From sequence record KC801932: a stretch of 64,000 bases of DNA. One strand, given 5' to 3'. Positions 1 through 64,000 of the stretch are shown piece by piece; positions within the stretch are counted from its first letter, which is position 1; every line of letters starts with the position of its first letter. The stretch comes from Escherichia phage Lw1. The translations under genes were made by a program, and so were the position numbers. The notes under the pieces were generated by a model. It saw only the letters and a program-made list of their open reading frames with translations. It made no database searches and had not been told where the DNA came from.

Positions 1-404
1 CGGTTTTCATTAACTCCGGTTTATCGATGACGCATAGTGAAACGATAATTGATATCCTTCGAAACTATCGTTTTGATAGTGGGTATCCTAAGTTCTGGCC
101 CGATCGTGTTGCGCGTCTGGATGGTAACGGAAACCAGACATTTGACCTTGTGACAGGCGAAGCATTGTACGAACCTCACCCTAACGCGGGGCAACCGTTC
201 GATGTTCCTCCAGAATACGACATTGACGAACAACCGCTGAATGGTGTATTGCCGTCCGCGCGTAGATTCGATCAAAGTCCGCTGTTCGATAGTTCTGCGG
301 TTAAATACTCTCAGTTCCGTAACTTAGTGGAAAAACGATTGAAAGACGACGCGGGTAATCCTCGCGATCCGAATCCACCGACTCAGATAAAGGTAGGAAA
401 ATAA
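1..404 (+). CDS. 7: baseplate wedge protein gp7-like, C-terminal part (5' end upstream of window)
   Basis: Reading frame is open from nt 3 with no stop before the first ATG at 27; lies directly upstream of gp8 as in T4 order 7-8-9-10-11-12; identity to gp7 inferred from synteny only. Confidence 0.5.
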   Translation, partial: VFINSGLSMTHSETIIDILRNYRFDSGYPKFWPDRVARLDGNGNQTFDLVTGEALYEPHPNAGQPFDVPPEYDIDEQPLNGVLPSARRFDQSPLFDSSAVKYSQFRNLVEKRLKDDAGNPRDPNPPTQIKVGK

Positions 405-1396
405 TGGCTCAACAAAACATCTACCGTGCGGTCGTAACTGGTAAGTTCCGCACGGAAAACATGATGAACTTTCGTGATATGATCGGGGATGACCCCGATC
501 ACAACTCGATTTATATGTCAATCGGGAGAACAGAACAATGGGCTGATAATGAATCAGATCCTGAGTTTGCTCCCCCGTATCCGAACGATGATACAGATGG
601 TATTGTTGATATGTGGACGCATATGATCGGCACGACGAAAGTTCCTGGCGAAATGATTGATGCAATCGTTCCGCGTAAAGACTGGGGCGATACTCGATAC
701 CCAAACCCGAAAATATTCTATGTGAATGATATCGTGGTTGTCAACTCCGCTCCTTATAACCGTACTGACTATGGTAAAGGATGGATGGTATACCGCGTTG
801 TAGACGTTCCTGATATCGGTTCTTGCTCTATCTCCAGTATCACGGGTAAAGTTGAATGTGTGCGCATTGGTGGCGTTTGGACGCCTACTCATGAATCTGT
901 CGAACCCCCGCGCGGGGAAGCAAACGGGATTGATATGGGTGACGGGTATATTTGGGAATATCTCTATACTATCCCTCCTGATGTCGTGATCAACCGTTGC
1001 ACAAACGAACATATTGTCGTTCCATTCCCTGATGAACTTGAAGAAGATCCGGTACGCTGGGGTTACGATAACGTGATTAAATGGTATCCAGATATGTATG
1101 ATTTGGTGTTCCGTATGAAGGTACACTCAATGCGATTCCGTGCATATATGGATTCTCTGTTCTTCCCGCAAGCCTCATTACCTGGCAACCGTGGGTTCCG
1201 TCAAGTCAGCGTGATTGTTAACCCTCTGCTCAAAAAGGCGCAACCAACAGATCCAGAAGTGAAAGCAACCGGACAATTTTATACACGGGATCAGCTTGAA
1301 CTTGATTCAGGGCAAATGATCTACATGGAAAACAGACAACCGATTATTCGTTCTCCTGATCAGACCGAAGAAGTCAGTATTATTTTCGAATTCTAA
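404..1396 (+). CDS. 8: baseplate wedge protein gp8
   Basis: 330 aa; strong similarity along the length to T4 gp8 as recalled (e.g. YRAVVTGKFRTE, RKDWGDTRYP, NRCTNEHIVVP, MIYMENRQPII); synteny. Confidence 0.85.
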   Translation: MAQQNIYRAVVTGKFRTENMMNFRDMIGDDPDHNSIYMSIGRTEQWADNESDPEFAPPYPNDDTDGIVDMWTHMIGTTKVPGEMIDAIVPRKDWGDTRYPNPKIFYVNDIVVVNSAPYNRTDYGKGWMVYRVVDVPDIGSCSISSITGKVECVRIGGVWTPTHESVEPPRGEANGIDMGDGYIWEYLYTIPPDVVINRCTNEHIVVPFPDELEEDPVRWGYDNVIKWYPDMYDLVFRMKVHSMRFRAYMDSLFFPQASLPGNRGFRQVSVIVNPLLKKAQPTDPEVKATGQFYTRDQLELDSGQMIYMENRQPIIRSPDQTEEVSIIFEF

Positions 1397-1406
1397 GGAA
1401 AACATA

Positions 1407-2270
1407 ATGGCATATCAAACAGGCAAAAAATTAATTGACGTGGGGCAGATCGGCAACCCGTCAACTGGTGACCCGCTGTATGACGGCGGTGTAAAACTTA
1501 ACGAAATCATCACCAACGTGTATAACGCGTTTGGTGATGTGCGTTTACTGACTGCAAACGATGGTGTGGGTACAATGCTGCTCCACGCTACCGGATATTT
1601 TCAGAAGTTACCACGTACCTATTATTCAGGCAATCCGATCGAACTGGGTTCCTTGCATGATATGGATACGTCAACAGGACCGATCACGGTTGTTCTTCCT
1701 TCTGGCAAAGCGGGTGAAGGATGTTATTTCATAAATAGTAACGGTAGTATTTCTGTTGACCGTCCTCTGGTGTTCCGTCCTCAAGTTGGCGATAATATCA
1801 AAGGTGTCCAGGATCAGCTTTACATCACCTCTCCATACACCCAGATTAAATTGTGGTGTGTTAAGAAAGAGGGTTCTGTAACCACATGGGATTATTCAGT
1901 CGAATCAATGTTCGGCTCTAAAACAATGCCAGTGGATACTACCAAACTAATTCTGAAAGCATCACCGACCGCAATTCCTTTATTCGGTTACACTGAATTC
2001 AGCGGGGCGAAATTGCTCGTATATGCTGAAAGTATGACAGGAACAGTCAATAAAATGGCTGAAATCCTTCTCGCGGTAGACCGTATTGCTAAAGGCGTGT
2101 ATTCAACAGAATATGCTGTTCTGAAAAATAGCGATGACGATATGTACACCCTTACTTTCACTGTCGGCGCTGGTGATGTGGTATATGCAAACGTACAATC
2201 CAAAGTCGAAGATCGCATTAAGTTTTCGATTAAAGCGATTGACACCATTAAATCAGGGATCGCAGCATGA
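1407..2270 (+). CDS. 9: baseplate wedge / long-tail-fibre socket protein gp9
   Basis: 287 aa; KKLIDVGQIGNPSTGD..., CYFINSNGSISV and SVESMFG match recalled T4 gp9; synteny. Confidence 0.85.
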   Translation: MAYQTGKKLIDVGQIGNPSTGDPLYDGGVKLNEIITNVYNAFGDVRLLTANDGVGTMLLHATGYFQKLPRTYYSGNPIELGSLHDMDTSTGPITVVLPSGKAGEGCYFINSNGSISVDRPLVFRPQVGDNIKGVQDQLYITSPYTQIKLWCVKKEGSVTTWDYSVESMFGSKTMPVDTTKLILKASPTAIPLFGYTEFSGAKLLVYAESMTGTVNKMAEILLAVDRIAKGVYSTEYAVLKNSDDDMYTLTFTVGAGDVVYANVQSKVEDRIKFSIKAIDTIKSGIAA

Positions 2271-4084
2271 AACAAGAAATTATTATAGGTAACGTGGTTG
2301 ATGACGGCGCTGGCGATTACTTACGCCGTGGTGGTCAAAAAACAAACGCGAACTTTACCGAATTATATGAAAAGCTGGGTGACGGGGAAATCCCTCACCC
2401 AGCGGGTGCGTGGAAAACGCATTCCGCTCCTACATTGAACCCTATTTTTGGTGATTCATGGGCGCTGAATACCAGTAACAACCGTATTACTGTAAACCTC
2501 CCTAAAGGGGGCGTAAGCGATTATAACAAGGTTATTCGTCTGCGTGATGTTTGGAGTAAATGGGCGGTTAACAACGTGCGTATCGTTCCGGCAACGGGAG
2601 ACACCATCAAAGGTTCACCAACTTACAAAGAACTGTACAAAGATTTCATGGATGTTGAACTGGTTTATTGTGCTCCTGGGCGTTGGGAATACGTCGAGAA
2701 CAAACAGGTTGACAAAATAACAACTTCGGATCTGGCTACCGTAGCGAAAGAAACCTATATCGCAACTCAGGGACAGACAGACTTCCCGAATGTGTTCGGT
2801 CCTGGCAACATGTACAACGTTCGTGCTCTCGAAGTCTACTATCGTGGTAACTTGCTGTACATCGACGATAAGAACGGCTTTAATGAAGCAAACAGTGATT
2901 ACGGTTCGCCTGGGGCAACTGCGGGGCAACTCGTAGAACTGGATGGAACCAACATACGCCTTAAACGTCCCTGTAACGCTGGTGACACGCTTCAATTTGT
3001 CACCTATATGGATGGTATAGCAACATGGCGTTCGACGTATGAAGCGCATACAATGCGCGTATACAACACTGGAGACACTGAACTTGTGAGCGTACCTGGT
3101 GAAATCTGGGTTGGCGATCTGGCTAACAAGAAAGAATTCACCACTGCTGAATTTGGTATCAGTTCCCGTGTGTTGATTAACCCGAATTCATTCGAACTGC
3201 TGCTGAACGGTCGTCAGCTTGTAAAAGCAGGTGATGCGGATCTTCCTACGTTTGTTTGTGAAGGTGCGGAAGGTTATGATGAAGATAGCTGTTTGGCTAA
3301 CTCCGGTTTATGGGTTCCGTCTGGACAGGATTACAGTCTAATCTTTGTTAACTCTATTGTGACTGGGATTAAGTTTCATCAGGCACTGGAAACCCGCGAT
3401 GTGGTAACAATCCGTTGGTTCAATAACGATATCGGAACCGTAATGGAATGGGACGGCGTAGGCGGTATTAAAGAGCATACGGATAAACTGTATCTGAATA
3501 ACGAAGACGAATTGACTTTGGTTAATCAGATTGAATATACAGACTACAACAACCCGTCACAAAAAACAATGCGTAAGGTTGCAGATCCTTTCGTTGGTCG
3601 TCTGTTGGATTTGCAAGCGTTTTTCGATGTGATTCACCCTATTGGGACAATTTACGAAAACGCACACAACGACGCAAACCCAGGCGATTATATGGGATTT
3701 GGTATCTGGACACGATATGCAGAAGGGATGTTTATTGCTGGTTGGACTACCGATGCAGCAGATAGCGATTTTGGGCTGAACAATAACGATCTGGATGGTT
3801 CCGGTCAACCTACACACACATCAGGTGGTACTGGTGGTGAACGCGGCTACGAAATCAAACCGATCAACGTTCCACAAATCGAATCTACCGATAAAGTTCT
3901 GATTAAGGACGATAACGGGATCATTATCATTGGTGGTTGTCAGGTTGACCCAGATGCAACAGGACCAGGATACACTAAATACCGTGAGGATGTATTGAAA
4001 GTAAATCAGGGTAATACTACTCCTGATAAGCTGAAAACGCTCCCTCCGTATATTACTGCACATCGCTGGATAAGGGTAGCATAA
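2267..4084 (+). CDS. 10: baseplate wedge protein gp10
   Basis: 605 aa; N-terminus IGNVVDDGAGDYLRRGG and C-terminus YTKYRED...RWIRVA match recalled T4 gp10; start overlaps gp9 stop. Confidence 0.85.
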   Translation: MKQEIIIGNVVDDGAGDYLRRGGQKTNANFTELYEKLGDGEIPHPAGAWKTHSAPTLNPIFGDSWALNTSNNRITVNLPKGGVSDYNKVIRLRDVWSKWAVNNVRIVPATGDTIKGSPTYKELYKDFMDVELVYCAPGRWEYVENKQVDKITTSDLATVAKETYIATQGQTDFPNVFGPGNMYNVRALEVYYRGNLLYIDDKNGFNEANSDYGSPGATAGQLVELDGTNIRLKRPCNAGDTLQFVTYMDGIATWRSTYEAHTMRVYNTGDTELVSVPGEIWVGDLANKKEFTTAEFGISSRVLINPNSFELLLNGRQLVKAGDADLPTFVCEGAEGYDEDSCLANSGLWVPSGQDYSLIFVNSIVTGIKFHQALETRDVVTIRWFNNDIGTVMEWDGVGGIKEHTDKLYLNNEDELTLVNQIEYTDYNNPSQKTMRKVADPFVGRLLDLQAFFDVIHPIGTIYENAHNDANPGDYMGFGIWTRYAEGMFIAGWTTDAADSDFGLNNNDLDGSGQPTHTSGGTGGERGYEIKPINVPQIESTDKVLIKDDNGIIIIGGCQVDPDATGPGYTKYREDVLKVNQGNTTPDKLKTLPPYITAHRWIRVA

Positions 4085-4746
4085 TGACACAATTTATTTC
4101 AAAGACAAGGGAGGGGGCGAAAGTCCCTTCTCGTGAAGCAGACTTTTTGCAATATGAAATGGGTACGAAAGAACCCCTTATTGGTGGTAAACGTACCATC
4201 GGCGGTGCAAACGTTGATCAGCTTCGCAAAGGGATAGACTATCCCAACGTACAATCAGCAATCGATGACCTGTATTCTCTGACTCAACAGATCCCGATTA
4301 ACGGGGTTATCATGATGACAGAAGACAGTCCACCGACCGCTGTTCAGCAGGTAGAAACAATCACGTTTGATGGAACTGTACAAAATCCAGATCCAGACCA
4401 AACGAAAGCAACCGTTCATGTTTATGGCTTTCCGTTTGTATTCGATAACACAACGAACGCCTCTACGGTATGCGAAACAGTATTCAACAAGTTTACTGAA
4501 TTTGTCAACGACGAAAAATATTTCGATCTGGTTACGCGTAAAGGATTGAACGGGGAAATTCTGGAAGTTCGTTTTATTGATGCGGTTCCACATCCGGTAA
4601 CTAACGCAACAGAAAACGGGATCTCTATGGTTGGTGTAATCGACGTACAGGCGCGTTCTGGTTACGGTACGTGGTCGAAACTGGGTGAGATTGATCTTGC
4701 TGTAACTCCACCTGTTCCGATTTATTATTTCAAACGTATTGCGTAA
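4084..4746 (+). CDS. 11: baseplate wedge protein gp11
   Basis: 220 aa; C-terminal GYGTWSKLG...YYFKRIA resembles T4 gp11 C-terminus; synteny. Confidence 0.8.
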   Translation: MTQFISKTREGAKVPSREADFLQYEMGTKEPLIGGKRTIGGANVDQLRKGIDYPNVQSAIDDLYSLTQQIPINGVIMMTEDSPPTAVQQVETITFDGTVQNPDPDQTKATVHVYGFPFVFDNTTNASTVCETVFNKFTEFVNDEKYFDLVTRKGLNGEILEVRFIDAVPHPVTNATENGISMVGVIDVQARSGYGTWSKLGEIDLAVTPPVPIYYFKRIA

Positions 4747-4755
4747 GGATAACCA

Positions 4756-6147
4756 ATGAGTAACAACACAATTAACCACGTAAGCGATGCGTCAGTTTAC
4801 GTGACTTTCGATCCGGCTGGTACGCAATGGCCTTCGACGTTTACCAACGTACAGCAAGCCCTAGCCTCTATAGGCTCATGGGCGCGTGAAGATGTGGGTT
4901 TGCCTAACGCTGCCCCTGGTGTGCGTGGTATCGCTGCTATTGCTACCGAGGCGATGATTGACGCAGGTACTGACACCGAAACGATCGTTACTCCAGCGCT
5001 GTTGGCATATCGTTTACAGAATCCTCATGCGTCACAAACTGTATGGGGTTATACCCGTTATGCGACCGATGCAGAAGCAACCACAATCACTAACGATTTG
5101 GTTTCTGTAACTCCGCGTTCTGTTGATGTTATTTTCAACACCAGACAAGCAACAGAAACTGTATGGGGTTCTGCGAAACTGTCAACTACAGCACAAGCAA
5201 CATCAGGTACTGATGACACAACCGCAATGACTCCATTGAAGGTTAAACAAGCGATCTCCGCTCTGGTTCCGGTTCAATCTAACGCAACGGAAAGTTCGTT
5301 CGGTTTGGTTCAGTTGGCTACGGTTGCAGAAGTCCGCGCAGGTACTATCCGCGATGGATTTGCAATTTCACCATATACGTTTATTCGTCTGAATGCAACA
5401 GAATCCGATCTAGGTATTATTCGAATAGCTTCACAGGGTGAAGTCAACACAGGCGCTGATGATACAAAAGCTGTTACCCCGCTGAAACTGGCTAACTTGA
5501 AAGGTTCTGGTAGCGCGTTTGGTTTGGTTAAATTATCAACAGATGTAAACACAGGGCTGGCGAACACAGCGCTTTCTGCTGGTGCTAACGTGGTTCCGAG
5601 CAACCGTGATAGTGCAATTACTGGTGGTGCTCTGTATCAGGGTTCAGTTACTGGTGCTAATAAATACCAAACACATAGCGACGTTGAAGCAAATATTCCT
5701 ATTGGGTGTATGATGCTCGCGGCATTCAACTCAGATTACGGAAACCTGTTTATCGCAAACGGTCGCGCGATGAATAGAAACGCAAACCCAGAACTATTTG
5801 CACGTATTGGCTACGCATATGGCGGTAGTGGTGATATTTTCAACCTCCCAGATATGCGCGGGGTTGCTGCTCGTGGTTTCGATGCGGGACGTGGGTTAGA
5901 TCCTGGTCGCGGGTTTGGTACATATCAGGCCGATGCGTTTGCGTATCACGAACATAACCTACAGATGATTTTGCTGAACGGCGGTAATATTCCATCAAGT
6001 CAGGCTGTTTATGAACTGAAATGGGCCAAGAAAAATGACCAACGAATCTATGATTTAGATCCGAACTATAGCAAAGCTAAGGGTGTTGGTGCTAACGAAA
6101 CGCGAATGAAAAACGTTGCGGTCAACTATGTAATTCGAGTACGATAA
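4756..6147 (+). CDS. 12: short tail fibre protein gp12
   Basis: 463 aa; repeated A-x-x-G-T/A-DDT-x-A-x-TP fibre repeats; C-terminus NVAVNYVIRVR resembles gp12/gp37 C-terminal receptor-binding region; synteny. Confidence 0.8.
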   Translation: MSNNTINHVSDASVYVTFDPAGTQWPSTFTNVQQALASIGSWAREDVGLPNAAPGVRGIAAIATEAMIDAGTDTETIVTPALLAYRLQNPHASQTVWGYTRYATDAEATTITNDLVSVTPRSVDVIFNTRQATETVWGSAKLSTTAQATSGTDDTTAMTPLKVKQAISALVPVQSNATESSFGLVQLATVAEVRAGTIRDGFAISPYTFIRLNATESDLGIIRIASQGEVNTGADDTKAVTPLKLANLKGSGSAFGLVKLSTDVNTGLANTALSAGANVVPSNRDSAITGGALYQGSVTGANKYQTHSDVEANIPIGCMMLAAFNSDYGNLFIANGRAMNRNANPELFARIGYAYGGSGDIFNLPDMRGVAARGFDAGRGLDPGRGFGTYQADAFAYHEHNLQMILLNGGNIPSSQAVYELKWAKKNDQRIYDLDPNYSKAKGVGANETRMKNVAVNYVIRVR

Positions 6148-6159
6148 AGGGGTTAATCC

Positions 6160-8448
6160 ATGATTTCAAAACTTAACCCGTTACCAAAGATCCCGTTTGT
6201 TGATGGTGTCCCTTCGGACACCACACAAACCCCGATCAGTTGGATTCTTAACGGTGAGACTCTCGACGGGGCCAAAACAAAGGTCACTAGCGAGGGTTCT
6301 TTAAACAGATGCGGCGTTCTGGTTCAAAAGAACGCGGTGCAATTGGAAACAAACACCATTACGCAAACGGCAAAAATCAACGAAGTTATCGATCAAGTTA
6401 ACCTCATTAGTGAAAACCTCGCGGCTATTTCTGATGAAAGCGTGATCGAAAAACTGGATCAGGTCGTTGCTGATGTGGAAGTGTTAAAAGTCGATATGAC
6501 TGCGGTTCAAGGTTCTACCGCAAGCAATACCCTGAAAATTCAGGATCTCGATAAAGATATCGGGACATGGGATGCTACAACAGATCCAAAACACCGAACC
6601 ATTCGCAAAGATATTATTTTTCTGAAAGGGGAAATGGGCGCATATCCTGGATTTAATCAGGACGGTGACGTAGATCCTACTTCAACTGGCTCTGGAATGA
6701 AATACAAAATCATGACGAACGCGCAAGCGATTTCGATTCATGAAGGGCGTATTACCAGACTGGAAGACGATTGGGCCAACTCAGATGTAGGCCATTTAAC
6801 TGATGAAGTTACCGACTTGCGTAATGAAATGGGGCCGAAACATTTAGCAACGTTTGAATCGGTGTACGTTCGTCTGAATAAAATTGGTACGGATATCACT
6901 GGGATTAATACCGAACTGACAGAAATCAACCAATATATCGGTCGTACTGGTACAGGTGGTTCTGGAAGTATTTCTGCTCGAATGACTACGGCAGAAACGA
7001 ATATTGTTACTCTGCAAACGCAGATGAATGATTCTTCCGTTGGTGTTCTTCCTCGCGTAATTTCTCTTGAAAACCAAGTTGGGAATTCGCAGGTTCCGGG
7101 TAGTATTCGTTATGATATCAGTAATATCAAACGTGACATTAGCGACCTGAATATGGTTGTTGGTGAATCAAGCGATGAAGGGCTACGGGGCGAAATGGCT
7201 CAGGTTATGTCCGATATCGGTACAGATTCACAACCTACAAGCATTAAAGGCCGTCTGCTTAACGTAGAGAATACGCAGCGCGACGATCACCAGCGTTTGA
7301 TTGATGTCGAATCTATTGTTGGTAACACCTCAAGCGGACTTGTTGCGGCTAACATCGCAATGGGTAAAGCGGTTTATGGTGATGCAACCAGTTCAGATCC
7401 GTTCCTCAAAGACGGTATTCAGAAAACGACTCGCGATAGCAAAACTGCAATTGGTGTCAACACTACAGGTTCTGAAACTGGAATCTATAAGTTGATTTCC
7501 GATCTGACTGCTCGTGTTGCTGCTCTGGAAAGTGGTTCTGGTAGTGATCTCGAACAGCGTGTTTCCGATCTTGAAGTCAATAAAGCATCGCATCAGGACG
7601 TTACAAACGCACTGGTTCCGTATATTACTGAAACTGAGGCCGATATCAAGTACGAACCGAAGAAGATTCCGCTTGCGTTCACTCAAAACCTCGTTGGTCG
7701 AAATGATTATATCGAAGGTGATGACATTTCTCTGATGGTTACTGTATCTGGTGGTAAAGTCCCTTATGCGTACCAGTGGAAGAAAGACAACGCGAACGTA
7801 GGTACGAACGCATCAAGTTTGATGATCCAGACCATCACATCGGCTAACGCTGGCGTGTATAAGGTTGAAGTAACTGACGCAGATAACACGGTTATCACTT
7901 CTAACGAATTGACAATTGCTGTTTATCCGGTTCCTCAGTTCGATACTAACCTGGCTGATAAATCAGTGGTTGACGGTGATCCTCTGACTCTGGAAGTTGT
8001 GTATAGCGGCGGTAAACCTTCGTACACTTACGAGTGGTTCAAAGATAACTCTGTTATCTCTGGGGCAACATCAGCAACATTTACCAAATCTGCGGTTACA
8101 AGTGCCGATGCTGGTGAATACTATGTTTCTGTGACTGACTCGATGAACAACCAAAATGATTCAGTGAAAGCAAATGTGACGGTAACACCACGTCCTGCAC
8201 TGGCATTCACTACGGATCTGAGTTCTACTAAATCATATAGCACAGGTGCTGATATGGACCTTGCTGTTGTCGTAACTGGTGGTAAAACACCATATACGTA
8301 CAAATGGTTTAAAGACACTGCGGAAATTTCCGGTCAGACAGGCGCAAGCCTTACCACTGTAGCAGAAGATGGAGTGTATAAAGTCGAAGTGACTGATGCA
8401 CTAACGACTAAAATCACATCAACTGAATGCACGGTAACTGTTGCATAA
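6160..8448 (+). CDS. wac: fibritin (whisker) with three C-terminal Ig-like repeats
   Basis: 762 aa; N-terminus LPKIPFVDGVP...ISWILNGE...SEGSLNR matches recalled T4 wac N-terminus; long serine/threonine-rich coiled-coil segments; last 260 aa are three tandem 85-aa repeats (GGK-x-PY-x-Y-x-W-x-KD ... G-x-Y-x-V-x-VTD). Confidence 0.75.
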   Translation: MISKLNPLPKIPFVDGVPSDTTQTPISWILNGETLDGAKTKVTSEGSLNRCGVLVQKNAVQLETNTITQTAKINEVIDQVNLISENLAAISDESVIEKLDQVVADVEVLKVDMTAVQGSTASNTLKIQDLDKDIGTWDATTDPKHRTIRKDIIFLKGEMGAYPGFNQDGDVDPTSTGSGMKYKIMTNAQAISIHEGRITRLEDDWANSDVGHLTDEVTDLRNEMGPKHLATFESVYVRLNKIGTDITGINTELTEINQYIGRTGTGGSGSISARMTTAETNIVTLQTQMNDSSVGVLPRVISLENQVGNSQVPGSIRYDISNIKRDISDLNMVVGESSDEGLRGEMAQVMSDIGTDSQPTSIKGRLLNVENTQRDDHQRLIDVESIVGNTSSGLVAANIAMGKAVYGDATSSDPFLKDGIQKTTRDSKTAIGVNTTGSETGIYKLISDLTARVAALESGSGSDLEQRVSDLEVNKASHQDVTNALVPYITETEADIKYEPKKIPLAFTQNLVGRNDYIEGDDISLMVTVSGGKVPYAYQWKKDNANVGTNASSLMIQTITSANAGVYKVEVTDADNTVITSNELTIAVYPVPQFDTNLADKSVVDGDPLTLEVVYSGGKPSYTYEWFKDNSVISGATSATFTKSAVTSADAGEYYVSVTDSMNNQNDSVKANVTVTPRPALAFTTDLSSTKSYSTGADMDLAVVVTGGKTPYTYKWFKDTAEISGQTGASLTTVAEDGVYKVEVTDALTTKITSTECTVTVA

Positions 8449-8454
8449 TTTAAC

Positions 8455-8475
8455 AAGGGGCGCAAGCCCCTTTTG
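8455..8475 (+). terminator. stem-loop plus T-run downstream of wac
   Basis: GGGGC-gcaa-GCCCC followed by TTTT. Confidence 0.55.
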
Positions 8476-8483
8476 AGGATCAT

Positions 8484-9407
8484 ATGATTACGAACAACCC
8501 TGAACAATTGAAGGATGAAATTCTTCGTCGTCTGGGCGCACCAATCATCAAAATCGAAATCACACAAGACCAGATTTACGATTGCATTCAACGCGCACTG
8601 GATCTGTATGCGGAATATCATTACAACGGAACAAACAAAAGCTATATTATTCTGACACTGGGCGAAGATAACCCACGCAACGTATTTGATTTGAGCAAAG
8701 AACACATTTTCGCGATCACAAAAGTATTGCGTACAAATATCGGTTCCCTGGTTTCTATGGATGGTACAGCGGTTTATCCGTGGTTTACCGATTTCCTGAT
8801 GGGGCTTACTGGTGGTTCATTGGGCGGTCGCTGTTCATCCAGTGTATACGGTATGAACGCATACGGTGCGGATCTGGGGTATTTTACACAGATGATGTCC
8901 TATCAGCGCTCGATGCAAGATTTGCTGGCTCCGTTGCCTGATTACTGGTACAACGATGACACTGGTCAATTTTGCGCATGGGGTAAAGTCAACTACGGTG
9001 ATATCATTGTTATTGAAGCGATGGTCCGTTCTTTCGTTGACGTTCCTAGTGCCGTAGGAAGCGTTGCAGGATACGCTACAGCGGGTTCTAACGCAGTAGA
9101 AGACCAATCTATAGCCGACATCTACGATAACCCTTATAACGCGGTTGTGGGCGGTGTACGTGCGGGGCAGGGAACAACTGTTACTGGTGGAACCTCTGCA
9201 TATAACAACCGTTGGGTAAAAGACTACTCGACCGCGCTGGTAAAAGAAATCAACGGACAAATTCTGGCTAAGTTCCAGGGTATGCAATTGCCTGGTGGTG
9301 TTGCTCCTGATGGAACGCGACTGATCCAGGAAGCAGAAACCAAATTACAAGGATTGCGCGACGAACTGATTTCTATGTCTGACGCAGTTCCTATTATTAT
9401 GGTGTAG
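8484..9407 (+). CDS. 13: neck protein gp13
   Basis: 307 aa; LRRLGAPIIKIEITQDQIYDCIQRALDLY and YNNRWVKDYSTALVKEINGQILA match recalled T4 gp13. Confidence 0.85.
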   Translation: MITNNPEQLKDEILRRLGAPIIKIEITQDQIYDCIQRALDLYAEYHYNGTNKSYIILTLGEDNPRNVFDLSKEHIFAITKVLRTNIGSLVSMDGTAVYPWFTDFLMGLTGGSLGGRCSSSVYGMNAYGADLGYFTQMMSYQRSMQDLLAPLPDYWYNDDTGQFCAWGKVNYGDIIVIEAMVRSFVDVPSAVGSVAGYATAGSNAVEDQSIADIYDNPYNAVVGGVRAGQGTTVTGGTSAYNNRWVKDYSTALVKEINGQILAKFQGMQLPGGVAPDGTRLIQEAETKLQGLRDELISMSDAVPIIMV

Positions 9408-9415
9408 GGGGAATA

Positions 9416-10162
9416 ATGCAAAACTGGGATGAAAGTTTATTCGCTCAGTTGTCAACGGGAGAGGGAGTTGATCGCAACTTAAAGGATCAAGTTACTAACC
9501 CGTATGTAAACTGGTACAAATATAACCCGACACAACAGCTACACGATTCACTGACAGCAGAATCCATACAGATGAAATCACCTGATATGTATTATGTCAG
9601 ACGTGAATTTGTGAATATAGATAAAATACTGGGTGAAGACCGAGAATCTAAATTTACGAAATCGTGGAAGATTGCGGCATATATTGAATCATACGCCAAC
9701 TACGAAGGACAGCGGGACTTCTTTAGCAAATTTGGGTTGAGTTCTAACGACGAAATGACGCTGGTACTGAATCCGCGTTTATTTGCACATCAAACTGATG
9801 GTGGTATTCCTGTGTTGGGGGATTTGATTTATTTCCCTATGGACAACAGCCTGTTTGAAATTACATGGGTGGAAGCAGATCCGTTCTATCAGTTCGGTGA
9901 TCGTCCTCAACGTAAAATCAACCTGGCTAAATTCATCTACACGGGCGAAGAATTGGCTCCTGAATTGCAGCGAAACGAGGGAATCCATATTGAACCTGAT
10001 GCAGAACTGGATCTTGAACCTATTCGAAATCTCGACGGGCTGGCAGATATCAACATTGAACAGTACGAAGAAGACAAAGAATTTGAAAAAGAAAGTGACG
10101 AGTTCATCGATTCTTTTGATGTTGTCAACGGACGCGGATCTCCATTCGCAACGTTGCCCTAA
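9416..10162 (+). CDS. 14: neck protein gp14
   Basis: 248 aa; NPYVNWYKYNPTQQLHDSLTAESIQM and DLIYFPMDNSLFEITWVE match recalled T4 gp14. Confidence 0.85.
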   Translation: MQNWDESLFAQLSTGEGVDRNLKDQVTNPYVNWYKYNPTQQLHDSLTAESIQMKSPDMYYVRREFVNIDKILGEDRESKFTKSWKIAAYIESYANYEGQRDFFSKFGLSSNDEMTLVLNPRLFAHQTDGGIPVLGDLIYFPMDNSLFEITWVEADPFYQFGDRPQRKINLAKFIYTGEELAPELQRNEGIHIEPDAELDLEPIRNLDGLADINIEQYEEDKEFEKESDEFIDSFDVVNGRGSPFATLP

Positions 10163-10219
10163 ATAGTTTATATGGGTATAGGCGAAAGTCTGTACCCTCT
10201 TCGAAGAGGATTTTATGAT

Positions 10220-10945
10220 ATGGTTGCAAAAATCTCTATAGAACAAAGAGAACATCAATTAAAAGAACGTTGTGCGGAATTAGAACTATCTTTTGATGGA
10301 TGGGTAGACCAATCAGCGATCACAAAATATTCAAAGTTTTATGTTGTTTGCAGTAAAGGACATAGAACAGAAAAACAGATCAAACCATTTGTCAACAAAA
10401 GTCGTCCAAACGGATGTTATTTGTGTTCCCCTAAGATGAAAATATCAAAGGAAAACAGAATCGAGGAAATCAAAACTCTTGCAGATTCAATTGGATATAC
10501 ATTCGTAGATTTCGTTGGGGTGTATAAAGATGCACACACAAAAATATCAATGGTTTGCGATAAAGGCCATAATTGGGATGTAAGTATAGTTGCTTTTCTC
10601 AATCAAGGTCATCGCTGTAAAAAATGCGCAACGTCTGGGTTCAATCCGAACAAACCAGCATACGTATACGTACAATCACTATCTGGAAAATTTCTGAAAT
10701 TTGGGATAACCAACAGAACACCAAAGAAAAGAATGTGTGCGCAATCAAATAAATCCGTTTATAAACACGAACTGGTTTATCAAAAATTATTCGATAAAGG
10801 TATTGATGCAATGAGTATTGAACAGAAGATCAAACAATCTCTTGTTTGTGGCGTAGTCGATAAATCAGATATGATGGATGGATATACAGAAACAACAGAT
10901 ATATCCAATTACGATAAACTGTTGAATATTATAGAAGGAGTATAA
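10220..10945 (+). CDS. putative endonuclease with tandem zinc-ribbon modules and a C-terminal GIY-YIG-like (T5orf172-type) domain, inserted between genes 14 and 15
   Basis: Two repeats of C-x-KGH-x(15-20)-GC-x-x-C; C-terminal AYVYVQSLSGKFLKFGITN resembles GIY-(spacer)-YIG; start chosen at in-frame ATG 10220, which is 11 nt downstream of a GAGG; the six-frame track ORF begins at 10172. Confidence 0.5.
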   Translation: MVAKISIEQREHQLKERCAELELSFDGWVDQSAITKYSKFYVVCSKGHRTEKQIKPFVNKSRPNGCYLCSPKMKISKENRIEEIKTLADSIGYTFVDFVGVYKDAHTKISMVCDKGHNWDVSIVAFLNQGHRCKKCATSGFNPNKPAYVYVQSLSGKFLKFGITNRTPKKRMCAQSNKSVYKHELVYQKLFDKGIDAMSIEQKIKQSLVCGVVDKSDMMDGYTETTDISNYDKLLNIIEGV

Positions 10946-10947
10946 AA

Positions 10948-11765
10948 TTGTTTGGCTACTGGTATAATAGCTCACTGCGTAACTACATTGTTCTTATGGG
11001 ACAATTGTTTAACCATGTTCAGGTTAAAAGAGTTCGCGGCGACCAAGAAAAATTTATTAAGGTTCCAATTACCTACGCATCGAAAGAGAAATTTCTTGCT
11101 TCCATGAATAAACTCAACTATGCGTATAGTCAGGAAAACGTAGCAAAGACGGAAACCATTTTACCGCGAATGAACTTATCACTGGTCGATCTGCAATATA
11201 ACGCAATTCGTAAAACCAGCATCGCGGTCAACCAAAAAATGACGCAATTGCAATCACCCCGCAAGACGATCACGCAGTTTAACCCTGTGCCTTATCGTTT
11301 AATTTTTGAACTGGGTGTGTATACGCGATATGAAGACGACATGTTTCAGATTGCAGAACAGATTTTACCGTATTTTCAACCACATTTCAACTGCAAGATT
11401 ACCGAACTGCATAAGAACGAAATCACAGTTGACCGAGACATCAAAATCAGTCTCCAGTCGGTTGCACCAGATACAACGTTTGAGGGCGAAGCATCACAGC
11501 GCCGACATGTTGAATGGTCTTTCATGTTCGAATTGCAGGGTTATCTGTACCCGCCTGTTACTGACGTTAAGGGCGAAATCAGAACAGTATACACGGATTT
11601 CTTTGCCAATATGAACCCATTGGATAAAGATAACTTTGAATCCGTTGATAGTCAAGCCGATCCGGTAGATCTGCCTTTGCAGGATTACACGGGCGAAGAA
11701 TATATTCAGACGTATTCGCACGATAAGCCGATCCCGTCTGGTGATGAACCTCCTAAGCCGAGGGA

Positions 11766-11769
<4 letters not shown>
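10948..11769 (+). CDS. 15: tail sheath stabiliser / tail completion protein gp15
   Basis: 273 aa; TTG start preceded by AGGAG; MFGYWYNSS..., YEDDMFQI.EQILPYFQPHFN and TVYTDF.AN match recalled T4 gp15. Confidence 0.85.
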
Positions 11770-14109
<2,340 letters not shown>

Positions 14110-14127
14110 ATTAGAGGAAATTCTATA

Positions 14128-16119
14128 ATGGCTTTACAATCTCCAGGTATTGAAACCAAAGAAACATCGGTACAATCTACCGTTGTTCGAAATTCAACTG
14201 GTCGCGCTGCCATTGTTGGTAAATTTTCATGGGGGCCAGCTTATCAGATCCGTCAGATTTCTAACGAAGTCGAACTGGTAAACTATTTTGGTTCCCCAGA
14301 CAACCTAACCGCTGATTATTTCATGAGTGCTGTTAACTTCTTGCAGTACGGTAATGATCTCCGTGTGGTTCGTGTTGTCGATAAAGATGCCGCAAAAAAC
14401 GCAAGCGCAATTTTTAACCAGATCAAAACAACCATTGCTTCGCAGGGTTCCAACTACACCGTTGGCGACGTAATTAAGGTAAAATATAGCAACAACGTAG
14501 TTGAAGAAAATGGTAAAGTGTCAAAAGTTGACAGTAACGGCAAAATCCTTGCGGTAGTCATCCCAAGCGAAAAAATCGTTGCTCGTGCAAAACAGATCGG
14601 GACTTATCCAGATATTTCTACTGGCTGGACTACTGAAATCGTTTCTCAGTCTTCTGGTGTGTCTGCGTCAATCACGATCGATGGTATCGAAAGCGATTCT
14701 GGTATCACTCTGCTGAACCTGGATATTGCTAAAGAAACCATTCAAGGAACTGCGTTCCAGACACTGACCCAGAAATACCAGATCCCATCTGTTGTGGCTC
14801 TGTATCCTGGCGAACTGGGTTCTACTGTAGAGGTGGAGATTATCTCCAAAGCTGCTTACGATTCTGGCGCTATGATTTCCGGTTTCCCTTCTGGGATCTC
14901 CGTTAAAAACAGCGGTCGCTCTGTGATGACTTATGGTCCACAGACCGAAAACCAGTACGCTTTTGTTGTGCGTCGTGGTGGTATTGTACAAGAATCTTTC
15001 ATCGTGTCAACAGAAAAAACCGACAAAGATATCTACGGCGTAAACATCTATATGGATGACTTTTTCGCTAACGGTGGTTCACAGTACGTATTCGGTACTT
15101 CTATGAACTGGCCTAAAGGCTTCTCCGGTATTCTAGAATTTGGTGGTGGTTTGTCCTCAAACGACACCGTAGGCGCTGATGAACTGATGACTGGTTGGGA
15201 TATGTTCGCTGATCGCGAAGCCCTTCACGTCCCGCTGCTGATTGCTGGTGCTTGTGCTGGTGAAACCGTAGAAGTAATGTCTACTGTTCAGAAGCATGTT
15301 ATCTCGATCGGTGACGAACGTCAGGATTGTACTGTGTTTGTATCGCCTCCGCGTTCTCTTCTGGTGAACATTCCTCTTGCTCAGGCAGTGGATAACATCG
15401 TTGAATGGCGTATGGGATATACAATCAGTGGTAACACTCCGGTAGACAACAACCTGAACGTAAGTTCAAGCTATGGCTTCCTGGATGGTAACTATAAATA
15501 TCAGTATGATAAATACAATGACGTGAACCGCTGGGTTCCGCTGGCAGGTGATATCGCTGGCCTGTGTGTTTACACTGATAGCGTTGCGCAACCGTGGATG
15601 TCTCCGGCTGGTTACAACCGTGGTCAGATCCGTAACTGCATTAAACTGGCTATTGAACCGCGTACTGCACACCGTGACGCGATGTATCAAGTTCAGATTA
15701 ACCCGGTAACAGGTTTTGCAGGTGGCTCTGGTTTCGTTCTGTTCGGTGATAAAACACTGACTAATGTTCCGAGTCCGTTCGATCGTATCAACGTTCGTCG
15801 CTTGTTCAACATGATCAAGAAAGACATCGGGGATAACGCGAAATACAAACTGTTTGAAAACAACGACGATTTCACCCGTGCTTCGTTCCGTATGGATACT
15901 GGTCAGTACATGACGAATATTCGTGCGCTGGGTGGTTGCTATGATTACCGTGTAATCTGCGATACCACGAACAACACGCCGGATGTAATTGATCGTAACG
16001 AGTTTGTAGCGACCATTTACGTGAAACCGCCACGTTCTATCAACTACATCACTCTGAACTTCGTAGCAACGTCTACAGGCGCAGATTTCGATGAATTGGT
16101 AGGGCCACAAGCCGTATAA
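14128..16119 (+). CDS. 18: tail sheath protein gp18
   Basis: 663 aa; N-terminus SPGIETKETSVQSTVV and C-terminus RSINYITLNFVATSTGADFDEL match recalled T4 gp18. Confidence 0.92.
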   Translation: MALQSPGIETKETSVQSTVVRNSTGRAAIVGKFSWGPAYQIRQISNEVELVNYFGSPDNLTADYFMSAVNFLQYGNDLRVVRVVDKDAAKNASAIFNQIKTTIASQGSNYTVGDVIKVKYSNNVVEENGKVSKVDSNGKILAVVIPSEKIVARAKQIGTYPDISTGWTTEIVSQSSGVSASITIDGIESDSGITLLNLDIAKETIQGTAFQTLTQKYQIPSVVALYPGELGSTVEVEIISKAAYDSGAMISGFPSGISVKNSGRSVMTYGPQTENQYAFVVRRGGIVQESFIVSTEKTDKDIYGVNIYMDDFFANGGSQYVFGTSMNWPKGFSGILEFGGGLSSNDTVGADELMTGWDMFADREALHVPLLIAGACAGETVEVMSTVQKHVISIGDERQDCTVFVSPPRSLLVNIPLAQAVDNIVEWRMGYTISGNTPVDNNLNVSSSYGFLDGNYKYQYDKYNDVNRWVPLAGDIAGLCVYTDSVAQPWMSPAGYNRGQIRNCIKLAIEPRTAHRDAMYQVQINPVTGFAGGSGFVLFGDKTLTNVPSPFDRINVRRLFNMIKKDIGDNAKYKLFENNDDFTRASFRMDTGQYMTNIRALGGCYDYRVICDTTNNTPDVIDRNEFVATIYVKPPRSINYITLNFVATSTGADFDELVGPQAV

Positions 16120-16141
16120 GTCAAAGGGGCTTTTCAGCCCC

Positions 16142-16149
16142 TATAAATA
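16142..16149 (+). promoter_or_regulatory. T4-type late promoter core TATAAATA upstream of gene 19
   Basis: Exact TATAAATA, 15 nt upstream of the gp19 ATG. Confidence 0.55.
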
Positions 16150-16163
16150 ATCCGAGGTTAAAA

Positions 16164-16649
16164 ATGCTTACTGACATTTTACGCGCCTTTGAATCCGGTG
16201 ATTTCGCACGTCCGAACTTGTTCGAAGTAGAGATCCCGTATCTGGGCAAAAACTTTAAATTCAAATGTAAAGCGGCAACAATGCCAGCGGCTACAGTTGA
16301 AAAAGTCCCTGTAGGCTACCAGAACCGCAAAATTAACGTTGCTGGCGACCGTACCTATGATGACTGGACAATCACAATCTATAACGATGACGCGCACAAT
16401 ACGAGAAACGCACTGGTAGCATGGTCAAATATGCTGCACGGTATGGGTGATCAAATTAGCGGTGATATTCCAGCGAACTACAAAAAAACTGCTACGGTGA
16501 AACAGAAAAACCGTAACGAAGAGATAACCGCTGAACACACCATTCATGGTTTATTCCCGACTAACGTTGGTGAGGTTACTTTGGACTGGGATTCGAATAA
16601 TGAAGTATCAACTTTCGAGTGTACCTTTGCGCTGGACTGGTGGGAATAA
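16164..16649 (+). CDS. 19: tail tube protein gp19
   Basis: 161 aa; size and position match T4 gp19 (163 aa) between sheath and portal; late promoter upstream. Confidence 0.85.
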   Translation: MLTDILRAFESGDFARPNLFEVEIPYLGKNFKFKCKAATMPAATVEKVPVGYQNRKINVAGDRTYDDWTITIYNDDAHNTRNALVAWSNMLHGMGDQISGDIPANYKKTATVKQKNRNEEITAEHTIHGLFPTNVGEVTLDWDSNNEVSTFECTFALDWWE

Positions 16650-16654
16650 AGAGT

Positions 16655-16662
16655 TATAAATA
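16655..16662 (+). promoter_or_regulatory. T4-type late promoter core TATAAATA upstream of gene 20
   Basis: Exact TATAAATA; followed by stem-loop AGGGGTA-gcaa-TACCCCT and a T-run. Confidence 0.5.
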
Positions 16663-16663
16663 C

Positions 16664-16690
16664 AGGGGTAGCAATACCCCTATCATTATT
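16664..16690 (+). terminator. stem-loop with T-run between genes 19 and 20
   Basis: AGGGGTA/TACCCCT stem then ATCATTATTTTT; it lies downstream of the late promoter core, so it could instead be a 5' mRNA hairpin. Confidence 0.4.
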
Positions 16691-16703
16691 TTTCGGAGTT
16701 ACT

Positions 16704-18278
16704 ATGAACTTTTTGGGCTTTGGCAATGTACTTAGCTTTTTCAAGAATTTCGCCCGTGAGGATGAAATTGAACTTGAACAGCAATTAAAAAATGATACAG
16801 GTTCGGTCGCGCCTCCTAAAAATAATGATGGTGCTTACGAGATCGAAACCGATCTGAATAACCAGAAATATGCTGGCGTATTCCAACAATTTTATTCTGG
16901 ACAAGATCCAGCGATCCAAAACAAAGAACAATTAATTAATACGTATCGCGGTATTATGTCTTATCCAGAAGTTGAAAACGCAGTGTCGGAAATTATCGAC
17001 GATGCGATCGTTAACGAACAGGGTAAAGATATCATCACCCTGGATCTGGCTAAAACGAATTTTAGTAAGGCTATTCAAGATAAGATCGTTGAAGAGTTCG
17101 ACAACGTTCTAAATATCTATGACTTTGATAACATGGGCGCACGTCTGTTCCGTGATTGGTATGTGGATTCCCGTATATACTTCCATAAAATCATGCACAA
17201 AGACGAAACCAAAGGTATCCGCGAACTGCGTCAACTTGACCCGCGTTGCATGGAACTGATCCGAGAATCTATCACAGAAACCCTTGATGGTGGCGTGAAA
17301 GTATTCCGGGGTTATCGCGAATTTTTCGTGTATAGCGCTCCTAAAGCTGGCTATACATACAACGGACAGATCTACCAGGCAAACCAGAAGATTAAGATCC
17401 CGCGCTCCGCTATCGTGTACGCTCATTCCGGTCTGGAAGATTGCAGCAACAATATTATCGGATATCTTCACCGCGCTGTCAAGCCTGCAAACCAATTGCG
17501 TTTGCTTGAAGATGCGATGGTGATCTACCGTATTACCCGTGCTCCTGAACGCCGTGTGTTCTATATCGACGTTGGACAGATGGGCGGTAACAAAGCGACT
17601 CAGTACGTGAATAACATTGCACAGGGCTTAAAAAACCGTGTTGTGTATGATGCCCGTACAGGTACTGTTAAAAACCAGCAGAACAACCTGTCAATGACAG
17701 AAGATTACTGGTTGATGCGTCGTGACGGTAAAGCGATTACAGAGGTTTCTACGCTTCCAGGCGGTCAGAACTTCTCTGATATGGATGATATCAAATGGTT
17801 TAACCGTAAGCTCTATGAAGCCCTGCGTGTGCCATTAAGCCGTATGCCTCGCGATGACGGGGGTATGCAAATTGGTGGTGGTGGTGAAATCACCCGTGAT
17901 GAACTCAAATTTAACAAGTTCATACGCACACTGCAAATTCAGTTCAGTCCTGTTCTGTCAGATCCGTTAAAAACGAACCTGATTGCGAAAAAAGTCATCA
18001 CCGAAGATGAATGGGACGAGAACGTTAGCAAAATTTCGTTTATCTTCCAGCAGGATTCATATTATGCGGAAGTAAAAGACATCGAGATCATGGAACGCCG
18101 TCTAACGTTGATGTCTCAGGTCGAGGGTGTAGTTGGGAAATATGTCTCCCATAAATACATCATGAAAGAGATTCTTCGAATGTCCGACGAGGATATTGAC
18201 GAACAAGCGAAATTGATCGAAGAAGAATCTAAAGAAGAACGTTTTAAAAATCCAGAAGCGGAAGAGGAAAACTTTTGA
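16704..18278 (+). CDS. 20: portal vertex protein gp20
   Basis: 524 aa (T4 gp20 is 524 aa); position between tail tube and prohead core genes. Confidence 0.88.
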   Translation: MNFLGFGNVLSFFKNFAREDEIELEQQLKNDTGSVAPPKNNDGAYEIETDLNNQKYAGVFQQFYSGQDPAIQNKEQLINTYRGIMSYPEVENAVSEIIDDAIVNEQGKDIITLDLAKTNFSKAIQDKIVEEFDNVLNIYDFDNMGARLFRDWYVDSRIYFHKIMHKDETKGIRELRQLDPRCMELIRESITETLDGGVKVFRGYREFFVYSAPKAGYTYNGQIYQANQKIKIPRSAIVYAHSGLEDCSNNIIGYLHRAVKPANQLRLLEDAMVIYRITRAPERRVFYIDVGQMGGNKATQYVNNIAQGLKNRVVYDARTGTVKNQQNNLSMTEDYWLMRRDGKAITEVSTLPGGQNFSDMDDIKWFNRKLYEALRVPLSRMPRDDGGMQIGGGGEITRDELKFNKFIRTLQIQFSPVLSDPLKTNLIAKKVITEDEWDENVSKISFIFQQDSYYAEVKDIEIMERRLTLMSQVEGVVGKYVSHKYIMKEILRMSDEDIDEQAKLIEEESKEERFKNPEAEEENF

Positions 18279-18523
18279 TGAAAGAATTTATCGAAGCAAT
18301 CAAAAGCGGCGATCTGGTGGAGGCTAAGAAGCAATTCTACTCCATCATGGAAGACCGTACCGAAGCCCTTCGCCAAGAAATGCGCGTTGAAATTGCAGAA
18401 GCAGTCCGAATCGAAGGTGAAACCGACGAAGACGACAGCGACGATGATAAAGACGACAAAGACGGCGAAAAAGGCGAAAAAGACAAAAAGCCGTCTGAAA
18501 AAGACGACAAAGCCGACGAATAA
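18275..18523 (+). CDS. 67: prohead core protein gp67-like (acidic)
   Basis: 82 aa; highly acidic D/E/K-rich C-terminus; position between portal and gp68/gp21 as in T4. Confidence 0.6.
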   Translation: MMKEFIEAIKSGDLVEAKKQFYSIMEDRTEALRQEMRVEIAEAVRIEGETDEDDSDDDKDDKDGEKGEKDKKPSEKDDKADE

Positions 18524-18535
18524 GAGGTGTAAATA

Positions 18536-18943
18536 ATGCAACTCGAACTCGAAGATATTAGTACCGAACTTATCGAACCCCATTTAACCGAAGCGAAAGC
18601 CCGTGTTGATATTCTGGGGATTGATGAAGGTACAATTAAAATTATCGAAAATTTGGCGGTCGATGAACCTCATTTGGCCCTGGCGATGATGTCCATTGTT
18701 GAGGGTTTGAGTTTAGATGAAGTCATTGTTAAACACGTCGATTCTCGCGGTAATGTGGAACGTAAAAAGGACCGCAAAACCCGTGAACGTAACGCGTATC
18801 AAACAACTGGTCTTACTAAATCTCAACGTCGCCAGATCGCGCGTCGTGCGATGAAAACAAAACGTGCGAATCCTTCTATTACAACCCGCGCACAACGTAA
18901 GCGCAAAAAAGCGCTCCGTAAACGCGCCGCATTAGGGCTATAA
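18536..18943 (+). CDS. 68: prohead core protein gp68-like
   Basis: 135 aa; basic C-terminal tail; position as in T4. Confidence 0.6.
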   Translation: MQLELEDISTELIEPHLTEAKARVDILGIDEGTIKIIENLAVDEPHLALAMMSIVEGLSLDEVIVKHVDSRGNVERKKDRKTRERNAYQTTGLTKSQRRQIARRAMKTKRANPSITTRAQRKRKKALRKRAALGL

Positions 18944-18945
18944 AT

Positions 18946-19593
18946 ATGAATGAATCCCAACTCAATGAAAACGGCGATATGCTGCTAATCGAGGAATGGG
19001 GTTTACCTTGTGCGGATATTTCCGATTCGATTTTAGAATCGGTCGGTGCGTCTAAAGACGGTAAACTTCGGATTGAAGGTATTTTCCTACAGGCTGAAAA
19101 AGTAAACCGTAATAAACGACTGTACCCGAAAAAAGTATTAGAAGAAGCAGTAAATGATTATATCAGAACTCAAGTTAATACCCGTCAAGCACTGGGTGAA
19201 ATGAATCACCCTCCGCGCCCGAATGTGGACCCGCGAAATGCTTGCATCCTCATTGAAAAAATGTGGTGGAAAGGTAATGACGTTTGGGGCCGTGCGGTTG
19301 TTGTCGAAGGTGACAACGCGGATGGTGATAAACTTGCGGCGTTAATTCGTGCTGGTTGGGTTCCTGGTGTTTCTTCTCGCGGACTAGGTAAACTTGCCGA
19401 TTCCGGTAAAGGTTACGGTATCGTACAAGAAGGGTTTAAATTGGCTGTAGGTGTTGATGTAGTTTGGGGGCCAAGCGCTCCAGATGCTTACGTTAAACCA
19501 ATAACCGAATCTCAGCAGACGAAACCGCTTGTTGAGAATATTAGTGCTGATGACGCTTTCAGAAAATTATCTGAACGTTTGAAAGGTCTATAA
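18946..19593 (+). CDS. 21: prohead core scaffold protein and protease gp21
   Basis: 215 aa; position and size match T4 gp21; conserved block GIFLQAEKVNRNKRLYPKKVLEEAV. Confidence 0.85.
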   Translation: MNESQLNENGDMLLIEEWGLPCADISDSILESVGASKDGKLRIEGIFLQAEKVNRNKRLYPKKVLEEAVNDYIRTQVNTRQALGEMNHPPRPNVDPRNACILIEKMWWKGNDVWGRAVVVEGDNADGDKLAALIRAGWVPGVSSRGLGKLADSGKGYGIVQEGFKLAVGVDVVWGPSAPDAYVKPITESQQTKPLVENISADDAFRKLSERLKGL

Positions 19594-19596
19594 ATA
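19589..19596 (+). promoter_or_regulatory. T4-type late promoter core TATAAATA upstream of gene 22
   Basis: Exact TATAAATA, 28 nt upstream of the gp22 ATG. Confidence 0.5.
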
Positions 19597-19623
19597 ATAT
19601 CATATCAAACAGGAAACTTAGAA

Positions 19624-20415
19624 ATGCTAAAAGAACAACTGTTGGCAGAAGCCCAGAACCTGGATACTCCAGTTGAGTTAGACAGCATTTTCGAATCAGT
19701 TGAACTTTCTGATGAAGTGAAAGCGAATTTCACCACTGTATTCGAACAAGCTGTAAAAGCTAACGCTGTAAAACTCGCAGAATCCCATATCAATCAGATC
19801 GCGGAACGTTCCGATGAACTGGTTGAAGCCCAGGTTGCCGAAAAAGCTGGCGCAATCGAAACACAACTGTACGAAGATGCAAATAAATACTTCGACCACA
19901 TCGCACAAGAATGGCTCTCAGAAAACAAAGAAGCCGTATCCCGCGATATTAAGGCCGACTTATTCGAATCTCTGGTTGCTGGTATGAAAGAATTGTTCGT
20001 TGATCACAACGTAATTATTCCAGAAGCCCAGGTTGATGTTGTTGCAGAACTCGAAGATGAACTGACCGAAAATCAGCAGGAAGTTAAGCGCCTGTTTGAA
20101 GCGAATCAGGCTCAGGCTAAAGAGATCGCCAACATGAAACGCGATACAATCGTTTCAGAAAAAACCAAAGATTTAACCGAATCCCAGGTTGAGAAAGTTC
20201 AGAACCTGATCGAAGGTTTGGAATATTCCGACAAGTTCGAATCCAAACTGACCGCAATTGTCGAAATGGTAGCGACTAAAGCGGAAAAACAGGTTGACGA
20301 GAGTACAAATACTCAGACAACCACTAAAGACGATTTTGTTCCGGTAAATGAAAATGCTCCGGCAGAGAAATCGAAGATCAATAAATATGTTGAAGCGGCT
20401 AAACGCCTTTCCTAA
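19624..20415 (+). CDS. 22: prohead core scaffold protein gp22
   Basis: 263 aa; acidic, alanine/glutamate-rich coiled coil typical of scaffold; synteny. Confidence 0.8.
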   Translation: MLKEQLLAEAQNLDTPVELDSIFESVELSDEVKANFTTVFEQAVKANAVKLAESHINQIAERSDELVEAQVAEKAGAIETQLYEDANKYFDHIAQEWLSENKEAVSRDIKADLFESLVAGMKELFVDHNVIIPEAQVDVVAELEDELTENQQEVKRLFEANQAQAKEIANMKRDTIVSEKTKDLTESQVEKVQNLIEGLEYSDKFESKLTAIVEMVATKAEKQVDESTNTQTTTKDDFVPVNENAPAEKSKINKYVEAAKRLS

Positions 20416-20436
20416 TCTTTTATAAGGTAAGAAACA

Positions 20437-22017
20437 ATGTCTAAGAAAAACGAATTGATGGAAAAATGGAACGATCTTCTGGAATCTCAGGAAGGTTTAC
20501 CGGATATCGCTACCAAATCCAAAAAACAACTGGTCGCTGCCATTCTGGAAGCACAGGAAAAAGACGCTGAAACCGATCCGGTTTATCGCGACGAAAAAAT
20601 TGTGGAATCCTTCGGTGGTTTCCTGGCAGAAGCAGAAATTGCTGGCGATCATAACTATGACCCGACCAACATCGCTTCTGGTAAATCCAGCGGTGCTATC
20701 ACCAACATCGGTCCTGCTGTAATCGGTATGGTTCGCCGTGCGATCCCTAACCTGATTGCGTTCGACATTTGCGGTGTTCAGCCTATGACTGGTCCTACTG
20801 GTCAGGTGTTCGCTCTCCGTGCTGTCTACGGTAAAGATCCTCTGGCTGGCGGTACTCCGGCAGATGTTCGTGAAGCATTCCATCCGATGTTTGCCCCGGA
20901 TACCATGTATTCTGGTCAGGGTGCTGCACCAAGCAACGGTTTCGCGAAAATCACTACTGGTACTGCAATTGCAACTGGCGCTATCGTTTACCACTTCTTC
21001 GAAGAAACTGGTATTGCGTACTTCCAGAACGTAACTTCTGGTAACGTAACCGTAACTGGTGCTACTCCGGCAGAACTGGACCTGGCTGTTACCGCAGAGA
21101 ACGAAAAAGGTACTCTGGCTGAAATTTCTCAGGCTATGGCTACCAGTGTAGCAGAACTCCAGGAAAACTTCAACGGTTCCAGTTCTAACCCGTGGAACGA
21201 AATGGCTTTCCGTATCGACAAACAGGTTATCGAAGCCCGTAGCCGTCAACTGAAAGCACAGTATTCCGTTGAACTGGCACAGGATCTCCGCGCTGTTCAC
21301 GGTATGGACGCTGACGCAGAACTGTCTGCAATCCTGGCAACTGAAATCATGCTGGAAATCAACCGCGAAATCGTTGATCTGATCAACTTTACCGCGCAGA
21401 TTGGTAAAACTGGTTTCACCAAGACTGTAGGCTCTAAAGCTGGTGCGTTTGACTTCCAAGATCCGGTAGATATTCGCGGCGCTCGTTGGGCTGGTGAAAG
21501 CTACAAAGCTCTGTTGATTCAGATCGACAAAGAAGCGAACGAAATCGCACGTCAAACAGGCCGTGGTGCTGGTAACTTCATCATCGCTTCCCGTAACGTG
21601 GTTTCCGCTCTGGCTCGTATCGACAGCGGTATTACTCCGGCAGGTCAGGGCTTGCAGAAGTCTCTGAACGTTGACACTACCAAAGCGGTATTCGCTGGTG
21701 TTCTGGGTGGCACTTACAAAGTGTACATCGACCAGTACGCTCGTAGCGATTACTTCACCGTTGGCTTCAAGGGTGATAACGAAATGGATGCTGGTATCTA
21801 CTACGCTCCATACGTTGCGCTTACCCCGCTGCGTGGTTCTGATCCGAAGAACTTCCAGCCAGTAATGGGCTTCAAAACTCGTTACGGTATCGGTATCAAC
21901 CCGTTTGCGAACTCTCGCACTCAGGCTCCGGCAGATCGTATCACCTCCGGTATGATCACTAAAGACATGGTCGGCAAAAACGCATACTTCCGTAAAGTAT
22001 ACGTTAAAGGTCTGTAA
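20437..22017 (+). CDS. 23: major capsid protein gp23
   Basis: 526 aa; long near-identical stretches to T4 gp23 (VRRAIPNLIAFDICGVQPM..PTGQVFALRAVYGKDP, EAEIAGDHNYDPTNIASG). Confidence 0.95.
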   Translation: MSKKNELMEKWNDLLESQEGLPDIATKSKKQLVAAILEAQEKDAETDPVYRDEKIVESFGGFLAEAEIAGDHNYDPTNIASGKSSGAITNIGPAVIGMVRRAIPNLIAFDICGVQPMTGPTGQVFALRAVYGKDPLAGGTPADVREAFHPMFAPDTMYSGQGAAPSNGFAKITTGTAIATGAIVYHFFEETGIAYFQNVTSGNVTVTGATPAELDLAVTAENEKGTLAEISQAMATSVAELQENFNGSSSNPWNEMAFRIDKQVIEARSRQLKAQYSVELAQDLRAVHGMDADAELSAILATEIMLEINREIVDLINFTAQIGKTGFTKTVGSKAGAFDFQDPVDIRGARWAGESYKALLIQIDKEANEIARQTGRGAGNFIIASRNVVSALARIDSGITPAGQGLQKSLNVDTTKAVFAGVLGGTYKVYIDQYARSDYFTVGFKGDNEMDAGIYYAPYVALTPLRGSDPKNFQPVMGFKTRYGIGINPFANSRTQAPADRITSGMITKDMVGKNAYFRKVYVKGL

Positions 22018-22033
22018 GACTTTACACAAGAAA

Positions 22034-22058
22034 GGCAACCTACGGGTTGCCTTTTTTT
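22034..22058 (+). terminator. rho-independent terminator after gene 23
   Basis: GGCAACC-tacg-GGTTGCC followed by TTTTTTT. Confidence 0.7.
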
Positions 22059-22109
22059 ATGGTGTAAATAGATACAGGATAAAAGCCCTCTAATTCAGGA
22101 ACCAAAGAA

Positions 22110-23408
22110 ATGAGTGAAAAACATTACACAATTCACAAGTTGATGCGTCAGTCTACGCTTCCCCCTGGTAAACGCGAAAAGGTTATCAACGAAGCAACTG
22201 GAACGACCGACATCAACGTACAGAACACGCGCCCAGAACTGGTTTCTTTGACTCGCGCTGTTAACAACCTGATCTATCATGAACTGGTTGCTGTACAAGA
22301 AACAAATTTACCCGTAGCAACTCTGTTTGGTGTTCGCTATCGTAACCCTAACGGCGACATGACTTTCTCCAGCGCTGCAACCTATTCAGGCCGCATATCT
22401 GGACGTACAGACATCGACGATATCGATCTGGCTAAGGCATACGTCAAAGGCGATTTATTCAAGCACGATGTCACTGACGTTGTGTATGAGGTCATCGAAC
22501 CTGTAACGCTAAACGCGCTGGATACTGATAAAGACACCGCAATCATGAAAGCTGTGTTCCAAAGTAAAATTCGTTTGGTTAGCGAAGCCGCAGACACTTC
22601 AAAATATGAAACCAGTGAAGATATCGCATCAACCTCTTTCCAGATGGATCGCTGGAACATTCCGGTTCGTTCACGTAAGTTTAAAACTGAAATGACCGTG
22701 GAATTGATGCAGGATCTGGAAGCAAACCAGTTTGAAGCCGATGGGGTAATTGAAGATATCCTGGGTACGGTTGCAAGCGAAGAAGTCAACAAAGATATTA
22801 TTCAGACGCTGATCACCGTTTCCAAACGATATAACGTTGATGGTGTAGTTGTCGATGGTATTTTTGACGGTACAACCGCATACACTGCGAAGGATGCTCC
22901 AGCATTGGGCCGCATACTCTATCAATTAGCGTGTGAAATGGGTCAAGAAATGAATAGAACGACTTCATTTGATGCAACCTACGTCCTCGCTAGTGCTCGC
23001 GTTGTAGGCGTTCTGGCTGCGTCTGGTTGGATGACCGAAACCGACGAACAACACCCGCTGGCAACTGGTAAACTTCAAAACGGTTATTATGTCTATACCG
23101 ACACGAATACACCGTTTGATTATCTGCTTACCGGATGCAAATACGATCTGGGTGATATGGATCACGTAGGTTCTCTGTTCTTCACTCCGTACACCGAAGC
23201 GGATGAAGCAGGTTCAATCAAGGTATCCGTAGATCCTGCATCACTGCAACCGAAAGTTGCTATTCTGATGCGTTACGGTTTATCTGTGAACCCATACACA
23301 ACGGAATCCGACTCTGAACGGTTGACCAAAGGCGATGACTGGTCGAATCTGGCTGGTAAATCCAAACTCAGTCAAATCGTAGGTATTAAATTACCTAAGC
23401 TGGGTTAA
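22110..23408 (+). CDS. 24: capsid vertex protein gp24
   Basis: 432 aa; gp23 paralogue-like fold signatures (YGLSVNPYT near the C-terminus parallels gp23 YGIGINPFA); synteny. Confidence 0.85.
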   Translation: MSEKHYTIHKLMRQSTLPPGKREKVINEATGTTDINVQNTRPELVSLTRAVNNLIYHELVAVQETNLPVATLFGVRYRNPNGDMTFSSAATYSGRISGRTDIDDIDLAKAYVKGDLFKHDVTDVVYEVIEPVTLNALDTDKDTAIMKAVFQSKIRLVSEAADTSKYETSEDIASTSFQMDRWNIPVRSRKFKTEMTVELMQDLEANQFEADGVIEDILGTVASEEVNKDIIQTLITVSKRYNVDGVVVDGIFDGTTAYTAKDAPALGRILYQLACEMGQEMNRTTSFDATYVLASARVVGVLAASGWMTETDEQHPLATGKLQNGYYVYTDTNTPFDYLLTGCKYDLGDMDHVGSLFFTPYTEADEAGSIKVSVDPASLQPKVAILMRYGLSVNPYTTESDSERLTKGDDWSNLAGKSKLSQIVGIKLPKLG

Positions 23409-23426
23409 TCAAGTTTTGAGAAGACC

Positions 23427-23455
23427 ATTATAATAACAAAGATCAAGAAGGTCAA
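23427..23455 (-). promoter_or_regulatory. sigma70-like promoter (TTGACC-N17-TATAAT) reading leftward, antisense to the 3' end region of gene 24
   Basis: Minus-strand -35 = rc of GGTCAA (23450-23455), -10 = rc of ATTATA (23427-23432); mirror image of the uvsY promoter. Confidence 0.4.
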
Positions 23456-23457
23456 AC

Positions 23458-23621
23458 GAGCGAAGCGAGTTTTCACGAACGAAGTGAGTGATGGGTACTA
23501 CTAACTACATAATTATATTTTTATATTTTATATATAGAGAAAATGTAGTTTTTGGTATGGTTTTTAACCAACTGTAAACTATCCGTCTTCGCTTCGCTCA
23601 TTCATGTACTCACTTCGTTCG
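23458..23621. repeat. interleaved inverted repeats flanking an AT-rich spacer
   Basis: gagcgaagcgag (23458-23469) vs its reverse complement in cttcgcttcgctc (23587-23599); cgaacgaagtgagt (23476-23489) vs exact reverse complement actcacttcgttcg (23608-23621); core motif CGAAG(C/T)GAG occurs four times. Confidence 0.7.
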
Positions 23622-23626
23622 TAGAT

Positions 23627-23654
23627 TTGACTTCTTGATCATGATGGTTATAAT
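23627..23654 (+). promoter_or_regulatory. near-consensus sigma70-like promoter (TTGACT-N16-TATAAT) upstream of uvsY
   Basis: TTGACT 23627-23632, TATAAT 23649-23654; 24 nt upstream of the uvsY ATG. Confidence 0.6.
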
Positions 23655-23677
23655 ACTACTTTGTTTTGAGGTGATTC

Positions 23678-24100
23678 ATGGCTGAACTAAAACTTGAAGA
23701 TTTACAGGCTGAACTCGAAAAGGATATGTTGATCGACCCTCTGAAACTACAGAGTGAATCAGCAGACATTCCTAAGATTTGGTCTAAGTGGCTTCGATAT
23801 CATTCGAATGCTAAGAAAAAACTGATCCAGCTACAGGCCAGGAAAGAAGCAGAAGTGAAAGAACGGCTTCTGTACTATACTGGAAGACACGAAACCGAAA
23901 TGACTGATGTCATTTACACGGGTTCAGGTGAAATCAAGATCGCGATCAACGGTGATCCGAAAATTGTTGAGGTTAACAAACTGATTCAGTATTTCGAACT
24001 GATTGCGGAATTCACCAGTAAAGCCCTGGACATTGTTAAGAACAAAGGATATTCTATCAAAAATATGTTGGAAATCCGAAAACTTGAAAGTGGTGCATAA
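23678..24100 (+). CDS. uvsY: recombination mediator protein UvsY
   Basis: 140 aa; LEDLQAELEKDMLIDPLKLQ, YSKWL..HS, ARLLYYTGR match recalled T4 UvsY (137 aa). Confidence 0.88.
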   Translation: MAELKLEDLQAELEKDMLIDPLKLQSESADIPKIWSKWLRYHSNAKKKLIQLQARKEAEVKERLLYYTGRHETEMTDVIYTGSGEIKIAINGDPKIVEVNKLIQYFELIAEFTSKALDIVKNKGYSIKNMLEIRKLESGA

Positions 24101-24101
24101 A

Positions 24102-24284
24102 ATGGCAGAATTACAAGAAGACTGTAAATGTGTGGTTTGCAAAAGACCGATGGTGACTGCTACTGGTTTTGTTACTGAATCTGGTCCCGTGTGTGGCCCT
24201 ATCTGTGCGCAGTATTTGATTGATCGCAACAAATCCGGTCTGAATGAAGCTGACGATCTGAACGAAGTTCAGATGTTGCTATAG
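24102..24284 (+). CDS. small cysteine-rich protein (uvsY.-1/-2-like position)
   Basis: 60 aa from ATG 24102 directly after the uvsY stop; C-x-C-x-x-C ... C-x-x-x-C pattern suggests a zinc-binding module; the track ORF 24003-24284 is the same frame extended upstream. Confidence 0.5.
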   Translation: MAELQEDCKCVVCKRPMVTATGFVTESGPVCGPICAQYLIDRNKSGLNEADDLNEVQMLL

Positions 24285-24293
24285 GTGGAAATA

Positions 24294-24431
24294 TGAACGA
24301 CTATTCGAAAATCGACTTTAACGAAGTATTTCGTTTGCTGGGATTGATGGAAGAATGTGTGAACCATGTTCATTCACTTCGAATTAAATTTGAAAGTGGT
24401 TGCAATGAAGATGAACATCCATATTTTTAGG
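24294..24431 (+). CDS. small hypothetical protein (45 aa)
   Basis: ATG 24294 preceded by AGGTGGAA; below the 60-aa cutoff of the ORF track. Confidence 0.3.
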
Positions 24432-24756
24432 GTAGGTAAAAAGTTGCCATAGGCAAGACAAATCAAACTATAGGACAAACTTACGGATAGCCTAACGCCG
24501 AGGTGAGAACGTTAACTTTTGTCCGAGGCGGGTTTGAGTTCGAAACGCAAGGATCGGACGCTCTAAATACTGGTGTACCCCTTGTGGGGCTTGGGCTTGC
24601 CGTGTGGCGTACCCTTTTGCGCCGTCCGATAGAGTTTACTTTCGGCGGGGTGATTGGTAAGATACCTTCGAGTAAAGGCCAGTTAATTGTAATTCAGAAT
24701 AGTACAGCACTGAAATAAAATAAATGTATGTGTCGGAACAAACGGTTTCCGAAATT
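24432..24756. other. G+C-rich non-coding stretch with several hairpins (candidate structured RNA)
   Basis: No convincing ORF with ribosome-binding site on either strand; local hairpins such as TTGCC-ata-GGCAA, GTCCGA...TCGGAC, CGGACG...CGTCCG, TCGGAA...TTCCGA. Confidence 0.25.
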
Positions 24757-24791
24757 AAAAAGCCCCTTCCTTTCGGTTGGGGCTTTCTTTT
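24757..24791. terminator. bidirectional rho-independent terminator between the uvsY operon and uvsW.1
   Basis: AAAA-AGCCCC-ttcctttcggtt-GGGGCT-TTCTTTTT; A-run and T-run on both sides; convergent genes. Confidence 0.7.
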
Positions 24792-25021
24792 TAAAACTTC
24801 TCTTCTTCTCCGGTTTCGAGTTCGGCTTTCAGTTCTTCTCGCCGTCCCTTGATCGCGTCACGCATTGAAATATCATCGGATGCTGCGACCTCGACTTCTT
24901 TCACGCGTGTGTTGTAATACTTTTCAAGTTCTTTCAAACCGTCCAGTGTCCGGCACGAAGCAACCTTATTCATGAAATCATCAATCGCGGCTTCGTTTAC
25001 AAATTTGGTAAAACTTTTCAT
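24791..25021 (-). CDS. uvsW.1: UvsW.1-like small protein
   Basis: 76 aa ORF immediately downstream of uvsW on the same strand, as uvsW.1 in T4 (76 aa); assignment by size and synteny. Confidence 0.55.
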   Translation of the reverse strand: MKSFTKFVNEAAIDDFMNKVASCRTLDGLKELEKYYNTRVKEVEVAASDDISMRDAIKGRREELKAELETGEEEKF

Positions 25022-25030
25022 TGTAACCTC

Positions 25031-26530
25031 TTAAATGTCTACTTGTTTGATCACGTAGTCGAATCGTTCTTCGTTGTAGATCCGCACACGTTCGATCGCA
25101 TGTTTCATGCCGTAGTTCGTCGCACTGTATTTATTTTTAGCTGTTTTTGACTTCGACAGCGTAGCCAGGTTATCGACGATATCCCATACAGTTGCAAGCA
25201 GTTTCGAACCATGCTTACGAAGAACACGTCCGATTGACTGTTTCACAACAACAGCGGATTTGCAAGGATGTGCAAAAATGATGTGATGCAGGTTCTTGAT
25301 TGAAATACCTGTACTCAGTACCCCGATCGAACCGATGACGATTAAACCTTTCGTCGATTCTGCAATCTTCTTCATTTCGTTACGATCGTCAATCCCTGTA
25401 TCACCGTTAATCAGTACAACGTTATCGTAAACCTTGCTCAACTGCTCGTATAGCCATTTTCCGTGTTCTTTGTACCGGAACATCACGAATGTGTTTTCGT
25501 TCTTCTCACGGGACAGTTTAAGGGCTAATTTAAGAATCCATGAGTTGCGCCTTGTATGGCTCGTAACGTATTTGATTTCGGTCTGGTAGTCCGCACCTTT
25601 TAACTTCTTAACCTCTTCTTCTTTGTATCGAAGAAAGATTGTGTTAATTTTCAGGTTGGTGACTTGTCCATCATCCATCAGACGACGCGTATCAACTGGT
25701 TTAAAGACTTTACCGAACGCACCGATGTATTGCATCATGTTTGTTTTCCCTTCTTTCAGGGAACCGGATAAGCCCAGTTTGAAGATACATTGATCCATCG
25801 TGTCGATAATCTTTTTGATGCTCATACCTGTTGAGAGGTGGCATTCATCAACCATCAAGCACATGAACTGTTGGAACCATTCGGCAGGCATTTTAACCGC
25901 TGATTGCCAGGTTGAAACGTAAATCAACGCGTTACTGTTTTTTGCTGTGCCGGAACGGATACCAAGCATTGCCGATTTCGGGAACAGTCGATAGTTTGCG
26001 ATGTCTTCGATCATTTGGTCAACAAGTGCGGTAGTCGGAACGATAATCAACACCTTTCCGCTGTAATGTTCCAGACACCAACGAGAGATAAGCCCCTGAA
26101 TCAGAGATTTACCTGCTGATGTTGGCAGGTTCAGGACACCGCGACGGTTTTTGATACCGTGGAATACCGATTCTCTTTGATACCAGTACGGATCTATTTG
26201 TTTGTCACCGTCATAAACTGGATGGTCTTGAATCCACTTGTCAAAACTTTCCTGCGTGATATCCTCAGTTTCATGGATTTTTGGATCAACCCAGATTGAA
26301 TACCCGCGAGACTCTGCAAATTTTGATACCAGATAGGCTAACCCATACGGAAGTTTACCGTTGTAGTCCATCAGGTAGATATACCCGTTCCATCCACCAT
26401 ATTTGTATTTGGCTTGATACTGATAGCCTGGGGGCTGGAATGAAAAATAGTCACGCAGTTCATAGACTATGTTAGCGTCTGCCTGAATCTGTACGTGGCT
26501 TGTGTTTAAATATTTGACTTCAATATCCAC
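25031..26530 (-). CDS. uvsW: DNA/RNA helicase UvsW
   Basis: 499 aa; GTG start; SF2 helicase motifs (PTSAGKS, DECH, TSTG); N-terminus MDIEVKY..., size matches T4 UvsW (about 500 aa). Confidence 0.88.
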   Translation of the reverse strand: MDIEVKYLNTSHVQIQADANIVYELRDYFSFQPPGYQYQAKYKYGGWNGYIYLMDYNGKLPYGLAYLVSKFAESRGYSIWVDPKIHETEDITQESFDKWIQDHPVYDGDKQIDPYWYQRESVFHGIKNRRGVLNLPTSAGKSLIQGLISRWCLEHYSGKVLIIVPTTALVDQMIEDIANYRLFPKSAMLGIRSGTAKNSNALIYVSTWQSAVKMPAEWFQQFMCLMVDECHLSTGMSIKKIIDTMDQCIFKLGLSGSLKEGKTNMMQYIGAFGKVFKPVDTRRLMDDGQVTNLKINTIFLRYKEEEVKKLKGADYQTEIKYVTSHTRRNSWILKLALKLSREKNENTFVMFRYKEHGKWLYEQLSKVYDNVVLINGDTGIDDRNEMKKIAESTKGLIVIGSIGVLSTGISIKNLHHIIFAHPCKSAVVVKQSIGRVLRKHGSKLLATVWDIVDNLATLSKSKTAKNKYSATNYGMKHAIERVRIYNEERFDYVIKQVDI

Positions 26531-26602
26531 TATGATTACCCTATGTACATTGTATATAGGTATTTATGCAATAAATATTGGATAAACCCACTGGAGATAC
26601 CA

Positions 26603-27256
26603 ATGAAAATTGATTACGAATTAGTAGAAGGGTTCCGTGCTCTGTCTACAAAAGAACAAAAAGGCGCACTGGCTGACTATGCGCAAAGCACCTTCGATGT
26701 AAAACTGAACAAACAGAAATCATTCGATAACATGCTGGCTGATCTGGAAGCTGCTGTACCAGCGGAAGAAGATAAACCAGAACTGTTGATTGATTCGCCT
26801 GAACCGGAAATTCTGATTAAAGTTGGTGATATAACAGTCACTTCTGACGCAATGAAAGTTGAGATTGATTCGCCTGTTGATCTATCTGGTGACTTCATGC
26901 AATACGTTAAAGACGTTGCTCCTTGTGTCGCTGATCAGATCACGCTAGTTACCGATGATGTAGAACCTCCTGTAAGCGATTCTAACGAGTCCAAACCCGA
27001 TATGGCATGGTTGGATTGTTTTAGCCCTACAATCGTTCTGATGGGGCGTAGCGCTCGTTCTAATGGGTATTACACATGCCCCTGGTGGATCTACGATTGG
27101 ATTAAGAAAAATCCAGATTGGCACAAAGATCCTGACCAGTGTCCGCACTACAGCGCACGGGATACTCTCAAATCGCTGGTGTACTACATCAAGCGTGATG
27201 GACAAGTTACGGTGCGTGAAACCCGCAACAGTAGTTTCGACACCTTCAAATTTTAG
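26603..27256 (+). CDS. hypothetical protein
   Basis: 217 aa from ATG 26603 preceded by GGAG; acidic central region; no recognised family. Confidence 0.5.
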   Translation: MKIDYELVEGFRALSTKEQKGALADYAQSTFDVKLNKQKSFDNMLADLEAAVPAEEDKPELLIDSPEPEILIKVGDITVTSDAMKVEIDSPVDLSGDFMQYVKDVAPCVADQITLVTDDVEPPVSDSNESKPDMAWLDCFSPTIVLMGRSARSNGYYTCPWWIYDWIKKNPDWHKDPDQCPHYSARDTLKSLVYYIKRDGQVTVRETRNSSFDTFKF

Positions 27257-27278
27257 CACTTTTTGCTAATAAAACTTG

Positions 27279-27307
27279 TTGACCGTTACCCTGCTTTCGC
27301 GTATATT
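27279..27307 (+). promoter_or_regulatory. sigma70-like promoter TTGACC-N17-TATATT
   Basis: Hexamers at 27279-27284 and 27302-27307, upstream of ORF 27357. Confidence 0.5.
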
Positions 27308-27356
27308 TGTATTCGAAGGCGGGGGAAAGGCTCTCGCAGTGAAGAAGGAAAGCAAA

Positions 27357-27674
27357 ATGAAAAACGAAATGATGAAAAACGCTTACTATCCAGTTCTGTT
27401 TGTTTGGGGTGATGGGAAAGTTAAGAAAGTCGTCAATTCAAAAGCTCCTTATTACACTGTTGGAGAAGCTCTCCGTCATGCTGCTGAGGCTAATTATCCG
27501 GTAGCTTTCGAACCTGGTTATGCTCGTTGGAACGGTTCTAAATGGGTTGCTGATAGTTGGGATAATTACGAAGAAGAAAGAATGGAATGTGATCCTGATT
27601 ACGTTTCTCGTCAGATGGAAGCACATATGATTGCAGATCGCCGTCTTGATAACGAAGCTCGCGGTTTCTACTAA
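27357..27674 (+). CDS. hypothetical protein
   Basis: 105 aa from ATG 27357 preceded by GAAGGAAAG; terminator follows. Confidence 0.5.
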   Translation: MKNEMMKNAYYPVLFVWGDGKVKKVVNSKAPYYTVGEALRHAAEANYPVAFEPGYARWNGSKWVADSWDNYEEERMECDPDYVSRQMEAHMIADRRLDNEARGFY

Positions 27675-27682
27675 AATTTGAA

Positions 27683-27706
27683 AGGGGCTACGGCCCCTTT
27701 TTTCAT
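27683..27706 (+). terminator. rho-independent terminator
   Basis: GGGGC-tacg-GCCCC followed by TTTTTT. Confidence 0.7.
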
Positions 27707-27715
27707 AGGTGAATT

Positions 27716-28279
27716 ATGTTGAACCATGAATGTTTGAAAGATTTAAGTGACGGTAAAGAGATCGGGAACGTTATATTTCTCGATATTGATGGAGTTCTAA
27801 ATAATATGCGGTCTATGAAATTCGGTGAACATATGGACATCGAATGTGCGCGACACTTGCGCCGGATCGTGAACCATGCAGATTGTGATATCGTTGTTTC
27901 TTCAACATGGCGTATAGGAAACACGACACACAACCTACGTGAAATTCTGTACCCCTGGGGGCTTTATCGCGTTATCGGTCGAACTTGTAGTAATATGCAG
28001 GGTGCTTACCAACGTGGGGATGAAATCAAGGCATGGATCGACGCTTTCGGATGTAAGAATTATCTTATTCTGGATGATGATCGCGACATGTTACAGGAAC
28101 AGAATGAACACTTCATTCGAACCGATCCTTACATTGGGTTGACAGAAGAACAATCAACCTTTGCGATCCGTAATATATTTGGAATAACGACCCCGTTTTG
28201 TCCTGAATGCAATGGCTACGGGCGCGTGAATGAATATGATAAATGCGGTAGCTGCAACGGTAAAATTTTACGTCTATAA
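27716..28279 (+). CDS. HAD-superfamily phosphatase-like protein with C-terminal zinc ribbon
   Basis: 187 aa; N-terminal VIFLDIDGVLNN is the HAD motif I (DxDGxL); C-terminal C-P-E-C...C-G-S-C. Confidence 0.55.
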   Translation: MLNHECLKDLSDGKEIGNVIFLDIDGVLNNMRSMKFGEHMDIECARHLRRIVNHADCDIVVSSTWRIGNTTHNLREILYPWGLYRVIGRTCSNMQGAYQRGDEIKAWIDAFGCKNYLILDDDRDMLQEQNEHFIRTDPYIGLTEEQSTFAIRNIFGITTPFCPECNGYGRVNEYDKCGSCNGKILRL

Positions 28280-28282
28280 ATA
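28275..28282 (+). promoter_or_regulatory. T4-type late promoter core TATAAATA
   Basis: Exact TATAAATA, 25 nt upstream of ORF 28307. Confidence 0.5.
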
Positions 28283-28306
28283 TAGAAAAATTAAGAGGTT
28301 TCAACA

Positions 28307-28810
28307 ATGGCTACTGAAAAATGGACTACGGTTCACCCTATCCCGTGGCGTAATACCAGTTTTACCTATCTCCCGTGGTGGATCTTCGATATTATCGTTG
28401 CTGCTAATACGGCTGGTGATGACTGGCGAGGTTACGCCGAAGAAAAATATGCGAAAGAATTCGACACTCTGAAACAGGCATACATCGATTATACCGATGT
28501 TGATTTCATCGAATCTCGCAACGGTTATCTGTATAAACTGAGTGATTTTACTCCTGCTGATCCTGTCGTAACAATTACACCAAAAACCGCTCCTGCTGAT
28601 TTCAAAGTAGGTGATGCTGACCTAGCTGCAACTGATCTGTTTACCATCGATCCTTCTGGTACAGCAATGACTCTGAGTGTTGACTCTTCCGGTCATGGTT
28701 CTATCGTTGGTGGTAAACTCCATGCGGTTAGTGAAGGTGATGTTGTCGTAACAGCAACCTCTGGATCTGTTACTGCAACTCTGACGGTAAACGTTAAACC
28801 TGCACTATAA
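28307..28810 (+). CDS. hypothetical protein with C-terminal bacterial Ig-like (Big_2-type) domain
   Basis: 167 aa; C-terminal 80 aa (FKVGDADLAATDLFTIDPSG...LHAVSEGDVVVTATSGSVTATLTVNV) fits the Big_2 pattern. Confidence 0.6.
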   Translation: MATEKWTTVHPIPWRNTSFTYLPWWIFDIIVAANTAGDDWRGYAEEKYAKEFDTLKQAYIDYTDVDFIESRNGYLYKLSDFTPADPVVTITPKTAPADFKVGDADLAATDLFTIDPSGTAMTLSVDSSGHGSIVGGKLHAVSEGDVVVTATSGSVTATLTVNVKPAL

Positions 28811-28827
28811 CAACTAAGAAGGTAAAA

Positions 28828-29328
28828 ATGCTGCTATTTGAATTCAATGATGTATTCGCAAAATTCAGCGATGCAATCGAAGCTAAATTTGGCAAACGTC
28901 CACAAAACATGACAGAAACAGAATATAACGATGCTGTTTCGTCCCTGGTTCGTACAGATTTCTATGAAAAGCTGGCGATCGAGGTTTTGGGCTGGGATAT
29001 GATGAAATGGGGTATGACTTATCGCGATCGCGAAGTCGGTTTTATTCTCGTCAACGAAGTCAAAAGCCCGTCCTGGGTGAATAACCAGAAAATAGCATAT
29101 ATGGATAAAGTATGTGCGGAAATGGGGATTGTTCGACTGGACTTCTGGACTTGCCGTGATCTGAACGAACTGAAAGGTCACGCGTACCGTTGCCCGTTGA
29201 TTTCTCGCAATGAGAAACACCGTCAAGCATGGGATAGCGCTGGGAAATATCGTAGCGTGTTCCTGAACGACGACATTAACATCACTATTCAGGACGTGAA
29301 TCGAGCGTTCACTGAATACCATCCATAA
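28828..29328 (+). CDS. hypothetical protein
   Basis: 166 aa ORF with AGGT upstream; no recognised family. Confidence 0.5.
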   Translation: MLLFEFNDVFAKFSDAIEAKFGKRPQNMTETEYNDAVSSLVRTDFYEKLAIEVLGWDMMKWGMTYRDREVGFILVNEVKSPSWVNNQKIAYMDKVCAEMGIVRLDFWTCRDLNELKGHAYRCPLISRNEKHRQAWDSAGKYRSVFLNDDINITIQDVNRAFTEYHP

Positions 29329-29330
29329 TA

Positions 29331-29360
29331 AAAAAGGGAACCGCAATGGTTCCCTTTCTT
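29331..29360. terminator. bidirectional terminator between convergent genes
   Basis: AAAAA-GGGAACC-gcaat-GGTTCCC-TTTCTT. Confidence 0.6.
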
Positions 29361-29828
29361 CTAGGCTATTTTTCTTATTTCTTTCAAGGCTTCTTCTTTG
29401 CTTCCAACGAAGAGGATCGCTTTACCTCCGGCTTTTCTGAATGGCAACACGGCTTTTGCTCTGTCGTCTATCAGTATGCCCTGGCTCGCGTAGGCTGCTT
29501 TGTCTTTGCTGCTTTTGGTGTAGTGGAATTCAGGTAAGTATCCCAATTCTCTCAACAGCGCTTTTTTCTTCTGTTCTGCTACTTCTTCTGAATCATACTT
29601 CCCAACACTGGTCAAGATCGCAACCTGTCCCAATGTTTTCAGGTGGTGGAACAATTCAAACCCTTCTTTTAAAGGTTTCAGGTTTTCGTAGAAGTCGGTT
29701 TTTGCGATTGCTTGTTTAGCCTTTTTCAGTTCTTCTTCTGGCATTCTCGCCGGATCACCATACATCGGTATGAAAGAACCTTCCCAATCAAACAGTACAC
29801 CATCCATATCAAAGAAAAACTTATTCAT
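29361..29828 (-). CDS. HAD-family 5'(3')-deoxyribonucleotidase-like protein
   Basis: 155 aa from ATG at 29828 (GAGG upstream); N-terminal FFFDMDGVLFDW matches the DMDGVL motif of 5'(3')-deoxyribonucleotidases; the track ORF extends to 29915 but overlaps the upstream gene. Confidence 0.6.
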   Translation of the reverse strand: MNKFFFDMDGVLFDWEGSFIPMYGDPARMPEEELKKAKQAIAKTDFYENLKPLKEGFELFHHLKTLGQVAILTSVGKYDSEEVAEQKKKALLRELGYLPEFHYTKSSKDKAAYASQGILIDDRAKAVLPFRKAGGKAILFVGSKEEALKEIRKIA

Positions 29829-29877
29829 ATCAATTCCTCGCCTTGTGTGTGCATAATATTCATATATGTTCTCATTG

Positions 29878-30711
29878 TCAACCCCATGTATCGGTTTTAG
29901 GTGCGTATGCTGCAACTTTAGCCACTAATTCCTTATCAAGCTGATCAATGGATTTCTGCGGTTTGCCTTTTGCCTTAACTTTGATGTAATTAGACTTGAC
30001 AACGAACATACCGCCTTTGTCGGATTTCTTAACTTCGCTATCAATACCAACTTTGTTAAAGCTGATCCAGATGTCACCATCCATGTACTGTTTCAGAGAA
30101 TCGCCCATGTTAAGGATCTTAGCCATAGTAAGCGCGGCCCCTTCGTGGGTATCCATGAGGATCTCTTTTGGAACAACACGGTCGCGTTTCAGGTTCTGCT
30201 GCATGGCAATATGAACATCGTTCATTACCCAAACGATATGGATGTTTTCTTTCTTGTACCCCAGCGCTTCAACATCACGGGCGATACTTGCCAGTTTGCT
30301 CATGCTTTTCAGGGTTACGTCAAAAATCAGGTTTGGTTTGCGATCTTCCGGTGCTGCTGCGATACCAGCATAAACACGCGCCTGGTTTTTGTTTGATACG
30401 TTGAAAACGTCTGCGATCACATGGTGAAGTGTTGCAACGTTATCAGGGTTTTTCAGGTTCATTGTTTTAACGTCATGACCTGTTTTTGCTTTAATTTCTG
30501 CTGCTAGTTTGGTGCTACCCATTACCAGCTTTTTCAATGCGTCAACGTCCAGTGTGATCCCTTCGATGCCTAACAGCTTTTCGAGAGTGAAGCCTTTACC
30601 GGAACCCGCACCGCCAGCCAGGATCACGACCTGACCGAATTTCTGATAAGCCTTACCGCCGAAGGTAATCAGCGCTTCATCAAGGCTCACAAAGTCTTTG
30701 AATGATTTCAT
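29878..30711 (-). CDS. nucleoside-monophosphate-kinase-like P-loop protein
   Basis: 277 aa; P-loop ILAGGAGSGKG resembles the adenylate/UMP-CMP kinase G-x-x-G-x-GKG loop; precise substrate unknown. Confidence 0.5.
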   Translation of the reverse strand: MKSFKDFVSLDEALITFGGKAYQKFGQVVILAGGAGSGKGFTLEKLLGIEGITLDVDALKKLVMGSTKLAAEIKAKTGHDVKTMNLKNPDNVATLHHVIADVFNVSNKNQARVYAGIAAAPEDRKPNLIFDVTLKSMSKLASIARDVEALGYKKENIHIVWVMNDVHIAMQQNLKRDRVVPKEILMDTHEGAALTMAKILNMGDSLKQYMDGDIWISFNKVGIDSEVKKSDKGGMFVVKSNYIKVKAKGKPQKSIDQLDKELVAKVAAYAPKTDTWG

Positions 30712-30743
30712 TTTAGAACTCCAGGGTTATTTTAATATATTTA

Positions 30744-30773
30744 TTGACATCGTTTTGCTGATGGATTTATAGT
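30744..30773 (+). promoter_or_regulatory. sigma70-like promoter TTGACA-N18-TATAGT
   Basis: Hexamers at 30744-30749 and 30768-30773, in the divergent intergenic region upstream of ORF 30824. Confidence 0.45.
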
Positions 30774-30823
30774 GAAGATGTTCGACGGATAGGCCGGAAG
30801 AACTTTAACCATAAGGTGACATT

Positions 30824-31717
30824 ATGAAACTTGAATTAAACCGCTTCATCAAAGCCGCTGCTGCTGGCGACCAGTCAAAATATACATCACGCCGCAACCA
30901 CACATTGTCAAACGATTTCGCTGACCTGCTTGGGTTCAAGCGCTGGCATACTCCGGTTATGCGTCCCGACTGCGATCCTAAATGGGATTACTTTCGTTGG
31001 AGTATTCCCAAACATGCCATTGTGAAAAAGATCCGTGTGATGTCTTTCCGTTTTCTGTATCCTAACTGTATCATCGAAATCGCAAAAGAACGAGATATCA
31101 CCCTCCCTAATGGTTGGAAACTTGCTGACCTGATGGAAACACTGATCCAGATGCGTAGAGAATACAAAGCTGGATACATCCGTTCCTTTGATAAGTTGGG
31201 TGATTACTCAGACAGCGATAATTACAAAGAATGGCAAATGATCGCAAAGTACCTGTTAAACAGCATATGGATTATTATTTGCGGCAAAGGTTCTGCGATC
31301 AACCTGGGAGGTCATGAAATTATTGCCCGTGCTCGCGAAAAGGTTTGTGATGCGGTAAACAAAATCATTTCTTCAGGTGGCGTTGTTCTGCATGTAAACG
31401 TTGACGAAATCGTGTATTACGGCGAACAGGTGGAAGTTGATAATGTCCATCATGAAAAACACTGGAAAGCTATTTTTACTGGTGGCGGTGCTGCATGGGG
31501 TGATAATATGATAACAAGTGGCCCCATTCCAACGATTAAATTTGACCTTGATGACTGGGAACCGCAAAACAACGGTATTCGTTCGGTCGAGGAACAACGC
31601 GCAATGGCTGAACGTATGGCTGCAACGCGAATCAAACGTTTCACCAATGAAATCATAGAGTATATGAACCGCACAAAAGAAGACGTGTTGAAAGATGTTG
31701 ACTTGTCCGGTGAATAA
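30824..31717 (+). CDS. hypothetical protein
   Basis: 297 aa ORF with GGTGA upstream; no recognised family. Confidence 0.5.
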   Translation: MKLELNRFIKAAAAGDQSKYTSRRNHTLSNDFADLLGFKRWHTPVMRPDCDPKWDYFRWSIPKHAIVKKIRVMSFRFLYPNCIIEIAKERDITLPNGWKLADLMETLIQMRREYKAGYIRSFDKLGDYSDSDNYKEWQMIAKYLLNSIWIIICGKGSAINLGGHEIIARAREKVCDAVNKIISSGGVVLHVNVDEIVYYGEQVEVDNVHHEKHWKAIFTGGGAAWGDNMITSGPIPTIKFDLDDWEPQNNGIRSVEEQRAMAERMAATRIKRFTNEIIEYMNRTKEDVLKDVDLSGE

Positions 31718-31753
31718 CTGTAAGCTGTAATCACTGAAAACAAGGAGATAACC

Positions 31754-32071
31754 ATGAAAACGATTCACTGCCGCGAAGAACACGTTGTTTATTACCACGG
31801 ATCTTGTACTGCTGCTGGGATTGAGAGCATGTTGTTGCCTCCTTGTGCTTCTGAAACTCTGTCTGAAAAAGGCAGAAAGAAAAATCTGGATCGTGTTTTC
31901 TTCACTGCTGACATCGGACTTGCTCGGATCTATGCTGGAAGGGCTGCACGTTCTATAGGTGGTGATCCGGTACTGTATCGGGTTGTGTGTCCGGTTGATG
32001 CTGTATGTATGAACGACGACAAAGGCGCGAGCGTTTACCATGCTGCATGGGCTTTCTGTGAGGAAGTATGA
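31754..32071 (+). CDS. hypothetical protein
   Basis: 105 aa; AAGGAG 6 nt upstream; first gene of a translationally coupled five-gene string. Confidence 0.5.
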   Translation: MKTIHCREEHVVYYHGSCTAAGIESMLLPPCASETLSEKGRKKNLDRVFFTADIGLARIYAGRAARSIGGDPVLYRVVCPVDAVCMNDDKGASVYHAAWAFCEEV

Positions 32072-32235
32072 ATGACCGTGTTTTAGCAGTTCTCGTTTTC
32101 CTTCTGGGTTATCGAGTTGAAGTAATGGGTGGTATCATGGCGATGGACGGTGACCTGACCGCAATTTGGGTTACTGCTTTAGGTGTGATGTTCACGTTTC
32201 TTTCTTTTGCGATTGTTAACGAGGCAAACAAATGA
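32068..32235 (+). CDS. small hydrophobic (two-helix membrane) protein, 55 aa
   Basis: ATG 32068 overlaps the upstream stop (ATGA) and its own stop overlaps the next ATG (ATGA); two hydrophobic segments (VLAVLVFLLGY, AIWVTALGVMFTFLSFAIV); absent from the ORF track because it is under 60 aa. Confidence 0.4.
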   Translation: MNDRVLAVLVFLLGYRVEVMGGIMAMDGDLTAIWVTALGVMFTFLSFAIVNEANK

Positions 32236-32558
32236 AACTATTTCATGTAGTGTATGGCGGTATACGTAATCTTGATGTACCATTGCTTGCTGCGGGAACA
32301 GTTGATACACTTGAAGGTAAGATCGGGAAGCGTTTTAAAACTACCGTATCCGAAATCAAAACGGTGTTTGTTGACCATCCGTCAGATATGGAAAATTTAA
32401 TCAATACTCTGGATGACTTGATGATTCCGTTTGCGGAAGAATTTCATTATCAATCAGGACTGTATTTGATTGTGACATTTGTTCTAAAAAATGTTGACAA
32501 TCGAAATCCAGAAGTGTTAGATTTTGTAAGAAAAATCGATTCAATTAAAGGAAAGTGA
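32232..32558 (+). CDS. hypothetical protein
   Basis: 108 aa; start overlaps the preceding stop. Confidence 0.5.
   Translation: MKLFHVVYGGIRNLDVPLLAAGTVDTLEGKIGKRFKTTVSEIKTVFVDHPSDMENLINTLDDLMIPFAEEFHYQSGLYLIVTFVLKNVDNRNPEVLDFVRKIDSIKGK
32494..32522 (+). promoter_or_regulatory. possible internal sigma70-like promoter TTGACA-N17-TTAGAT
   Basis: Good -35, weak -10; lies inside ORF 32232-32558. Confidence 0.3.
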
Positions 32559-32899
32559 TTATGAAAATCGTTCAGCGTAATATCAGCGAAGTTAGCCAGG
32601 AAGAAAAAGTTCAGATTCATTTCAAATTTAATGATCTGAAACGTGGTTATGCAGAAATTGCCCGTGTTCATGGGCTGGACAATGGGGATATTTATATGAT
32701 TGTCCAAGAAATTGAGCGAATTCGTGCTTTCCGTGCGGAGAACCCGAAAGTAAAACGCGTTCTGCGTCGTGTATATGTCAACAAACACCGCAAAGCGGCG
32801 AAACAAGTTAAAACCAAACGCGAACCGCGTCCAGATAACAAACGTAAAGCAATCAACGGTGCTATGGCGCTGGCTTTCCAGGAAGCGGGTTTAGTGTAA
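32555..32899 (+). CDS. hypothetical basic protein
   Basis: 114 aa; lysine/arginine-rich C-terminal half; start overlaps the preceding stop. Confidence 0.5.
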   Translation: MIMKIVQRNISEVSQEEKVQIHFKFNDLKRGYAEIARVHGLDNGDIYMIVQEIERIRAFRAENPKVKRVLRRVYVNKHRKAAKQVKTKREPRPDNKRKAINGAMALAFQEAGLV

Positions 32900-32908
32900 G
32901 GGGCTGAC

Positions 32909-33439
32909 ATGAGTCGTAGACAAAATATGGAACGTTGGACTGGTGTTGTAACCAGCAGTGTTAAACCAGTTACCGCTGTAGTGAAAGAAGTTGTTGAAGA
33001 AACTCCGGTTAAAACTCAGATGGTTATTTCTCTGAGTGATGAAGAGTTAGAGCATCGTCGCCGTGCGAATCAAATTGAATTCGATCTGCGTATCGCTCGT
33101 TCATACAACAGCAAAAATGATGATGCTCGTAGCCGGAATCTGCAATTTGCTCTTACGTTGAGTGATTGGACCTCTTTAATGAGTCAACCAACTTGCTTGT
33201 ATTCTGGGAAGGTGTTTAGTTCTCGTGGAGATAGCCCGAATTCTCGAACGATGGAACGAATTAACCCGATGCTGGGTTACACTCCAGAAAATACGATCGC
33301 AGTGACAAAAGCCGCTAACAGTGAAAAATCATCACTTGATGCGTTTATGAAGGGTTCGGTAATCCTTCCAGAAGTAAAACTGAAACTGTTACGCAAAGCC
33401 GCGTATCAAATTGAAAAACAATTGAAAATCAAAGGTTAA
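32909..33439 (+). CDS. hypothetical protein with degenerate HNH-like motif
   Basis: 176 aa; C-LYSG...ERINP..GY..EN...V.KAAN.EK aligns to the HNH scaffold (CxxCG...HHIxP..GG...N....C..CN..K) but lacks the catalytic His and most zinc ligands. Confidence 0.4.
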   Translation: MSRRQNMERWTGVVTSSVKPVTAVVKEVVEETPVKTQMVISLSDEELEHRRRANQIEFDLRIARSYNSKNDDARSRNLQFALTLSDWTSLMSQPTCLYSGKVFSSRGDSPNSRTMERINPMLGYTPENTIAVTKAANSEKSSLDAFMKGSVILPEVKLKLLRKAAYQIEKQLKIKG

Positions 33440-33443
33440 TATT

Positions 33444-34490
33444 ATGTTTGTGAAATATTCTTCTCTTACTAACCATTACGAAGGTAAGTTCATTAATGGC
33501 GTGATCATGAATGGCCTTACTGGTGGTGTGTGGTGTGCTCGTGAAAAGATACACGGTACAAACTTTAGTCTGATTACTTCGGACGGTGAAAAAGTCATTC
33601 CAGCAAAACGTAGCGGTGAAATCCTTCCTACTGAACAGTTTTACGGTTGTGAACCTGTCGTTGCAAAATATTCTAATGCTGTGCGCGAGTTGTGGGAAAC
33701 CCTCGCAAATACCTGTGAATATAAGGAATACGCTGATATCGGTTCTCTGGTTGTACAGGTATACGGCGAATTTGCGGGGCGTGGTGTTCAAAAAGATGTT
33801 GATTACGGAGAAAAAGATTTCTATGTATTCGATATCCGTGTGAATGATAAATTTTTACCAGATAACATTGTTGCATCGGCTGCTGTTTGTGTTGGTTTGA
33901 AAATGGCTCCATTGCTGGCATATGGTACGTTTGAAGAGATCCGCGAACTGCCTATCACGTTTGATTCTGTTGTCAACCTGGCTAATTCCGGCGCAATTGT
34001 TGCGCAAAATGGCGTTGAACCTGCGTTCAAAAACTTCATGACTCTGAAAGATGGTGAAGGTGAAAACATCGCGGAAGGTTTCGTGATGAAGCCCGTCGAA
34101 CCTGCTTTCATGCCGAACGGTGAACGCGTTGCGATCAAATGCAAAACGACGAAGTTCACAGAGAAGAAGAACAAGCAAGCGAACCGCTTCAATGCTCCTG
34201 TTGAACTGTCTGAAAATGATAAAGTTAAACTGGATGTGTTTACCTGTTACCTGAACGAAAACCGCGTGAAAAATGTTTTGTCTAAAATTGACAGCGCAAA
34301 TCTCACTGCAAAAGATTTCGGTCGCGTAATGGGCCTGACGGTACAGGATGCGCTGGAAGAAATCGAACGTAATTATGGCCCGTTCCTGGAACAGTTCGAG
34401 AATCCAACGCTGGCGAAGAAAACCTTCACTAACGAAGCGTCAAATCTGGTTCGTGAGAACTGGGGCGCAATCCTGAACAATGAATTTTAA
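33444..34490 (+). CDS. rnlB: RNA ligase 2
   Basis: 348 aa; strong similarity to T4 Rnl2 as recalled (AREKIHGTNFSL, KDFYVFDI, RVAIKCK.SKF.EKK, MGLTVQD.LEE). Confidence 0.88.
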   Translation: MFVKYSSLTNHYEGKFINGVIMNGLTGGVWCAREKIHGTNFSLITSDGEKVIPAKRSGEILPTEQFYGCEPVVAKYSNAVRELWETLANTCEYKEYADIGSLVVQVYGEFAGRGVQKDVDYGEKDFYVFDIRVNDKFLPDNIVASAAVCVGLKMAPLLAYGTFEEIRELPITFDSVVNLANSGAIVAQNGVEPAFKNFMTLKDGEGENIAEGFVMKPVEPAFMPNGERVAIKCKTTKFTEKKNKQANRFNAPVELSENDKVKLDVFTCYLNENRVKNVLSKIDSANLTAKDFGRVMGLTVQDALEEIERNYGPFLEQFENPTLAKKTFTNEASNLVRENWGAILNNEF

Positions 34491-35064
34491 AACGGTTCTG
34501 GACAACGCGAAGACGGCTACCCTGATCGGTAGCCGTGAACCCCCCGAACGTATCGCAAACCTCGCAATCAAGATCGGACGCGCTTTAAGTGATCGGGAAA
34601 TATTCGCTTACTCTGGTGGTGCTCCAGGAATGGATAGTCATTTTTTATTTGATTACTCACCAGAAAGACGGCGTATAATTCTTCCTGAGAACGGTTTTAA
34701 CGGGTTGTACTCAAATGGTAAGGATATCATCGACTATACAGAATACGACACGTACAAAGCCGCTGACGAAGCGAGAAAGGTAGCTGGACACTTCGACAAC
34801 CAAAACGAATGGACACAGCGCCGATATGCTCGAAATTCCATGCAGGTGCTAACCGAACATCTGGATACGCCTACGGATTTTGTGTTATTCTGGGCTGTTG
34901 AAAAAGAGTTTTGTGTGAAAGGCGGTACTGCGATCGCAGTAAGATTGGCCCGACTGTATGGCATACCCTGTTTCAATCTCTGGAATGAACGGGTATTAAA
35001 TGAAGTTTGCGACACTTTGGGGATTAATACTAAACCTCCAACTTTGGATTTTCTCTGGTGCTAA
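34480..35064 (+). CDS. DprA/SLOG-like Rossmann-fold protein
   Basis: 194 aa; YSGGAPGMDSHF resembles the DprA/Smf SG-x-A-x-GID-x-x-H nucleotide-binding loop; start overlaps the rnlB stop. Confidence 0.45.
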   Translation: MNFKTVLDNAKTATLIGSREPPERIANLAIKIGRALSDREIFAYSGGAPGMDSHFLFDYSPERRRIILPENGFNGLYSNGKDIIDYTEYDTYKAADEARKVAGHFDNQNEWTQRRYARNSMQVLTEHLDTPTDFVLFWAVEKEFCVKGGTAIAVRLARLYGIPCFNLWNERVLNEVCDTLGINTKPPTLDFLWC

Positions 35065-35130
35065 CTCCTGAACAATCACGTAATTACGAACGCCTCGCAG
35101 TTGAAGAGGCATTAAAAAAGGCGGAATATA

Positions 35131-35559
35131 ATGGTAGAAATCAATGGGATCGGGGTAGTCGGTGTAACCCCCGCAAATCGCAGTCAAAAGGATGATCCGC
35201 GCTGTGGGCGTAGTCCAACACTGGCAGAACGTGCGCGTAAGCTGGTAGACGACATGAACGCGAAGATGGTCGAAGAGTCGCGGAACGATATCACGGCGTA
35301 TGTTCTGAAATATGCGACAAAACAATCATATACATTTGATATGAAACGTTTTGTTGGTGCTAATTTAGGTCAAGAATGCACACAAAAAGCATACGATGAT
35401 CTGGGTGAATGGCTGAAATCAGAAGGGTTGACTTTTGATACTATGGCGAACCGTCTGAATGCGTATTCGAATTATCCGAGTGGAATCCGTTCTCGTCGTA
35501 TTCAGACGAGTAATGATCGCGACGTGTACAGCGAATTCACTTACTTCATCACTTGGTAA
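35131..35559 (+). CDS. hypothetical protein
   Basis: 142 aa ORF; no recognised family. Confidence 0.5.
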   Translation: MVEINGIGVVGVTPANRSQKDDPRCGRSPTLAERARKLVDDMNAKMVEESRNDITAYVLKYATKQSYTFDMKRFVGANLGQECTQKAYDDLGEWLKSEGLTFDTMANRLNAYSNYPSGIRSRRIQTSNDRDVYSEFTYFITW

Positions 35560-35578
35560 AAATAATTCGAAATAGTTG

Positions 35579-35606
35579 TTGACGGGAGTTGTGAGTGTGG
35601 TAATAT
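35579..35606 (+). promoter_or_regulatory. sigma70-like promoter TTGACG-N16-TAATAT with flanking inverted repeat
   Basis: Hexamers at 35579-35584 and 35601-35606; GGGAG (35584-35588) and CTCCC (35609-35613) bracket the -10. Confidence 0.5.
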
Positions 35607-35646
35607 AGCTCCCGTAGATAAGACACTAACCCAAAAGGAAAACATC

Positions 35647-35916
35647 ATGGAAATCAGATTAATCCCTACTTGCGCTGGTTACTGCTTGGCCCTGAACGGC
35701 GTAGCAAACAACGGCAAAGGCTTACGGGCTAACGTTGAAGCAATGCTGAACGAATTAGCGTTGCGGAGTGAACCAGGGATGCAGTATGAGTATGATGACG
35801 TTGCAACCAGCGTTAAAATCTCTAATTTGGTTTTGGACGGTGTTGACTGTGCGGGTTGGTGGGACTGTTACATCGACTACACTGACAACCGGGTTTTCTT
35901 ATTGACCAGCAATTAA
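35647..35916 (+). CDS. hypothetical protein
   Basis: 89 aa ORF downstream of the promoter, with AAAGGAAA before the ATG. Confidence 0.45.
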   Translation: MEIRLIPTCAGYCLALNGVANNGKGLRANVEAMLNELALRSEPGMQYEYDDVATSVKISNLVLDGVDCAGWWDCYIDYTDNRVFLLTSN

Positions 35917-35924
35917 GGAATATC

Positions 35925-36338
35925 ATGAAAGATTATATTTCAGAAGCTGAGGCTCTTGAACAAAGCGGTTATTGTGTCAACGTCGAAGATGAAGACGAAG
36001 ATGACGGCTATGATGGTGGTGTTATGTGGGGGCTTAAACGTCCTCAACGCAAAACCCCAGTTCAGTATTCCGATGGTTCGGTAAGATACGAAACGGTTGT
36101 CAAAGAAGTAAACGGGCGTGTCATTACGTCCGAGCGACAGAAGGACATCAAACAGTTGTATGATGTTGCGAAAGCCGCTAAAGTGGGAACCATGATTGTT
36201 TGCCCTACGTGCAAAGAGTTGCACAATAAGACGACTTATCACAAGGTGTTCTGCTCTAATGGCAAAAAATCCAGGAAAGACTGTAAGAGTAAATACTGGA
36301 ACACGATCCATCCAGAACGGTTAGATCGTATCTTTTAA
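35925..36338 (+). CDS. hypothetical protein with C-terminal zinc-ribbon-like cysteines
   Basis: 137 aa; CPTC...C..C cluster in the C-terminal third. Confidence 0.5.
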   Translation: MKDYISEAEALEQSGYCVNVEDEDEDDGYDGGVMWGLKRPQRKTPVQYSDGSVRYETVVKEVNGRVITSERQKDIKQLYDVAKAAKVGTMIVCPTCKELHNKTTYHKVFCSNGKKSRKDCKSKYWNTIHPERLDRIF

Positions 36339-36361
36339 ATCAAAACGTGGAGTACGTTTAA

Positions 36362-37795
36362 ATGCAAAAATTTACTGAACTGAATAGCCTGATCACCTCA
36401 ACTGATTCCTACAAAGTGTCTCACTGGATGCAGTATCCACAAGGCACTGATGCAACGATGTTCTATATCGAATCTCGTGGTGGTAAATTTGATGAAGTCG
36501 TAACTGCTGGCGTTAACTACGTTGCGCGGGTACTGGCTGAACCTGTTACCATGAAACAAGTTGAGTTGGCGCGGGTGCTTTACCGTAAGCACTTCGGGAA
36601 AGAAATTTTCAACTATGAAGGATGGAAAGAGATCGCAGAACTGGGTTACACCCCTGTGATTTTCCGTTCTATTCCAGAAGGTACAGTTGTTCCGGTTAAA
36701 AACGCCGTTGCGACCGTGTTCTCTGAGAATCAATTCTCCTGGTTGGCTGGTTGGTTGGAAACAATGACGATTCGCGGTATCTGGTATCCGTCATCTGTTG
36801 CGACTCTATCCCGTGAGTGTAAAAAGGTTCTGGCTCAGTACCTGAATATGACTTCTGACCTGACTGGCGAAGCATATAATGTTACACTGGGTACACGTCT
36901 GCATGACTTTGGGGCGCGGGGCGCGACCTCTGCTGAGTCTGCGGGTATTGGTGGGCTGGCGCACCTTTACAACTTCGTTGGAACTGATACCGTCGAAGGG
37001 ATGATTATGGCAATCAGCCTGTTTGCGGATCATCAGACTCTGTTTGATGAACTGGAAAATGTCGAAGCCGCTGGCATTTCGATTCCTGCTCGCGAACACT
37101 CAACGACGATTTCCTACGGTAAAGAAAACGAAGAAGACGCATACAAAAACAGCATCAAAATGTTCGGTACTGGGTTCTACGCTTGTGTGTATGACTCATG
37201 GGACTATAAAGCCGCTGTTGATCGCATTGCTGAGTATAAAGAGAAAATCATTGCTGCGGGTGGTACTCTGGTAGTTCGTCCAGATTCAGGGGATATGATC
37301 GATAACATCATGTATACCCTTCGTAAATTGGCGCAAATTTTCGGATACACCGTAAACAGCAAAGGTTATAAAGTTCTGCATAACGCAGTTCGTATCATCC
37401 AGGGCGACGAGATCCACGGGCCTGAGACAATCAACCGTGTGTTAAGCTGGATGGAAGCGAACAAGTGGTCAAGCGAGAATATCGCGTTTGGTATGGGTGG
37501 AGGTTTGCTGCAAGAAGTTACCCGCGATACTCAAAAGTATGCCGAAAAGCTGTGCGCTATCCGTGTGAATGGTAAGTGGACAGGCGTTTACAAATGTCCG
37601 AAAGGTTCTGAGTGGAAAAAGAGTAAAAAAGGTTTGCTGATGACCATCACTAACGGTATGGAATTCAAGACCATTGATATTCTGGAAGACTCAATTCCTG
37701 ACGGTTGGTTCGATGCGATGGTGACTTATTACGATAATGGTTACTTGAACACCGACGACACTTTAGGGGAAATTCGTGAGCGTAGCCGGATTTAA
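36362..37795 (+). CDS. nadV: nicotinamide phosphoribosyltransferase (NAMPT / NadV)
   Basis: 477 aa; diagnostic blocks SYKVSHW, HDFGARG, VRPDSGD, IQGD, IAFGMGGGLLQ shared with eukaryotic and bacterial NAMPT. Confidence 0.88.
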   Translation: MQKFTELNSLITSTDSYKVSHWMQYPQGTDATMFYIESRGGKFDEVVTAGVNYVARVLAEPVTMKQVELARVLYRKHFGKEIFNYEGWKEIAELGYTPVIFRSIPEGTVVPVKNAVATVFSENQFSWLAGWLETMTIRGIWYPSSVATLSRECKKVLAQYLNMTSDLTGEAYNVTLGTRLHDFGARGATSAESAGIGGLAHLYNFVGTDTVEGMIMAISLFADHQTLFDELENVEAAGISIPAREHSTTISYGKENEEDAYKNSIKMFGTGFYACVYDSWDYKAAVDRIAEYKEKIIAAGGTLVVRPDSGDMIDNIMYTLRKLAQIFGYTVNSKGYKVLHNAVRIIQGDEIHGPETINRVLSWMEANKWSSENIAFGMGGGLLQEVTRDTQKYAEKLCAIRVNGKWTGVYKCPKGSEWKKSKKGLLMTITNGMEFKTIDILEDSIPDGWFDAMVTYYDNGYLNTDDTLGEIRERSRI

Positions 37796-38084
37796 TATCC
37801 GCGCCAACGATAACGGATCTGTAATCTTCTATAACAATCAGCCCCTTGTTGCTCGCAAGGGGTTTTTTTGTAAGCTGGTTGGTTACGGGTTCAAGTTGGA
37901 GGAAGTGGATAATTCAACTCTGAAAGAGATAGTGCGAATAGCCTATCTCCTGAAAGACAAAAAAGATGAACATAAAGCGGTTGCAATGTTGGAGAAATTA
38001 GGCGAAACTCATTGCTTCATTATCAATCGTGGGTACAAATATGACACGATCGCTTTATTCGAAAAGGGGCTTTGTGAATTATGA
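37776..38084 (+). CDS. questionable ORF spanning the nadV terminator
   Basis: 102-aa track ORF that overlaps the nadV 3' end and contains the terminator hairpin; a shorter real ORF may start downstream of 37868. Confidence 0.2.
   Translation: MSVAGFNIRANDNGSVIFYNNQPLVARKGFFCKLVGYGFKLEEVDNSTLKEIVRIAYLLKDKKDEHKAVAMLEKLGETHCFIINRGYKYDTIALFEKGLCEL
37841..37868 (+). terminator. strong rho-independent terminator after nadV
   Basis: CCCCTTG-ttgctcg-CAAGGGG followed by TTTTTTT. Confidence 0.75.
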
Positions 38085-38932
38085 ATTATTTGGGTGTGAT
38101 TCCCTATACGGGCAACAAGCAGAATTTATTGCCTAAGTTGTTTGAACTCTTTCCAGATCGCAGACATTATCATCGATTCGTTGATTGTTTTTGTGGTGGA
38201 TTGAGTGTGTCGCTAAACGTCCCCAAACCCGTTCTAAGCAACGATTACGATAAGACACTGATTGATGTGTATAAGATGCTTAAACGCGCTCCTGATCTCT
38301 CTGAGGTGCGAGAATTGATTGCTAAGAAGGGACTGAACAAAGAAAACAAGGAAGCGTATCTGGCTTTTCGTGAAGAATACAACCAGCATCGTGATCCGTT
38401 GTGGCTATACGTTCTGATCCTTCATTCGTTCAGCAATGTCAACCGCACCAATGAGAAAGGGGAGTTTAACGCGCATTTCGGATACCGGACGATAAACACA
38501 TCGACCGTGAAGAGGTTCGAACACTTCAAAAATAACGTGGCTGGAATTGAGTTTCGTTCTGGTTCATACTCTGATATTGAAATCAACGATAACGATTTTG
38601 TTTATTGCGATCCTCCGTACCTGATAACCGATGCGGTGTATAATAAATTCTGGAACGCAGATCGCGAACGCGAGTTATATGCTTTCCTTGACTCCCTGCA
38701 TGAGCGGGGCATTTGGTTTGGTTTGTCTAACGTGACGCACCATGCCGGAAAACAAAACGATATCCTGATTGAATGGATGAAGAAATACACCGTTCATAAC
38801 CTGGATAAAAAGTATCTGTTAGGGCAACACACAGAATCCTATGAGCAAAACAAAACACAGGAGGTGTACGTGTGCAACTACCAGAAACGAGAAGTAAATA
38901 CATTCCCACAAACACTAGATGATTTAATGTAG
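38081..38932 (+). CDS. dam: DNA adenine methyltransferase Dam
   Basis: 283 aa; YTGNKQ.LLP, FVD.FCGGLSVSLNV, DPPYLIT and NKFW match recalled T4 Dam. Confidence 0.88.
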   Translation: MNYLGVIPYTGNKQNLLPKLFELFPDRRHYHRFVDCFCGGLSVSLNVPKPVLSNDYDKTLIDVYKMLKRAPDLSEVRELIAKKGLNKENKEAYLAFREEYNQHRDPLWLYVLILHSFSNVNRTNEKGEFNAHFGYRTINTSTVKRFEHFKNNVAGIEFRSGSYSDIEINDNDFVYCDPPYLITDAVYNKFWNADRERELYAFLDSLHERGIWFGLSNVTHHAGKQNDILIEWMKKYTVHNLDKKYLLGQHTESYEQNKTQEVYVCNYQKREVNTFPQTLDDLM

Positions 38933-38938
38933 GTTAAC

Positions 38939-39211
38939 ATGTTTAAAATTTATGGCTATATCCCTTCCGTATACAATTGCGCTCCGTGCCTGAACTCGAA
39001 ACGACTGCTGGACGCAAAGAAACATGAATATGAATTCGTATCTGTTGCTGATTCCAAAGGCGAAGACGGCAAACCGATCCTGAATGAAAAAGTGATTGAC
39101 GAACTCGAAGGTCTTTTGGGTACTCGCAAAATGACCATGCCTCAGATTTTCCACGATGGGAAACACATTGGCGGGTTCGACCAACTTCGTGAGTATGTCC
39201 GCACCCTGTGA
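38939..39211 (+). CDS. nrdC: glutaredoxin/thioredoxin NrdC
   Basis: 90 aa; MFK.YGY...C.YC..AKRLL and TMPQ.F..G.HIGGFDQLREY match recalled T4 NrdC. Confidence 0.8.
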   Translation: MFKIYGYIPSVYNCAPCLNSKRLLDAKKHEYEFVSVADSKGEDGKPILNEKVIDELEGLLGTRKMTMPQIFHDGKHIGGFDQLREYVRTL

Positions 39212-39243
39212 TAAATAATGACACCTTACTGAATGGTGTTATT

Positions 39244-39726
39244 ATGCTGACGAAACGAATTACCAAAAAAGATTACCCAACAATCAAGCAAGCTCTCTTT
39301 GACAAACAAGGGGGCTGCTGTGCTCTCTGTAAACGTCCTCTTGAGGGTGATATAGAGAAACATCACCTTGACCATGACCATGCTTTAGACGGCGAAAACG
39401 CCGGACGTGTGCGCGGGCTTCTGTGTAACCTATGCAACGGTACAGAAGGTATTGTAAAGCACAAATTCAATCGATCCGGTCTGGTTTCCCGTGATGTTTA
39501 TTACATCGCCTGGTTAGAGAATCTGCTTGCATATCTCAAGCAAGACTATTCCGAAAACCGTATTCATGACAAATTCATACCAGATAAGGTAAAATGGTTT
39601 TCAAGACTTACCAAACCTGATATGATTGCCGAAATGGTTTCTATGGGCTTCGAGTACGCCGACAAAGACGAACGCAAAGCCTTAACCGCAAAATATAGAA
39701 AGCAATTAATGAAGGCAACCAAATGA
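39244..39726 (+). CDS. 49: recombination endonuclease VII (gp49)
   Basis: 160 aa from ATG 39244; HLDHDH.L.G..AG.VRGLLCNLCN..EG..KHKFNRSGL and WLENLL.YLK.DY matches recalled T4 gp49; the track ORF starts at GTG 39208. Confidence 0.82.
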   Translation: MLTKRITKKDYPTIKQALFDKQGGCCALCKRPLEGDIEKHHLDHDHALDGENAGRVRGLLCNLCNGTEGIVKHKFNRSGLVSRDVYYIAWLENLLAYLKQDYSENRIHDKFIPDKVKWFSRLTKPDMIAEMVSMGFEYADKDERKALTAKYRKQLMKATK

Positions 39727-41852
39727 AAGTAGAAAAGCGCGACAATACAATTGTCGATTTCGACAAAGAAAAAATCCGTAATGCAGTGTATAAAGCTGGA
39801 GGAACATCAGACGATGCTGATGCGGCTGTAGAATCTGCTATCGGTTCGTATCACCTGGATGGTAAACCAAACACAATTGCACGTATTCAAAGTGCTGTTG
39901 AAGAATCCTTGATGAAAACGAACCCAGCGGTCGCCCGTTCATACATTGAGTATCGCCACGATCGCGACATTGCCCGTGAACAGAAAAGCAAGCTGTTCTC
40001 TGATATCTCCGGCATGGTGAACCTGTCCAACAAAGAGATCACCAACGAGAACGCGAACAAAGATGCAAGGGTATTCCCGACACAGCGCGATTTGCTGGCG
40101 GGTATCGTAGCGAAGCATTTCGCCCGTAATCATATCCTCCCGAAACATATCGTAGAAGCGCATGATTCCGGTGACATCCACTATCACGATCTGGACTATA
40201 GCCCGTTCACCCCTTACACTAACTGCTGTCTGGTTGACCTGAAAGGTATGCTGGAGAACGGTTTTAAAATGGGTAACGCGGACATTGAACCGCCTAAATC
40301 GATCGGTGTTGCTACCGCTCTCATGGCGCAGATCACCGCACAGATTGCCTCTCACCAGTACGGCGGGACAACCTTTGCGAACGTGGATAAAGTGCTGGCT
40401 CCATACGTCGAAATGACATTCTTCAAACATCTGCACGATGCTGAACATTACGGTATCGAACACTATAATGATTATGTGTATGCGATTGAAAAGACTGAAA
40501 AAGATGTGTATGATGCGTTCCAGTCCTATGAGTATGAAGTAAACACCCTACATACTGCCAACGGACAAACCCCGTTTGTTACCATCACTTTCGGTACTGG
40601 TACGAGCGATTATGAACGCATGATCCAGAAAGCGATCCTGAAAAACCGTATTCGCGGCCTTGGTAAAGAGGGTATTACTCCGGTATTCCCGAAACTGGTT
40701 ATGTTCATGGAAAAAGGAATTAACCTTGATCCAGAGGATCAAAACTATGACATCAAACAACTTGCCCTGGAATGTGCTTCGAAACGCATGTACCCAGATA
40801 TCATTAGCGCATCTAATAACCGCCGTATCACTGGTTCTAGCGTTCCTGTATCTCCTATGGGTTGTCGCAGTTTCCTTAGCGTGTGGCATGATGATAACGG
40901 TAATGAAATTCTGGATGGACGTAATAACCTTGGTGTGGTGACAATCAACCTCCCGCGCATTGCGATCGAAGCTGAAGCACAGGAAGATGAAGACGCACAC
41001 GACGCATTCTGGCGCATCCTTGATGAACGTCTGGATCTGTGCTTTGAAGCCCTGATGACTCGTATCGAAAGCCTACGCGGTGTTAAAGCCAGTGTTGCGC
41101 CGATCCTGTACACAGAAGGTGCTTTTGGTGTCCGACTGAAACCGGATGATGAAATTCTGGAACTGTTCAAAAATGGGCGTAGCTCTATCAGCCTTGGTTA
41201 TATCGGACTACATGAAACACTGTTGATGTTCGGATCTGGACAACACCCATTCGATCGGGTTGGCTCCCAGAATTTCGGTAAACATGTTCTGGAACACCTG
41301 AAAAACAAAACCGAACGTTGGAAAGCCCAAACAGGCTTTGGATTCAGCCTGTATTCAACCCCTGCTGAATCTCTCTGTCACCGTTTCTGCAAACTTGATT
41401 ATCAGAAGTTCGGAAGCATCAAAGGGATCACTGATAAGGGTTGGTATACAAACAGTTTCCATCTTGACGTTGACCGCAAGGTAACACCGTTCGAGAAAAT
41501 CGACTATGAAGCCGATTATCATTACATTGCGACTGCTGGACATATCAGCTATGTAGAATTTCCTGATATGAAAAACAACCTGGAAGCACTTGAAAAAGTC
41601 TGGGATTACGCGATGGAAAAACTGGACTACTTCGGAACTAACCTTCCGGTCGATAAGTGCTTTGTATGTGGCTCTGATGACGAGTTCACGCCTACAGAAG
41701 ACGGTTTCCACTGTAAGCACTGCGGTAATCACGATCCGGCTAAAATGAGCGTCACGCGCCGTACATGCGGTTATTTGGGTGCTCCTGCTGTTCGTGGATT
41801 CAACGAAGGTAAGAACAAAGAAATGATGCACCGAACTAAGCATCAAAATTAA
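39723..41852 (+). CDS. nrdD: anaerobic ribonucleoside-triphosphate reductase NrdD
   Basis: 709 aa; N-terminal ATP-cone-like segment; C-terminal CxxC...C..C zinc site and glycyl-radical motif RTCGYLG; no intron interruption evident. Confidence 0.9.
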   Translation: MKVEKRDNTIVDFDKEKIRNAVYKAGGTSDDADAAVESAIGSYHLDGKPNTIARIQSAVEESLMKTNPAVARSYIEYRHDRDIAREQKSKLFSDISGMVNLSNKEITNENANKDARVFPTQRDLLAGIVAKHFARNHILPKHIVEAHDSGDIHYHDLDYSPFTPYTNCCLVDLKGMLENGFKMGNADIEPPKSIGVATALMAQITAQIASHQYGGTTFANVDKVLAPYVEMTFFKHLHDAEHYGIEHYNDYVYAIEKTEKDVYDAFQSYEYEVNTLHTANGQTPFVTITFGTGTSDYERMIQKAILKNRIRGLGKEGITPVFPKLVMFMEKGINLDPEDQNYDIKQLALECASKRMYPDIISASNNRRITGSSVPVSPMGCRSFLSVWHDDNGNEILDGRNNLGVVTINLPRIAIEAEAQEDEDAHDAFWRILDERLDLCFEALMTRIESLRGVKASVAPILYTEGAFGVRLKPDDEILELFKNGRSSISLGYIGLHETLLMFGSGQHPFDRVGSQNFGKHVLEHLKNKTERWKAQTGFGFSLYSTPAESLCHRFCKLDYQKFGSIKGITDKGWYTNSFHLDVDRKVTPFEKIDYEADYHYIATAGHISYVEFPDMKNNLEALEKVWDYAMEKLDYFGTNLPVDKCFVCGSDDEFTPTEDGFHCKHCGNHDPAKMSVTRRTCGYLGAPAVRGFNEGKNKEMMHRTKHQN

Positions 41853-41856
41853 TCAA

Positions 41857-41887
41857 AAAGCCCCTTGCGAAAGTGAGGGGCTTTTGT
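41857..41887 (+). terminator. rho-independent terminator after nrdD
   Basis: GCCCCT-tgcgaaagtg-AGGGGC followed by TTTTGTT. Confidence 0.6.
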
Positions 41888-41923
41888 TATATTGCACATA
41901 CCTAAACTATGAGGTATTGAAAA

Positions 41924-42406
41924 ATGATGTACTGGACAAAAGATTATTTTGAATTTCGTGATGAAGAAAGTTTTGGGACGGTGTACCGCAACTTAGCTTT
42001 GCGTGGTAGTCCTCTGTCGCCTAATCAACTATCATCTGTCGTGTTTCCAATCAAGGTAACGCACTGTGATCGGAAAGGTGTCAATGGGATCGTTGATGCC
42101 AATGGCACAACCTGGTATTCCGAAGATTCATATCTGTTTGACAACGAGGATCGCGGATTCTTTAAAAAGTTTGTCGCGCTTAAACCTGCTGTTGAAAAAG
42201 CAGACGCACAACAACTGCTGGACTGTTCGCATCTTCTGGGACGAATCTACGTAGATGGTAAACTGGTGACGAAACCTGGTGATCTGGAAAAATTCTTGCG
42301 TAAGGCGCGGGAAACTACCCTGAAAGACACCGAAAAACGACACGTCACAGCAACCGCCGATCTACAGCGTTTATCTGGTGAACTGAAAGTTCTGTGGGGT
42401 GAATGA
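41924..42406 (+). CDS. hypothetical protein
   Basis: 160 aa; TGAGGT 8 nt upstream of the ATG; first gene of the nrdD-nrdG insertion. Confidence 0.5.
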   Translation: MMYWTKDYFEFRDEESFGTVYRNLALRGSPLSPNQLSSVVFPIKVTHCDRKGVNGIVDANGTTWYSEDSYLFDNEDRGFFKKFVALKPAVEKADAQQLLDCSHLLGRIYVDGKLVTKPGDLEKFLRKARETTLKDTEKRHVTATADLQRLSGELKVLWGE

Positions 42407-42906
42407 TGTTCGAGAAAATCCTTGATACTCTGTTTCCCTCCCGTGTACGCGCACGGGTAGAGCGAGAAAACCGACTCGAAGAAATCCGTTTTAACAAGTT
42501 CCTTGAGGACAAGAAGAAGCGCGAAGACGAGAAACACCCAAACGCGGTAATGGCTGAGGGTGTATCGAAATGTTCTGTCGGGCGGTTCTGGGTTGAAAAG
42601 GATTATCTTGATCTGATAGGTGCAATTGCACCTGGTGTTACGCTGGAGGACTTATCCCGTGCAACAGGACGTTCGTATACAGGATGTATAAATCGTCTCC
42701 GTATGTTGTCTATAGTGGTGCGTGGTGCGCATTTTGGCTATCGTGACGTTATCCTTCCGGTGATCCCAGTAAGCAGATTAAAAATTCACCTTGCAAACGG
42801 AAAAAGAATTGACTTAACCGAAGAACTATGTAGAATAGGCTATATCAGAGAGGGGAAATTCGTGAAAGCCCCTGAATGGTTCATCAAACAATTTGAAATC
42901 AAATAA
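42403..42906 (+). CDS. hypothetical protein
   Basis: 167 aa; start overlaps the preceding stop. Confidence 0.5.
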   Translation: MMFEKILDTLFPSRVRARVERENRLEEIRFNKFLEDKKKREDEKHPNAVMAEGVSKCSVGRFWVEKDYLDLIGAIAPGVTLEDLSRATGRSYTGCINRLRMLSIVVRGAHFGYRDVILPVIPVSRLKIHLANGKRIDLTEELCRIGYIREGKFVKAPEWFIKQFEIK

Positions 42907-42915
42907 GGTAATATT

Positions 42916-43512
42916 ATGTTTAAGAAACTGATGTCTTTCATTAACAATAAAGCAGAAACCGCCATCGAAAAGAACACTTCCCCAGAAGACGCATGGCGTA
43001 GTGCTGGACGTATTCTGATCAAAGAGATCGACCGTCTGCGACATACTCGCATTACCGCTGCACACGAAATCAAGAAGCTGGAGAAGAAGGTCGCGGAACA
43101 TAAAGCGCACCATGAGAACAAAGAAGCAGAAATCAAAAAACTGCTGGCGGCTAATCAGGAAGTTTCGAACAGCCATTACATCCTGGCGCTGCAACATCGC
43201 AATATCTGGCAAGGGTTGCAGGACAAGATTGAAGATCTTCGCAGCATGAATGTTCAGATCGACCTTTCGGTTGTCGAACTGGATAAGAAAATGGCTGAGG
43301 TTAAAATCAACCTTGACATTATCGAACTGAACAAAGAAACCGAAAACATGGGCCTGACAATACCGGAAGATGTGATCGCCAGCGTGGGACATACCACTGT
43401 GAACGTCGATACAATCGTAACGAAAATTGATGTGTTGCTGGGTGGCAAGAACGCCGCTTCCGTAACCTCTGCCGATGTCAGCGCGTATATCGATGCCCTA
43501 AAAGCAAACTAA
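42916..43512 (+). CDS. PspA/IM30-like coiled-coil protein (putative)
   Basis: 198 aa, heptad-rich; N-terminal 45 aa (MFKKLMSFINNKAETAIEKNTSPEDAWRSAGRILIKEIDRLR) align in pattern with E. coli PspA N-terminus ([44 protein letters not shown]). Confidence 0.45.
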   Translation: MFKKLMSFINNKAETAIEKNTSPEDAWRSAGRILIKEIDRLRHTRITAAHEIKKLEKKVAEHKAHHENKEAEIKKLLAANQEVSNSHYILALQHRNIWQGLQDKIEDLRSMNVQIDLSVVELDKKMAEVKINLDIIELNKETENMGLTIPEDVIASVGHTTVNVDTIVTKIDVLLGGKNAASVTSADVSAYIDALKAN

Positions 43513-43517
43513 GAGGA

Positions 43518-43538
43518 AGGGGCGAAAGCCCCTTTTTT
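43518..43538 (+). terminator. rho-independent terminator
   Basis: AGGGGC-gaaa-GCCCCT followed by TTTTTT. Confidence 0.75.
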
Positions 43539-43542
43539 CATT

Positions 43543-44430
43543 ATGTATAGTATTGAGAAAGATTATGGCGGTGGTTGCTGGGTAGTAGATCATGTTACTC
43601 TTGTAAAAGAAAAACTTCCTGATAACTGGGAATTTTTATCTACATCCACGAAAAATCGTATTGCTGATACTGTTTACCGTACAGCAATGGAACGACATAA
43701 AAATGATATTCATCGACGAAAAGCACAGATGTTGAAATCTCGTAATATCGATGTTAGTCATTTGGATATAATAGGAACTCAACCGATGACGCTTTCAAGC
43801 ATCACCAACGCTTACGTGAATGGCGAAACCCGCGAGGAAGAAAAAATGATGTGGGAACCTGGATTATCAGAACCGGATAATGGATATAAAAAGCAAATGC
43901 AATCTCTTGATTTTAATGAGAAAATCAATAATTTGCTTAATTATTGCGCATCGAGCGTTTCGTCGTGGGAATATCATGGCCCGATTGATATAGCAGGTTT
44001 TACTGCTCGTGGTGTTGAGGTTTTTAACTTCGAAAAACTGATGAATGGTATCATGTCTTCTGACTATATCGTTTCTGTGAATGTCCCTGTTGTTGCGACA
44101 TCCCGTTTTTCATCTCCTTGTAACGTTGTTACGGATAAACTTAATATTGTTGCTGTCGATAATAGCGATGTTAATATTAGCGATGGTGATAGAATCGGAA
44201 GCATCCTGGTTGCCCTAGAACTGACTTGCGAAGACGGCTATACTTGTAGTATGTTTGTTGTTTCTTGTGTTGATGATGCCGTGAACTCAGTGTTTACTAA
44301 TTTCAGCAAGAAATTAAATGCTCTGCATATTGAAAAATTTATACACAAATGTAAAAAGAACGTGATGGGGAATTATGATCCGTCATTAACATACACGAAA
44401 ATTGATGAAAACATGGTGGACTTATGCTGA
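43543..44430 (+). CDS. hypothetical protein
   Basis: 295 aa ORF; no recognised family. Confidence 0.5.
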   Translation: MYSIEKDYGGGCWVVDHVTLVKEKLPDNWEFLSTSTKNRIADTVYRTAMERHKNDIHRRKAQMLKSRNIDVSHLDIIGTQPMTLSSITNAYVNGETREEEKMMWEPGLSEPDNGYKKQMQSLDFNEKINNLLNYCASSVSSWEYHGPIDIAGFTARGVEVFNFEKLMNGIMSSDYIVSVNVPVVATSRFSSPCNVVTDKLNIVAVDNSDVNISDGDRIGSILVALELTCEDGYTCSMFVVSCVDDAVNSVFTNFSKKLNALHIEKFIHKCKKNVMGNYDPSLTYTKIDENMVDLC

Positions 44431-44714
44431 TTAATACGGCGCAATGTAAAGCCCTGAACTTTCTGATTCATGAACTGGTTGAATACGATATTCCTTTTGA
44501 GTTCGTCGATCCGATAAACTCAGAATACAACTATACGTTTTTCTGGTCGTCTGGTGATGACAGTATCGACGCGGTGGATAAAATCGTTAGAAGTGCTCTA
44601 CGTAATAATAGCATGGTGATGATCGGAAGCGTAAACGCTAACACCTGGAACGGTGCTGATGCGTATTTCATCGGCTATCGGACTATGTTTGATACGGTAG
44701 TAGAAATATGTTGA
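44424..44714 (+). CDS. hypothetical protein
   Basis: 96 aa ORF overlapping the preceding stop. Confidence 0.45.
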   Translation: MLINTAQCKALNFLIHELVEYDIPFEFVDPINSEYNYTFFWSSGDDSIDAVDKIVRSALRNNSMVMIGSVNANTWNGADAYFIGYRTMFDTVVEIC

Positions 44715-44739
44715 CAGCGGATTCATGAACGCGTACTAT
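44711..44739 (+). promoter_or_regulatory. sigma70-like promoter TTGACA-N17-TACTAT followed by a 5' hairpin
   Basis: Hexamers at 44711-44716 and 44734-44739; hairpin GCCCCTGTAG...CTATAGGGGC at 44740-44767 directly downstream. Confidence 0.5.
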
Positions 44740-44773
44740 GCCCCTGTAGACAACAAACTATAGGGGCTAAATC

Positions 44774-45010
44774 ATGAAAATCAAAAATACTGCTACTGAA
44801 AATCTTTGCAACGAAATCGCGGTGACTTACTGGAAAGAAGGTCACGCAAAAGCAATGAAGGATTTTCAACACTGGAAAGAAGGTCACGCAAAAGCAATGA
44901 AGGATTTTCAACCGTGGTGTGATACCCAGAAGTTAGCCAAATGGGAATACATCGTAATCGTGGAACGGATCAAAGAACTGATCCTTGAGAAGAAAGGCAC
45001 TATAAAATGA
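44774..45010 (+). CDS. hypothetical small protein containing an in-frame 14-codon tandem duplication
   Basis: 78 aa; WKEGHAKAMKDFQH / WKEGHAKAMKDFQP encoded by the 42-bp tandem repeat. Confidence 0.45.
   Translation: MKIKNTATENLCNEIAVTYWKEGHAKAMKDFQHWKEGHAKAMKDFQPWCDTQKLAKWEYIVIVERIKELILEKKGTIK
44830..44913 (+). repeat. perfect-over-40-nt tandem duplication, period 42 bp, 2 copies
   Basis: ctggaaagaaggtcacgcaaaagcaatgaaggattttcaa at 44830-44869 and again at 44872-44911. Confidence 0.9.
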
Positions 45011-45068
45011 TTCAACTGAAATTAGACACCTATACGCTGAACAATCTGTTCCCAGAGGCAAAAGGCTG

Positions 45069-45560
45069 ATGAACTTTGACCGCATCTACAACATGGATGT
45101 GGTCAACGGTAAAGGAATCCGTGTAGTGTTGTTTGTCACTGGCTGCAATCATAAATGCGAAGGTTGCTACAACAAATCAACATGGAATCCCCGCAACGGT
45201 ACACCATACACCGAAGAGACTGAAAACGAGTTGATTAAACTCCTTTCAAATCCTTATGTGGACGGATTGACGCTTACAGGTGGCGATCCGTTTTACCGCA
45301 CCAATCATCCAACACTGTTAAACCTGCTCCAGCGCGTTCGTGCTGAGTTGCCGGATAAGAACGTATGGGTTTGGACAGGCTACACACTGGACGCCTTACA
45401 AAGCGATACAGAACGTTCTAAGCTACTTCCGTTTATTGATGTTCTTATCGACGGGAAGTATGAAAAAGATTTGCCGACTAAGAAACCGTTTCGCGGTTCT
45501 GATAATCAGCGATTGATTGAGTTTCAGAAAGATTCAATAGAAATTAAAAATATCGCTTGA
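45069..45560 (+). CDS. nrdG: anaerobic ribonucleotide reductase activating protein NrdG
   Basis: 163 aa; radical-SAM C-x3-C-x2-C (CNHKCEGC) and GLTLTGGDP motifs. Confidence 0.85.
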   Translation: MNFDRIYNMDVVNGKGIRVVLFVTGCNHKCEGCYNKSTWNPRNGTPYTEETENELIKLLSNPYVDGLTLTGGDPFYRTNHPTLLNLLQRVRAELPDKNVWVWTGYTLDALQSDTERSKLLPFIDVLIDGKYEKDLPTKKPFRGSDNQRLIEFQKDSIEIKNIA

Positions 45561-45626
45561 CCTGGTTGGTGATTCTGATAAGATGTAGCACGTAACGAAA
45601 CATAAACTTTAATTGAGAGAAACATT

Positions 45627-46574
45627 ATGATCCTGAATTTCAAAACCCGTAATGAAGCCCGTAAGTATTGCTGGAAGTGGAACATTCCGCCGAAAAACAT
45701 CAAAAAGCATAACGATGGTTCAAACCATCCGTGGCGCGTAACAACCGAAGAAACCATGTTCAAAGTAGGACGTGATTATAAACTGGTTGATGTTGAAGGT
45801 TTTACCGAAGGTGGTAAAAATCGCGCAAATAAAGTACAGGCAGAACAAATCAATGCTCATTTGAATGGCGTGATCTCCCTGGTAAGCAAAGACGGCGACA
45901 AGTTCCGTTTTAAATCTCCGGCTAACGTAGCAATGGACGTTGTGCGTCCGTGGGAAGCGCGTTTCTTCAAAGAAGTTGCATCAGTTGTCAACGCAAAGCC
46001 GAAGAAAGCCGCTGCTGCTAAAAGACCAACGAAAGTAACACCAGTGAAGCCTGAAATCAAACCTGCTCCGGTTGAAGATCTGGACGCGGTGCTTGATGGT
46101 GGTGTTAACCTCGCTCCGGTTGAAGAAAAAACGTTTAGCGAAGCATGGCCTGGTATTTTTGTAACCAATACACCTTACGTTCTGGTTGACGAAGATGGTT
46201 TCATTGCTGCACATCACGGCGATGCAAATAAAATCATTGTCGATTACATGAAATCGAACAATAATGTTCTCGTGTTCGACTTTTTTGACCAAGACGGTGA
46301 CGCTATTATAAAAACCAACGGGCAACGTCTACCGTATGTTATGAAACGTGAGCGTAAATTCTTCCGCGAACTGGGTACTGGTAAAGCTCCAGAAACTCCA
46401 GCAGTACAGGCGGTTGATATCGAAGCTCAGAAACGTGATCAAGAAATCATCGCTGCTGCTCAGAAAGTAGAAGACGCACTGGCAGAACACCAGAAAGCAA
46501 TCGAAATCGTACAGAAAGCCGCTCGCGCTGTTCGCGAAGCTGCACAAGAACTTGCGCTCCTGGCACGTAAGTAA
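45627..46574 (+). CDS. hypothetical protein with lysine/alanine/proline-rich linker
   Basis: 315 aa; central low-complexity AKPKKAAAAKRPTKVTPVKPEIKPAPV; no recognised family. Confidence 0.5.
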   Translation: MILNFKTRNEARKYCWKWNIPPKNIKKHNDGSNHPWRVTTEETMFKVGRDYKLVDVEGFTEGGKNRANKVQAEQINAHLNGVISLVSKDGDKFRFKSPANVAMDVVRPWEARFFKEVASVVNAKPKKAAAAKRPTKVTPVKPEIKPAPVEDLDAVLDGGVNLAPVEEKTFSEAWPGIFVTNTPYVLVDEDGFIAAHHGDANKIIVDYMKSNNNVLVFDFFDQDGDAIIKTNGQRLPYVMKRERKFFRELGTGKAPETPAVQAVDIEAQKRDQEIIAAAQKVEDALAEHQKAIEIVQKAARAVREAAQELALLARK

Positions 46575-46582
46575 TACAATTT

Positions 46583-46609
46583 GGGGATGCTGAAAAGCAT
46601 CCCCTTTTT
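46583..46609 (+). terminator. rho-independent terminator
   Basis: GGGGATGC-tgaaaa-GCATCCCC followed by TTTTT. Confidence 0.75.
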
Positions 46610-46623
46610 ATTTGAGGTATATT

Positions 46624-47340
46624 ATGGAATTGTTAGCTGGAAAAACTTACGGGTTGACCGTATCCCCAGAAGTGTTTGCTGAAAAGACCTGGAAAACTGG
46701 TATCGCTGGAATCCTTCGTGATAAAGGTTATATTACTGTTGACAGAACTTCTATTGGTGAATTTGAAGACCGCGCATTTATTGTCGATGGTGGATATGAA
46801 TACGAAATTCCATCTTCTGAATGGAAATGGTTTAAAGAAGTAACCCCGCAAGATGGTGAATTCGTGGAACCTACACAGGAAGTTCAGTCTGATACGCGAG
46901 AAATGGATGGTTTCGTTGCTCAGAATATAGAAAAACTGGACATCCCTTCTTTTACGTTTCAGGATTCAGACGGTTTTAAAACGATGCCACTCGCACCGTA
47001 CAACCCGATTAAAAATCTGGACATCCACACCACTTTCGGAAAAGAACTGGAAGAGATCCGCATCGTTCCTGATCCCTGCAACAAATCTGGACTGCATTTG
47101 CGTTTCGCGTTGCAACATCTTTTCAATGGTGGTAGCATCTATCAAATCGATATGGAAAGCTCGCTGAAAACTCAGGAAGAAGAGATCGAAAAACTTTTCA
47201 ATCTTCATGCCCGATTAGAAGCAGTTGAACACATCGAAAAACTGTTAGGCAAAGAGAAAGCGCGAATTGTGCAAGAACTCGCGCCATACGGAAAGAAAGA
47301 TGAAAGTAGAAATTTACGGAATTCCCGAAAACGTTCATAA
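46624..47340 (+). CDS. hypothetical protein
   Basis: 238 aa from ATG 46624 (TGAGGT upstream); 3' end overlaps the nrdH start in another frame. Confidence 0.45.
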   Translation: MELLAGKTYGLTVSPEVFAEKTWKTGIAGILRDKGYITVDRTSIGEFEDRAFIVDGGYEYEIPSSEWKWFKEVTPQDGEFVEPTQEVQSDTREMDGFVAQNIEKLDIPSFTFQDSDGFKTMPLAPYNPIKNLDIHTTFGKELEEIRIVPDPCNKSGLHLRFALQHLFNGGSIYQIDMESSLKTQEEEIEKLFNLHARLEAVEHIEKLLGKEKARIVQELAPYGKKDESRNLRNSRKRS

Positions 47341-47578
47341 GTGTTATGGATGTATAGAGGCGCAAAAGTTACTTAAAGAAAAGGGAATTGAATACGTATT
47401 CTACCCTGTTCTGAAAGAAGCAAAGAATGACCTGGGCTTTGAGTACGATCGTCCACGAATTCAGGAATTAGCAAAGAGGGCGCGACAACGTAGTTTAGCG
47501 TTCCAGTACCCTCGAATTTTTGTCGATGAAAAACTCATTGGCGGTTATCTGCAATTGAAACAACTTATTGGTGATTAA
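47300..47578 (+). CDS. nrdH: glutaredoxin-like protein NrdH
   Basis: 92 aa from ATG 47300; MKVEIYG.P...C.GC..AK.LL...G glutaredoxin signature (C-x-x-C active site). Confidence 0.7.
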   Translation: MKVEIYGIPENVHKCYGCIEAQKLLKEKGIEYVFYPVLKEAKNDLGFEYDRPRIQELAKRARQRSLAFQYPRIFVDEKLIGGYLQLKQLIGD

Positions 47579-47890
47579 ATGAGCCGTGAAATTTTACTCC
47601 CTGCTGCAAACGCGATCCACGCTGAAACGATGGAATACATGGAAAATTTTGTTGAACGTGATAACACCGCGATCATCACTCCTATTCACTTGGACGCGCT
47701 TGAAGATAGTCTTCATAAGCAGATTAAAAATCAATTCCCTGAAAAAGTTAGTCGCAATTTTGTTCGTCAGGAAATCGTTGCAATGATCCTGAAACATTAC
47801 GGTGTCGAAATGTTCGGCGTTAAACCTATTGCGAAAACACAAAATGAAATTTCGGAAAAGACGATTAAGAAGTACGCTAAGAAGAAATGA
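47579..47890 (+). CDS. hypothetical protein
   Basis: 103 aa ORF; start overlaps the nrdH stop. Confidence 0.5.
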   Translation: MSREILLPAANAIHAETMEYMENFVERDNTAIITPIHLDALEDSLHKQIKNQFPEKVSRNFVRQEIVAMILKHYGVEMFGVKPIAKTQNEISEKTIKKYAKKK

Positions 47891-49314
47891 TTTTTGAAAC
47901 GATTGAATGTGTTCCGTCAAGTGGTAAGACAAAGGCGATTCTGAACCATATCAATCAAACGGGCGAAAAAGCAATCATAGCGTCGATTTCCATGATGTTA
48001 TCAAAGCAGTCTTACGACTACTACATCAATGAAGTAAAAGGGAAACGCGCTGTGATTGTGGACACGGATCACCGAACAAAACGAACCAACAATGATGCAC
48101 TGAAAGAAGTAATCAAAGATTACGATGTGATTTTTATCACTCATGCAGCGCTTAAAAATATCAATGACTTTGATTTGTATAAGGATTATTCCTTGTATAT
48201 TGATGAAGTTCCTGATTTGGTATCGTTCGAAAGTTTGCGATTTAATAGCAATATCAAGCACATACGCGAGATTTGCTTGCCGTTTAGTTGCAATGCCGAT
48301 GACATCGTTGATTTAAAACTTGACGAAGAAAAACGAGAACTGGTTACACGATTAGCCTATGATGGGCTAAGAAAACGTGATGATATCGCAGTTAAAATGT
48401 TCCCGCTTTACCGCGCTCTGTTGGGCGAAATTCCGGTAAAGATGCAATGCAGTGATACGGGATACGTATGCTACTTCGTAGAAGATCATGACGTTAGCCA
48501 GTGGAAGTTTAAAAATGTGACCATTGCTTCATCTAACATCAAGGACACGATAACAGGAAAAATCCTGAAAACGTTTCATGATGTGGAATTCGAAGAATCA
48601 CCGCTTCAAAAACTGGTGGACTTCAAGCAATACAAAAACACTGGGCGCATACATATACATGTGCTCGCAGAGGGGGATTATTCGCGTTATACGGGCGATC
48701 TCTCTCAATCTGGAACGACAGTATACACCCAGATTAAAAAACGCGTAGAGGCGCTTTTAGGGGGCGAACAGTTCATCTATTGCACCAACACGTACAGATC
48801 GAAGTTTAGTGAAGGGCAAGAAATTCCTTACAACTCGCATGGGTTGAACTTCTATTCAAGTTACACAAATGTGGTTGCGCTATTCAGTTACAACCCGTTA
48901 CCCTGGCTGCGTCAAATGCTTCGAGCGGTGGCGGTATCCTCTGGATTAGAAGAGGAAGAATTGGTTGATGCGTATGTTGTCAGTAAATACTATGAACCAG
49001 CCTTTCAATTATGCGCTCGTTCTGATATTCGCCACAACAACAGCAAACGCAAAATTAATTTGTTTGTGCCTGATATGCGGTTAGCAAAATACATGAAGGA
49101 AAAATATTTTCCTGATGCTGTTATCGAAACCACAGAAGCAGTACAAACGAAAAGGCAACGCAGATCATTTCAGTCTCTTTTCCAGATGACAGCACAAGAA
49201 ATAAATGCTTTCAACTGGTACAAAAAGAAACATAAACTTGAATTTGCTAATCCTCTTCATCACGCAATTGTGAAAGATTGGCTTAACAATTACCGTGAGA
49301 AAAAGGCGACTTGA
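47887..49314 (+). CDS. hypothetical P-loop protein
   Basis: 475 aa; Walker A-like VPSSGKTKA near the N-terminus and Walker B-like LYIDEV; family not recognised. Confidence 0.5.
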   Translation: MIFETIECVPSSGKTKAILNHINQTGEKAIIASISMMLSKQSYDYYINEVKGKRAVIVDTDHRTKRTNNDALKEVIKDYDVIFITHAALKNINDFDLYKDYSLYIDEVPDLVSFESLRFNSNIKHIREICLPFSCNADDIVDLKLDEEKRELVTRLAYDGLRKRDDIAVKMFPLYRALLGEIPVKMQCSDTGYVCYFVEDHDVSQWKFKNVTIASSNIKDTITGKILKTFHDVEFEESPLQKLVDFKQYKNTGRIHIHVLAEGDYSRYTGDLSQSGTTVYTQIKKRVEALLGGEQFIYCTNTYRSKFSEGQEIPYNSHGLNFYSSYTNVVALFSYNPLPWLRQMLRAVAVSSGLEEEELVDAYVVSKYYEPAFQLCARSDIRHNNSKRKINLFVPDMRLAKYMKEKYFPDAVIETTEAVQTKRQRRSFQSLFQMTAQEINAFNWYKKKHKLEFANPLHHAIVKDWLNNYREKKAT

Positions 49315-49329
49315 TGGTCGCCTTTTTTG
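49304..49329 (+). terminator. rho-independent terminator overlapping the stop codon
   Basis: GGCGAC-ttgatg-GTCGCC followed by TTTTTT; the TGA stop sits in the loop. Confidence 0.75.
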
Positions 49330-49331
49330 TT

Positions 49332-49339
49332 TATAAATA
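49332..49339 (+). promoter_or_regulatory. T4-type late promoter core TATAAATA upstream of gene 34
   Basis: Exact TATAAATA, 31 nt upstream of the gp34 ATG. Confidence 0.55.
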
Positions 49340-49369
49340 TCAATATTGAATAGATAAAGGAAAACGATA

Positions 49370-52300
49370 ATGGTAGCTAAATCATTCCGCGCCACAAGTG
49401 GCCTTGATGCTGCTGGCGAAAAGGTTATCAACGTTGGTAAAGCATCCCGCTCTGTGTTGAGCGACGGCGTGAACGTTGACTTTTTTAACGAATTTAACAC
49501 CGTGCAACAGTATGATCCCGATCGCGGATATTCTGCATACATGGCGATCATCTATGCGCGTCGTATTTGGTATGCTCGTGCTGATATTGCATCACCTGCT
49601 GGGGCATTCGATGAAACAAAATGGATCTCAACTCGTAACGATCCAAAATGGGTTTATAATAACGTAACCAGTGTTGACGGTCTTCCCGTTGAATCTGGCA
49701 CATACTTAATGGCTGATGGACGTTTTTCTGAACTGACCTATGTTCTGCCTGATTCCCCTGTAGAGGGTGATATTGTCACGATTAAAGATGGTGGCGGTAT
49801 GGTTGGTGTCAACAGTATGTTGGTACGTTCCAACACTCGTCAGATCCGTCTTCGTGATGCTCAGTCAAGTTCTTATCGACTGACTCACCCATATATGACC
49901 GTTGCGTTTATTTTTAACGGTAACTTATGGCGCGTTTCTGAAATGCGTGATAACAGGGATTCCCAGTTTGTTAACGCAACTGGTGCGGGTTCTTTCCAGA
50001 TGCAGTCCGGTATGGTTACGTTCCGTAATAGCGGTACTGGTAAAATCACTCTGCAATTGCCGAAATATGCAAACGATGGTGACTCAATCACAACCTATGA
50101 CCTGGATAAACTCAGTTCTGTAAACGTTGCGACTTTGCAGGTTTACCCGAACAGCGGACATACTATTACGTATGATAGCATTAACGGCGTAACCTCTGTT
50201 GCTTCACAGCGTTCCGGTTATGGTATATTCATCTTTGACCAGACTAACAACCGCTGGGTTGTCTATGATGGTGATAACCGCGTTCGTCTGCGTCGTATCA
50301 GTGACGACCTGAACATGCTCCCGAATGATTATGTTTTCGTTACTCCTATTGCTGGGAACCCCCCTACAGTACGTAACGTAACATTAACCCTCCCGCAAGA
50401 TGTTGCAGAAGGGGATCGCGTGTACATCAGTATGTACATGATGGGTAAAACGCAGAACTGTACGATCAAAGTTAAAGATGGTTCTGGTGAAACGATCCGT
50501 ACCAACAAAAACATGATGCAGTTCCCACAGCGTAAAGATTATCCACCTGATGACTGGTTCAGTGTAACTACGCTTTCGTTTAACGCTGATACTGACTATC
50601 TTCCGTATATGGAATTGTCTTATCTGAAAGCAACGAAAGAATGGGTTGTTGCACAATATCGACCACTGGTTGAACGTGTCGATCCGACTAACCGTTCTCG
50701 TCTGGGTGTTATCGCTCTGGCTACTCAAGCAGAAGTGAACAAGAACCATGAAGATACACCGTCCGATGAACTGGCAGTAACCCCGCGCACACTGGCGAAT
50801 AAAACTGCTACTGAAACGCGTCGTGGTATTGCTCGCCTGGCGACAACTGCGGAAGTAAACCAGAACACTACGGCTACTTTTTTGGATGACGTAATCGTAA
50901 CGCCTAAAAAGCTGAACGAACGTACAGCAACAGAAGATCGTCGCGGTATACTGGAAATTGCAACTCAGGCAGAAACAAACGCTGGTACTGATGACAATAC
51001 CGCAATCACGCCTAAAAAGCTCGATGCGCGTCGTGCGTCCGAAACTTTAGCAGGTATCGGTAAACTCGTCACAACAGGCGATACGACTGCTGAGGGGGCT
51101 TTACGTGGGGATGCTGGCACTAACGTCTATAACTTCAATAACGGTGTTGATCTGATCACTCCGAAATCGTTGAACGAAAAGACGGCAACCGAGAAATCAA
51201 AAGGTTTGGTTGTTCTCGCGACTGAAAACGAAGTGGTTACGGGTGCTGCTGCGGGATCTGCTTCAATGCCGATCGTAGTTACTCCTGAAATGCTGCATCG
51301 TAAAACGTCTACTGAGGCGCGGATCGGTTTGATTGAGATCGCTACCCAAACAGAAACAAACGCGGGTACTGATGATTTACGTGCGGTTACTCCTAAGAAA
51401 CTGAACGATCGTAAAGCGACGGAAACCCTTGACGGCATTATTGCACTGGCAACCACTGCGGAAGTTGCGGCAGGGACAGTAACCAATAAGGCAGTTGTTC
51501 CGGTTAAACTGAAAGAGTTCTTCGACGTTACGAGTCATGTTGCTGTTGCGACTGTTGACGGCTTGACTCAATCAGGTACTATCTGGACAACGGTTAATCT
51601 GGGGATCGCGGCTGCTACTGAAACTCAACGTGGTACTTTACGCGTTGCAACTCAGGCAGAAACAAACGCGGGTACTCTTGATACTGTTATCATCACTGCG
51701 AAGAAACTGCAAGCGAAAAAAGCAACTGACACAGCAGAAGGTATCATTCGTTGTGCAACTAACAGCGAAGCGGCTGCGGGTACTTCAACGACTCTTGCAA
51801 TCACTCCGGCTACCATGCAATATCTGAATGGTAACGATCCGGCGTGGGGTGCAACCACTGTTCGTCGTGGTGCTGTGTTTATCACGACTAAATCGAATAC
51901 GTTTATCGGTGATAATCTGGTCGGTTCTACACAGCCAGTGGATAACTATCTGGAAGATTTCTACGCTGTATCGCCTCGCGGTTTGAACTATGCTTTGCAG
52001 AACTTCTTACCTTTGAATGCGACAGCACAGAATAGCCTGAAACTGGGTGGCGTTGTTGCTGCAAGCTGGATGCGTCGTGATGCTGATCAAACCGTAACGG
52101 GCAACAACACGTTCAACGGTACGAGTAACTTTGTGGGTAACGTAACCACTAACGGAACTCTGACGGCTAACGCGGCGGTGACTGTAAACAATACCGTAAC
52201 GACGAACAACAACATTAACCAGTCTGCGAAAGCAAACACTGTTTATGCAAATACGGTTCTGAGTTCTGCGGCTGCTGGTACTAAAAACCTGCTTCGTACT

Positions 52301-53029
52301 TTCCGTGGTGGTACAACGGATACAACGTGGCATGAAACGGTACAAGCAAGTGCATATCGCCTGGCGACTGGTACAACGGATACTGTTGATGTTCTGACGG
52401 TTGGTGATACCACAAACGGTGTTCTGGCTTACTACGGTAACACGTTGCGCCTGAACAGCAAAGCACTGGCGAATATTAACGCAAACGGTGATGTTGCTAT
52501 TGCAAGTGACGCAAGTCCTTCGATACAATTACGAACCGCTGCAACAAACGGCTGGAACGGGGTTGTTATCAGTAACGACAACGGAACTACCACAGCGACG
52601 GTGATCAACACTCGCAACTTTACCCAACACCTTGACAGTACCTATGTCAACGTAACGGGTGACACGATGACTGGCACACTGTCAGTTAACGTTAGCGGTA
52701 CGGGTGGACGCTTTACCAGTGTAAGCGGTACAGCACATATTCAGGCAGGTGATTTCGCTGGGGCAACTCAGAAAATGCGTCTGACTGGTATCAATGACCA
52801 GGTATTGACTGAATTTAACATCAATATCACCGATTACAATAAAGCGATGATCAACGGCAACCTGATCTATCATGCAGGTCGTAAGCCTACTCCGGCAGAA
52901 ATCGGGGCGGTTGCGGTTGCAGGTTCGACGGTTGATACGCTGGTTGTTCGTGACTACATCAAGATCGGAAACGTGAAAATCTACGCAAATCCAGTCACTA
53001 AGACTTGTGAATTTGAGTGGGAGGAATAA
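49370..53029 (+). CDS. 34: long tail fibre proximal subunit gp34
   Basis: 1219 aa; N-terminus FRATSGLDAAGEKVINV...GVNVDF...NTVQQYDPDRGY...KPAGAFDETKW matches recalled T4 gp34; many repeats of the fibre motif A-T-Q/T-A-E-x-N-A-G-T-DD-x-x-A-x-TPKKL. Confidence 0.88.
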   Translation: MVAKSFRATSGLDAAGEKVINVGKASRSVLSDGVNVDFFNEFNTVQQYDPDRGYSAYMAIIYARRIWYARADIASPAGAFDETKWISTRNDPKWVYNNVTSVDGLPVESGTYLMADGRFSELTYVLPDSPVEGDIVTIKDGGGMVGVNSMLVRSNTRQIRLRDAQSSSYRLTHPYMTVAFIFNGNLWRVSEMRDNRDSQFVNATGAGSFQMQSGMVTFRNSGTGKITLQLPKYANDGDSITTYDLDKLSSVNVATLQVYPNSGHTITYDSINGVTSVASQRSGYGIFIFDQTNNRWVVYDGDNRVRLRRISDDLNMLPNDYVFVTPIAGNPPTVRNVTLTLPQDVAEGDRVYISMYMMGKTQNCTIKVKDGSGETIRTNKNMMQFPQRKDYPPDDWFSVTTLSFNADTDYLPYMELSYLKATKEWVVAQYRPLVERVDPTNRSRLGVIALATQAEVNKNHEDTPSDELAVTPRTLANKTATETRRGIARLATTAEVNQNTTATFLDDVIVTPKKLNERTATEDRRGILEIATQAETNAGTDDNTAITPKKLDARRASETLAGIGKLVTTGDTTAEGALRGDAGTNVYNFNNGVDLITPKSLNEKTATEKSKGLVVLATENEVVTGAAAGSASMPIVVTPEMLHRKTSTEARIGLIEIATQTETNAGTDDLRAVTPKKLNDRKATETLDGIIALATTAEVAAGTVTNKAVVPVKLKEFFDVTSHVAVATVDGLTQSGTIWTTVNLGIAAATETQRGTLRVATQAETNAGTLDTVIITAKKLQAKKATDTAEGIIRCATNSEAAAGTSTTLAITPATMQYLNGNDPAWGATTVRRGAVFITTKSNTFIGDNLVGSTQPVDNYLEDFYAVSPRGLNYALQNFLPLNATAQNSLKLGGVVAASWMRRDADQTVTGNNTFNGTSNFVGNVTTNGTLTANAAVTVNNTVTTNNNINQSAKANTVYANTVLSSAAAGTKNLLRTFRGGTTDTTWHETVQASAYRLATGTTDTVDVLTVGDTTNGVLAYYGNTLRLNSKALANINANGDVAIASDASPSIQLRTAATNGWNGVVISNDNGTTTATVINTRNFTQHLDSTYVNVTGDTMTGTLSVNVSGTGGRFTSVSGTAHIQAGDFAGATQKMRLTGINDQVLTEFNINITDYNKAMINGNLIYHAGRKPTPAEIGAVAVAGSTVDTLVVRDYIKIGNVKIYANPVTKTCEFEWEE

Positions 53030-53034
53030 TTTAA

Positions 53035-54615
53035 ATGGCGAATAACGAATTCATGGCGTTATTCGGCCCTGATAGTTTCACGGCGAATGTGTTTTCAGAA
53101 GCAAACGCCGTGAAATATCGGCTTGTTGTGCGTGGGGCTAATTTAAGCTCTACGCTCAACACGGTCGAGGTTTCTATTAACGGGGCTGATATTATCAACC
53201 GAAACACACAACGCGATCGCGGAATTAACCTAGCTATTATTGACGGAACAACTTTAGCATTATTGGATCACAAGACATTTGATATGTACGGCGATCCTGC
53301 TACGAACGGGAATGCACTTAGGGATTATCTGGATTCTCTTCCCGCGAATAGAATTGTGTGTTTTTATACCTACGACGCAATAGGCGGTGATGCTAACTTT
53401 ACTACAATCATGCGTAAGTTGGGATCTGTTGCATGGCCCGAAGCAAGATATTTTTCAAATGACGATCGTCGTCGTTCATCATATTCTGCGATCTATTCAT
53501 CAACCATGAAGAAAATCTGTATGGAAAACTTTGTGGGTGGTGCTGGTTCTGCTTCAAAGGATGACACCAGAAGTTTTGTTGAAGTCGTATTTGACGAATT
53601 CAGCGATATAGGCGTGACGGGTATTCCTGAACGTATGGTTGATGACGTAAACACATATCAAAACAGTGGTACAATGTACGGATATCATGCGTATGGTTTA
53701 TGGAATGTTGGAACCGATGTATTCCGTGGGGATATATTCAAAGTTACAGCAGACGTTTACTGTTCGCAAGAACTCCGAGATGCTGGCGGTGATACATATC
53801 TTTATATCTGGACTGAAACGACTGGTTCGCAATGGGTAACGTCTTCACTGATCCGAACTTTGGGTCTTGCTGCTGATACATGGCATTCGTTGTCTATGTA
53901 TTTCACGATCCCACAGGGAACAGAAAACGCTAAGATGGGATGTCAGGTTTATCACTATCCGTCAACTGTTAGCGTTGGTTTGTCTCAGTGTCGTAATGTT
54001 CAGATCTCAAAAGTACCACGCGAAGAAGTAAATCGTAATGGCGCTGCAATTGGTGTGAACGGTGTACGTATGCAGACGCTTTCCGAAGTCGATGATGCTG
54101 GAACCGAAAACCCGATTGAACAGTTGCTTTCATTGCCTGTATCACCTGCTGGAACACCGAGCAATAAAACGATTGTTTCACATAACTTCGCAGAACTCGA
54201 TTATCTTGTTTCTGATCCGGTTGAATACACGTCAACGGATACAACGAAATACTTGGTTAAAGAGTGGGCGAATAAACAGTATGATTCTGCTACCGTTTCT
54301 CTAAGCAGTGTGGGGGCTAAACCTGGCGATACAATGAGAATTGCTATCCAGGCCAAACGCGATGCAACGGCGATTTCTAACGATAAACGTTCGTTGGTTA
54401 CTGCACAATTCCTTGATGCTAACGGTCAGTATCTGTCAACTGATATACGCATTCAAGATGTAAGCACTATTCCGAACGTGTATACATTCTACAAGATGGA
54501 AGGTGTTATTCCTGATAATGCTGTTACATTTAACTTCGGGTTTTATCGTTATCCGAATAATACACGAACAGGATCTGTGTCTGTTAAAGACGTTAAACTG
54601 TCTATCGTTCGTTAA
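53035..54615 (+). CDS. 35: long tail fibre hinge protein gp35
   Basis: 526 aa; N-terminus MANNEFMALFG....FSEANAVKYRL and NRIV motif align with recalled T4 gp35 N-terminus; larger than T4 gp35. Confidence 0.72.
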   Translation: MANNEFMALFGPDSFTANVFSEANAVKYRLVVRGANLSSTLNTVEVSINGADIINRNTQRDRGINLAIIDGTTLALLDHKTFDMYGDPATNGNALRDYLDSLPANRIVCFYTYDAIGGDANFTTIMRKLGSVAWPEARYFSNDDRRRSSYSAIYSSTMKKICMENFVGGAGSASKDDTRSFVEVVFDEFSDIGVTGIPERMVDDVNTYQNSGTMYGYHAYGLWNVGTDVFRGDIFKVTADVYCSQELRDAGGDTYLYIWTETTGSQWVTSSLIRTLGLAADTWHSLSMYFTIPQGTENAKMGCQVYHYPSTVSVGLSQCRNVQISKVPREEVNRNGAAIGVNGVRMQTLSEVDDAGTENPIEQLLSLPVSPAGTPSNKTIVSHNFAELDYLVSDPVEYTSTDTTKYLVKEWANKQYDSATVSLSSVGAKPGDTMRIAIQAKRDATAISNDKRSLVTAQFLDANGQYLSTDIRIQDVSTIPNVYTFYKMEGVIPDNAVTFNFGFYRYPNNTRTGSVSVKDVKLSIVR

Positions 54616-54634
54616 GGGGCTTTGGCCCCTTTTT
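54614..54634 (+). terminator. rho-independent terminator after gene 35
   Basis: AAGGGGC-tttg-GCCCCTT followed by TTTTC. Confidence 0.7.
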
Positions 54635-54718
54635 CATAAATACAGTCATTATAGGAGAATTTTATGGCTGATTTGAAATGGGGGCGCTGGTATCTGGAGT
54701 GCGTCAAACCTTCCGTTA

Positions 54719-56965
54719 ATGCCGTCCGGTGGACAAATAACGTATAAAGGCTGGCGTATCTATACCGAAAATGATCGCCCGACAGCGGAAGATATAGGCG
54801 CATTATCACTTGCTAATGGTGGTACTGTAAACAATGATACAACATTCAATAAAGACGTAACCGTAGGCGTTAACGCTGTTGTAGGGGCGTTGTTTTCAAG
54901 ATCGTATATTGATATTACTCGATCAGGAACTGAACCAAACATTGTATTTCGTCGCTCAGACGTTACTACTACGCCAACAACAGAACAAGCCCTTTTAATA
55001 ATTAACGCTATGAATGGGGCTAATCTTACTGCTGGTACGTTTAATATTCATGCGCGACCTGATGGTGGAAACAAGGTTTATATTACTGCGTATAAATCAG
55101 GATCGCAAAATACCTCATTGACTCTTGATTCACAGACACAATCGGTAACGGTAGAACAAGGTACTTTCCGTGTGCAAGGAAATACTGTTCTTGCTGGTAC
55201 TACGGCAACCAGTATGGCTGTATCTGGTGCGTTGACTGCGAATACCGTTACTCCGACGAACTGGTCAAATCATGACGTTCGTTATATGACGGGTATTCCT
55301 AACAACATAACAGGAACAAGCCTGGGTGCTGCTGAGGTAACTGAAAAGAACGATGTCCTGTCTGTATCAGGTAATATTGTTGATGGGCCTTACGGGAATA
55401 CCACGTATAACGGTCAGGTGTTGAACTATCGCCGTACTTCAAACGCTGGTAATGCTCTTACTCAGTTTTATCTGGATAATGGTGTATTCCATGTTCGTAG
55501 CGGTTCTGGTTCCCCCGGTGCGTGGTCGTGGATTGGTGGTAATGCTAACGGATGGCGCAAGGTTTACGACGAAAATAATAAGCCCACTCCGGCAGAAATC
55601 GGGGCGTTGAAAAACACAACCGATACGTTGAACGGTTCGTTAACTATCAATAGTGGTTCTTCGTTTGCTGGACTTTCTATAAGAAGTACCGCTGGACAAA
55701 GTGAATATCAGTTTGGAACAGCAACAAACACTGGTCATATCGGTATCGGAACAGTAGATCTGTATATTGGAAACCTTACCTCTGGTAAGTATATCCAAAT
55801 GTCGCATAACGGGGCTTTGACTTATTCAGGCGCGAAGATTTATCGTTCTGATGATAAACCAACTCCGAAAGAAATTGGCGCACCGACAACAGAAACTGCG
55901 TATATTAGTAATAACGATTCTATATGGGTTAAAATTGGCACTGCTACCGTAGTGCAATCAGCATCAACAATGAGCATCCGTATTACTGGTGGTTCCGGTT
56001 ATAATGCAGAACCTTCACAAGCACAATATGCGGATATTATCATTCGTAGCAACAACGGGGAATCGAAATCAATCGGCATTTCTATGTTCCGTACTGGTGC
56101 TTCTGCTCCTGGACAAGTTGGTTGGATTTATACAGGGACAGGGGATGATTATGACATCTATGTAGCTGTTGGCCCGTATCAACAAGGTGTTATGTTAACG
56201 TGGGATGGGACAGCACCAACTAAGTTTGTGCATAACATTGTTCCTGGAACAGGAACACAACCTGCTGGACTTACTCTGGGTATCACAAGCACATTGTTAA
56301 ACAGTGTGGATAGAGCAGTAACCAGTAGTGCTGTATTGAACGGTAAAACAACGCTTGCTGGCTATCTTCAATTGGATGGTACTGAGAGCACTATTCGAGG
56401 GATATACGGCGATGTCATTTTAAGGGATCATAATAATGGTAACGTGTCAGTTTCTGCTTCTCGTATAAATGGTACTCCTGGTACTCTTTATGTAGGTTAT
56501 CATAACCCAGGCATTGGTATATATTGTGCGGGTATTCGATTAGAAACTCCTACATTTGCCGCGAGTACGCTAACATGTAATGCTACATTATCATGTAACA
56601 GCAATATAACCGCTACTGGTGAAATTTATACAGCGAACAACGGCAACTTTAACGATGTGTATATTCGTTCCGATGAAAAACTGAAAAGTAATTTCAAAAA
56701 GATTGAAAACGCGTTGGATAAAGTTGATTTGATTGATGGTTTAACTTACGATAAAGCAAGTTATATCGGGGGCGAAACTGTTAATCGCGAAGCGGGTTTG
56801 ATTGCACAGCAACTACAGAAAGTATTACCGGAAGCTGTTGCGGTCAGTCGTGATGCAAAAGATAACGAAGTATTGGTGATCTCGCCTACGGCTACAATCG
56901 CTTTGCTGGTTAATGCGATCAAGGAACTGCGTGAAGAAGTAAGGGAACTCAAATCCCGAATTTAA
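54719..56965 (+). CDS. distal tail fibre protein A (gp36/gp37-like) with C-terminal intramolecular chaperone (peptidase S74-type) domain; 5' end apparently frameshifted
   Basis: 748-aa track ORF; the conserved fibre N-terminus MADLK is encoded from ATG 54664 (GGAG 8 nt upstream) in the -1 frame and joins this frame across a G5 run at 54680-54684; C-terminus YIRSDEKLKSNFKKIENAL...EAGLIAQQLQKVLPEAV matches the self-cleaving chaperone domain of endosialidase/T5 pb1-type fibres. Confidence 0.7.
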   Translation: MPSGGQITYKGWRIYTENDRPTAEDIGALSLANGGTVNNDTTFNKDVTVGVNAVVGALFSRSYIDITRSGTEPNIVFRRSDVTTTPTTEQALLIINAMNGANLTAGTFNIHARPDGGNKVYITAYKSGSQNTSLTLDSQTQSVTVEQGTFRVQGNTVLAGTTATSMAVSGALTANTVTPTNWSNHDVRYMTGIPNNITGTSLGAAEVTEKNDVLSVSGNIVDGPYGNTTYNGQVLNYRRTSNAGNALTQFYLDNGVFHVRSGSGSPGAWSWIGGNANGWRKVYDENNKPTPAEIGALKNTTDTLNGSLTINSGSSFAGLSIRSTAGQSEYQFGTATNTGHIGIGTVDLYIGNLTSGKYIQMSHNGALTYSGAKIYRSDDKPTPKEIGAPTTETAYISNNDSIWVKIGTATVVQSASTMSIRITGGSGYNAEPSQAQYADIIIRSNNGESKSIGISMFRTGASAPGQVGWIYTGTGDDYDIYVAVGPYQQGVMLTWDGTAPTKFVHNIVPGTGTQPAGLTLGITSTLLNSVDRAVTSSAVLNGKTTLAGYLQLDGTESTIRGIYGDVILRDHNNGNVSVSASRINGTPGTLYVGYHNPGIGIYCAGIRLETPTFAASTLTCNATLSCNSNITATGEIYTANNGNFNDVYIRSDEKLKSNFKKIENALDKVDLIDGLTYDKASYIGGETVNREAGLIAQQLQKVLPEAVAVSRDAKDNEVLVISPTATIALLVNAIKELREEVRELKSRI

Positions 56966-56969
56966 GAAA

Positions 56970-56990
56970 AGCCCTACGGGGCTTTTTCTT
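56970..56990 (+). terminator. rho-independent terminator
   Basis: AGCCC-tacg-GGGCT followed by TTTTTC. Confidence 0.7.
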
Positions 56991-56992
56991 TT

Positions 56993-57000
56993 TATAAATA
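56993..57000 (+). promoter_or_regulatory. T4-type late promoter core TATAAATA upstream of the second distal fibre gene
   Basis: Exact TATAAATA, 27 nt upstream of ATG 57027. Confidence 0.55.
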
Positions 57001-57026
57001 TCATAAAAGCATTTGAGGATCTAATA

Positions 57027-59495
57027 ATGGCAGATTTAAAAACGGGTACTACCATAGGCGGTAATACTATCTGGAGTCAGGCGAATTTACCCTTACTCAC
57101 TAACGGAAACACATTAACGTATAAAGGCTTTAAAGTCTATACTGAAAACGACAAACCAACGAAAGCCGAAATCGGTCTGGGTAACGTAACAAACGATGCA
57201 CAGGTTAAAAAGTCCGGCGATGAAATGACAGGAGATTTGACGTTAAAGAATAACTCGCAACTTACCGTCCCTCGCTGTATTAACCTGGTATCAGACACAA
57301 CCAATTTAGCCCCTTGGTTATTAACGACTCGTTCAGATAATAACGCGGTTACAGATCCGTTTCCATCACAGCATACACGTACATTTACGTTGTTCATCAA
57401 TACGAAGTCAAATACTTCTGATCCTGGTGGTGGCGCAAACCTTGCTGCTCTATTATCACATCAGGCAACTACTGGGGCTGGTTCTATCGAACTGCAAGCA
57501 TACGATGCACCAAACAAGACAACTGGCGCTACGGGCATTCTACGCGCTCAGATTGGGCTTAATGGTTGGGATGGTTCAATTAACCTTGCCGGTGCTTCGT
57601 TAAACGTTGGAATGACAACGACAATTAACTCTAATTTATACGCGAATGAACTCATTTCGAAAGGGGCAGGAAACCGTAACGTAACTATGCAAGACACAAA
57701 CGGCAACGAACTAGCTATGCTGTTTGCAGATACGGGTAAGAACCTGTATGTTCGTACTGGTGGTTCATATGTATCTCGTTTCGCTGCTGATGGCACTCTT
57801 ATTCTGGCTAACGGCTTGACTGTTCCGCGTCAGGTATTTGTTAACGGTGCTTCACTTCCAGTGAACAATGGTCAAGTTCGACTTGATACAAGCGCTGATG
57901 GAAACGCTGTTGGTGACGGTGCAACGCATCTTGGTATGAAATTAGAAGATGGGAAATATTATCATTATTTCCGTGGTGCTGGTGTGATGTACATTGACAT
58001 GAAAGGTGGAATATCTTCTTCAACCCCGTTGTATATGAATGGAGTTGATCAAGCAATACCTAAAGTTGAAATGCTATCTACTGGTGCTGCTGGTGCTAAA
58101 AACTTTTTGCGGCGGTTTCGTGGTGGTCTTCCTGATATTATATGGCATGAAACTGTTCAGGGTGGTGATTACCGATTAGCAATAGGGGATACCGATGCGG
58201 ATTATCAGTTAAGAATTAGTGCTGATGGTGCTAATAGAGGTGGTTATGTATTTGGTGGTACGTTTACGGCTGATCGCGGTAATGATGGATTCAAGATCCG
58301 TTATAAACCTGATACTGAATCAGCAATGTTCCAGATCTGGAACAGGGATACATCAGTATTGAACTCTTATTTCGGATACGGGTCAAGTAATCAGGCAACA
58401 GTTAACCTGTATAACCGTTTAGGTGATATTGGCGTTTCTACTCCAAACGCGGCGTTCCGTCTGGATAATACTACGTTAACTCTTGGTAACTCTTCATCTG
58501 CGGAAGCCAGTCAACGTGCGTTTACTATCAGGAACTGGGGAAACAACTCGGCGGGTGGATACCGTGCTGCTGTACTTGAAGTTGGTGACGGCACAAGTTA
58601 TCACTTTTATAGCCAACGCCGTTCTGATAACTTAGTCGAAATTGCATTTGTTGGCGATGCTTATGTCAATGGGACTACATTTCTACAGAATAACGCGCGT
58701 GTTCGTGGCAGTGACGGTATTTCTATCGAAGCGGATACAAACTGTCATGTGTGGTTTAGAACCGCTGGCGGTGCGGAAAAAGCAGTATTATATGCAGAGA
58801 ATAACGGCAGCGTAAAACTTCGTACATCAAACCAGCAATATTCTCTTACGATCGCTGACGGCATGATCCTCGCTACTGGACAACAGACAACTGGAGACAC
58901 TAGAGGGTTAATCCGTGGTGCTGTTACTGGTGGTGCGTTTGTCGCATGGCGCGATCGTCCTGCTGGTTTGCTGCTGGATTGTCCTGATTCACGAAATCTA
59001 GCATACGCTATTTGGAAAGCTACTCATTGGGGTGAACAACATATCGCATCAATGGATGTCCATGCGGGTGGCGGCAATCCAGTGGTAATTATGCACGTTG
59101 GTGGCGGTGAATTTACCTTTAACAACGTTGGTTACTTTAGCACTAACGGCGCTATGTATGCAGGTGGAAACGGCGATTTTAACGATGTCTATATTCGTTC
59201 TGATATCAGACTGAAATCTAACCTGGTTGAACTGAAAGATGCACTGAGTAAAGTTGAACAGCTTAAAGGTTATATCTATGATAAGAAACAGAAAATCGAA
59301 GATGAAGAACCACAGCATCGTGAAGCGGGTATTATTGCTCAGGATCTTCAAAAGGTTTTACCGGAAGCAGTAAGAGAAAACGAAGAAACCGGAATGTTGA
59401 CGATCTCCCCGTCAAGTGTTAACGCGCTTCTGATTACGGCAATCAATGAATTGCGTGAACGTCTGGAAGCAATCGAACGGAAAATAGGGGCGTAA
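57027..59495 (+). CDS. distal tail fibre protein B (gp36/gp37-like) with C-terminal intramolecular chaperone (peptidase S74-type) domain
   Basis: 822 aa; N-terminus MADLKTGTTIGGNTIWSQANLPL...TYKGFKVYTENDKPT parallels T4 gp36 N-terminus (MADLKVGSTTGGSVIW...YKSFKIYSEYNKP); internal FRGG...WHETVQ joint motif shared with gp34; C-terminus YIRSDIRLKSNL...EAGIIAQDLQKVLPEAV. Confidence 0.8.
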   Translation: MADLKTGTTIGGNTIWSQANLPLLTNGNTLTYKGFKVYTENDKPTKAEIGLGNVTNDAQVKKSGDEMTGDLTLKNNSQLTVPRCINLVSDTTNLAPWLLTTRSDNNAVTDPFPSQHTRTFTLFINTKSNTSDPGGGANLAALLSHQATTGAGSIELQAYDAPNKTTGATGILRAQIGLNGWDGSINLAGASLNVGMTTTINSNLYANELISKGAGNRNVTMQDTNGNELAMLFADTGKNLYVRTGGSYVSRFAADGTLILANGLTVPRQVFVNGASLPVNNGQVRLDTSADGNAVGDGATHLGMKLEDGKYYHYFRGAGVMYIDMKGGISSSTPLYMNGVDQAIPKVEMLSTGAAGAKNFLRRFRGGLPDIIWHETVQGGDYRLAIGDTDADYQLRISADGANRGGYVFGGTFTADRGNDGFKIRYKPDTESAMFQIWNRDTSVLNSYFGYGSSNQATVNLYNRLGDIGVSTPNAAFRLDNTTLTLGNSSSAEASQRAFTIRNWGNNSAGGYRAAVLEVGDGTSYHFYSQRRSDNLVEIAFVGDAYVNGTTFLQNNARVRGSDGISIEADTNCHVWFRTAGGAEKAVLYAENNGSVKLRTSNQQYSLTIADGMILATGQQTTGDTRGLIRGAVTGGAFVAWRDRPAGLLLDCPDSRNLAYAIWKATHWGEQHIASMDVHAGGGNPVVIMHVGGGEFTFNNVGYFSTNGAMYAGGNGDFNDVYIRSDIRLKSNLVELKDALSKVEQLKGYIYDKKQKIEDEEPQHREAGIIAQDLQKVLPEAVRENEETGMLTISPSSVNALLITAINELRERLEAIERKIGA

Positions 59496-59520
59496 TGCCC
59501 CTCTTTAAAGAGGTAAAATT

Positions 59521-60045
59521 ATGGCAATTGTTGGAGTACCCGGATGGATCGGGTCGTCTGCGGTAGCAGAAACAGGACAGCGTTGGATGTCTGCGGCTGG
59601 TAGTGCTGTTCGTATTGGTGCGCCATTATGGATGTCGCAAATGGCAAACCAATCAGTATATAACATTTCCATTCCGATTTTTGAACGTTATTATAATGGT
59701 ATTCGTTATCGTGGGTGTTGGGGGACGGGTTGGAACTTCCCATATTCTAAACCTGGTTGGAACGCTACTCCTGGTGGTAGTTTTAACGGGCTGGCTTACG
59801 GGACTTGTGTTGCAGTGCAAAAACATCTCGATGGCGAATATAGCGTATTAACTATTCAAAACGGTCCTGCTGCAAACTTCCGACTCACTACTGATGACGG
59901 CGCGGTGTTCAACTTCGTTGATACCGGACGATATGACGCTGGTTATAGAAACTACAAAATCGATCCGACTCAACATTTTGTATGGTTCGAATATCTTAAC
60001 GCTCGTGTAGGACAAACAAGGCAAGGATTGGTAGCTATAAGATAA
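59521..60045 (+). CDS. 38: gp38-like protein (N-terminal fibre-tip attachment domain only)
   Basis: 174 aa; N-terminus MAIVGVPGWIGSSAVAETGQRWMS closely matches the recalled N-terminus of T2-type gp38 adhesins (MAVVGVPGWIGSSAVNETGQRWMS); lacks the long glycine-rich receptor-binding segment. Confidence 0.6.
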   Translation: MAIVGVPGWIGSSAVAETGQRWMSAAGSAVRIGAPLWMSQMANQSVYNISIPIFERYYNGIRYRGCWGTGWNFPYSKPGWNATPGGSFNGLAYGTCVAVQKHLDGEYSVLTIQNGPAANFRLTTDDGAVFNFVDTGRYDAGYRNYKIDPTQHFVWFEYLNARVGQTRQGLVAIR

Positions 60046-60093
60046 ATCTAAATATGATCGGGGGGTTGGGAATCCCCCGAATGAGGGTATAAA

Positions 60094-60735
60094 ATGGCGC
60101 TATTACAAGATAAATTGGCGGTGCTTGAACGGGTAATATCGTTCATCATGGCAGTCAAAACATGGAAACAACTTTTCATTAAATTGGTTCTTATCGTTAC
60201 TATATTCATTATGTTTGTTACGTGGTACAAGTGGGATGACTTATTCGCAGTCTGGAAATCATCGAGCGTCATAGACGTTCCGACGATGGAGGTTGAAAAA
60301 GCAAAAAAGTTTGAATCCGCATCCATTGAACAGTTAAACATAGTGCATTTAACTACGGGTGCGGATTTTTCGGCAGTCTTTGGGTTCAGACCTAAGAATG
60401 TTAATTATTTTGTTGATATAATTGCGTATGAAGGGAAGTTACCACACCAGATAAATCCGAAAAATTTGGGGGGCTATCCTATAGACAAAACATCGGAAGA
60501 ATACAACAGACATATAAACGGGCTGTACTACGTTTCACACGTCGCCAGCCCGTATCTTCCGACCAAAGATCTTGTTCCGGTTGCCTATACCTTTAGTTGT
60601 CCTTACTTCAATCTCGAAAACTACTATTCAGGATCAATCTTAATGGAATGGTATAAGCAGAAGCCCGAAGTCACCGATATGAAGTTAATGATCGTGTGCA
60701 ATCAGGCCGCTAGAATTTTAGGCAGGATTCGATGA
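60094..60735 (+). CDS. t: holin T
   Basis: 213 aa; one N-terminal transmembrane segment; EQL.IVH..... ADFSAV..FRPKN.NYFVDIIAYEGKLP, CPYFNL.N.Y.G and CNQAARILGR match recalled T4 holin T. Confidence 0.88.
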   Translation: MALLQDKLAVLERVISFIMAVKTWKQLFIKLVLIVTIFIMFVTWYKWDDLFAVWKSSSVIDVPTMEVEKAKKFESASIEQLNIVHLTTGADFSAVFGFRPKNVNYFVDIIAYEGKLPHQINPKNLGGYPIDKTSEEYNRHINGLYYVSHVASPYLPTKDLVPVAYTFSCPYFNLENYYSGSILMEWYKQKPEVTDMKLMIVCNQAARILGRIR

Positions 60736-60990
60736 TAATTTCAGTTTTTTACTCAAAGCCCGACTGATGAAGTTTTTAATCTTCGTCATCGGGCTTTTGT
60801 CGTATATTTCCCATACCCGCATAAGCTCGTAAGGTGTCGGAACGTATTCATCGTTCCAGTATCCCACGTTCCCTATCGTAATGCGCCGGAAACCAGCCTC
60901 TGCGTTGTAATATACAAAGAACCCAGCCTTGCCTACAGGGGATACCTTAAAACCCCGTGTAGCGGCTTTCATTGCCTCTTCGTGTGTCAT
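60718..60990 (-). CDS. hypothetical protein
   Basis: 90 aa from ATG at 60990, which overlaps the upstream stop (ATGA coupling); the track ORF extends to 61062. Confidence 0.45.
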   Translation of the reverse strand: MTHEEAMKAATRGFKVSPVGKAGFFVYYNAEAGFRRITIGNVGYWNDEYVPTPYELMRVWEIYDKSPMTKIKNFISRALSKKLKLSSNPA

Positions 60991-61277
60991 CACGCATCCC
61001 CGCACCACTGGTTGATATGGAACCGGACACCATATGCTTCCATTTCTATAAAATGTAGACAATGCAACCCGTCATGATGATCCTGTTCTGCAACTATATC
61101 CCAGTCGGTTGCCTTTTGTTCTTCAACACTGGCAATGAATACCTGGTTGATTTCAACTTTGCGATGTGACCGACGAATGATCGTATCTCCTTCACGGAAA
61201 ACGATCATATCTGGAACCGTTGGACGGTACGCGGTTTTACCCGCGCACACTACATTTAACATTTCTTCATAAGTCAT
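60990..61277 (-). CDS. hypothetical protein
   Basis: 95 aa; translationally coupled to neighbours. Confidence 0.45.
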   Translation of the reverse strand: MTYEEMLNVVCAGKTAYRPTVPDMIVFREGDTIIRRSHRKVEINQVFIASVEEQKATDWDIVAEQDHHDGLHCLHFIEMEAYGVRFHINQWCGDA

Positions 61278-62065
61278 TCTAATACCTTTACTCGCTGAAC
61301 GATTGTTTGTTTAACTTCTTTGTATTCGTTGTGAAGTTTAGGGGTAGCTTTGAATTTAATCATATCACCCTCTTCAACAATTTTGTTACCGTAGTAGATA
61401 ACCACGTTACCACCTACGTTAATTTTGGTCATGAATCTTTCTACTTCGGTATAGTAAGAAACTTGGGTGTATCCGAGAGAAACAACTTTCTCAACAACCC
61501 CGCTCATTTCCATACGCTTACCGATTACCCCGATGTGCTGTGCTGATGCAATCTTTGCCTGACGCTCTGCTTCCCATTCTGCGCGGATTTCTTCACGTTT
61601 AGCGATGTAATCCTTATCCAACGCAACACCCATACAGTAAGCGCATACAGCCTGGAATACTGGGTGATCGTTACCGTTTTCTTTGCACTGATCAGCCCAC
61701 CACAGAATCGTATACATCGGCATATCTGCAATCACTTCGCCTTTACGCTTACCGATCGGCATGATGCCTTGCTCCAACAGTTCCAGATTTTCGGTATCCT
61801 GTACAGACAGTTTACCGCGACGTTCGAACAGATCGAAATCTGCGAAGCCCTGGAACACCATCTGGAAAGTATCGGTTTGGTTCAGACGATCCACCATGCG
61901 ATCGAAGTATTCACGCGCTTTCGCTTCCGCTTTATCTGGGTCAGTAGACAGGTTGCAGATATAGTTATCAGAAGTGAAATCACCCCCGCGACGTTCTACA
62001 CGCAGAGTGTACATAGCGTTTTTAGCGCCAGAAGAAATGAAGTAAGTAGCGGTAACTTTAGTCAT
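61274..62065 (-). CDS. hypothetical protein
   Basis: 263 aa from ATG at 62065 with GGAG 7 nt upstream; the track ORF extends to 62104. Confidence 0.5.
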   Translation of the reverse strand: MTKVTATYFISSGAKNAMYTLRVERRGGDFTSDNYICNLSTDPDKAEAKAREYFDRMVDRLNQTDTFQMVFQGFADFDLFERRGKLSVQDTENLELLEQGIMPIGKRKGEVIADMPMYTILWWADQCKENGNDHPVFQAVCAYCMGVALDKDYIAKREEIRAEWEAERQAKIASAQHIGVIGKRMEMSGVVEKVVSLGYTQVSYYTEVERFMTKINVGGNVVIYYGNKIVEEGDMIKFKATPKLHNEYKEVKQTIVQRVKVLE

Positions 62066-62145
62066 GGTGAATCTCCTTTGAACGTTTCGTTTCGACAAGG
62101 CCAATATAGCAAAAGCCCCCGACCGAAGTCAAGGGCTTTTTAAAA

Positions 62146-62307
62146 TTACAGGAAGAAACCTGTTCGAACCACTAAATCAATTGGTTTCATCGGGAAGAAA
62201 GGGGAACTTCCATCGATCCCGCATTTATCAAAAATGCCTACAAGCTCATGAGGAATACCGGATTCACGCGCCCATTCCAGATTGTCATCTGTACGCGGCC
62301 CCAACAT
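62146..62307 (-). CDS. small hypothetical protein (53 aa)
   Basis: ATG at 62307; below the track cutoff; immediately downstream of ORF 62322-62474 in another frame. Confidence 0.3.
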   Translation of the reverse strand: MLGPRTDDNLEWARESGIPHELVGIFDKCGIDGSSPFFPMKPIDLVVRTGFFL

Positions 62308-62321
62308 CAGGTTTATTGTGT

Positions 62322-62474
62322 CTACCGCTTTATCTTGTTCTGGGTATTATTACCCCCATTTACGTAGTGACCGTGTGCGGTTTTCAGAATTTCGACCATG
62401 TCGTCGGTTGCTTCAACCAGAAAAAGTCTGGTATTTTCTGGGATTTCCTCAAATATAATCAAAGCGGTTTTCAT
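62322..62474 (-). CDS. small hypothetical protein (50 aa)
   Basis: ATG at 62474 with AAAGG upstream; shorter version of track ORF 62322-62561. Confidence 0.3.
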   Translation of the reverse strand: MKTALIIFEEIPENTRLFLVEATDDMVEILKTAHGHYVNGGNNTQNKIKR

Positions 62475-62579
62475 CACACTTACCTTTATGTTTTTGTTTA
62501 CGTTTTGCTTCTTTAGATACTCGCTTGCGGTCGGCGTGAGTAGAAGCGCGGTTAAAATCATGTTTCTTTACCAGGTTGT

Positions 62580-62816
62580 TTATCGAGGATATAACACGAC
62601 ATGGTTTTGAATACTGACTTCGCCTTGCAATTTAATAATACTCAGACTATCACGTCCTTTAACCATTCTGTACTTTTCAGGAACAACACGGTCAATTTCT
62701 TTTTTAACAGAATCGAGTATTTCGTAGTCATTCACTTCTGACGATACAGGGTTTACAGAAACAGAAGATAGTGCTACACGTTGACGAGAGTCGTAATATG
62801 AAGAAATGATAAACAT
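62580..62816 (-). CDS. hypothetical protein
   Basis: 78 aa; GGAA upstream of the ATG. Confidence 0.4.
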   Translation of the reverse strand: MFIISSYYDSRQRVALSSVSVNPVSSEVNDYEILDSVKKEIDRVVPEKYRMVKGRDSLSIIKLQGEVSIQNHVVLYPR

Positions 62817-62854
62817 AAATTTCCTTAATGGGGCTTTTCAGCCCCCAGTTTTAG

Positions 62855-63118
62855 TTAATCCAGCAGTTTGCGGATCTTGTCTGCAATGCGTCCGGCACGG
62901 GTTGCGCTTTCGGTATGGTCGCTTTCTTTGGTAGCCAGTTCAGCCAGGCGGCGCTGATGTTCTTCTTCCGCTGCTTTGCGGTCTGCTGCAACCTGTGCAA
63001 CCTGATCGTTGTCGTGTTGAATACGCGCTTCCAGTTCGGTCAGAGTTTTGTCGAACGTTGCAACGATTTCATCAACAGAGCGGATTTTAGAAGAAAAAGG
63101 ATTCAGTTTCATATTCAT
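62855..63118 (-). CDS. hypothetical coiled-coil protein
   Basis: 87 aa; charged alanine/glutamate-rich helix. Confidence 0.45.
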   Translation of the reverse strand: MNMKLNPFSSKIRSVDEIVATFDKTLTELEARIQHDNDQVAQVAADRKAAEEEHQRRLAELATKESDHTESATRAGRIADKIRKLLD

Positions 63119-63126
63119 AGTCTCAA

Positions 63127-63567
63127 TTAGTATGGTTGGAATTCAAAGTCAAACAGATCATTTAAAGCACGGTTGTATTCAGTGTAGTTCTCACCATCAC
63201 CGAAACGCATTTGAATCGCGCTTTCCGCTATTGTACCAGTAAGATTCGAGAAACCAAAGAGGTTTTTAATCTTATCGTGTGCAACGAAGTACAGAGAAGC
63301 ACTATCCAGCAACGCAACCATCGCAGACGGTTCGTGCTCGCGGCGTTTAATACGTAACAGGGTACGATTTGCGCCAGTCTTGCGGCGTTGATTCGGTGCT
63401 ACGTAGAAACGAAATACTACTTTGCCCGTTTTATCATCAACTACCAGGTAGAAACCGTGTTCTTTCAGGTCAACCCCTTCGAACTTGGTGAACTCACCGC
63501 GTTTCATGTCACCTATCTTAACAGCATATTTGTGGATGTCAAGCCTTGTCAGAATTCTTTTCGTCAT
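63127..63567 (-). CDS. ndd: nucleoid disruption protein Ndd
   Basis: 146 aa; FYLVVDDKTGK..FRFYVAPNQRRKTG and C-terminal LNDLFDFEFQPY parallel recalled T4 Ndd (FYFLVSKLDGRPF..ARFYVGNQRSKQG ... LADNFKFVLQAY). Confidence 0.7.
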   Translation of the reverse strand: MTKRILTRLDIHKYAVKIGDMKRGEFTKFEGVDLKEHGFYLVVDDKTGKVVFRFYVAPNQRRKTGANRTLLRIKRREHEPSAMVALLDSASLYFVAHDKIKNLFGFSNLTGTIAESAIQMRFGDGENYTEYNRALNDLFDFEFQPY

Positions 63568-63961
63568 TTTCTTTTACCAGTTTATTTCCGAATTTGGTGT
63601 TCACACCAGTTTTTGCATTAACGGTCAGCATAACCAGGACAATTGGTGATGATACCAGCAGGATCACAACACCAAAAAACAGACGTATCAAACGTATGGA
63701 TAACGTACCCAGCCACACAAGAGATTTTTCAACCCAGCGATTAACCGTTCCGAGTACCAGCATAACATATGCCATATTAAATGCAAGTGCTACTGCGATA
63801 TATCCGTAAGGTTTTTTGAAATAAGTTTGTTTTCCGTCTTCTGAATGTCCAGCAAGAGGGTTTCCACCGTTCCAGAGGTCTTTAGAATCTTCCAGCGCAC
63901 GTTTACCACGATCAATATATTCCCAGTAATCGGGAACGCCTTGCAGTAATTTCATAATCAA
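63539..63961 (-). CDS. hypothetical membrane protein
   Basis: 140 aa; two to three hydrophobic segments (YIAVALAFNMAYVMLVLG, VVILLVSSPIVLVMLTV). Confidence 0.5.
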   Translation of the reverse strand: MIMKLLQGVPDYWEYIDRGKRALEDSKDLWNGGNPLAGHSEDGKQTYFKKPYGYIAVALAFNMAYVMLVLGTVNRWVEKSLVWLGTLSIRLIRLFFGVVILLVSSPIVLVMLTVNAKTGVNTKFGNKLVKENDEKNSDKA

Positions 63962-64000
63962 ATCCTATGCGCCTGAATCGCTCCAGGCGCTGTTGTTGGG

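Follow-up and report, generated by a model that had tools for sequence, protein, structure and literature searches.

The locus and its neighbours

The DNA analysed here (the window) is a stretch of 64,000 nt from a Pseudotevenvirus, an RB43-like phage of T4 type. It is 89% identical at the nucleotide level to the Citrobacter phages Xman, Miller and CfP1 and 85% identical to RB43/RB16. Positions 31754–33439 of the plus strand carry a string of five open reading frames, ORF1 to ORF5, all of which were found at the coordinates given by the first-pass annotation of this DNA. Each of them matches one PHROG family from end to end (E values 3e-35 to 3e-76), and all are annotated in the phages Miller, Xman, RB43, KP15, leB, phi5 and Margaery. 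Pairwise dN/dS ratios across the five lie between 0.04 and 0.47. The five ORFs are real genes under purifying selection, and they are already known, being annotated in about 175 related phages. Two antisense ORFs (31373–32041, 222 aa, and 32450–32806, 118 aa) were dismissed in favour of the plus-strand proteins with their strong family matches and low dN/dS.

Upstream of the string lies a plus-strand ORF of 297 aa (30824–31717), which matches phrog_7439 (E 1.5e-153) and is annotated in every relative examined; scans against Pfam, NCBIfam and PADLOC gave no match for it. It is preceded by a sigma70-type (T4 early-type) promoter-like site on the same strand (30744–30773, TTGACA-18-TATAGT, 11 of 12 positions matching), the top-scoring plus-strand site between 29.5 and 36.5 kb. 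Since this region contains 13 promoter-like sites where 13.5 are expected, which is the chance level, we infer the start of the operon at 30744–30773 rather than regard it as proven. The transcription unit of the five ORFs likely begins at this site, with the 297-aa ORF as its first gene, and the five ORFs are probably co-transcribed within a longer early operon. A motif scan found neither MotA-type nor late-type promoter motifs inside 31754–33439.

The tight run continues beyond the five ORFs. The gene for RNA ligase 2, rnlB (33444–34490, plus strand; Pfam RNA_ligase 1.2e-18, T4_Rnl2_C 2.4e-14; phrog_548), starts 4 nt past the stop codon of ORF5 and belongs to the same run. It overlaps by 11 nt with a dprA-like gene (34480–35064, plus strand), which matches phrog_768 (E 7e-62) and, weakly, the Pfam model DNA_processg_A.

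ORF1 to ORF4

ORF1 (31754–32071, plus strand; 105 aa, phrog_2110) conforms to a minimal ADP-ribosyltransferase (ART) fold of the Arr / KptA-Tpt1 / diphtheria-toxin clade. Its invariant residues include H15-G16, Y60, R63 and E103, and S17 is conserved to at least 90%. In an alignment of 25 diverse homologues H15, Y60 and E103 do not vary, which makes them candidates for the NAD+-binding His, the Tyr and the catalytic Glu of the H-Y-E triad. ORF1 differs from Arr and KptA/Tpt1 in that no ART model of Pfam or NCBIfam (Arr-ms, PTS_2-RNA and others) matched it at E ≤ 1 and its profile matched no chain among the PDB sequences. It differs from Tpt1, in addition, by the absence of an N-terminal RNA-binding lobe. 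A literature search for ‘Arr-like’ phage ARTs returned nothing relevant.

ORF2 (32068–32235, plus strand), whose ATG overlaps the stop codon of ORF1, encodes a small hydrophobic protein of 55 aa that matches phrog_7619 (E 2.7e-35). It had been presented as an unannotated membrane peptide with two hydrophobic helices. The gene is in fact an annotated CDS in the relatives' GenBank records that were examined (RB43ORF245w, CPTMiller_00236, KP15_203 and others), and tblastn retrieves it from 174 phage records at 67–91% identity. Selection on it is purifying, with pN at about 0.2 and pS saturated at 0.8–0.9, and it has its own Shine–Dalgarno (SD) motif, GAGGAAG. The protein is indeed real, conserved and hydrophobic (GRAVY 1.04; KD19 2.18 at residues 32–50), but only one strong hydrophobic span is present, at residues 30–50. 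A second, shorter span near the N-terminus (residues 5–15) is broken by the conserved R16/E18. ORF2 is probably a small inner-membrane protein.

The ATG of ORF3 (32232–32558, plus strand; phrog_7467, E 6.8e-60) overlaps in turn the stop codon of ORF2. The product, a soluble protein of 108 aa with homologues in 177 records, contains the invariant block VTFVLKNVD-x-RN. Its profile hit the collagenase ColT among PDB sequences at a marginal E of 0.027, which was taken as chance.

ORF4 (32561–32899, plus strand; phrog_7404) encodes a basic protein of 112 aa (pI 10.4) with a conserved C-terminal motif, N-x-AMALAFQ. Read from a GTG at 32555 it would have 114 aa. The ATG at 32561 is supported by the annotated start in relatives, by the PHROG profile, whose match leaves out the first two residues of the GTG-initiated protein, and by the homologues, 18 of 18 of which begin with MK. 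The protein probably belongs to DUF2774: its own match to the Pfam model (PF11242) reaches E 5.9e-6 and 26.8 bits, under the cut-off of 29.2, and a precomputed PF11242 match is present in all 22 of its 22 close homologues. A search of PDB sequences with the ORF4 profile gave no match, and a literature search for DUF2774 gave nothing relevant. Apart from this borderline hit, scans of the five proteins against Pfam, NCBIfam and PADLOC identified no significant family.

Gene packing and the question of a single complex

The first-pass annotation described the string as chained by overlapping stop and start codons, three of the junctions being ATGA. Two such junctions exist, at 32068–32071 (ORF1/ORF2) and at 32232–32235 (ORF2/ORF3). 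The third is a GTGA at 32555–32558, and only if ORF4 is read from its non-conserved GTG; with the conserved ATG at 32561 the sequence becomes TGA-tt-ATG, leaving a gap of 2 nt after ORF3. The fourth, between ORF4 and ORF5 (32899/32909), is a gap of 9 nt.

Such junctions are common in this phage. Among the 65 same-strand neighbour pairs in the 64-kb window, 16 overlap, eight of these by exactly 4 nt, and a further 14 are separated by gaps of 0–10 nt. Counted over all ORFs of at least 45 codons, antisense and nested ones included, stop/start overlaps number 27 in the window against 1.7 in shuffled sequence. Overlaps and short gaps are the general packing style of this phage genome. The string likewise resembles the T4-type early clusters (the modA–mrh and 61.x–dmd regions of T4), which are dense same-strand runs of ORFs of 45–300 aa with stop/start overlaps of 4 nt and 1 nt, an SD for each ORF and individual gain and loss of ORFs among relatives. 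Nothing essential sets it apart from these clusters; its gene content is particular to the Pseudotevenvirus/Slopekvirus lineage.

The first-pass annotation had taken tight coupling to imply stoichiometric co-expression, for instance of a small complex. On the corresponding model, translational coupling would set constant ratios among the five products, which would assemble into one complex at the membrane or on DNA, with ORF5 as a catalytically dead, domesticated HNH subunit that binds DNA. Several observations would suit such an arrangement: the two ATGA overlaps and short gaps, a local hairpin that can pair the SD of ORF2 with upstream sequence, the basic character that ORF4 shares with ORF5 (pI 9.7), and the joint occurrence of ORF2 to ORF5, in conserved order, in the same set of about 175 phage genomes. 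Against translational coupling stands an SD-like motif before the start of every one of the five ORFs, while the RNA folds at the junctions are not more structured than those of shuffled sequences (z −0.4 to +2.0). At the level of sequence and predicted folding, a dependence of the downstream starts on upstream translation, through a missing or sequestered SD, is not indicated. The overlaps themselves are a genome-wide habit.

The phyletic distribution also speaks against a single complex. ORF1 is found in 608 phage records and Srd-like genes, to which ORF5 belongs, in 513, compared with about 175–218 for each of ORF2 to ORF4; both ORF1 and Srd occur in hundreds of phages without the other members of the string. 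The ORF1 homologue of Mosigvirus shares a 4-nt overlap with dmd instead, and in other phages it overlaps another small ORF, also by 4 nt. No homologue of ORF1 to ORF4 was found in the 8-kb stretch searched around T4 srd. Nor is the order uninterrupted. RB43 has an additional ORF of 45 aa (ORF244w) between ORF1, there annotated as RB43ORF243w with a later start, and ORF2; in leB, phi5 and Margaery, ORF2 and ORF3 are separated by an additional ORF of 121 aa. These inserted ORFs are unrelated to the string and follow the same overlap style. The five genes further differ several-fold in evolutionary rate, with identities to KP15 of 93% (ORF1), 75% (ORF2), 52% (ORF3), 61% (ORF4) and 57% (ORF5), and the active-site motif of ORF5 described below does not imply a ‘dead’ protein. 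The inserted ORFs and the strongly unequal phyletic ranges thus lend no support to a dedicated complex of the five proteins, and we consider it very unlikely. ORF2, ORF3 and ORF4, given the phages that they share, may interact among themselves. Comparative genomics suggests that each of the five products most likely acts on its own. Ribosomes may re-initiate at the two ATGA junctions, but this would not point to a dedicated complex.

The core of ORF5

ORF5 (32909–33439, plus strand) encodes a protein of 176 aa, a short homologue of Srd, the ‘postulated decoy of host sigma70’. Its layout comprises an N-terminal segment of about 40 aa that is disordered and variable, a long helix (residues 44–75), a core with the beta-beta-alpha-Me (HNH / His-Me finger) fold (84–148) and a C-terminal helix (154–175).

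Within the core, the motif E116-R117-x6-Y124-x3-N128-x8-N137-x2-K140 (33254–33328, plus strand) corresponds to the active site of the restriction enzyme PacI. The segment ERINPMLGYTPENTIAVTKAANSEK aligns without gaps to residues 92–116 of PacI, DRSDSFEGYSPQNARLACFICNRIK, and to residues 64–88 of T4 Srd. The PacI counterparts, with residue numbers derived from the HMMER alignment, are D92-R93-Y100-N104-N113-K116. Counted from the E/D-R pair, which takes the place of D-H, the omega-loop Tyr stands at +8, the Asn at +12, the helix Asn at +21 and the Lys at +24, as in PacI. The Srd family profile matches PacI by sequence with E 2.1e-4, and within the window the motif occurs only once among 700 six-frame segments.

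R117, Y124, N128 and N137 are invariant in all 148 representatives of the Srd family (148/148). Of these, 104 have E and 44 have D at position 116, and 145 retain K140. An acidic residue before the His position and a helix Asn, the expected metal ligands, are thus present. The catalytic His itself, expected at the end of strand 1, is replaced by Arg at position 117, in ORF5 as in every representative. Of the CxxC...CxxC zinc site C96 alone remains: position 99 holds T or S, and never Cys among the representatives, position 133 T/S/C and position 136 A/I/V. The two Cys4 zinc sites and the N-terminal DNA-recognition module typical of the PacI-like clade are likewise absent, ORF5 having no N-terminal Cys cluster and a single Cys in the core.

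The first-pass annotation had recognised the HNH spacing, the loss of the catalytic His and the loss of most zinc ligands (one of four Cys remains), and in this it was right. Its suggestion that ORF5 is a degenerate, domesticated nuclease derivative is not supported, in view of the invariance of the Arg and the near-complete conservation of the motif across the family and their residue-for-residue likeness to PacI. As described in PMC5714182 and PMC4081073, this nuclease is active with Tyr in place of His and binds its metal through Asp and Asn. Loss of the His is therefore no argument for lost catalysis in ORF5. As judged from these alignments, the core is a zinc-less PacI-type beta-beta-alpha-Me domain and not a decayed HNH domain.

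There are differences from the known members of the fold. Canonical HNH and Endonuclease VII-type proteins (Pfam HNH, HNH_3, Endonuclease_7) have a His where ORF5 has Arg, and only one of their Cys is left in ORF5. PacI (PDB 3LDY/3M7K) is a DNA-specific homodimeric restriction enzyme with two Cys4 zinc sites, in whose place ORF5 has long flanking helices; for ORF5, nuclease activity is a candidate property only. In the His-Me finger classification of Jablonska et al. (2017), PacI falls into ‘group 20’, whose listed sequences are viral in 78 cases (giant viruses), bacterial in 4 and eukaryotic in 6. The phage family of ORF5 is described neither by this classification nor by Pfam. It comprises about 4,900 clusters and has no Pfam or NCBIfam model. 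Pfam HNH models matched neither ORF5 at E ≤ 1 nor any of 92 family members at E ≤ 0.01, and comparison of the 92 Srd-like representatives with Pfam revealed no common family. A search of PDB sequences with ORF5 alone gave no match, a cluster look-up for 10 distant Srd-like representatives returned almost no names, and in the literature collection searched there was no paper linking Srd to HNH or PacI.

The invariant PacI-type constellation suggests an enzymatic or nucleic-acid-binding role. One possible reading, to which we assign a low probability, is that ORF5, and the Srd family generally, are active one-metal nucleases of the PacI type that cut DNA or RNA. E116 and N137 would hold the metal and Y124 would act as base or nucleophile. 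The gap-free identity of the catalytic motif to that of PacI, its conservation throughout the family and the activity of PacI with a Tyr and with Asp and Asn ligands all point in this direction, as do the N-terminal HTH domains carried by some family members and the name ‘HNH endonuclease’ given to orthologues by several annotators. However, ORF5 has neither of the structural Cys4 zinc sites found in PacI, and the conserved polar residues could serve binding alone. Srd-like genes occupy 515 places in 513 records, each genome having a single copy at a fixed locus, and nothing suggests the life style of a homing endonuclease. In addition, the published work on T4 Srd credits its effect to binding and stimulation of RNase E and not to cleavage by Srd itself.

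Srd, RNase E and sigma70

The assignment of ORF5 to the Srd family rests on several searches. ORF5 matches phrog_4592, ‘decoy of host sigma70’, at E 2.9e-76 and phrog_1400 at 5.2e-17. BLASTP aligns it with T4 Srd at E 5e-10 and 31% identity over about 88 aa, which cover the N-terminal core of T4 Srd only, and the profile of the ORF5 family finds T4 Srd at 4e-15. The two proteins share this core of about 88 residues and within it the motif E-R...GY...N...N..[KR]. Like the ORF5 gene, T4 srd is a single-copy gene among small accessory genes of a T4-type phage. The proteins differ in length, 176 aa in ORF5 and 248 aa in T4 Srd: residues 90–248 of T4 Srd gave no alignment to ORF5, which ends about 35 residues past the core and is devoid of the C-terminal 160 aa of T4 Srd. 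Conversely, ORF5 has some 50 additional N-terminal residues, consisting of the disordered segment and a helix. The gene neighbours differ as well, being ORF4 and rnlB in the present phage and modA and dda.1 in T4.

T4 Srd is reported to attach to RNase E at its N-terminal, catalytic half and to speed up the decay of host mRNA (Qi 2015, as cited in PMC4980113 and PMC13232886). These are the sole experimental data for the Srd family, and they concern RNase E; the proposal that ORF5, an Srd, is a DNA-binding protein is not supported by them. Srd is, to our knowledge, the only phage protein reported as an activator of RNase E. By homology of the core, ORF5 most likely binds the N-terminal half of RNase E too. 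The transfer of function from T4 Srd to ORF5 is weak, because the homology extends over about 88 residues only and the C-terminal 160 aa are absent.

The family name implies a different activity, in which ORF5, as a decoy or anti-sigma factor, would imitate sigma70/sigmaS and compete for the RNA polymerase core. Many GenBank records bear this name. A single short similarity was found by hhalign between residues 49–81 of ORF5 and residues 372–401 of RpoD (region 2.1–2.2, ‘...NRGLQF’), in which the RG-x-x-F part is conserved in the Srd family. This similarity, over about 30 residues, falls short of significance (probability 1%; single-comparison E 0.054), and BLASTP against E. coli RpoD gave no match below E 26. 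Moreover, the fold of ORF5 is that of HNH proteins and not of sigma factors, and for T4 Srd experiments have reported a function only in connection with RNase E. Mimicry of sigma70 was rejected as unsupported by these comparisons with RpoD; we regard it as very unlikely.

The unit as a whole

We consider it probable that the five ORFs form the middle of an ordinary early host-takeover unit of an RB43-like phage, with separate products and with ORF5 as a short Srd. The unit would run from the promoter at 30744–30773 through the 297-aa ORF and the five ORFs to rnlB and the dprA-like gene. ORF1 is predicted to be a minimal NAD+-using enzyme of the ART fold, ORF2 would act as a small inner-membrane protein and ORF4 as a basic DUF2774 protein. 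ORF5 would bind the N-terminal half of the host's RNase E, where catalysis resides, and thereby make host mRNA decay faster early in infection.

The PacI-type constellation is left unexplained by a model in which Srd is an RNase E activator only. Cuts that leave 5′-phosphate ends could feed the 5′-monophosphate-stimulated pathway of RNase E and so account for the RNase E-dependent decay of mRNA observed with T4 Srd. It is conceivable, though we hold it tentatively, that the Srd family, T4 Srd included, is a very large uncurated phage clade of zinc-less PacI-type proteins that are active nucleases or phosphate-binding enzymes. If so, the destabilisation of host mRNA may begin with an action of Srd itself on nucleic acid, for instance cuts leaving 5′-monophosphate ends, which RNase E would prefer, and this would replace purely allosteric activation.

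As first posed, the finding matters little: the string is a normal piece of a T4-type genome, annotated in more than 170 relatives, and no five-protein machine. Of possible use to phage biologists is the presence in Srd of the PacI active-site signature, with Tyr for His, which provides a testable handle on how Srd acts. ORF1 may be of use to them as well. Between the T4-like phages of Enterobacteria, Acinetobacter and Aeromonas its identity is 65–99%, a level of conservation that is unusual among accessory genes.

Gene content and surroundings

The ORFs analyzed here all lie on the + strand: ORF1 (31754-32071, 105 residues, ADP-ribosyltransferase (ART) fold), ORF2 (32068-32235, 55 residues), ORF3 (32232-32558, 108 residues), ORF4 (32561-32899, 112 residues, DUF2774) and ORF5 (32909-33439, 176 residues, a homologue of the T4 protein Srd). 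The 4-kb stretch around them is 89% identical to Citrobacter phages Xman, Miller and CfP1 and 85% identical to RB43 and RB16. Because its closest nucleotide matches are Pseudotevenvirus phages and the ORF directly 3′ of the string encodes RNA ligase 2 (Pfam RNA_ligase and T4_Rnl2_C), the window is assigned to the genome of an RB43-like T4-type phage.

Full-length PHROG matches were obtained for all five products (E values of 3.4e-60, 2.7e-35, 6.8e-60, 8.4e-67 and 2.9e-76 for ORF1 to ORF5), and all five are CDSs in the annotations of relatives. The dN/dS ratios (Nei-Gojobori, seven relatives) range over 0.05-0.12 for ORF1, 0.24-0.47 for ORF2, 0.10-0.29 for ORF3, 0.04-0.12 for ORF4 and 0.06-0.23 for ORF5. 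Judged by these sequence comparisons, the five ORFs are genuine genes, and they are known already from the annotation of relatives.

The first-pass annotation described ORF2 as an unannotated membrane peptide. It is in fact an annotated CDS in every relative's GenBank record examined (RB43ORF245w, CPTMiller_00236, KP15_203), and 174 phage records contain a tblastn match to it. The reality of this small membrane protein is borne out by its PHROG match, by these CDSs and by its dN/dS, for which pN is ~0.2 and pS is saturated (0.8-0.9) against distant relatives. The product is hydrophobic (GRAVY 1.04): residues 30-50 form a strong span of 21, and nearer the N-terminus a shorter span is broken by the conserved R16/E18. 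None of the five proteins matched a defence-system model.

Several neighboring features deserve mention. A 222-aa antisense ORF (31373-32041, - strand) crosses ORF1 and the 297-aa ORF that precedes the string; it is unsupported as a gene, the + strand genes having strong family matches and low dN/dS, and codon usage probably accounts for it. A divergent gene (29878-30711, - strand), immediately 5′ of the region with the operon promoter and adjoining NT5C-like nucleotidase genes, encodes a 277-aa Zeta_toxin-like P-loop kinase (Pfam 6e-8). On the strand of ORF1 and 4.3 kb downstream, 36362-37795 encodes a nicotinamide phosphoribosyltransferase (NAMPT_N and NAPRTase, NAD+ salvage). RNA ligase 2 sits between this gene and the presumed NAD+-using ART-fold ORF1, and an NAD+/RNA-repair theme for the region is possible (compare PMC9503650). 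The long + strand gene run also includes a Dam-type N6-adenine DNA methyltransferase (38081-38932; Pfam MethyltransfD12, 5.5e-36).

Packing and transcription

The first-pass annotation had chained the five ORFs through overlapping stop and start codons, with three ATGA junctions. All five ORFs were found where it had placed them and two of the junctions are ATGA, namely ORF1/ORF2 (32068-32071) and ORF2/ORF3 (32232-32235). The third, ORF3/ORF4 (32555-32558), would be GTGA if a GTG start at 32555 were used. However, the annotations of Miller, Xman, RB43 and KP15 start ORF4 at an ATG 6 bases downstream, the PHROG profile starts at residue 3 of the GTG version, and MK are the first residues in 18/18 aligned homologues. 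The GTG is not the conserved start. Since the downstream ATG is conserved, the two ATGA junctions are followed by a 2-nt gap and, between ORF4 and ORF5 (32899/32909), by a 9-nt gap.

Tight packing runs on past the five ORFs: rnlB starts 4 nt past the end of ORF5 and overlaps the dprA-like gene by 11 nt. In the whole window, ATGA/TAATG/TGATG overlaps between long ORFs number 27, versus 1.7 in shuffled sequence. In an approximate list of the genes, overlaps join 16 of the 65 same-strand neighbor pairs; 8 of these overlaps measure exactly 4 nt, and another 14 pairs are separated by 0-10 nt. Each ORF is preceded by its own Shine-Dalgarno-like motif (in order AAGGAG, GAGGAAG, GAGG, AAGGAAAG and AAGGGG). 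Folding energies in the 80 nt around each start are no better than those of shuffles (z of +0.05, -0.40, +2.03, -0.02 and +1.71). The chaining of the five ORFs is nothing special in this window.

The best-scoring sigma70-type promoter-like site (TTGACA-18-TATAGT, 30744-30773, + strand) lies upstream of the 297-aa ORF; it is a putative promoter, because such sites are no more numerous in the region than chance predicts. The string itself contains no MotA-type or late-type promoter motif. Given the genome-wide overlaps, the separate Shine-Dalgarno motifs, the unremarkable folds and this putative upstream promoter, the five ORFs look like the middle part of a longer early operon and not like a separate unit.

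The sole strict T4-type middle-promoter motif on the + strand of the window (30485-30510; MotA box TTTGCTTTA, 11 nt, TAGTTT) lies within the oppositely oriented kinase gene, ~260 nt before the early promoter-like site. It could add middle-mode transcription into the operon.

Conservation and plasticity

In the Slopekvirus KP15 all five genes are present in unchanged order, with identities from 93% (ORF1) down to 52% (ORF3). RB43 has an additional 45-aa ORF between ORF1 and ORF2 (RB43ORF244w, RB43 locus L003:1903-2040), and leB, phi5 and Margaery have a 121-aa ORF between ORF2 and ORF3 (leB gp236, leB locus L006:3167-3532). These lineage-specific insertions carry overlapping stop/start codons themselves, so that packing stays unbroken by new genes. 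Phyletic ranges are very unequal: 608 phage records contain ORF1 (Acinetobacter, Aeromonas and Vibrio phages among them), 513 the Srd-like core, and ~175-218 ORF2, ORF3 and ORF4. The ORF1 homologue of Mosigvirus phage a20 has the gene 41 helicase on one side and dmd on the other, overlapping dmd by 4 nt, and that of Acinetobacter phage Konradin overlaps another 45-aa ORF. In T4, srd is flanked by modA and dda.1, and the 8-kb stretch searched around it holds no homologue of ORF1-4.

Because of these insertions, ranges, neighbors and unequal identities, the string does not behave as a conserved unit. The pattern is one of accessory genes gained and lost one by one, not of the subunits of one complex. 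The suggestion that tight coupling implies a five-protein complex is therefore not upheld, as overlaps occur throughout the genome and each gene has its own Shine-Dalgarno motif. The best explanation, which we favor with somewhat better than even confidence, is that the five ORFs form an ordinary cassette of early genes, present already in the annotations of relatives. Each product would act on its own, ORF5 being a short Srd. The earlier observation is partly confirmed, and its interpretation is partly supported as regards the HNH ancestry of ORF5 and the small membrane protein.

ORF5 and the PacI-type active site

ORF5 is the orthologue of a gene annotated in RB43 and others as 'Srd, postulated decoy of host sigma70 or sigmaS'. 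Residues 54-141 align with T4 Srd 6-89 (31% identity, E 5e-10) and nothing in ORF5 corresponds to the C-terminal 160 residues of T4 Srd, indicating a real but partial homology. The sigma70 decoy reading finds no support: BLASTP of ORF5 against E. coli RpoD returned nothing, and profile comparison gave one 30-residue similarity to region 2.1-2.2 at a probability of 1%. This short, non-significant similarity, between ORF5 49-81 (33053-33151) and RpoD 372-401 ('...NRGLQF'), may be the source of the historic name; the R-G-x-x-F of this stretch is kept throughout the HNH-like family. T4 Srd is reported to bind the catalytic N-terminal half of RNase E, raising its activity on host mRNA (Qi et al. 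2015, as cited in PMC4980113, PMC13232886).

The HNH-like character of ORF5 is corroborated by PHROG families named 'HNH endonuclease' (2.9e-21), 'endonuclease' and 'endonuclease VII', which match residues 50-143. An AlphaFold model (17-sequence input), confident from residue 41 on, places a long helix at 44-75 and a short one after it, then a β-hairpin (112-117 with 129-133), a helix at 134-148 and another at the C-terminus, in line with an HNH-like fold. As had been noted, the catalytic His and most zinc ligands are lost: Arg117 occupies the His position and Cys96 is the sole remaining ligand of the CxxC...CxxC set.

An exhaustive profile search recovered 4,881 representative clusters at E<=1e-3 (691 at E<=1e-10). 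Among the 148 best representatives, Arg117, Tyr124, Asn128 and Asn137 never vary; all 148 have Glu or Asp at position 116, 145 keep Lys140 and 146 keep Cys96. Neither ORF5 nor the 92 diverse members scanned are covered by a Pfam model. A profile built from these members gives a sequence match to the restriction enzyme PacI (E 2.1e-4), with a gap-free motif at ORF5 116-140 (ERINPMLGYTPENTIAVTKAANSEK), T4 Srd 64-88 (ERFDNNVGYIKGNVIAVKKKYNTFR) and PacI 92-116 (DRSDSFEGYSPQNARLACFICNRIK). PacI is an active HNH enzyme without the His, whose role is taken by an omega-loop Tyr, and its single metal ion is held by Asp and Asn (PMC5714182, PMC4081073, PMC3384342). Only one Tyr lies between the D-R and the helix Asn of PacI, and it aligns with Tyr124.

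ORF5, T4 Srd and the whole family thus retain every catalytic position of PacI, although in contrast to PacI they lack zinc. Since PacI is active without His and the Srd family keeps its catalytic positions, loss of the His does not imply a dead, domesticated DNA-binding protein, and the first-pass reading of ORF5 as degenerate is not supported. Going by the alignment, Srd-family proteins have a PacI-type active site that is still intact, a point for which the literature searched offered no statement; the site may be catalytic, or may just bind nucleic acid or RNase E. The intact site makes the mechanism of Srd directly testable and is the most interesting leftover of the analysis. ORF5 does not look like a homing endonuclease, because the window contains the motif once and each genome carries one copy of the gene (515 places in 513 records).

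The family (representatives P0149-P0294, alignment A4) comprises ~4,900 representative clusters at 50% identity and has no Pfam or NCBIfam model; database names vary between 'anti-sigma factor', 'decoy of sigma70' and 'HNH endonuclease'. One of the best representatives (P0171, CAE8651769.1, 852 aa), from the dinoflagellate Polarella glacialis, contains four tandem Srd-like stretches; either a contaminant or an expansion in eukaryotes could explain it. In several other members the domain is duplicated in tandem or the N-terminus is longer by 80-120 aa, and HTH matches occur sporadically.

ORF1, ORF4 and ORF3

For an accessory gene of a phage, ORF1 shows unusual conservation, with 65-78% identity among T4-like phages of Enterobacteria, Acinetobacter, Aeromonas and Proteus. 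Its position varies, being beside dmd in Mosigvirus and upstream of srd in the window (31754-32071; homologues at L010:2501-2818 and L011:2483-2800, two further loci).

ORF4 is basic (pI 10.4) and scores slightly below the Pfam cut-off for DUF2774, while its homologues carry a precomputed Pfam match. No PDB structure matched it and the literature search returned nothing relevant on DUF2774. In the alignment (A5), these proteins have a conserved N-terminal domain of ~75 aa and a short, likewise conserved C-terminal motif, N-x-AMALAFQ-x-A, separated by a spacer of 0-40 residues; the layout resembles a domain with a tethered interaction peptide.

ORF3 has no informative match in Pfam, PHROG or PDB and diverges fast overall, as its identity to KP15 indicates. 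An invariant block, VTFVLKNVD-x-RN, and a further kept block, VDHP-x-D-x-E, suggest a specific binding or active site.

Follow-up and report, generated by a model that had tools for sequence, protein, structure and literature searches.

The described systems closest to this locus are RNA ligase 2 (Rnl2) of phage T4, bacterial DprA and the viral SLOG domains. T4 Rnl2 (rnlB, also 24.1) combines a nucleotidyltransferase domain with an Rnl2 C-terminal domain, and the motif I lysine of Rnl2 (KxHGxN) is the residue that becomes adenylylated. To our knowledge, the biological role of T4-type Rnl2 is still unexplained. In DprA of Helicobacter pylori (HpDprA), two pocket signatures, G-S/T/A-R and F/L/Y-x-x-R-N/D, have been tied to ssDNA binding and contrasted with the signature of the LOG enzymes, PGGxGTxxE (PMC3950713). 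Viral SLOG domains fused to Macro, NADAR or DUF4326 have been predicted to sense or degrade ADP-ribose derivatives (PMC9503650), and the NADAR protein of T4 (gp30.3, AdfN) strips ADP-ribose from guanine in DNA and defeats DarTG1 (PMC11825919, PMC11125620). The group that described the viral SLOG domains has also proposed that a phage copy of DprA/Smf could be an extra ssDNA binder (Iyer et al., 2021; PMC7824862).

We analyzed a window of 64,000 nucleotides from Escherichia phage Lw1 (KC801932), in which a gene for a SLOG-type protein directly follows rnlB. The features discussed below, in window coordinates, are:

33444..34490, + strand: rnlB, RNA ligase 2, 348 residues (ORF call and family profiles)
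34480..35064, + strand: SLOG-superfamily protein of the phage 'DprA-like' family, stand-alone, 194 residues (profiles and model)
Predicted pocket residues of the SLOG protein: G17-S18-R19; S45-G46-G47-x-x-G50-x-D52; R118-N119-x-x-Q122; G148-G149-T150 (conservation)
34480..34490, + strand: overlap of the rnlB stop and the SLOG start, ATGAATTTTAA (sequence reading)
30744..30773, + strand: sigma-70-like match, candidate early promoter, TTGACA-18-TATAGT, 11 of 12 positions (consensus only)

The ligase and the fold of its neighbour

Judged by its sequence, the product of 33444..34490 is an ordinary T4-type Rnl2 ligase with both domains. It scores 256.2 bits against TIGR02307, above the curated equivalog cut-off of 197.15, and matches Pfam RNA_ligase (PF09414, 1.2e-18), T4_Rnl2_C (PF18043, 2.4e-14) and phrog_548 (2e-112). 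The protein is approximately 46% identical to T4 rnlB. Motif I reads E34-K35-I-H-G-T-N40, with the lysine of KxHGxN present, and we take K35 to be the equivalent of the T4 Rnl2 active-site lysine; the motifs EGFVMKP and AIKCK are found as well. These matches confirm the sequence-only reading, which had named the gene rnlB. It differs from T4 Rnl2 in nothing of note; in T4, rnlB abuts gene 24, and in the window the block runs on into other early genes.

The same reading had called the 194-residue protein DprA/SLOG-like from a single loop, SGGAPGMDSHF, and profile searches of 34480-35064 do find this similarity. The Pfam DprA model (PF02481) matches residues 7-54 only (E 1.4e-4), at 21.6 bits, below its gathering threshold of 29.6, and TIGR00732 gives 16.4 bits against a cut-off of 191. 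The match to PHROG 768, a family labeled 'DprA-like DNA recombination-mediator protein', is full-length (7e-62). When PDB sequences were searched with the single sequence (phmmer), only noise was returned, and a profile was required for the DprA match: the family profile finds HpDprA at 2.6e-6, with IGSRE...SGGAPGAD aligned to IGTRR...SGGALGVD. An AlphaFold2 model, built from an alignment of 48 homologues with identities down to 23%, shows a single alpha/beta domain with a mean pLDDT of 95.8 and a pTM of 0.90. In a Foldseek comparison of this model with the PDB, nine HpDprA chains rank at the top (E 1e-6 to 1e-5), followed by ShosA, TM1055, Rhodopseudomonas palustris DprA, the Moco carrier protein, LOG enzymes and the SLOG domain of ThsA. 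The protein has the Rossmannoid fold shared by DprA, LOG, YpsA, the Moco carrier protein and the ThsA sensor domain. Across the 48 homologues, G17-S18-R19, S45-G46-G47, G50, D52, R118 and G148-G149-T150 are invariant, and N119 and Q122 nearly so. Based on the PHROG match, the conserved residues, the model, the Foldseek ranking and the family-profile matches, the assignment as a SLOG Rossmannoid domain is firm.

Within the superfamily, the protein lies closest to DprA, whose lead over the other branches is modest. HpDprA (4LJK/4LJR) is the best match both in structure and by profile, and identity to the Rossmann-fold domain of bacterial DprA is about 17-24%. Because the protein scores below the Pfam and TIGR cut-offs and lacks the SAM and DML1 (winged-helix) domains, with no further Pfam domain matched in its 194 residues, it is a DprA-like SLOG domain and not a member of the DprA family proper. 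An 'FHA domain' label carried by relatives was rejected, as Pfam gives it no support. The RefSeq entries of GAP161, IME-CF2 and Miller are likewise annotated 'DprA-like'. Both genes thus belong to recognized families whose names are already in use for close relatives in RefSeq; the finding is an ordinary one and, as it stands, of little consequence.

The pocket (GSR, SGGAxGxD, RNxxQ, GGT) matches the one in which DprA holds one nucleotide of ssDNA. Of the elements lining the base-binding pocket of HpDprA, the SLOG protein has both loops (G-S/T-R and SGGAxGxD) and the R-N core of the helix motif. The first ssDNA-binding signature is G17-S18-R19, aligned to G-T-R of HpDprA, and residues 45-55 (SGGAPGMDSHF) align to SGGALGVD. 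In the region of the second signature the protein reads R115-Y116-A117-R118-N119. The hydrophobic residue that DprA has three positions before R-N is replaced by Arg, and the next residue is Tyr; in the consensus of the family, L-x-x-R-N, R118 is invariant and N119 nearly so. The protein also differs from DprA in having GGT in place of SGS and in the insert between strand 4 and the R-N helix.

The main rival to the explanation we favor below is suggested by these similarities. Binding ssDNA as a dimer, the protein could serve phage replication and recombination as an extra ssDNA binder or recombination mediator that aids UvsX or the host RecA; Iyer et al. (2021) proposed such a role for the DprA/Smf copy of phages (PMC7824862). 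In its favor, DprA leads both the profile and the structure comparisons, and the first signature and the R-N core of the second are in place. The sub-threshold scores and the missing SAM and DML1 domains argue against this role, as does a mildly acidic pI of 5.7, within a family range of 4.9 to 9.7. We consider the DprA-like role possible but doubtful.

Two narrower readings also follow from the superfamily matches. The protein might be a LOG-type nucleotide phosphoribohydrolase, cleaving the base from a nucleoside monophosphate. The fold is shared with the LOG enzymes, but the protein has no specific sequence match to them: their catalytic motif PGGxGTxxE (PMC3950713) is missing, the corresponding segment being V146-K147-G148-G149-T150-A-I-A with no acidic residue after GGT, and Pfam Lysine_decarbox (PF03641) gives no match at E<=0.1. 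LOG-type activity is therefore highly improbable. Alternatively, the protein could mimic the DprA-like antitoxin ShosA and neutralize the ShosTA defense. The PADLOC ShosA model matches weakly (E 6.6e-5, 20 bits), as does the ShosA structure 8zva, and ShosA is reported to neutralize ShosT without binding it (PMC12961424). However, the PADLOC match covers only residues 8-53, the N-terminal motif shared across the superfamily. The protein lacks the SAM domain, on which the stability of ShosA is suggested to depend (PMC12961424), and the family is far more widespread than one specific countermeasure would lead one to expect. We regard mimicry of ShosA as extremely unlikely. The SLOG domain of ThsA, the Thoeris effector that senses 3'cADPR, likewise has no specific sequence match to the protein.

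The SLOG family and its partners

The SLOG gene is present in 1349 of 50,697 phage records (tblastn), including T4-like phages of many hosts, Pakpunavirus, rV5-/phi92-like, Vibrio T5-like, N4-like and jumbo phages. Using hmmsearch against 1.84 billion cluster representatives, we obtained 6957 matches at E<=1e-3 and 3148 at E<=1e-30, mainly stand-alone proteins of 165-200 residues. The phage 'DprA-like' SLOG family is thus large and mostly of phage origin, and its members belong to the more common accessory proteins that large virulent phages carry. We know of no member that has been characterized experimentally. The window protein keeps all the invariant residues, the size and the stand-alone form of PHROG 768. 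This family apparently corresponds to the viral SLOG domains of Iyer, Burroughs, Anantharaman and Aravind (PMC9503650, PMC7824862) and may be the one they label 'YpsA-like clade'; the YpsA family profile (PF06908) gives no qualifying match to the SLOG protein.

Domain fusion is the clearest functional signal for the family. We scanned all 38 proteins of at least 230 residues among the best 150 family matches, which match the profile at about 1e-55. NADAR is fused in six of these 38 long homologues, DUF4326 in four (five in all with P0035), DUF7831 in two and Macro in one. P0065 and P0066 are polyvalent proteins of about 1480 residues that combine the SLOG domain with other SLOG types and NADAR. 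No RNA ligase or recombinase domain is found in the 38 proteins. The partners agree with the published description of viral SLOG domains (PMC9503650). Of the best 150 family representatives, however, only about 7% have a fusion linked to ADP-ribose.

The same partners also appear as separate genes. Vibrio phage VPMCC14 has a NADAR gene directly behind its SLOG gene, the two overlapping by 4 nt, and in Xanthomonas phage XacN1 the gene order is NADAR-x-NUDIX-SLOG; such linkage is seen in about 7-9 phage records. More distant loci were collected with a sub-alignment of 10 SLOG homologues. Among 150 neighbours at 80 distant loci, Pfam identifies Dda-like helicases (9), Clp protease (6), ribonucleotide reductase (5) and DnaB (3), with DNA polymerase, ThyX, dTMP kinase and NUDIX at two each. 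NADAR and Macro are not among the 25 most frequent families in this set. Taken together, the distant loci have to do with replication and nucleotide metabolism in general, and no single partner dominates. A general link to NadV was considered and rejected, since NadV is close to the SLOG gene in the window and in Pseudomonas phage PaP1 but at none of the 80 IMG/VR loci.

The helicases, DnaB, ribonucleotide reductase and DNA polymerase at distant loci would suit a DprA-like role in recombination, and so would Vibrio phage phi 3, in which the SLOG gene lies between fragments of an NAD-dependent DNA ligase. Against this role, no fusion to a recombination domain was found in the scanned proteins whereas fusions of ADP-ribose hydrolase type recur, and these phages already encode UvsY.

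Because NADAR, Macro, DUF4326 and NUDIX, each with a tie to ADP-ribose, are the only recurrent fusion or neighbour partners of the family, we favor an ADP-ribose-related function. The fusions point to ADP-ribose-linked counter-defense rather than to RecA loading or assistance to Rnl2. We give about even chances to the explanation that the protein is a stand-alone nucleotide-pocket component of phage NAD+/ADP-ribose counter-defense, placed next to rnlB by inheritance. In such a mechanism, the protein would bind, and perhaps process, an ADP-ribose-type nucleotide moiety, either free or attached to nucleic acid, as its fusion and neighbour partners suggest. It would act early in infection as part of the counter-defense. 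Its gene would share a transcript with rnlB and probably couple its translation to it, like many neighbouring genes in the window, and its position behind rnlB would reflect a gene order inherited within T4-like phages. The database name 'DprA-like' may then mislead, as the fusion partners point to an NAD+/ADP-ribose arms race and not to recombination. The sequence-only reading had also raised a nucleotide-derived signal as the ligand; this idea is compatible with the NADAR, Macro and DUF4326 fusions of the family, but the link they provide is unrelated to rnlB.

Some relatives in PHROG 768 are fused to NADAR, Macro or DUF4326, whereas the window protein itself stands alone, which counts against an ADP-ribose role for this copy. 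The low share of fused representatives and the rarity of NADAR and Macro among neighbours at the distant loci count against it as well. Its pocket motifs are those tied to ssDNA, so that the sequence would suit plain ssDNA binding just as well.

The rnlB-SLOG pair in other phages

Citrobacter, Cronobacter, Enterobacter and Klebsiella phages of the RB43/RB16-like T4 type share 82-87% DNA identity with positions 32900-35600. Xman, Miller and GAP161 (genus Pseudotevenvirus) are among them, and the window is Pseudotevenvirus-like. For the pair, both proteins were joined end to end into one query, and 80% coverage in one place was taken to mean that the genes lie side by side; the counts are approximate. 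Either gene is present in 2095 phage records. The two are adjacent in 427 records, all listed examples being T4-like, and in up to 113 records both are matched at two separate places. About 746 records, including T4, T2 and RB32, have Rnl2 only, and at least about 809 have the SLOG gene only. Ec_Makalu_003, the one other listed record like JSE and with a nearly identical SLOG match, has a single matched place that covers only the SLOG part of the fused query. The gene orders in representative loci are:

GAP161 (close relative of the window): 23-24-uvsY, uvsW, inh-hoc-...-srd-rnlB-SLOG-...-nadV-dam-nrdC-49
SmallBear (Klebsiella group here called Jiaodavirus) and S16 (Gelderlandvirus): inh-hoc, small ORFs and rnlB-SLOG, followed by gene 24 in convergent orientation
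PS2 (Muldoonvirus): rnlB and SLOG separated by three small ORFs
JSE (Krischvirus): SLOG gene adjoins gene 24; rnlB absent from the locus shown
T4: rnlB alone, without the SLOG gene

In the T4-like loci inspected, the pair closes the inh-hoc...rnlB block, and GAP161 differs in what comes after it. Since the block is the same and either gene often occurs alone, the adjacency is best read as a gene order inherited within Straboviridae, in which one or the other partner was lost independently. A move of the whole pair from one genomic context to another was considered and rejected: the GAP161 pair is still preceded by inh and hoc, like those of Jiaodavirus and S16. Outside this group, none of the 80 IMG/VR loci with distant SLOG homologues has Rnl2 within 6 kb, and ligases are not enriched among the neighbours at these loci. 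The pairing is limited to a part of the T4-like phages and reads as no obligate functional pair; in many phages, either gene does its work in the absence of the other. The sequence-only reading had proposed to check whether the pair is conserved as a unit, and this is only partly supported: the genes are adjacent in 427 records, but the listed cases are T4-like, those inspected end one block, each gene is often alone, and the 80 distant loci lack the pair.

The sequence-only reading had further suggested a joint role with the ligase. In a repair pair of this kind, the SLOG protein would recognize or clean a blocked nick or RNA end, for example one carrying an ADP-ribose or nucleotide adduct, and hand it to Rnl2. 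The 427 adjacent records fit this idea, as does the start/stop overlap retained in three T4-like lineages between which the SLOG proteins are only about 40% identical, with the window lineage having no Shine-Dalgarno sequence of its own; phi 3 offers a second association with a nick-sealing enzyme. However, the adjacent cases inspected all end one inherited block, T4 and the other Rnl2-only records manage without the SLOG gene, the SLOG-only records (and the JSE locus) manage without Rnl2, and in PS2 three ORFs separate the two. The 80 distant loci, the scanned long homologues with no ligase fusion, and the frequency of overlapping neighbours in the window also speak against it. We find a repair pair unlikely; nothing in this analysis supports the joint role, and the adjacency is best read as lineage-restricted synteny.

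A more specific version, very unlikely in our judgment, is that in T4-like lineages with both genes the SLOG protein acts first at a nick or RNA end, where it recognizes an ADP-ribose-type adduct or cap or takes it off, and Rnl2 then seals the break. Such an adduct or cap might come, for example, from a host DarT-like or RNA-ADP-ribosylating toxin. If true, sealing by Rnl2 after the SLOG protein would give T4 Rnl2 its long-missing role, in counter-defense repair. The SLOG neighbour is at most a weak lead to the role of T4-type Rnl2.

Junction and expression setting

As the sequence-only reading had noted, the stop of rnlB overlaps the start of the SLOG gene. At the junction ATGAATTTTAA, the SLOG ATG begins 8 nt before the rnlB TAA, giving an 11-nt overlap that is identical in the window, GAP161 and Miller. 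The Jiaodavirus junction is TAATG, and in S16 the two genes overlap by 22 nt. In the window, GAP161 and Miller, no Shine-Dalgarno-like purine run is found 5-12 nt upstream of the SLOG start (aatcctgaaca in the window). In JSE and PS2, whose SLOG genes do not directly follow rnlB, a separate GGAGG or GGAG precedes the SLOG gene. Coupled translation of the two genes is plausible from these sequence features. Overlapping ORFs occur in 17 of the 63 same-strand neighbour pairs in the window, and thus the rnlB-SLOG overlap is nothing unusual within it. Because the overlap is tight in three T4-like lineages, a shared role keeps some plausibility.

The sigma-70-like site at 30744-30773 precedes a run of + strand genes, among them srd, rnlB and the SLOG gene; the number of such sites in the region is not above that in shuffled sequence. 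No late-type TATAAATA occurs on the + strand between 28282 and 49332. The run includes a Srd-like sigma decoy, and NadV is encoded 1.3 kb downstream. To the extent that consensus matches can indicate promoters, the setting fits early expression together with host-takeover and counter-defense genes.

Neighbours of the rnlB-SLOG pair and promoter-like sites

In the window, the RNA ligase 2 gene rnlB and the SLOG gene that overlaps its 3' end lie among the following features:

30744-30773, + strand: candidate sigma-70 promoter, near-consensus (11/12 match)
32909-33439, + strand: gene with a match to the Srd family, 'decoy of host sigma70' (phrog_4592, 3e-76)
35131-35559, + strand: 142-aa ORF of the phrog_7671 family (phrog_7671, 4e-75)
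36362-37795, + strand: NadV-type nicotinamide phosphoribosyltransferase gene (NF006629, 460 bits)

The gene with the Srd match is the immediate upstream neighbour of rnlB, and its product also matches HNH endonuclease families (phrog_3118, 3e-21). The 142-aa ORF comes after the SLOG gene and is retained in RB16/RB43-like relatives; compared with PADLOC PD-T4-2_B, it gives only a faint match (E 0.011). The NadV gene follows the SLOG gene at a distance of 1.3 kb. A similar spacing is observed in Pseudomonas phage PaP1, in which NadV is approximately 1.2 kb from the SLOG homologue. NadV was also sought in 80 IMG/VR loci with SLOG homologues and was found in none of them.

The candidate sigma-70 site stands ahead of an ORF at 30824. 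For the late-promoter-like sequence TATAAATA, the window has nine sites where 2.7 would be expected, and these are clustered ahead of structural genes. From 28282 to 49332 the + strand carries none.

Gene order around gene 24

In inspected T4-like loci that carry the rnlB-SLOG pair, it stands at the end of the inh-hoc...rnlB block. In the T4-like loci inspected (JSE, SmallBear, S16 and PS2), this block is convergent with gene 24, whereas in the GAP161 lineage (L088 1975-4145) the two are on the same strand and gene 24 is followed directly by uvsY. This difference indicates that the block end is rearranged in the GAP161 lineage relative to the other four loci.

Annotation and other settings of SLOG homologues

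In several public relatives a later start was chosen for the SLOG gene. The annotated product is 143-144 aa, compared with 194 aa from window 34480-35064, and the GSR and SGGAPGMD motifs are lost. The Citrobacter phage Miller gene was compared with that of the window:

L001 (Miller locus) 5724-6158: SLOG gene

The 193-195-aa form is kept in 24 close homologues. Naming also varies: some relatives carry the label 'FHA domain' (the Miller note, UPEC03), and in Pantoea phage Phynn the gene is named 'RNA ligase'.

In the T5-like Vibrio phage phi 3 (L086 2849-5525), the SLOG homologue is flanked by ORFs annotated as NAD-dependent DNA ligase fragments, all within the replication module. Two long metagenomic family members, P0065 (1488 aa) and P0066 (1475 aa), combine the SLOG-family domain with SLOG domains of the YAcAr and LDcluster4 types and carry a NADAR domain at the C terminus; these giant proteins look like polyvalent proteins.

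Follow-up and report, generated by a model that had tools for sequence, protein, structure and literature searches.

NadV of Escherichia phage Lw1, a nicotinamide phosphoribosyltransferase that probably pairs with a distantly encoded NatV in NAD+ reconstitution pathway 2

The nadV gene of Escherichia phage Lw1 encodes a nicotinamide phosphoribosyltransferase (Nampt) that is very probably active and works with a phage NatV as the two-gene NAD+ reconstitution pathway 2 (NARP2) in this Pseudotevenvirus. As a putative dimeric type II phosphoribosyltransferase, NadV would convert nicotinamide and PRPP to NMN. NMN would then be converted to NAD+ by the bifunctional NatV, a NadM-type NMNAT combined with a Nudix ADP-ribose pyrophosphatase, which would be encoded on the other strand approximately 70 kb away. 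Together, the two enzymes would produce NAD+ from nicotinamide during infection. The KVP40 version of NARP2 cancels NAD+-depleting defenses, type I Thoeris and DSR2 among them, and by analogy with the KVP40 pair, we infer a counter-defense role for NadV in the present phage. The gene is half of a published pathway whose orthologues are already listed, and its import lies mostly in correct annotation; nadV is an ordinary, previously catalogued gene, and the orthologues in Miller, RB16, and RB43 are annotated as nicotinamide phosphoribosyltransferase. The following features lie at the nadV locus within the window, that is, the whole 64-kb stretch of DNA that was analyzed:

35579-35606, + strand: predicted sigma-70-type (T4-early-like) promoter, TTGACG, 16-nt spacer, and TG-extended TAATAT, 9/12 matches
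35647-35916, + strand: 89-aa ORF, phrog_7372, function unassigned, placed first in the putative transcription unit that includes nadV, present in Miller, RB16, and KP27
35925-36338, + strand: 137-aa ORF, phrog_7424, with a Cys-rich C-terminus, ending 23 nt before nadV
36349-36352, + strand: GGAG ribosome-binding site, 9 nt 5' of the nadV ATG; Miller is annotated with a ribosome-binding site at the equivalent place
36362-37795, + strand: nadV, Nampt, 477 aa, ATG start, with Pfam, NCBIfam, and PHROG matches above threshold
37776-38084, + strand: 102-aa ORF, phrog_7497, overlapping the 3' end of nadV by 20 nt and containing the hairpin, which encodes PLVARKGFF
37840-37870, + strand: stem-loop AGCCCCTTGT / GCAAGGGGTT with a 5-nt loop, followed by a T7 run, 10 pairs in the terminator scan; predicted intrinsic terminator or mRNA 3'-end element

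Based on the family searches, NadV has the domain composition of a type II NAMPT, with an N-terminal NAMPT_N domain (PF18127, 2.5e-24, 85.8 bits against a cut-off of 25) and an NAPRTase catalytic barrel (PF04095, 7e-40, 137.7 bits against a cut-off of 20.8), both above the curated thresholds. Similarly, the NCBIfam equivalog NF006629 matches with 459.9 bits (cut-off 405), and these family scores are far beyond chance. In comparisons with the PDB, NadV is homologous over its full length to bacterial NAMPT (7yqo, E = 1.5e-105) and mammalian NAMPT (2gvl and 2gvg, ~1e-85). It differs from the former by an 11-residue insertion around residues 221–231 and from both by being phage-encoded, with a role tied to infection. 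The four signature blocks on which a sequence-only reading had based the NAMPT/NadV assignment are all present, namely, DSYKVSHW at residue 15, HDFGARG at 181, RPDSGD at 306, and GMGGGLL at 377, and the assignment holds.

Every NAMPT catalytic or substrate-binding residue examined is kept in NadV. In the alignment to mammalian NAMPT (2gvl numbering), Asp15 and Tyr17 correspond to Asp16 and Tyr18, Phe183 and Arg186 to Phe193 and Arg196, Asp209 to Asp219, Arg306 and Asp308 to Arg311 and Asp313, Gly348-Asp349 to Gly353-Asp354, and Arg388 to Arg392, and the GGG loop formed by Gly379–Gly381 corresponds to Gly383–Gly385. Moreover, His246 aligns with His247 of the mammalian enzyme and would be the counterpart of the histidine that is autophosphorylated in human NAMPT. 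The inactive catalytic residues that the earlier reading had named as grounds for abandoning its proposal are thus not seen among the positions checked. Collectively, the homology indicates that NadV is the Nampt of a T4-like phage of the RB43/RB16/Miller type, with an intact active site as judged from these residues.

The window, which covers 64 kb of a phage genome of ~178 kb, shares ~90% nucleotide identity with Citrobacter phage Miller along a collinear alignment, and by this measure its source is a T4-like Pseudotevenvirus of the RB43/RB16/Miller type. The gene arrangement in the window matches that of Miller, RB16, and RB43: rnlB and the dprA-like gene are followed by three small ORFs and nadV, and then by another small ORF, dam, nrdC, 49, and nrdD. 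These phages differ from the window only by species-level sequence divergence (~90% nucleotide identity). Their NadV proteins are equal in length to that of Lw1 and are 96.9% (Miller), 91.6% (RB16), and 91.2% (RB43) identical to it. Neither the 89-aa ORF at 35647-35916 nor the 137-aa ORF at 35925-36338 matches a Pfam family. Further upstream, the 105-aa ORF at 31754-32071, a suspected Arr-like ADP-ribosyltransferase, shows no Pfam, NCBIfam, or PDB sequence match, and its single-sequence AlphaFold model has a pLDDT of 41.7.

The sequence-only reading had also stated that the window contains no NMNAT partner for NadV, and this is borne out. The window was searched by tblastn with a Felixounavirus Adps and with the NatV proteins of KVP40, Miller, Xman, and Aeromonas phage AS4, and no match was better than E = 0.6. 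The H-x-G-H motif is absent from open frames of at least 60 aa, and among frames of at least 30 aa, its sole occurrence is in a 34-aa antisense frame. A pattern scan for the Nudix box returned nothing meaningful, and no PRPP-synthetase-like, Nudix, or NMNAT gene was found within the 64 kb. The relatives, however, place the partner elsewhere in the genome. A bifunctional NMNAT/Nudix protein similar to KVP40 NatV is encoded by 20/20 of the closest relatives (tblastn), and at an identity of at least 60%, NadV is found in 178 records and NatV in 175. The Miller NatV (352 aa, 79267-80325, − strand) contains CTP_transf_like and NUDIX domains with HNGH and SATDLR motifs and is 41% identical to KVP40 NatV over the full length. 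Its gene is on the opposite strand, 70 kb from nadV, at a position that maps ~34 kb before the start of the window. From these relatives, we infer that the present phage encodes NatV ~70 kb from nadV, and the partner would be missing from the window only because it is located outside these 64 kb. The missing partner had been regarded as noteworthy, but nadV (138214-139707) and natV (94507-95532) are also unlinked in the KVP40 prototype, at 43 kb apart. The NARP2 genes of T4-like phages lie tens of kilobases apart; thus, a 64-kb window can be expected to lack the partner, and this does not point to an incomplete or unusual pathway.

Membership in NARP2 is also suggested by clade placement. NadV is 49% identical to the biochemically characterized KVP40 NadV (E = 9e-146), its closest relative among characterized phage enzymes, whereas it is only 25% identical to an Adps-linked Namat of a Felixounavirus. 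In Table S2 of Osterman et al. 2024 (10.1101/2024.02.11.579819), the Miller protein (KM236237_00240), which is the 96.9%-identical orthologue, and the RB16 protein (HM134276_00238) are labelled "Nmnat-associated", i.e., NARP2. The link to KVP40-type NAD salvage drawn in the earlier reading therefore stands. Similar to the KVP40 NadV and NatV pair (Lee, Li and Miller 2017, as cited in PMC9503650), the pathway of the Pseudotevenvirus group would follow a two-enzyme logic, with the NMNAT and Nudix architecture in the NatV of the relatives and with unlinked genes. In contrast, KVP40 infects Vibrio rather than Enterobacteriaceae, and its pair is characterized, while the Pseudotevenvirus proteins are known from sequence.

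Four other explanations bear on the role of NadV and on the second step. The NadV and NatV pair could be mainly an auxiliary metabolic module, which raises the NAD(P) pool for nucleotide reduction or for NAD+-consuming phage enzymes; the chemistry would be the same as in the counter-defense role, and the selective reason would differ. This explanation, which we consider unlikely, agrees with the location of nadV among nucleotide-metabolism genes (nrdC, nrdD, nrdG, nrdH-like, dam, and nucleotidases) and with the increase in NAD+ caused by NARP2 even in cells without a defense system (Osterman et al. 2024). Against it, the KVP40 Nampt and Nmnat fully abolish Thoeris and DSR2 defense (Osterman et al. 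2024), although the two roles are compatible with each other and sequence cannot separate them. In a far less probable explanation, NadV belongs to the Namat type of NARP1 and joins nicotinamide to ADPR-pyrophosphate (ADPR-PP) made by Adps. The Namat proteins (Bas63, SpbetaL1, and Felixounavirus type) share the Pfam pair NAMPT_N and NAPRTase with Nampt, and KVP40 Nampt has some activity on ADPR-PP in vitro (Osterman et al. 2024). However, ADPR-PP is the substrate of Namat proper, to which NadV is only distantly related (~25%), and the adjoining Adps gene of NARP1 is absent here: no Adps/PRPS-like gene is found beside nadV or anywhere in the window, the flanking genes carry no Prs domain, and the best tblastn match of the Felixounavirus Adps in the window has E = 2.9. 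Furthermore, with the orthologues labelled as Nmnat-associated, the report that no phage was found with both NARP1 and NARP2 also argues against this identity (Osterman et al. 2024). Because NadV falls in the KVP40-type clade and Adps is missing from the window, the Namat identity was rejected, with hardly any probability left to it.

The remaining explanations concern the conversion of NMN. Without a phage NMNAT, NMN could be passed to the NMNAT activity of host NadR, or to the deamidase PncC and then to NadD and NadE. Enterobacterial hosts encode NadR, PncC, NadD, and NadE, and the host route is in line with the lack of an NMNAT within the 64-kb window. Moreover, 94% of phages with KVP40-type Nampt encode Nmnat, leaving ~6% without it (Osterman et al. 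2024). Nevertheless, the presence of NatV in all of the nearest relatives and the mapping of the Miller NatV outside the window make this route quite improbable. Finally, the sequence-only reading had named three possible sources of the second step, namely, another part of the genome, the host, or one of two adjacent proteins. The option "elsewhere in the genome" is retained, with NatV in every close relative, whereas the two adjacent proteins, which show no NMNAT signature, are not. These proteins are as follows:

34480-35064: SLOG-superfamily protein with a DprA fold, located 1.3 kb before nadV, assigned by AlphaFold and Foldseek
29878-30711: zeta-toxin-like P-loop kinase (Pfam Zeta_toxin) in an RNA-repair-like cluster with a HAD_SAK_2 phosphatase and the RnlB RNA ligase

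As NMN adenylyltransferases, both have in their favor only that they lie close to nadV, at 1.3 kb and 5.6 kb, and that their folds are of a general nucleotide-binding kind. Neither shows (H/T)xGH together with a nucleotidyltransferase Rossmann fold carrying ISxTxxR; the DprA-like protein lacks HxGH and is predicted to adopt a DprA Rossmann fold, while the kinase, as a Zeta_toxin match, would have a phosphotransferase fold unsuited to adenylyl transfer. Considering also the dedicated NatV of the 20 nearest relatives, such a role has next to no probability for either protein, and for the DprA/SLOG-like protein it was rejected after homologue search, alignment, AlphaFold, and Foldseek.

The AlphaFold model of the DprA-like protein has a pLDDT of 95.6, and its best PDB matches in Foldseek are the DprA Rossmann domains 5mll and 4ljk (E ~5e-6) as well as the ShosA antitoxin. 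The structural match to the SLOG domain of ThsA is weak (E = 0.02-0.05), and a function as a sponge of the Thoeris signal is without specific support. Viral SLOG domains have been proposed to bind or degrade ADPR-derived immune signals (Iyer et al. 2022). It is conceivable, at rather long odds, that the DprA-fold protein is not a recombination mediator but a second anti-defense factor allied with NadV, acting by binding or degradation of an ADPR signal or by ShosA mimicry in ShosTA. If true, the region would be a small NAD-centered counter-defense island instead of a lone metabolic gene.

Returning to NadV as the first enzyme of NARP2, its gene would be transcribed early, probably from the promoter at 35579-35606 and together with the two small upstream genes. 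The predicted promoter is located in an 87-nt gap 5' of a three-gene unit, of which nadV is the last gene, and its −35 region, GTTGACGGG, is invariant across six phages including KP27. Promoter function at this site is thus presumed from its match and conservation. At the other end, the GC-rich hairpin at 37840-37864 is followed by TTTTTTT, with a folding energy of −17 kcal/mol (z = −2.65), and its stem is invariant in six phages, the more distant KP27 among them. Terminator-like sites in the region number 8 compared with 9.0 ± 2.9 in shuffles, which is not above chance.

The ORF at 37776-38084 shows a codon-position bias in its substitutions, with 5/1/8 variable columns at codon positions 1/2/3 ahead of the hairpin and 10/5/23 beyond it, and this pattern indicates that the ORF is translated. 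Inside the hairpin, in contrast, only 1/10 of the third codon positions vary, compared with 23/27 just downstream. Since the hairpin lies within this conserved downstream ORF, it cannot be called a clean intergenic terminator, and such a placement fits poorly with an efficient terminator. To credit nadV with its "own terminator", as in the sequence-only reading, goes too far: the conserved hairpin and T-run exist, but they are embedded in the next gene, and the predicted promoter is common to nadV and the two upstream genes. Located ~45 nt past the nadV stop, the hairpin and T-run probably end or stabilize part of the transcript.

As reported, the phage Nampt family is split into two clades, the Adps-associated one (Namat, NARP1) and the KVP40-Nampt type; 94% of phages with the latter also encode an Nmnat, and the pair was named NARP2 (Osterman et al., bioRxiv 10.1101/2024.02.11.579819). 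The KVP40 genes abolished type I Thoeris and DSR2 defence and raised NAD+, which NARP2 did even without a defence system, and Table S2 of that study lists as 'Nmnat-associated' the proteins Miller KM236237_00240 and RB16 HM134276_00238, beginning MQKFNELNSLITSTDSYKVSHW... and MKTFNELNSIITSTDSYKVSHW..., respectively (Osterman et al., bioRxiv 10.1101/2024.02.11.579819). Both are orthologues of the window NadV. NadV of the window shares 49% identity with its KVP40 counterpart and only 25% with an Adps-linked Felixounavirus Namat, and a tblastn search of the window with one Adps found none near nadV. These three observations identify nadV, at the sequence level, as a known, already catalogued NARP2 Nampt. 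The mainstream part of the sequence-only reading stands, while its treatment of the absent partner as notable and of neighbouring proteins as the second step does not.

36362-37795, + strand: nadV ORF, ATG-initiated, 477 aa
9 nt upstream of the nadV ORF, + strand: GGAG

All four NAMPT motif blocks quoted in that reading were located in the 477-aa protein (DSYKVSHW at residue 15, HDFGARG at 181, RPDSGD at 306, and GMGGGLL at 377). NadV matches Pfam NAMPT_N (2.5e-24) and NAPRTase (7e-40), each far over the gathering score, NCBIfam equivalog NF006629 (459.9 bits; cut-off 405), and PHROG 448 'nicotinamide phosphoribosyl transferase' (3.5e-164). Its top solved-structure matches are bacterial NAMPT 7yqo (1.5e-105) and then mammalian NAMPT (~1e-85). 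In an alignment with mammalian chain 2gvl, which has native numbering, all NAMPT active-site residues checked are conserved (human/NadV: D16, Y18/D15, Y17; F193, R196/F183, R186; D219/D209; H247/H246; R311, D313/R306, D308; G353-D354/G348-D349; glycine loop G383-G385/G379-G381; R392/R388). Thus, the inactive catalytic residues that the sequence-only reading had named as grounds against an active enzyme were not found.

The absence of NatV, the bifunctional NMNAT/Nudix partner, from the window was borne out: four NatV proteins and one Adps, used as tblastn queries, gave a best E of 0.6, and no H-x-G-H occurs in open frames of at least 60 aa; the lone instance among frames of at least 30 aa lies in a 34-aa antisense frame. 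Aeromonas phage AS4 encodes a NadV of 50% identity and, 5.3 kb upstream of its nadV, has a 'bifunctional NMN adenylyltransferase/Nudix' gene. With AS4 NatV as the query, 436 phage records were retrieved, including Citrobacter, Enterobacter, Cronobacter, Klebsiella, and Escherichia T4-likes, and the gene was located in the Citrobacter phage Miller genome.

Miller 79267-80325, - strand: natV

Miller NatV carries CTP_transf_like and NUDIX domains, the nucleotidyltransferase motifs HNGH and SATDLR, and, as judged by eye, a Nudix box GHKNANE-x7-RELLEE. Over the full length it shares 41% identity with KVP40 NatV, and it matches the NCBIfam 'bifunctional nicotinamide-nucleotide adenylyltransferase/Nudix' models, but under their equivalog cut-offs. 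By tblastn, it recovers 20/20 of the records that best matched the window DNA. Moreover, the clade counts are nearly equal, with NadV at 60% identity or more in 178 records and NatV in 175.

Miller is collinear with the window across 42 kb at ~90% identity. Because Miller position 128235 corresponds to window position 13829, the window spans roughly Miller 114.4-178 kb, and Miller natV maps ~34 kb before its first base. The end of Miller natV (80325) and the start of nadV (150578) are 70 kb apart, and in KVP40 natV (94507-95532) and nadV (138214-139707) are 43 kb apart. A 64-kb slice without the partner is thus expected for any such genome, and its absence here is unremarkable; natV is present in all relatives examined. 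Judging from these relatives, it is very nearly certain that the window's own phage encodes natV.

From the family, a route can be proposed in which NAD+-depleting effectors would release nicotinamide and ADP-ribose, NadV would form NMN from nicotinamide and PRPP, and the NMNAT domain of NatV would convert NMN and ATP to NAD+. KVP40-type Nudix domains carry the annotation ADP-ribose pyrophosphatase. The NatV Nudix domain would cleave NAD+ and so regulate its level, as ascribed to it by Iyer et al. The sequence fits selection acting mainly through counter-defence as well as selection acting mainly through a general boost of NAD+.

NMN could also be consumed by host NadR, or by PncC and then NadD and NadE; nothing in the analysis requires this. 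The other proposed source of the second step was one of two neighbouring proteins.

34480-35064, + strand: DprA-like protein, 194 aa (PHROG 768 'DprA-like' strong; Pfam DNA_processg_A weak)
29878-30711, - strand: zeta-toxin-like P-loop kinase, 277 aa (Pfam Zeta_toxin 32.8 bits; cut-off 22.3)
27716-28279, strand not given: HAD_SAK_2 'Swiss-army-knife RNA repair' phosphatase with DnaJ-type zinc finger (profile match)
28828-29328, + strand: nucleotidase-like gene (deoxyribonucleotidase in the Miller record)
29361-29915, - strand: nucleotidase-like gene (weak NT5C match; deoxyribonucleotidase in the Miller record)
33444-34490, strand not given: RNA ligase 2 (family match)
31754-32071, + strand: 105-aa ORF (phrog_2110) with a YYHGS...VFFTAD...LYRV pattern

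The AlphaFold model of the DprA-like protein (pLDDT 95.6) best matches H. pylori DprA (5mll, 4ljk; E ~5e-6, TM 0.56), followed by the ShosA antitoxin (8zva, 7.7e-4) and S. pneumoniae DprA; ThsA SLOG and LOG proteins match weakly (E = 0.02-0.05). The modeled fold is that of a DprA-type Rossmann domain and not of a HIGH-superfamily nucleotidyltransferase, and the protein was rejected as the NMNAT on this basis. The kinase was rejected because of its Zeta_toxin match and its cluster context, which suggests processing of RNA or nucleotide ends rather than adenylyl transfer. By fold and family, neither neighbour is a credible second enzyme, and with NatV none is needed.

Window 27716-34490 as a whole has the look of an RNA-repair gene cluster. 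By its pattern, the 105-aa ORF might be an Arr-type ADP-ribosyltransferase; it had no Pfam, NCBIfam, or PDB sequence match, and its single-sequence AlphaFold model, at pLDDT 41.7, is too poor to use.

The sequence-only reading also gave nadV its own terminator.

35579-35606, + strand: predicted sigma-70-type promoter (TTGACG, 16 nt, TG-extended TAATAT), in the nearest real intergenic space
37776-38084, + strand: ORF downstream of nadV, overlapping its end by 20 nt and containing the hairpin
37840-37864, + strand: hairpin AGCCCCTTGT-TGCTC-GCAAGGGGTT, 10 pairs, 5-nt loop, then T7
15493, 16142, 16655, 18939, 19589, 28275, 49332, 56993, + strand: T4-type late promoter motif TATAAATA (motif scan)
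32689, - strand: TATAAATA (motif scan)

The hairpin folds at -17 kcal/mol (z = -2.65) and does not vary among six phages, one of them KP27 with its diverged flanks; terminator-like sites in the region show no excess (8 vs 9.0 +/- 2.9 in shuffles). The downstream ORF looks translated, with 5/1/8 variable columns at codon positions 1/2/3 ahead of the hairpin and 10/5/23 beyond it. Of the third positions in the hairpin itself, 1/10 varies, and such near fixation inside a coding ORF indicates nucleotide-level constraint over the coding sequence. The hairpin might terminate transcription in part or stabilise a 3' end.

The intergenic gaps upstream of nadV are just 8 and 23 nt, the -35 region of the predicted promoter is invariant in 6/6 phages, and the motif scan of the window found no late promoter near nadV. 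From the small gaps, the upstream promoter, and the lack of a nearby late promoter, we infer an early unit of an 89-aa ORF, a 137-aa ORF, and nadV. Collectively, the hairpin and T7 are real, but nadV would not stand alone, as the hairpin lies inside the next ORF and the promoter is probably shared.

The late-promoter motif is enriched in the window (9 vs 2.7 +/- 1.7 expected), with 8/9 sites on the + strand; five fall at 15.5-19.6 kb, the part that holds tail, portal, and head genes on the Miller map. An inverted repeat, CGGGAGTT ... AGCTCCCG (35582-35615, +), brackets the predicted promoter from the -35 element to about +1. It is kept in 6/6 aligned phages, with one base changed per arm in KP27, and might act as an operator or form a structure in RNA or DNA.

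The 5-kb stretch around nadV matches 94 phage records, best Citrobacter phages Xman, CfP1, and Miller (~91% nt) and next RB16 and RB43 (~86%), all Pseudotevenvirus (T4-like Straboviridae). NadV identity is 96.9% in Miller, 91-92% in RB16 and RB43, and 73% in KP27. The gene order rnlB, dprA-like, three small ORFs, nadV, small ORF, dam, nrdC, gene 49, nrdD is common to Miller, RB16, RB43, and Dev_CS701, and to KP27 except for an inserted homing-endonuclease gene that separates rnlB from the DprA-like gene. The stretch that follows nadV (window 37776-38932, vs 4014-5059 of locus L011 in Cronobacter phage Dev_CS701) varies among relatives: Dev_CS701 has an extra N-4/N-6 DNA methylase gene ahead of dam, and its annotation starts the small ORF downstream of nadV past the hairpin. 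With the KP27 insertion, the region is a plastic one.

The stand-alone DprA-fold protein is conserved across Pseudotevenvirus and Slopekvirus. Its invariant residues among 47 aligned homologues are G17-S18-R19, S45-G46-G47, G50, D52, R118, and G148-G149-T150. ShosA is the antitoxin of the ShosTA defence system; an anti-defence role for the phage protein is conceivable but unsupported. Annotations in Miller, IME-CF2, and UPEC03 truncate the gene by ~50 aa (143-144 aa; 'FHA domain' in UPEC03) and so lose the invariant GSR motif. In the RefSeq record of RB43, the frame of this gene is broken (479-1063 of its locus L012). In Miller, the full 194-aa frame is open from L001:20473 (Miller locus, L001 20473-21057).

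34515-34534, + strand: perfect 7-bp inverted repeat GGCTACC-ctgatc-GGTAGCC, inside the DprA-like CDS over the TLIGSR codons

In Miller, the annotation places a minus-strand terminator at the equivalent site; it probably misled the start-codon call for the Miller gene.
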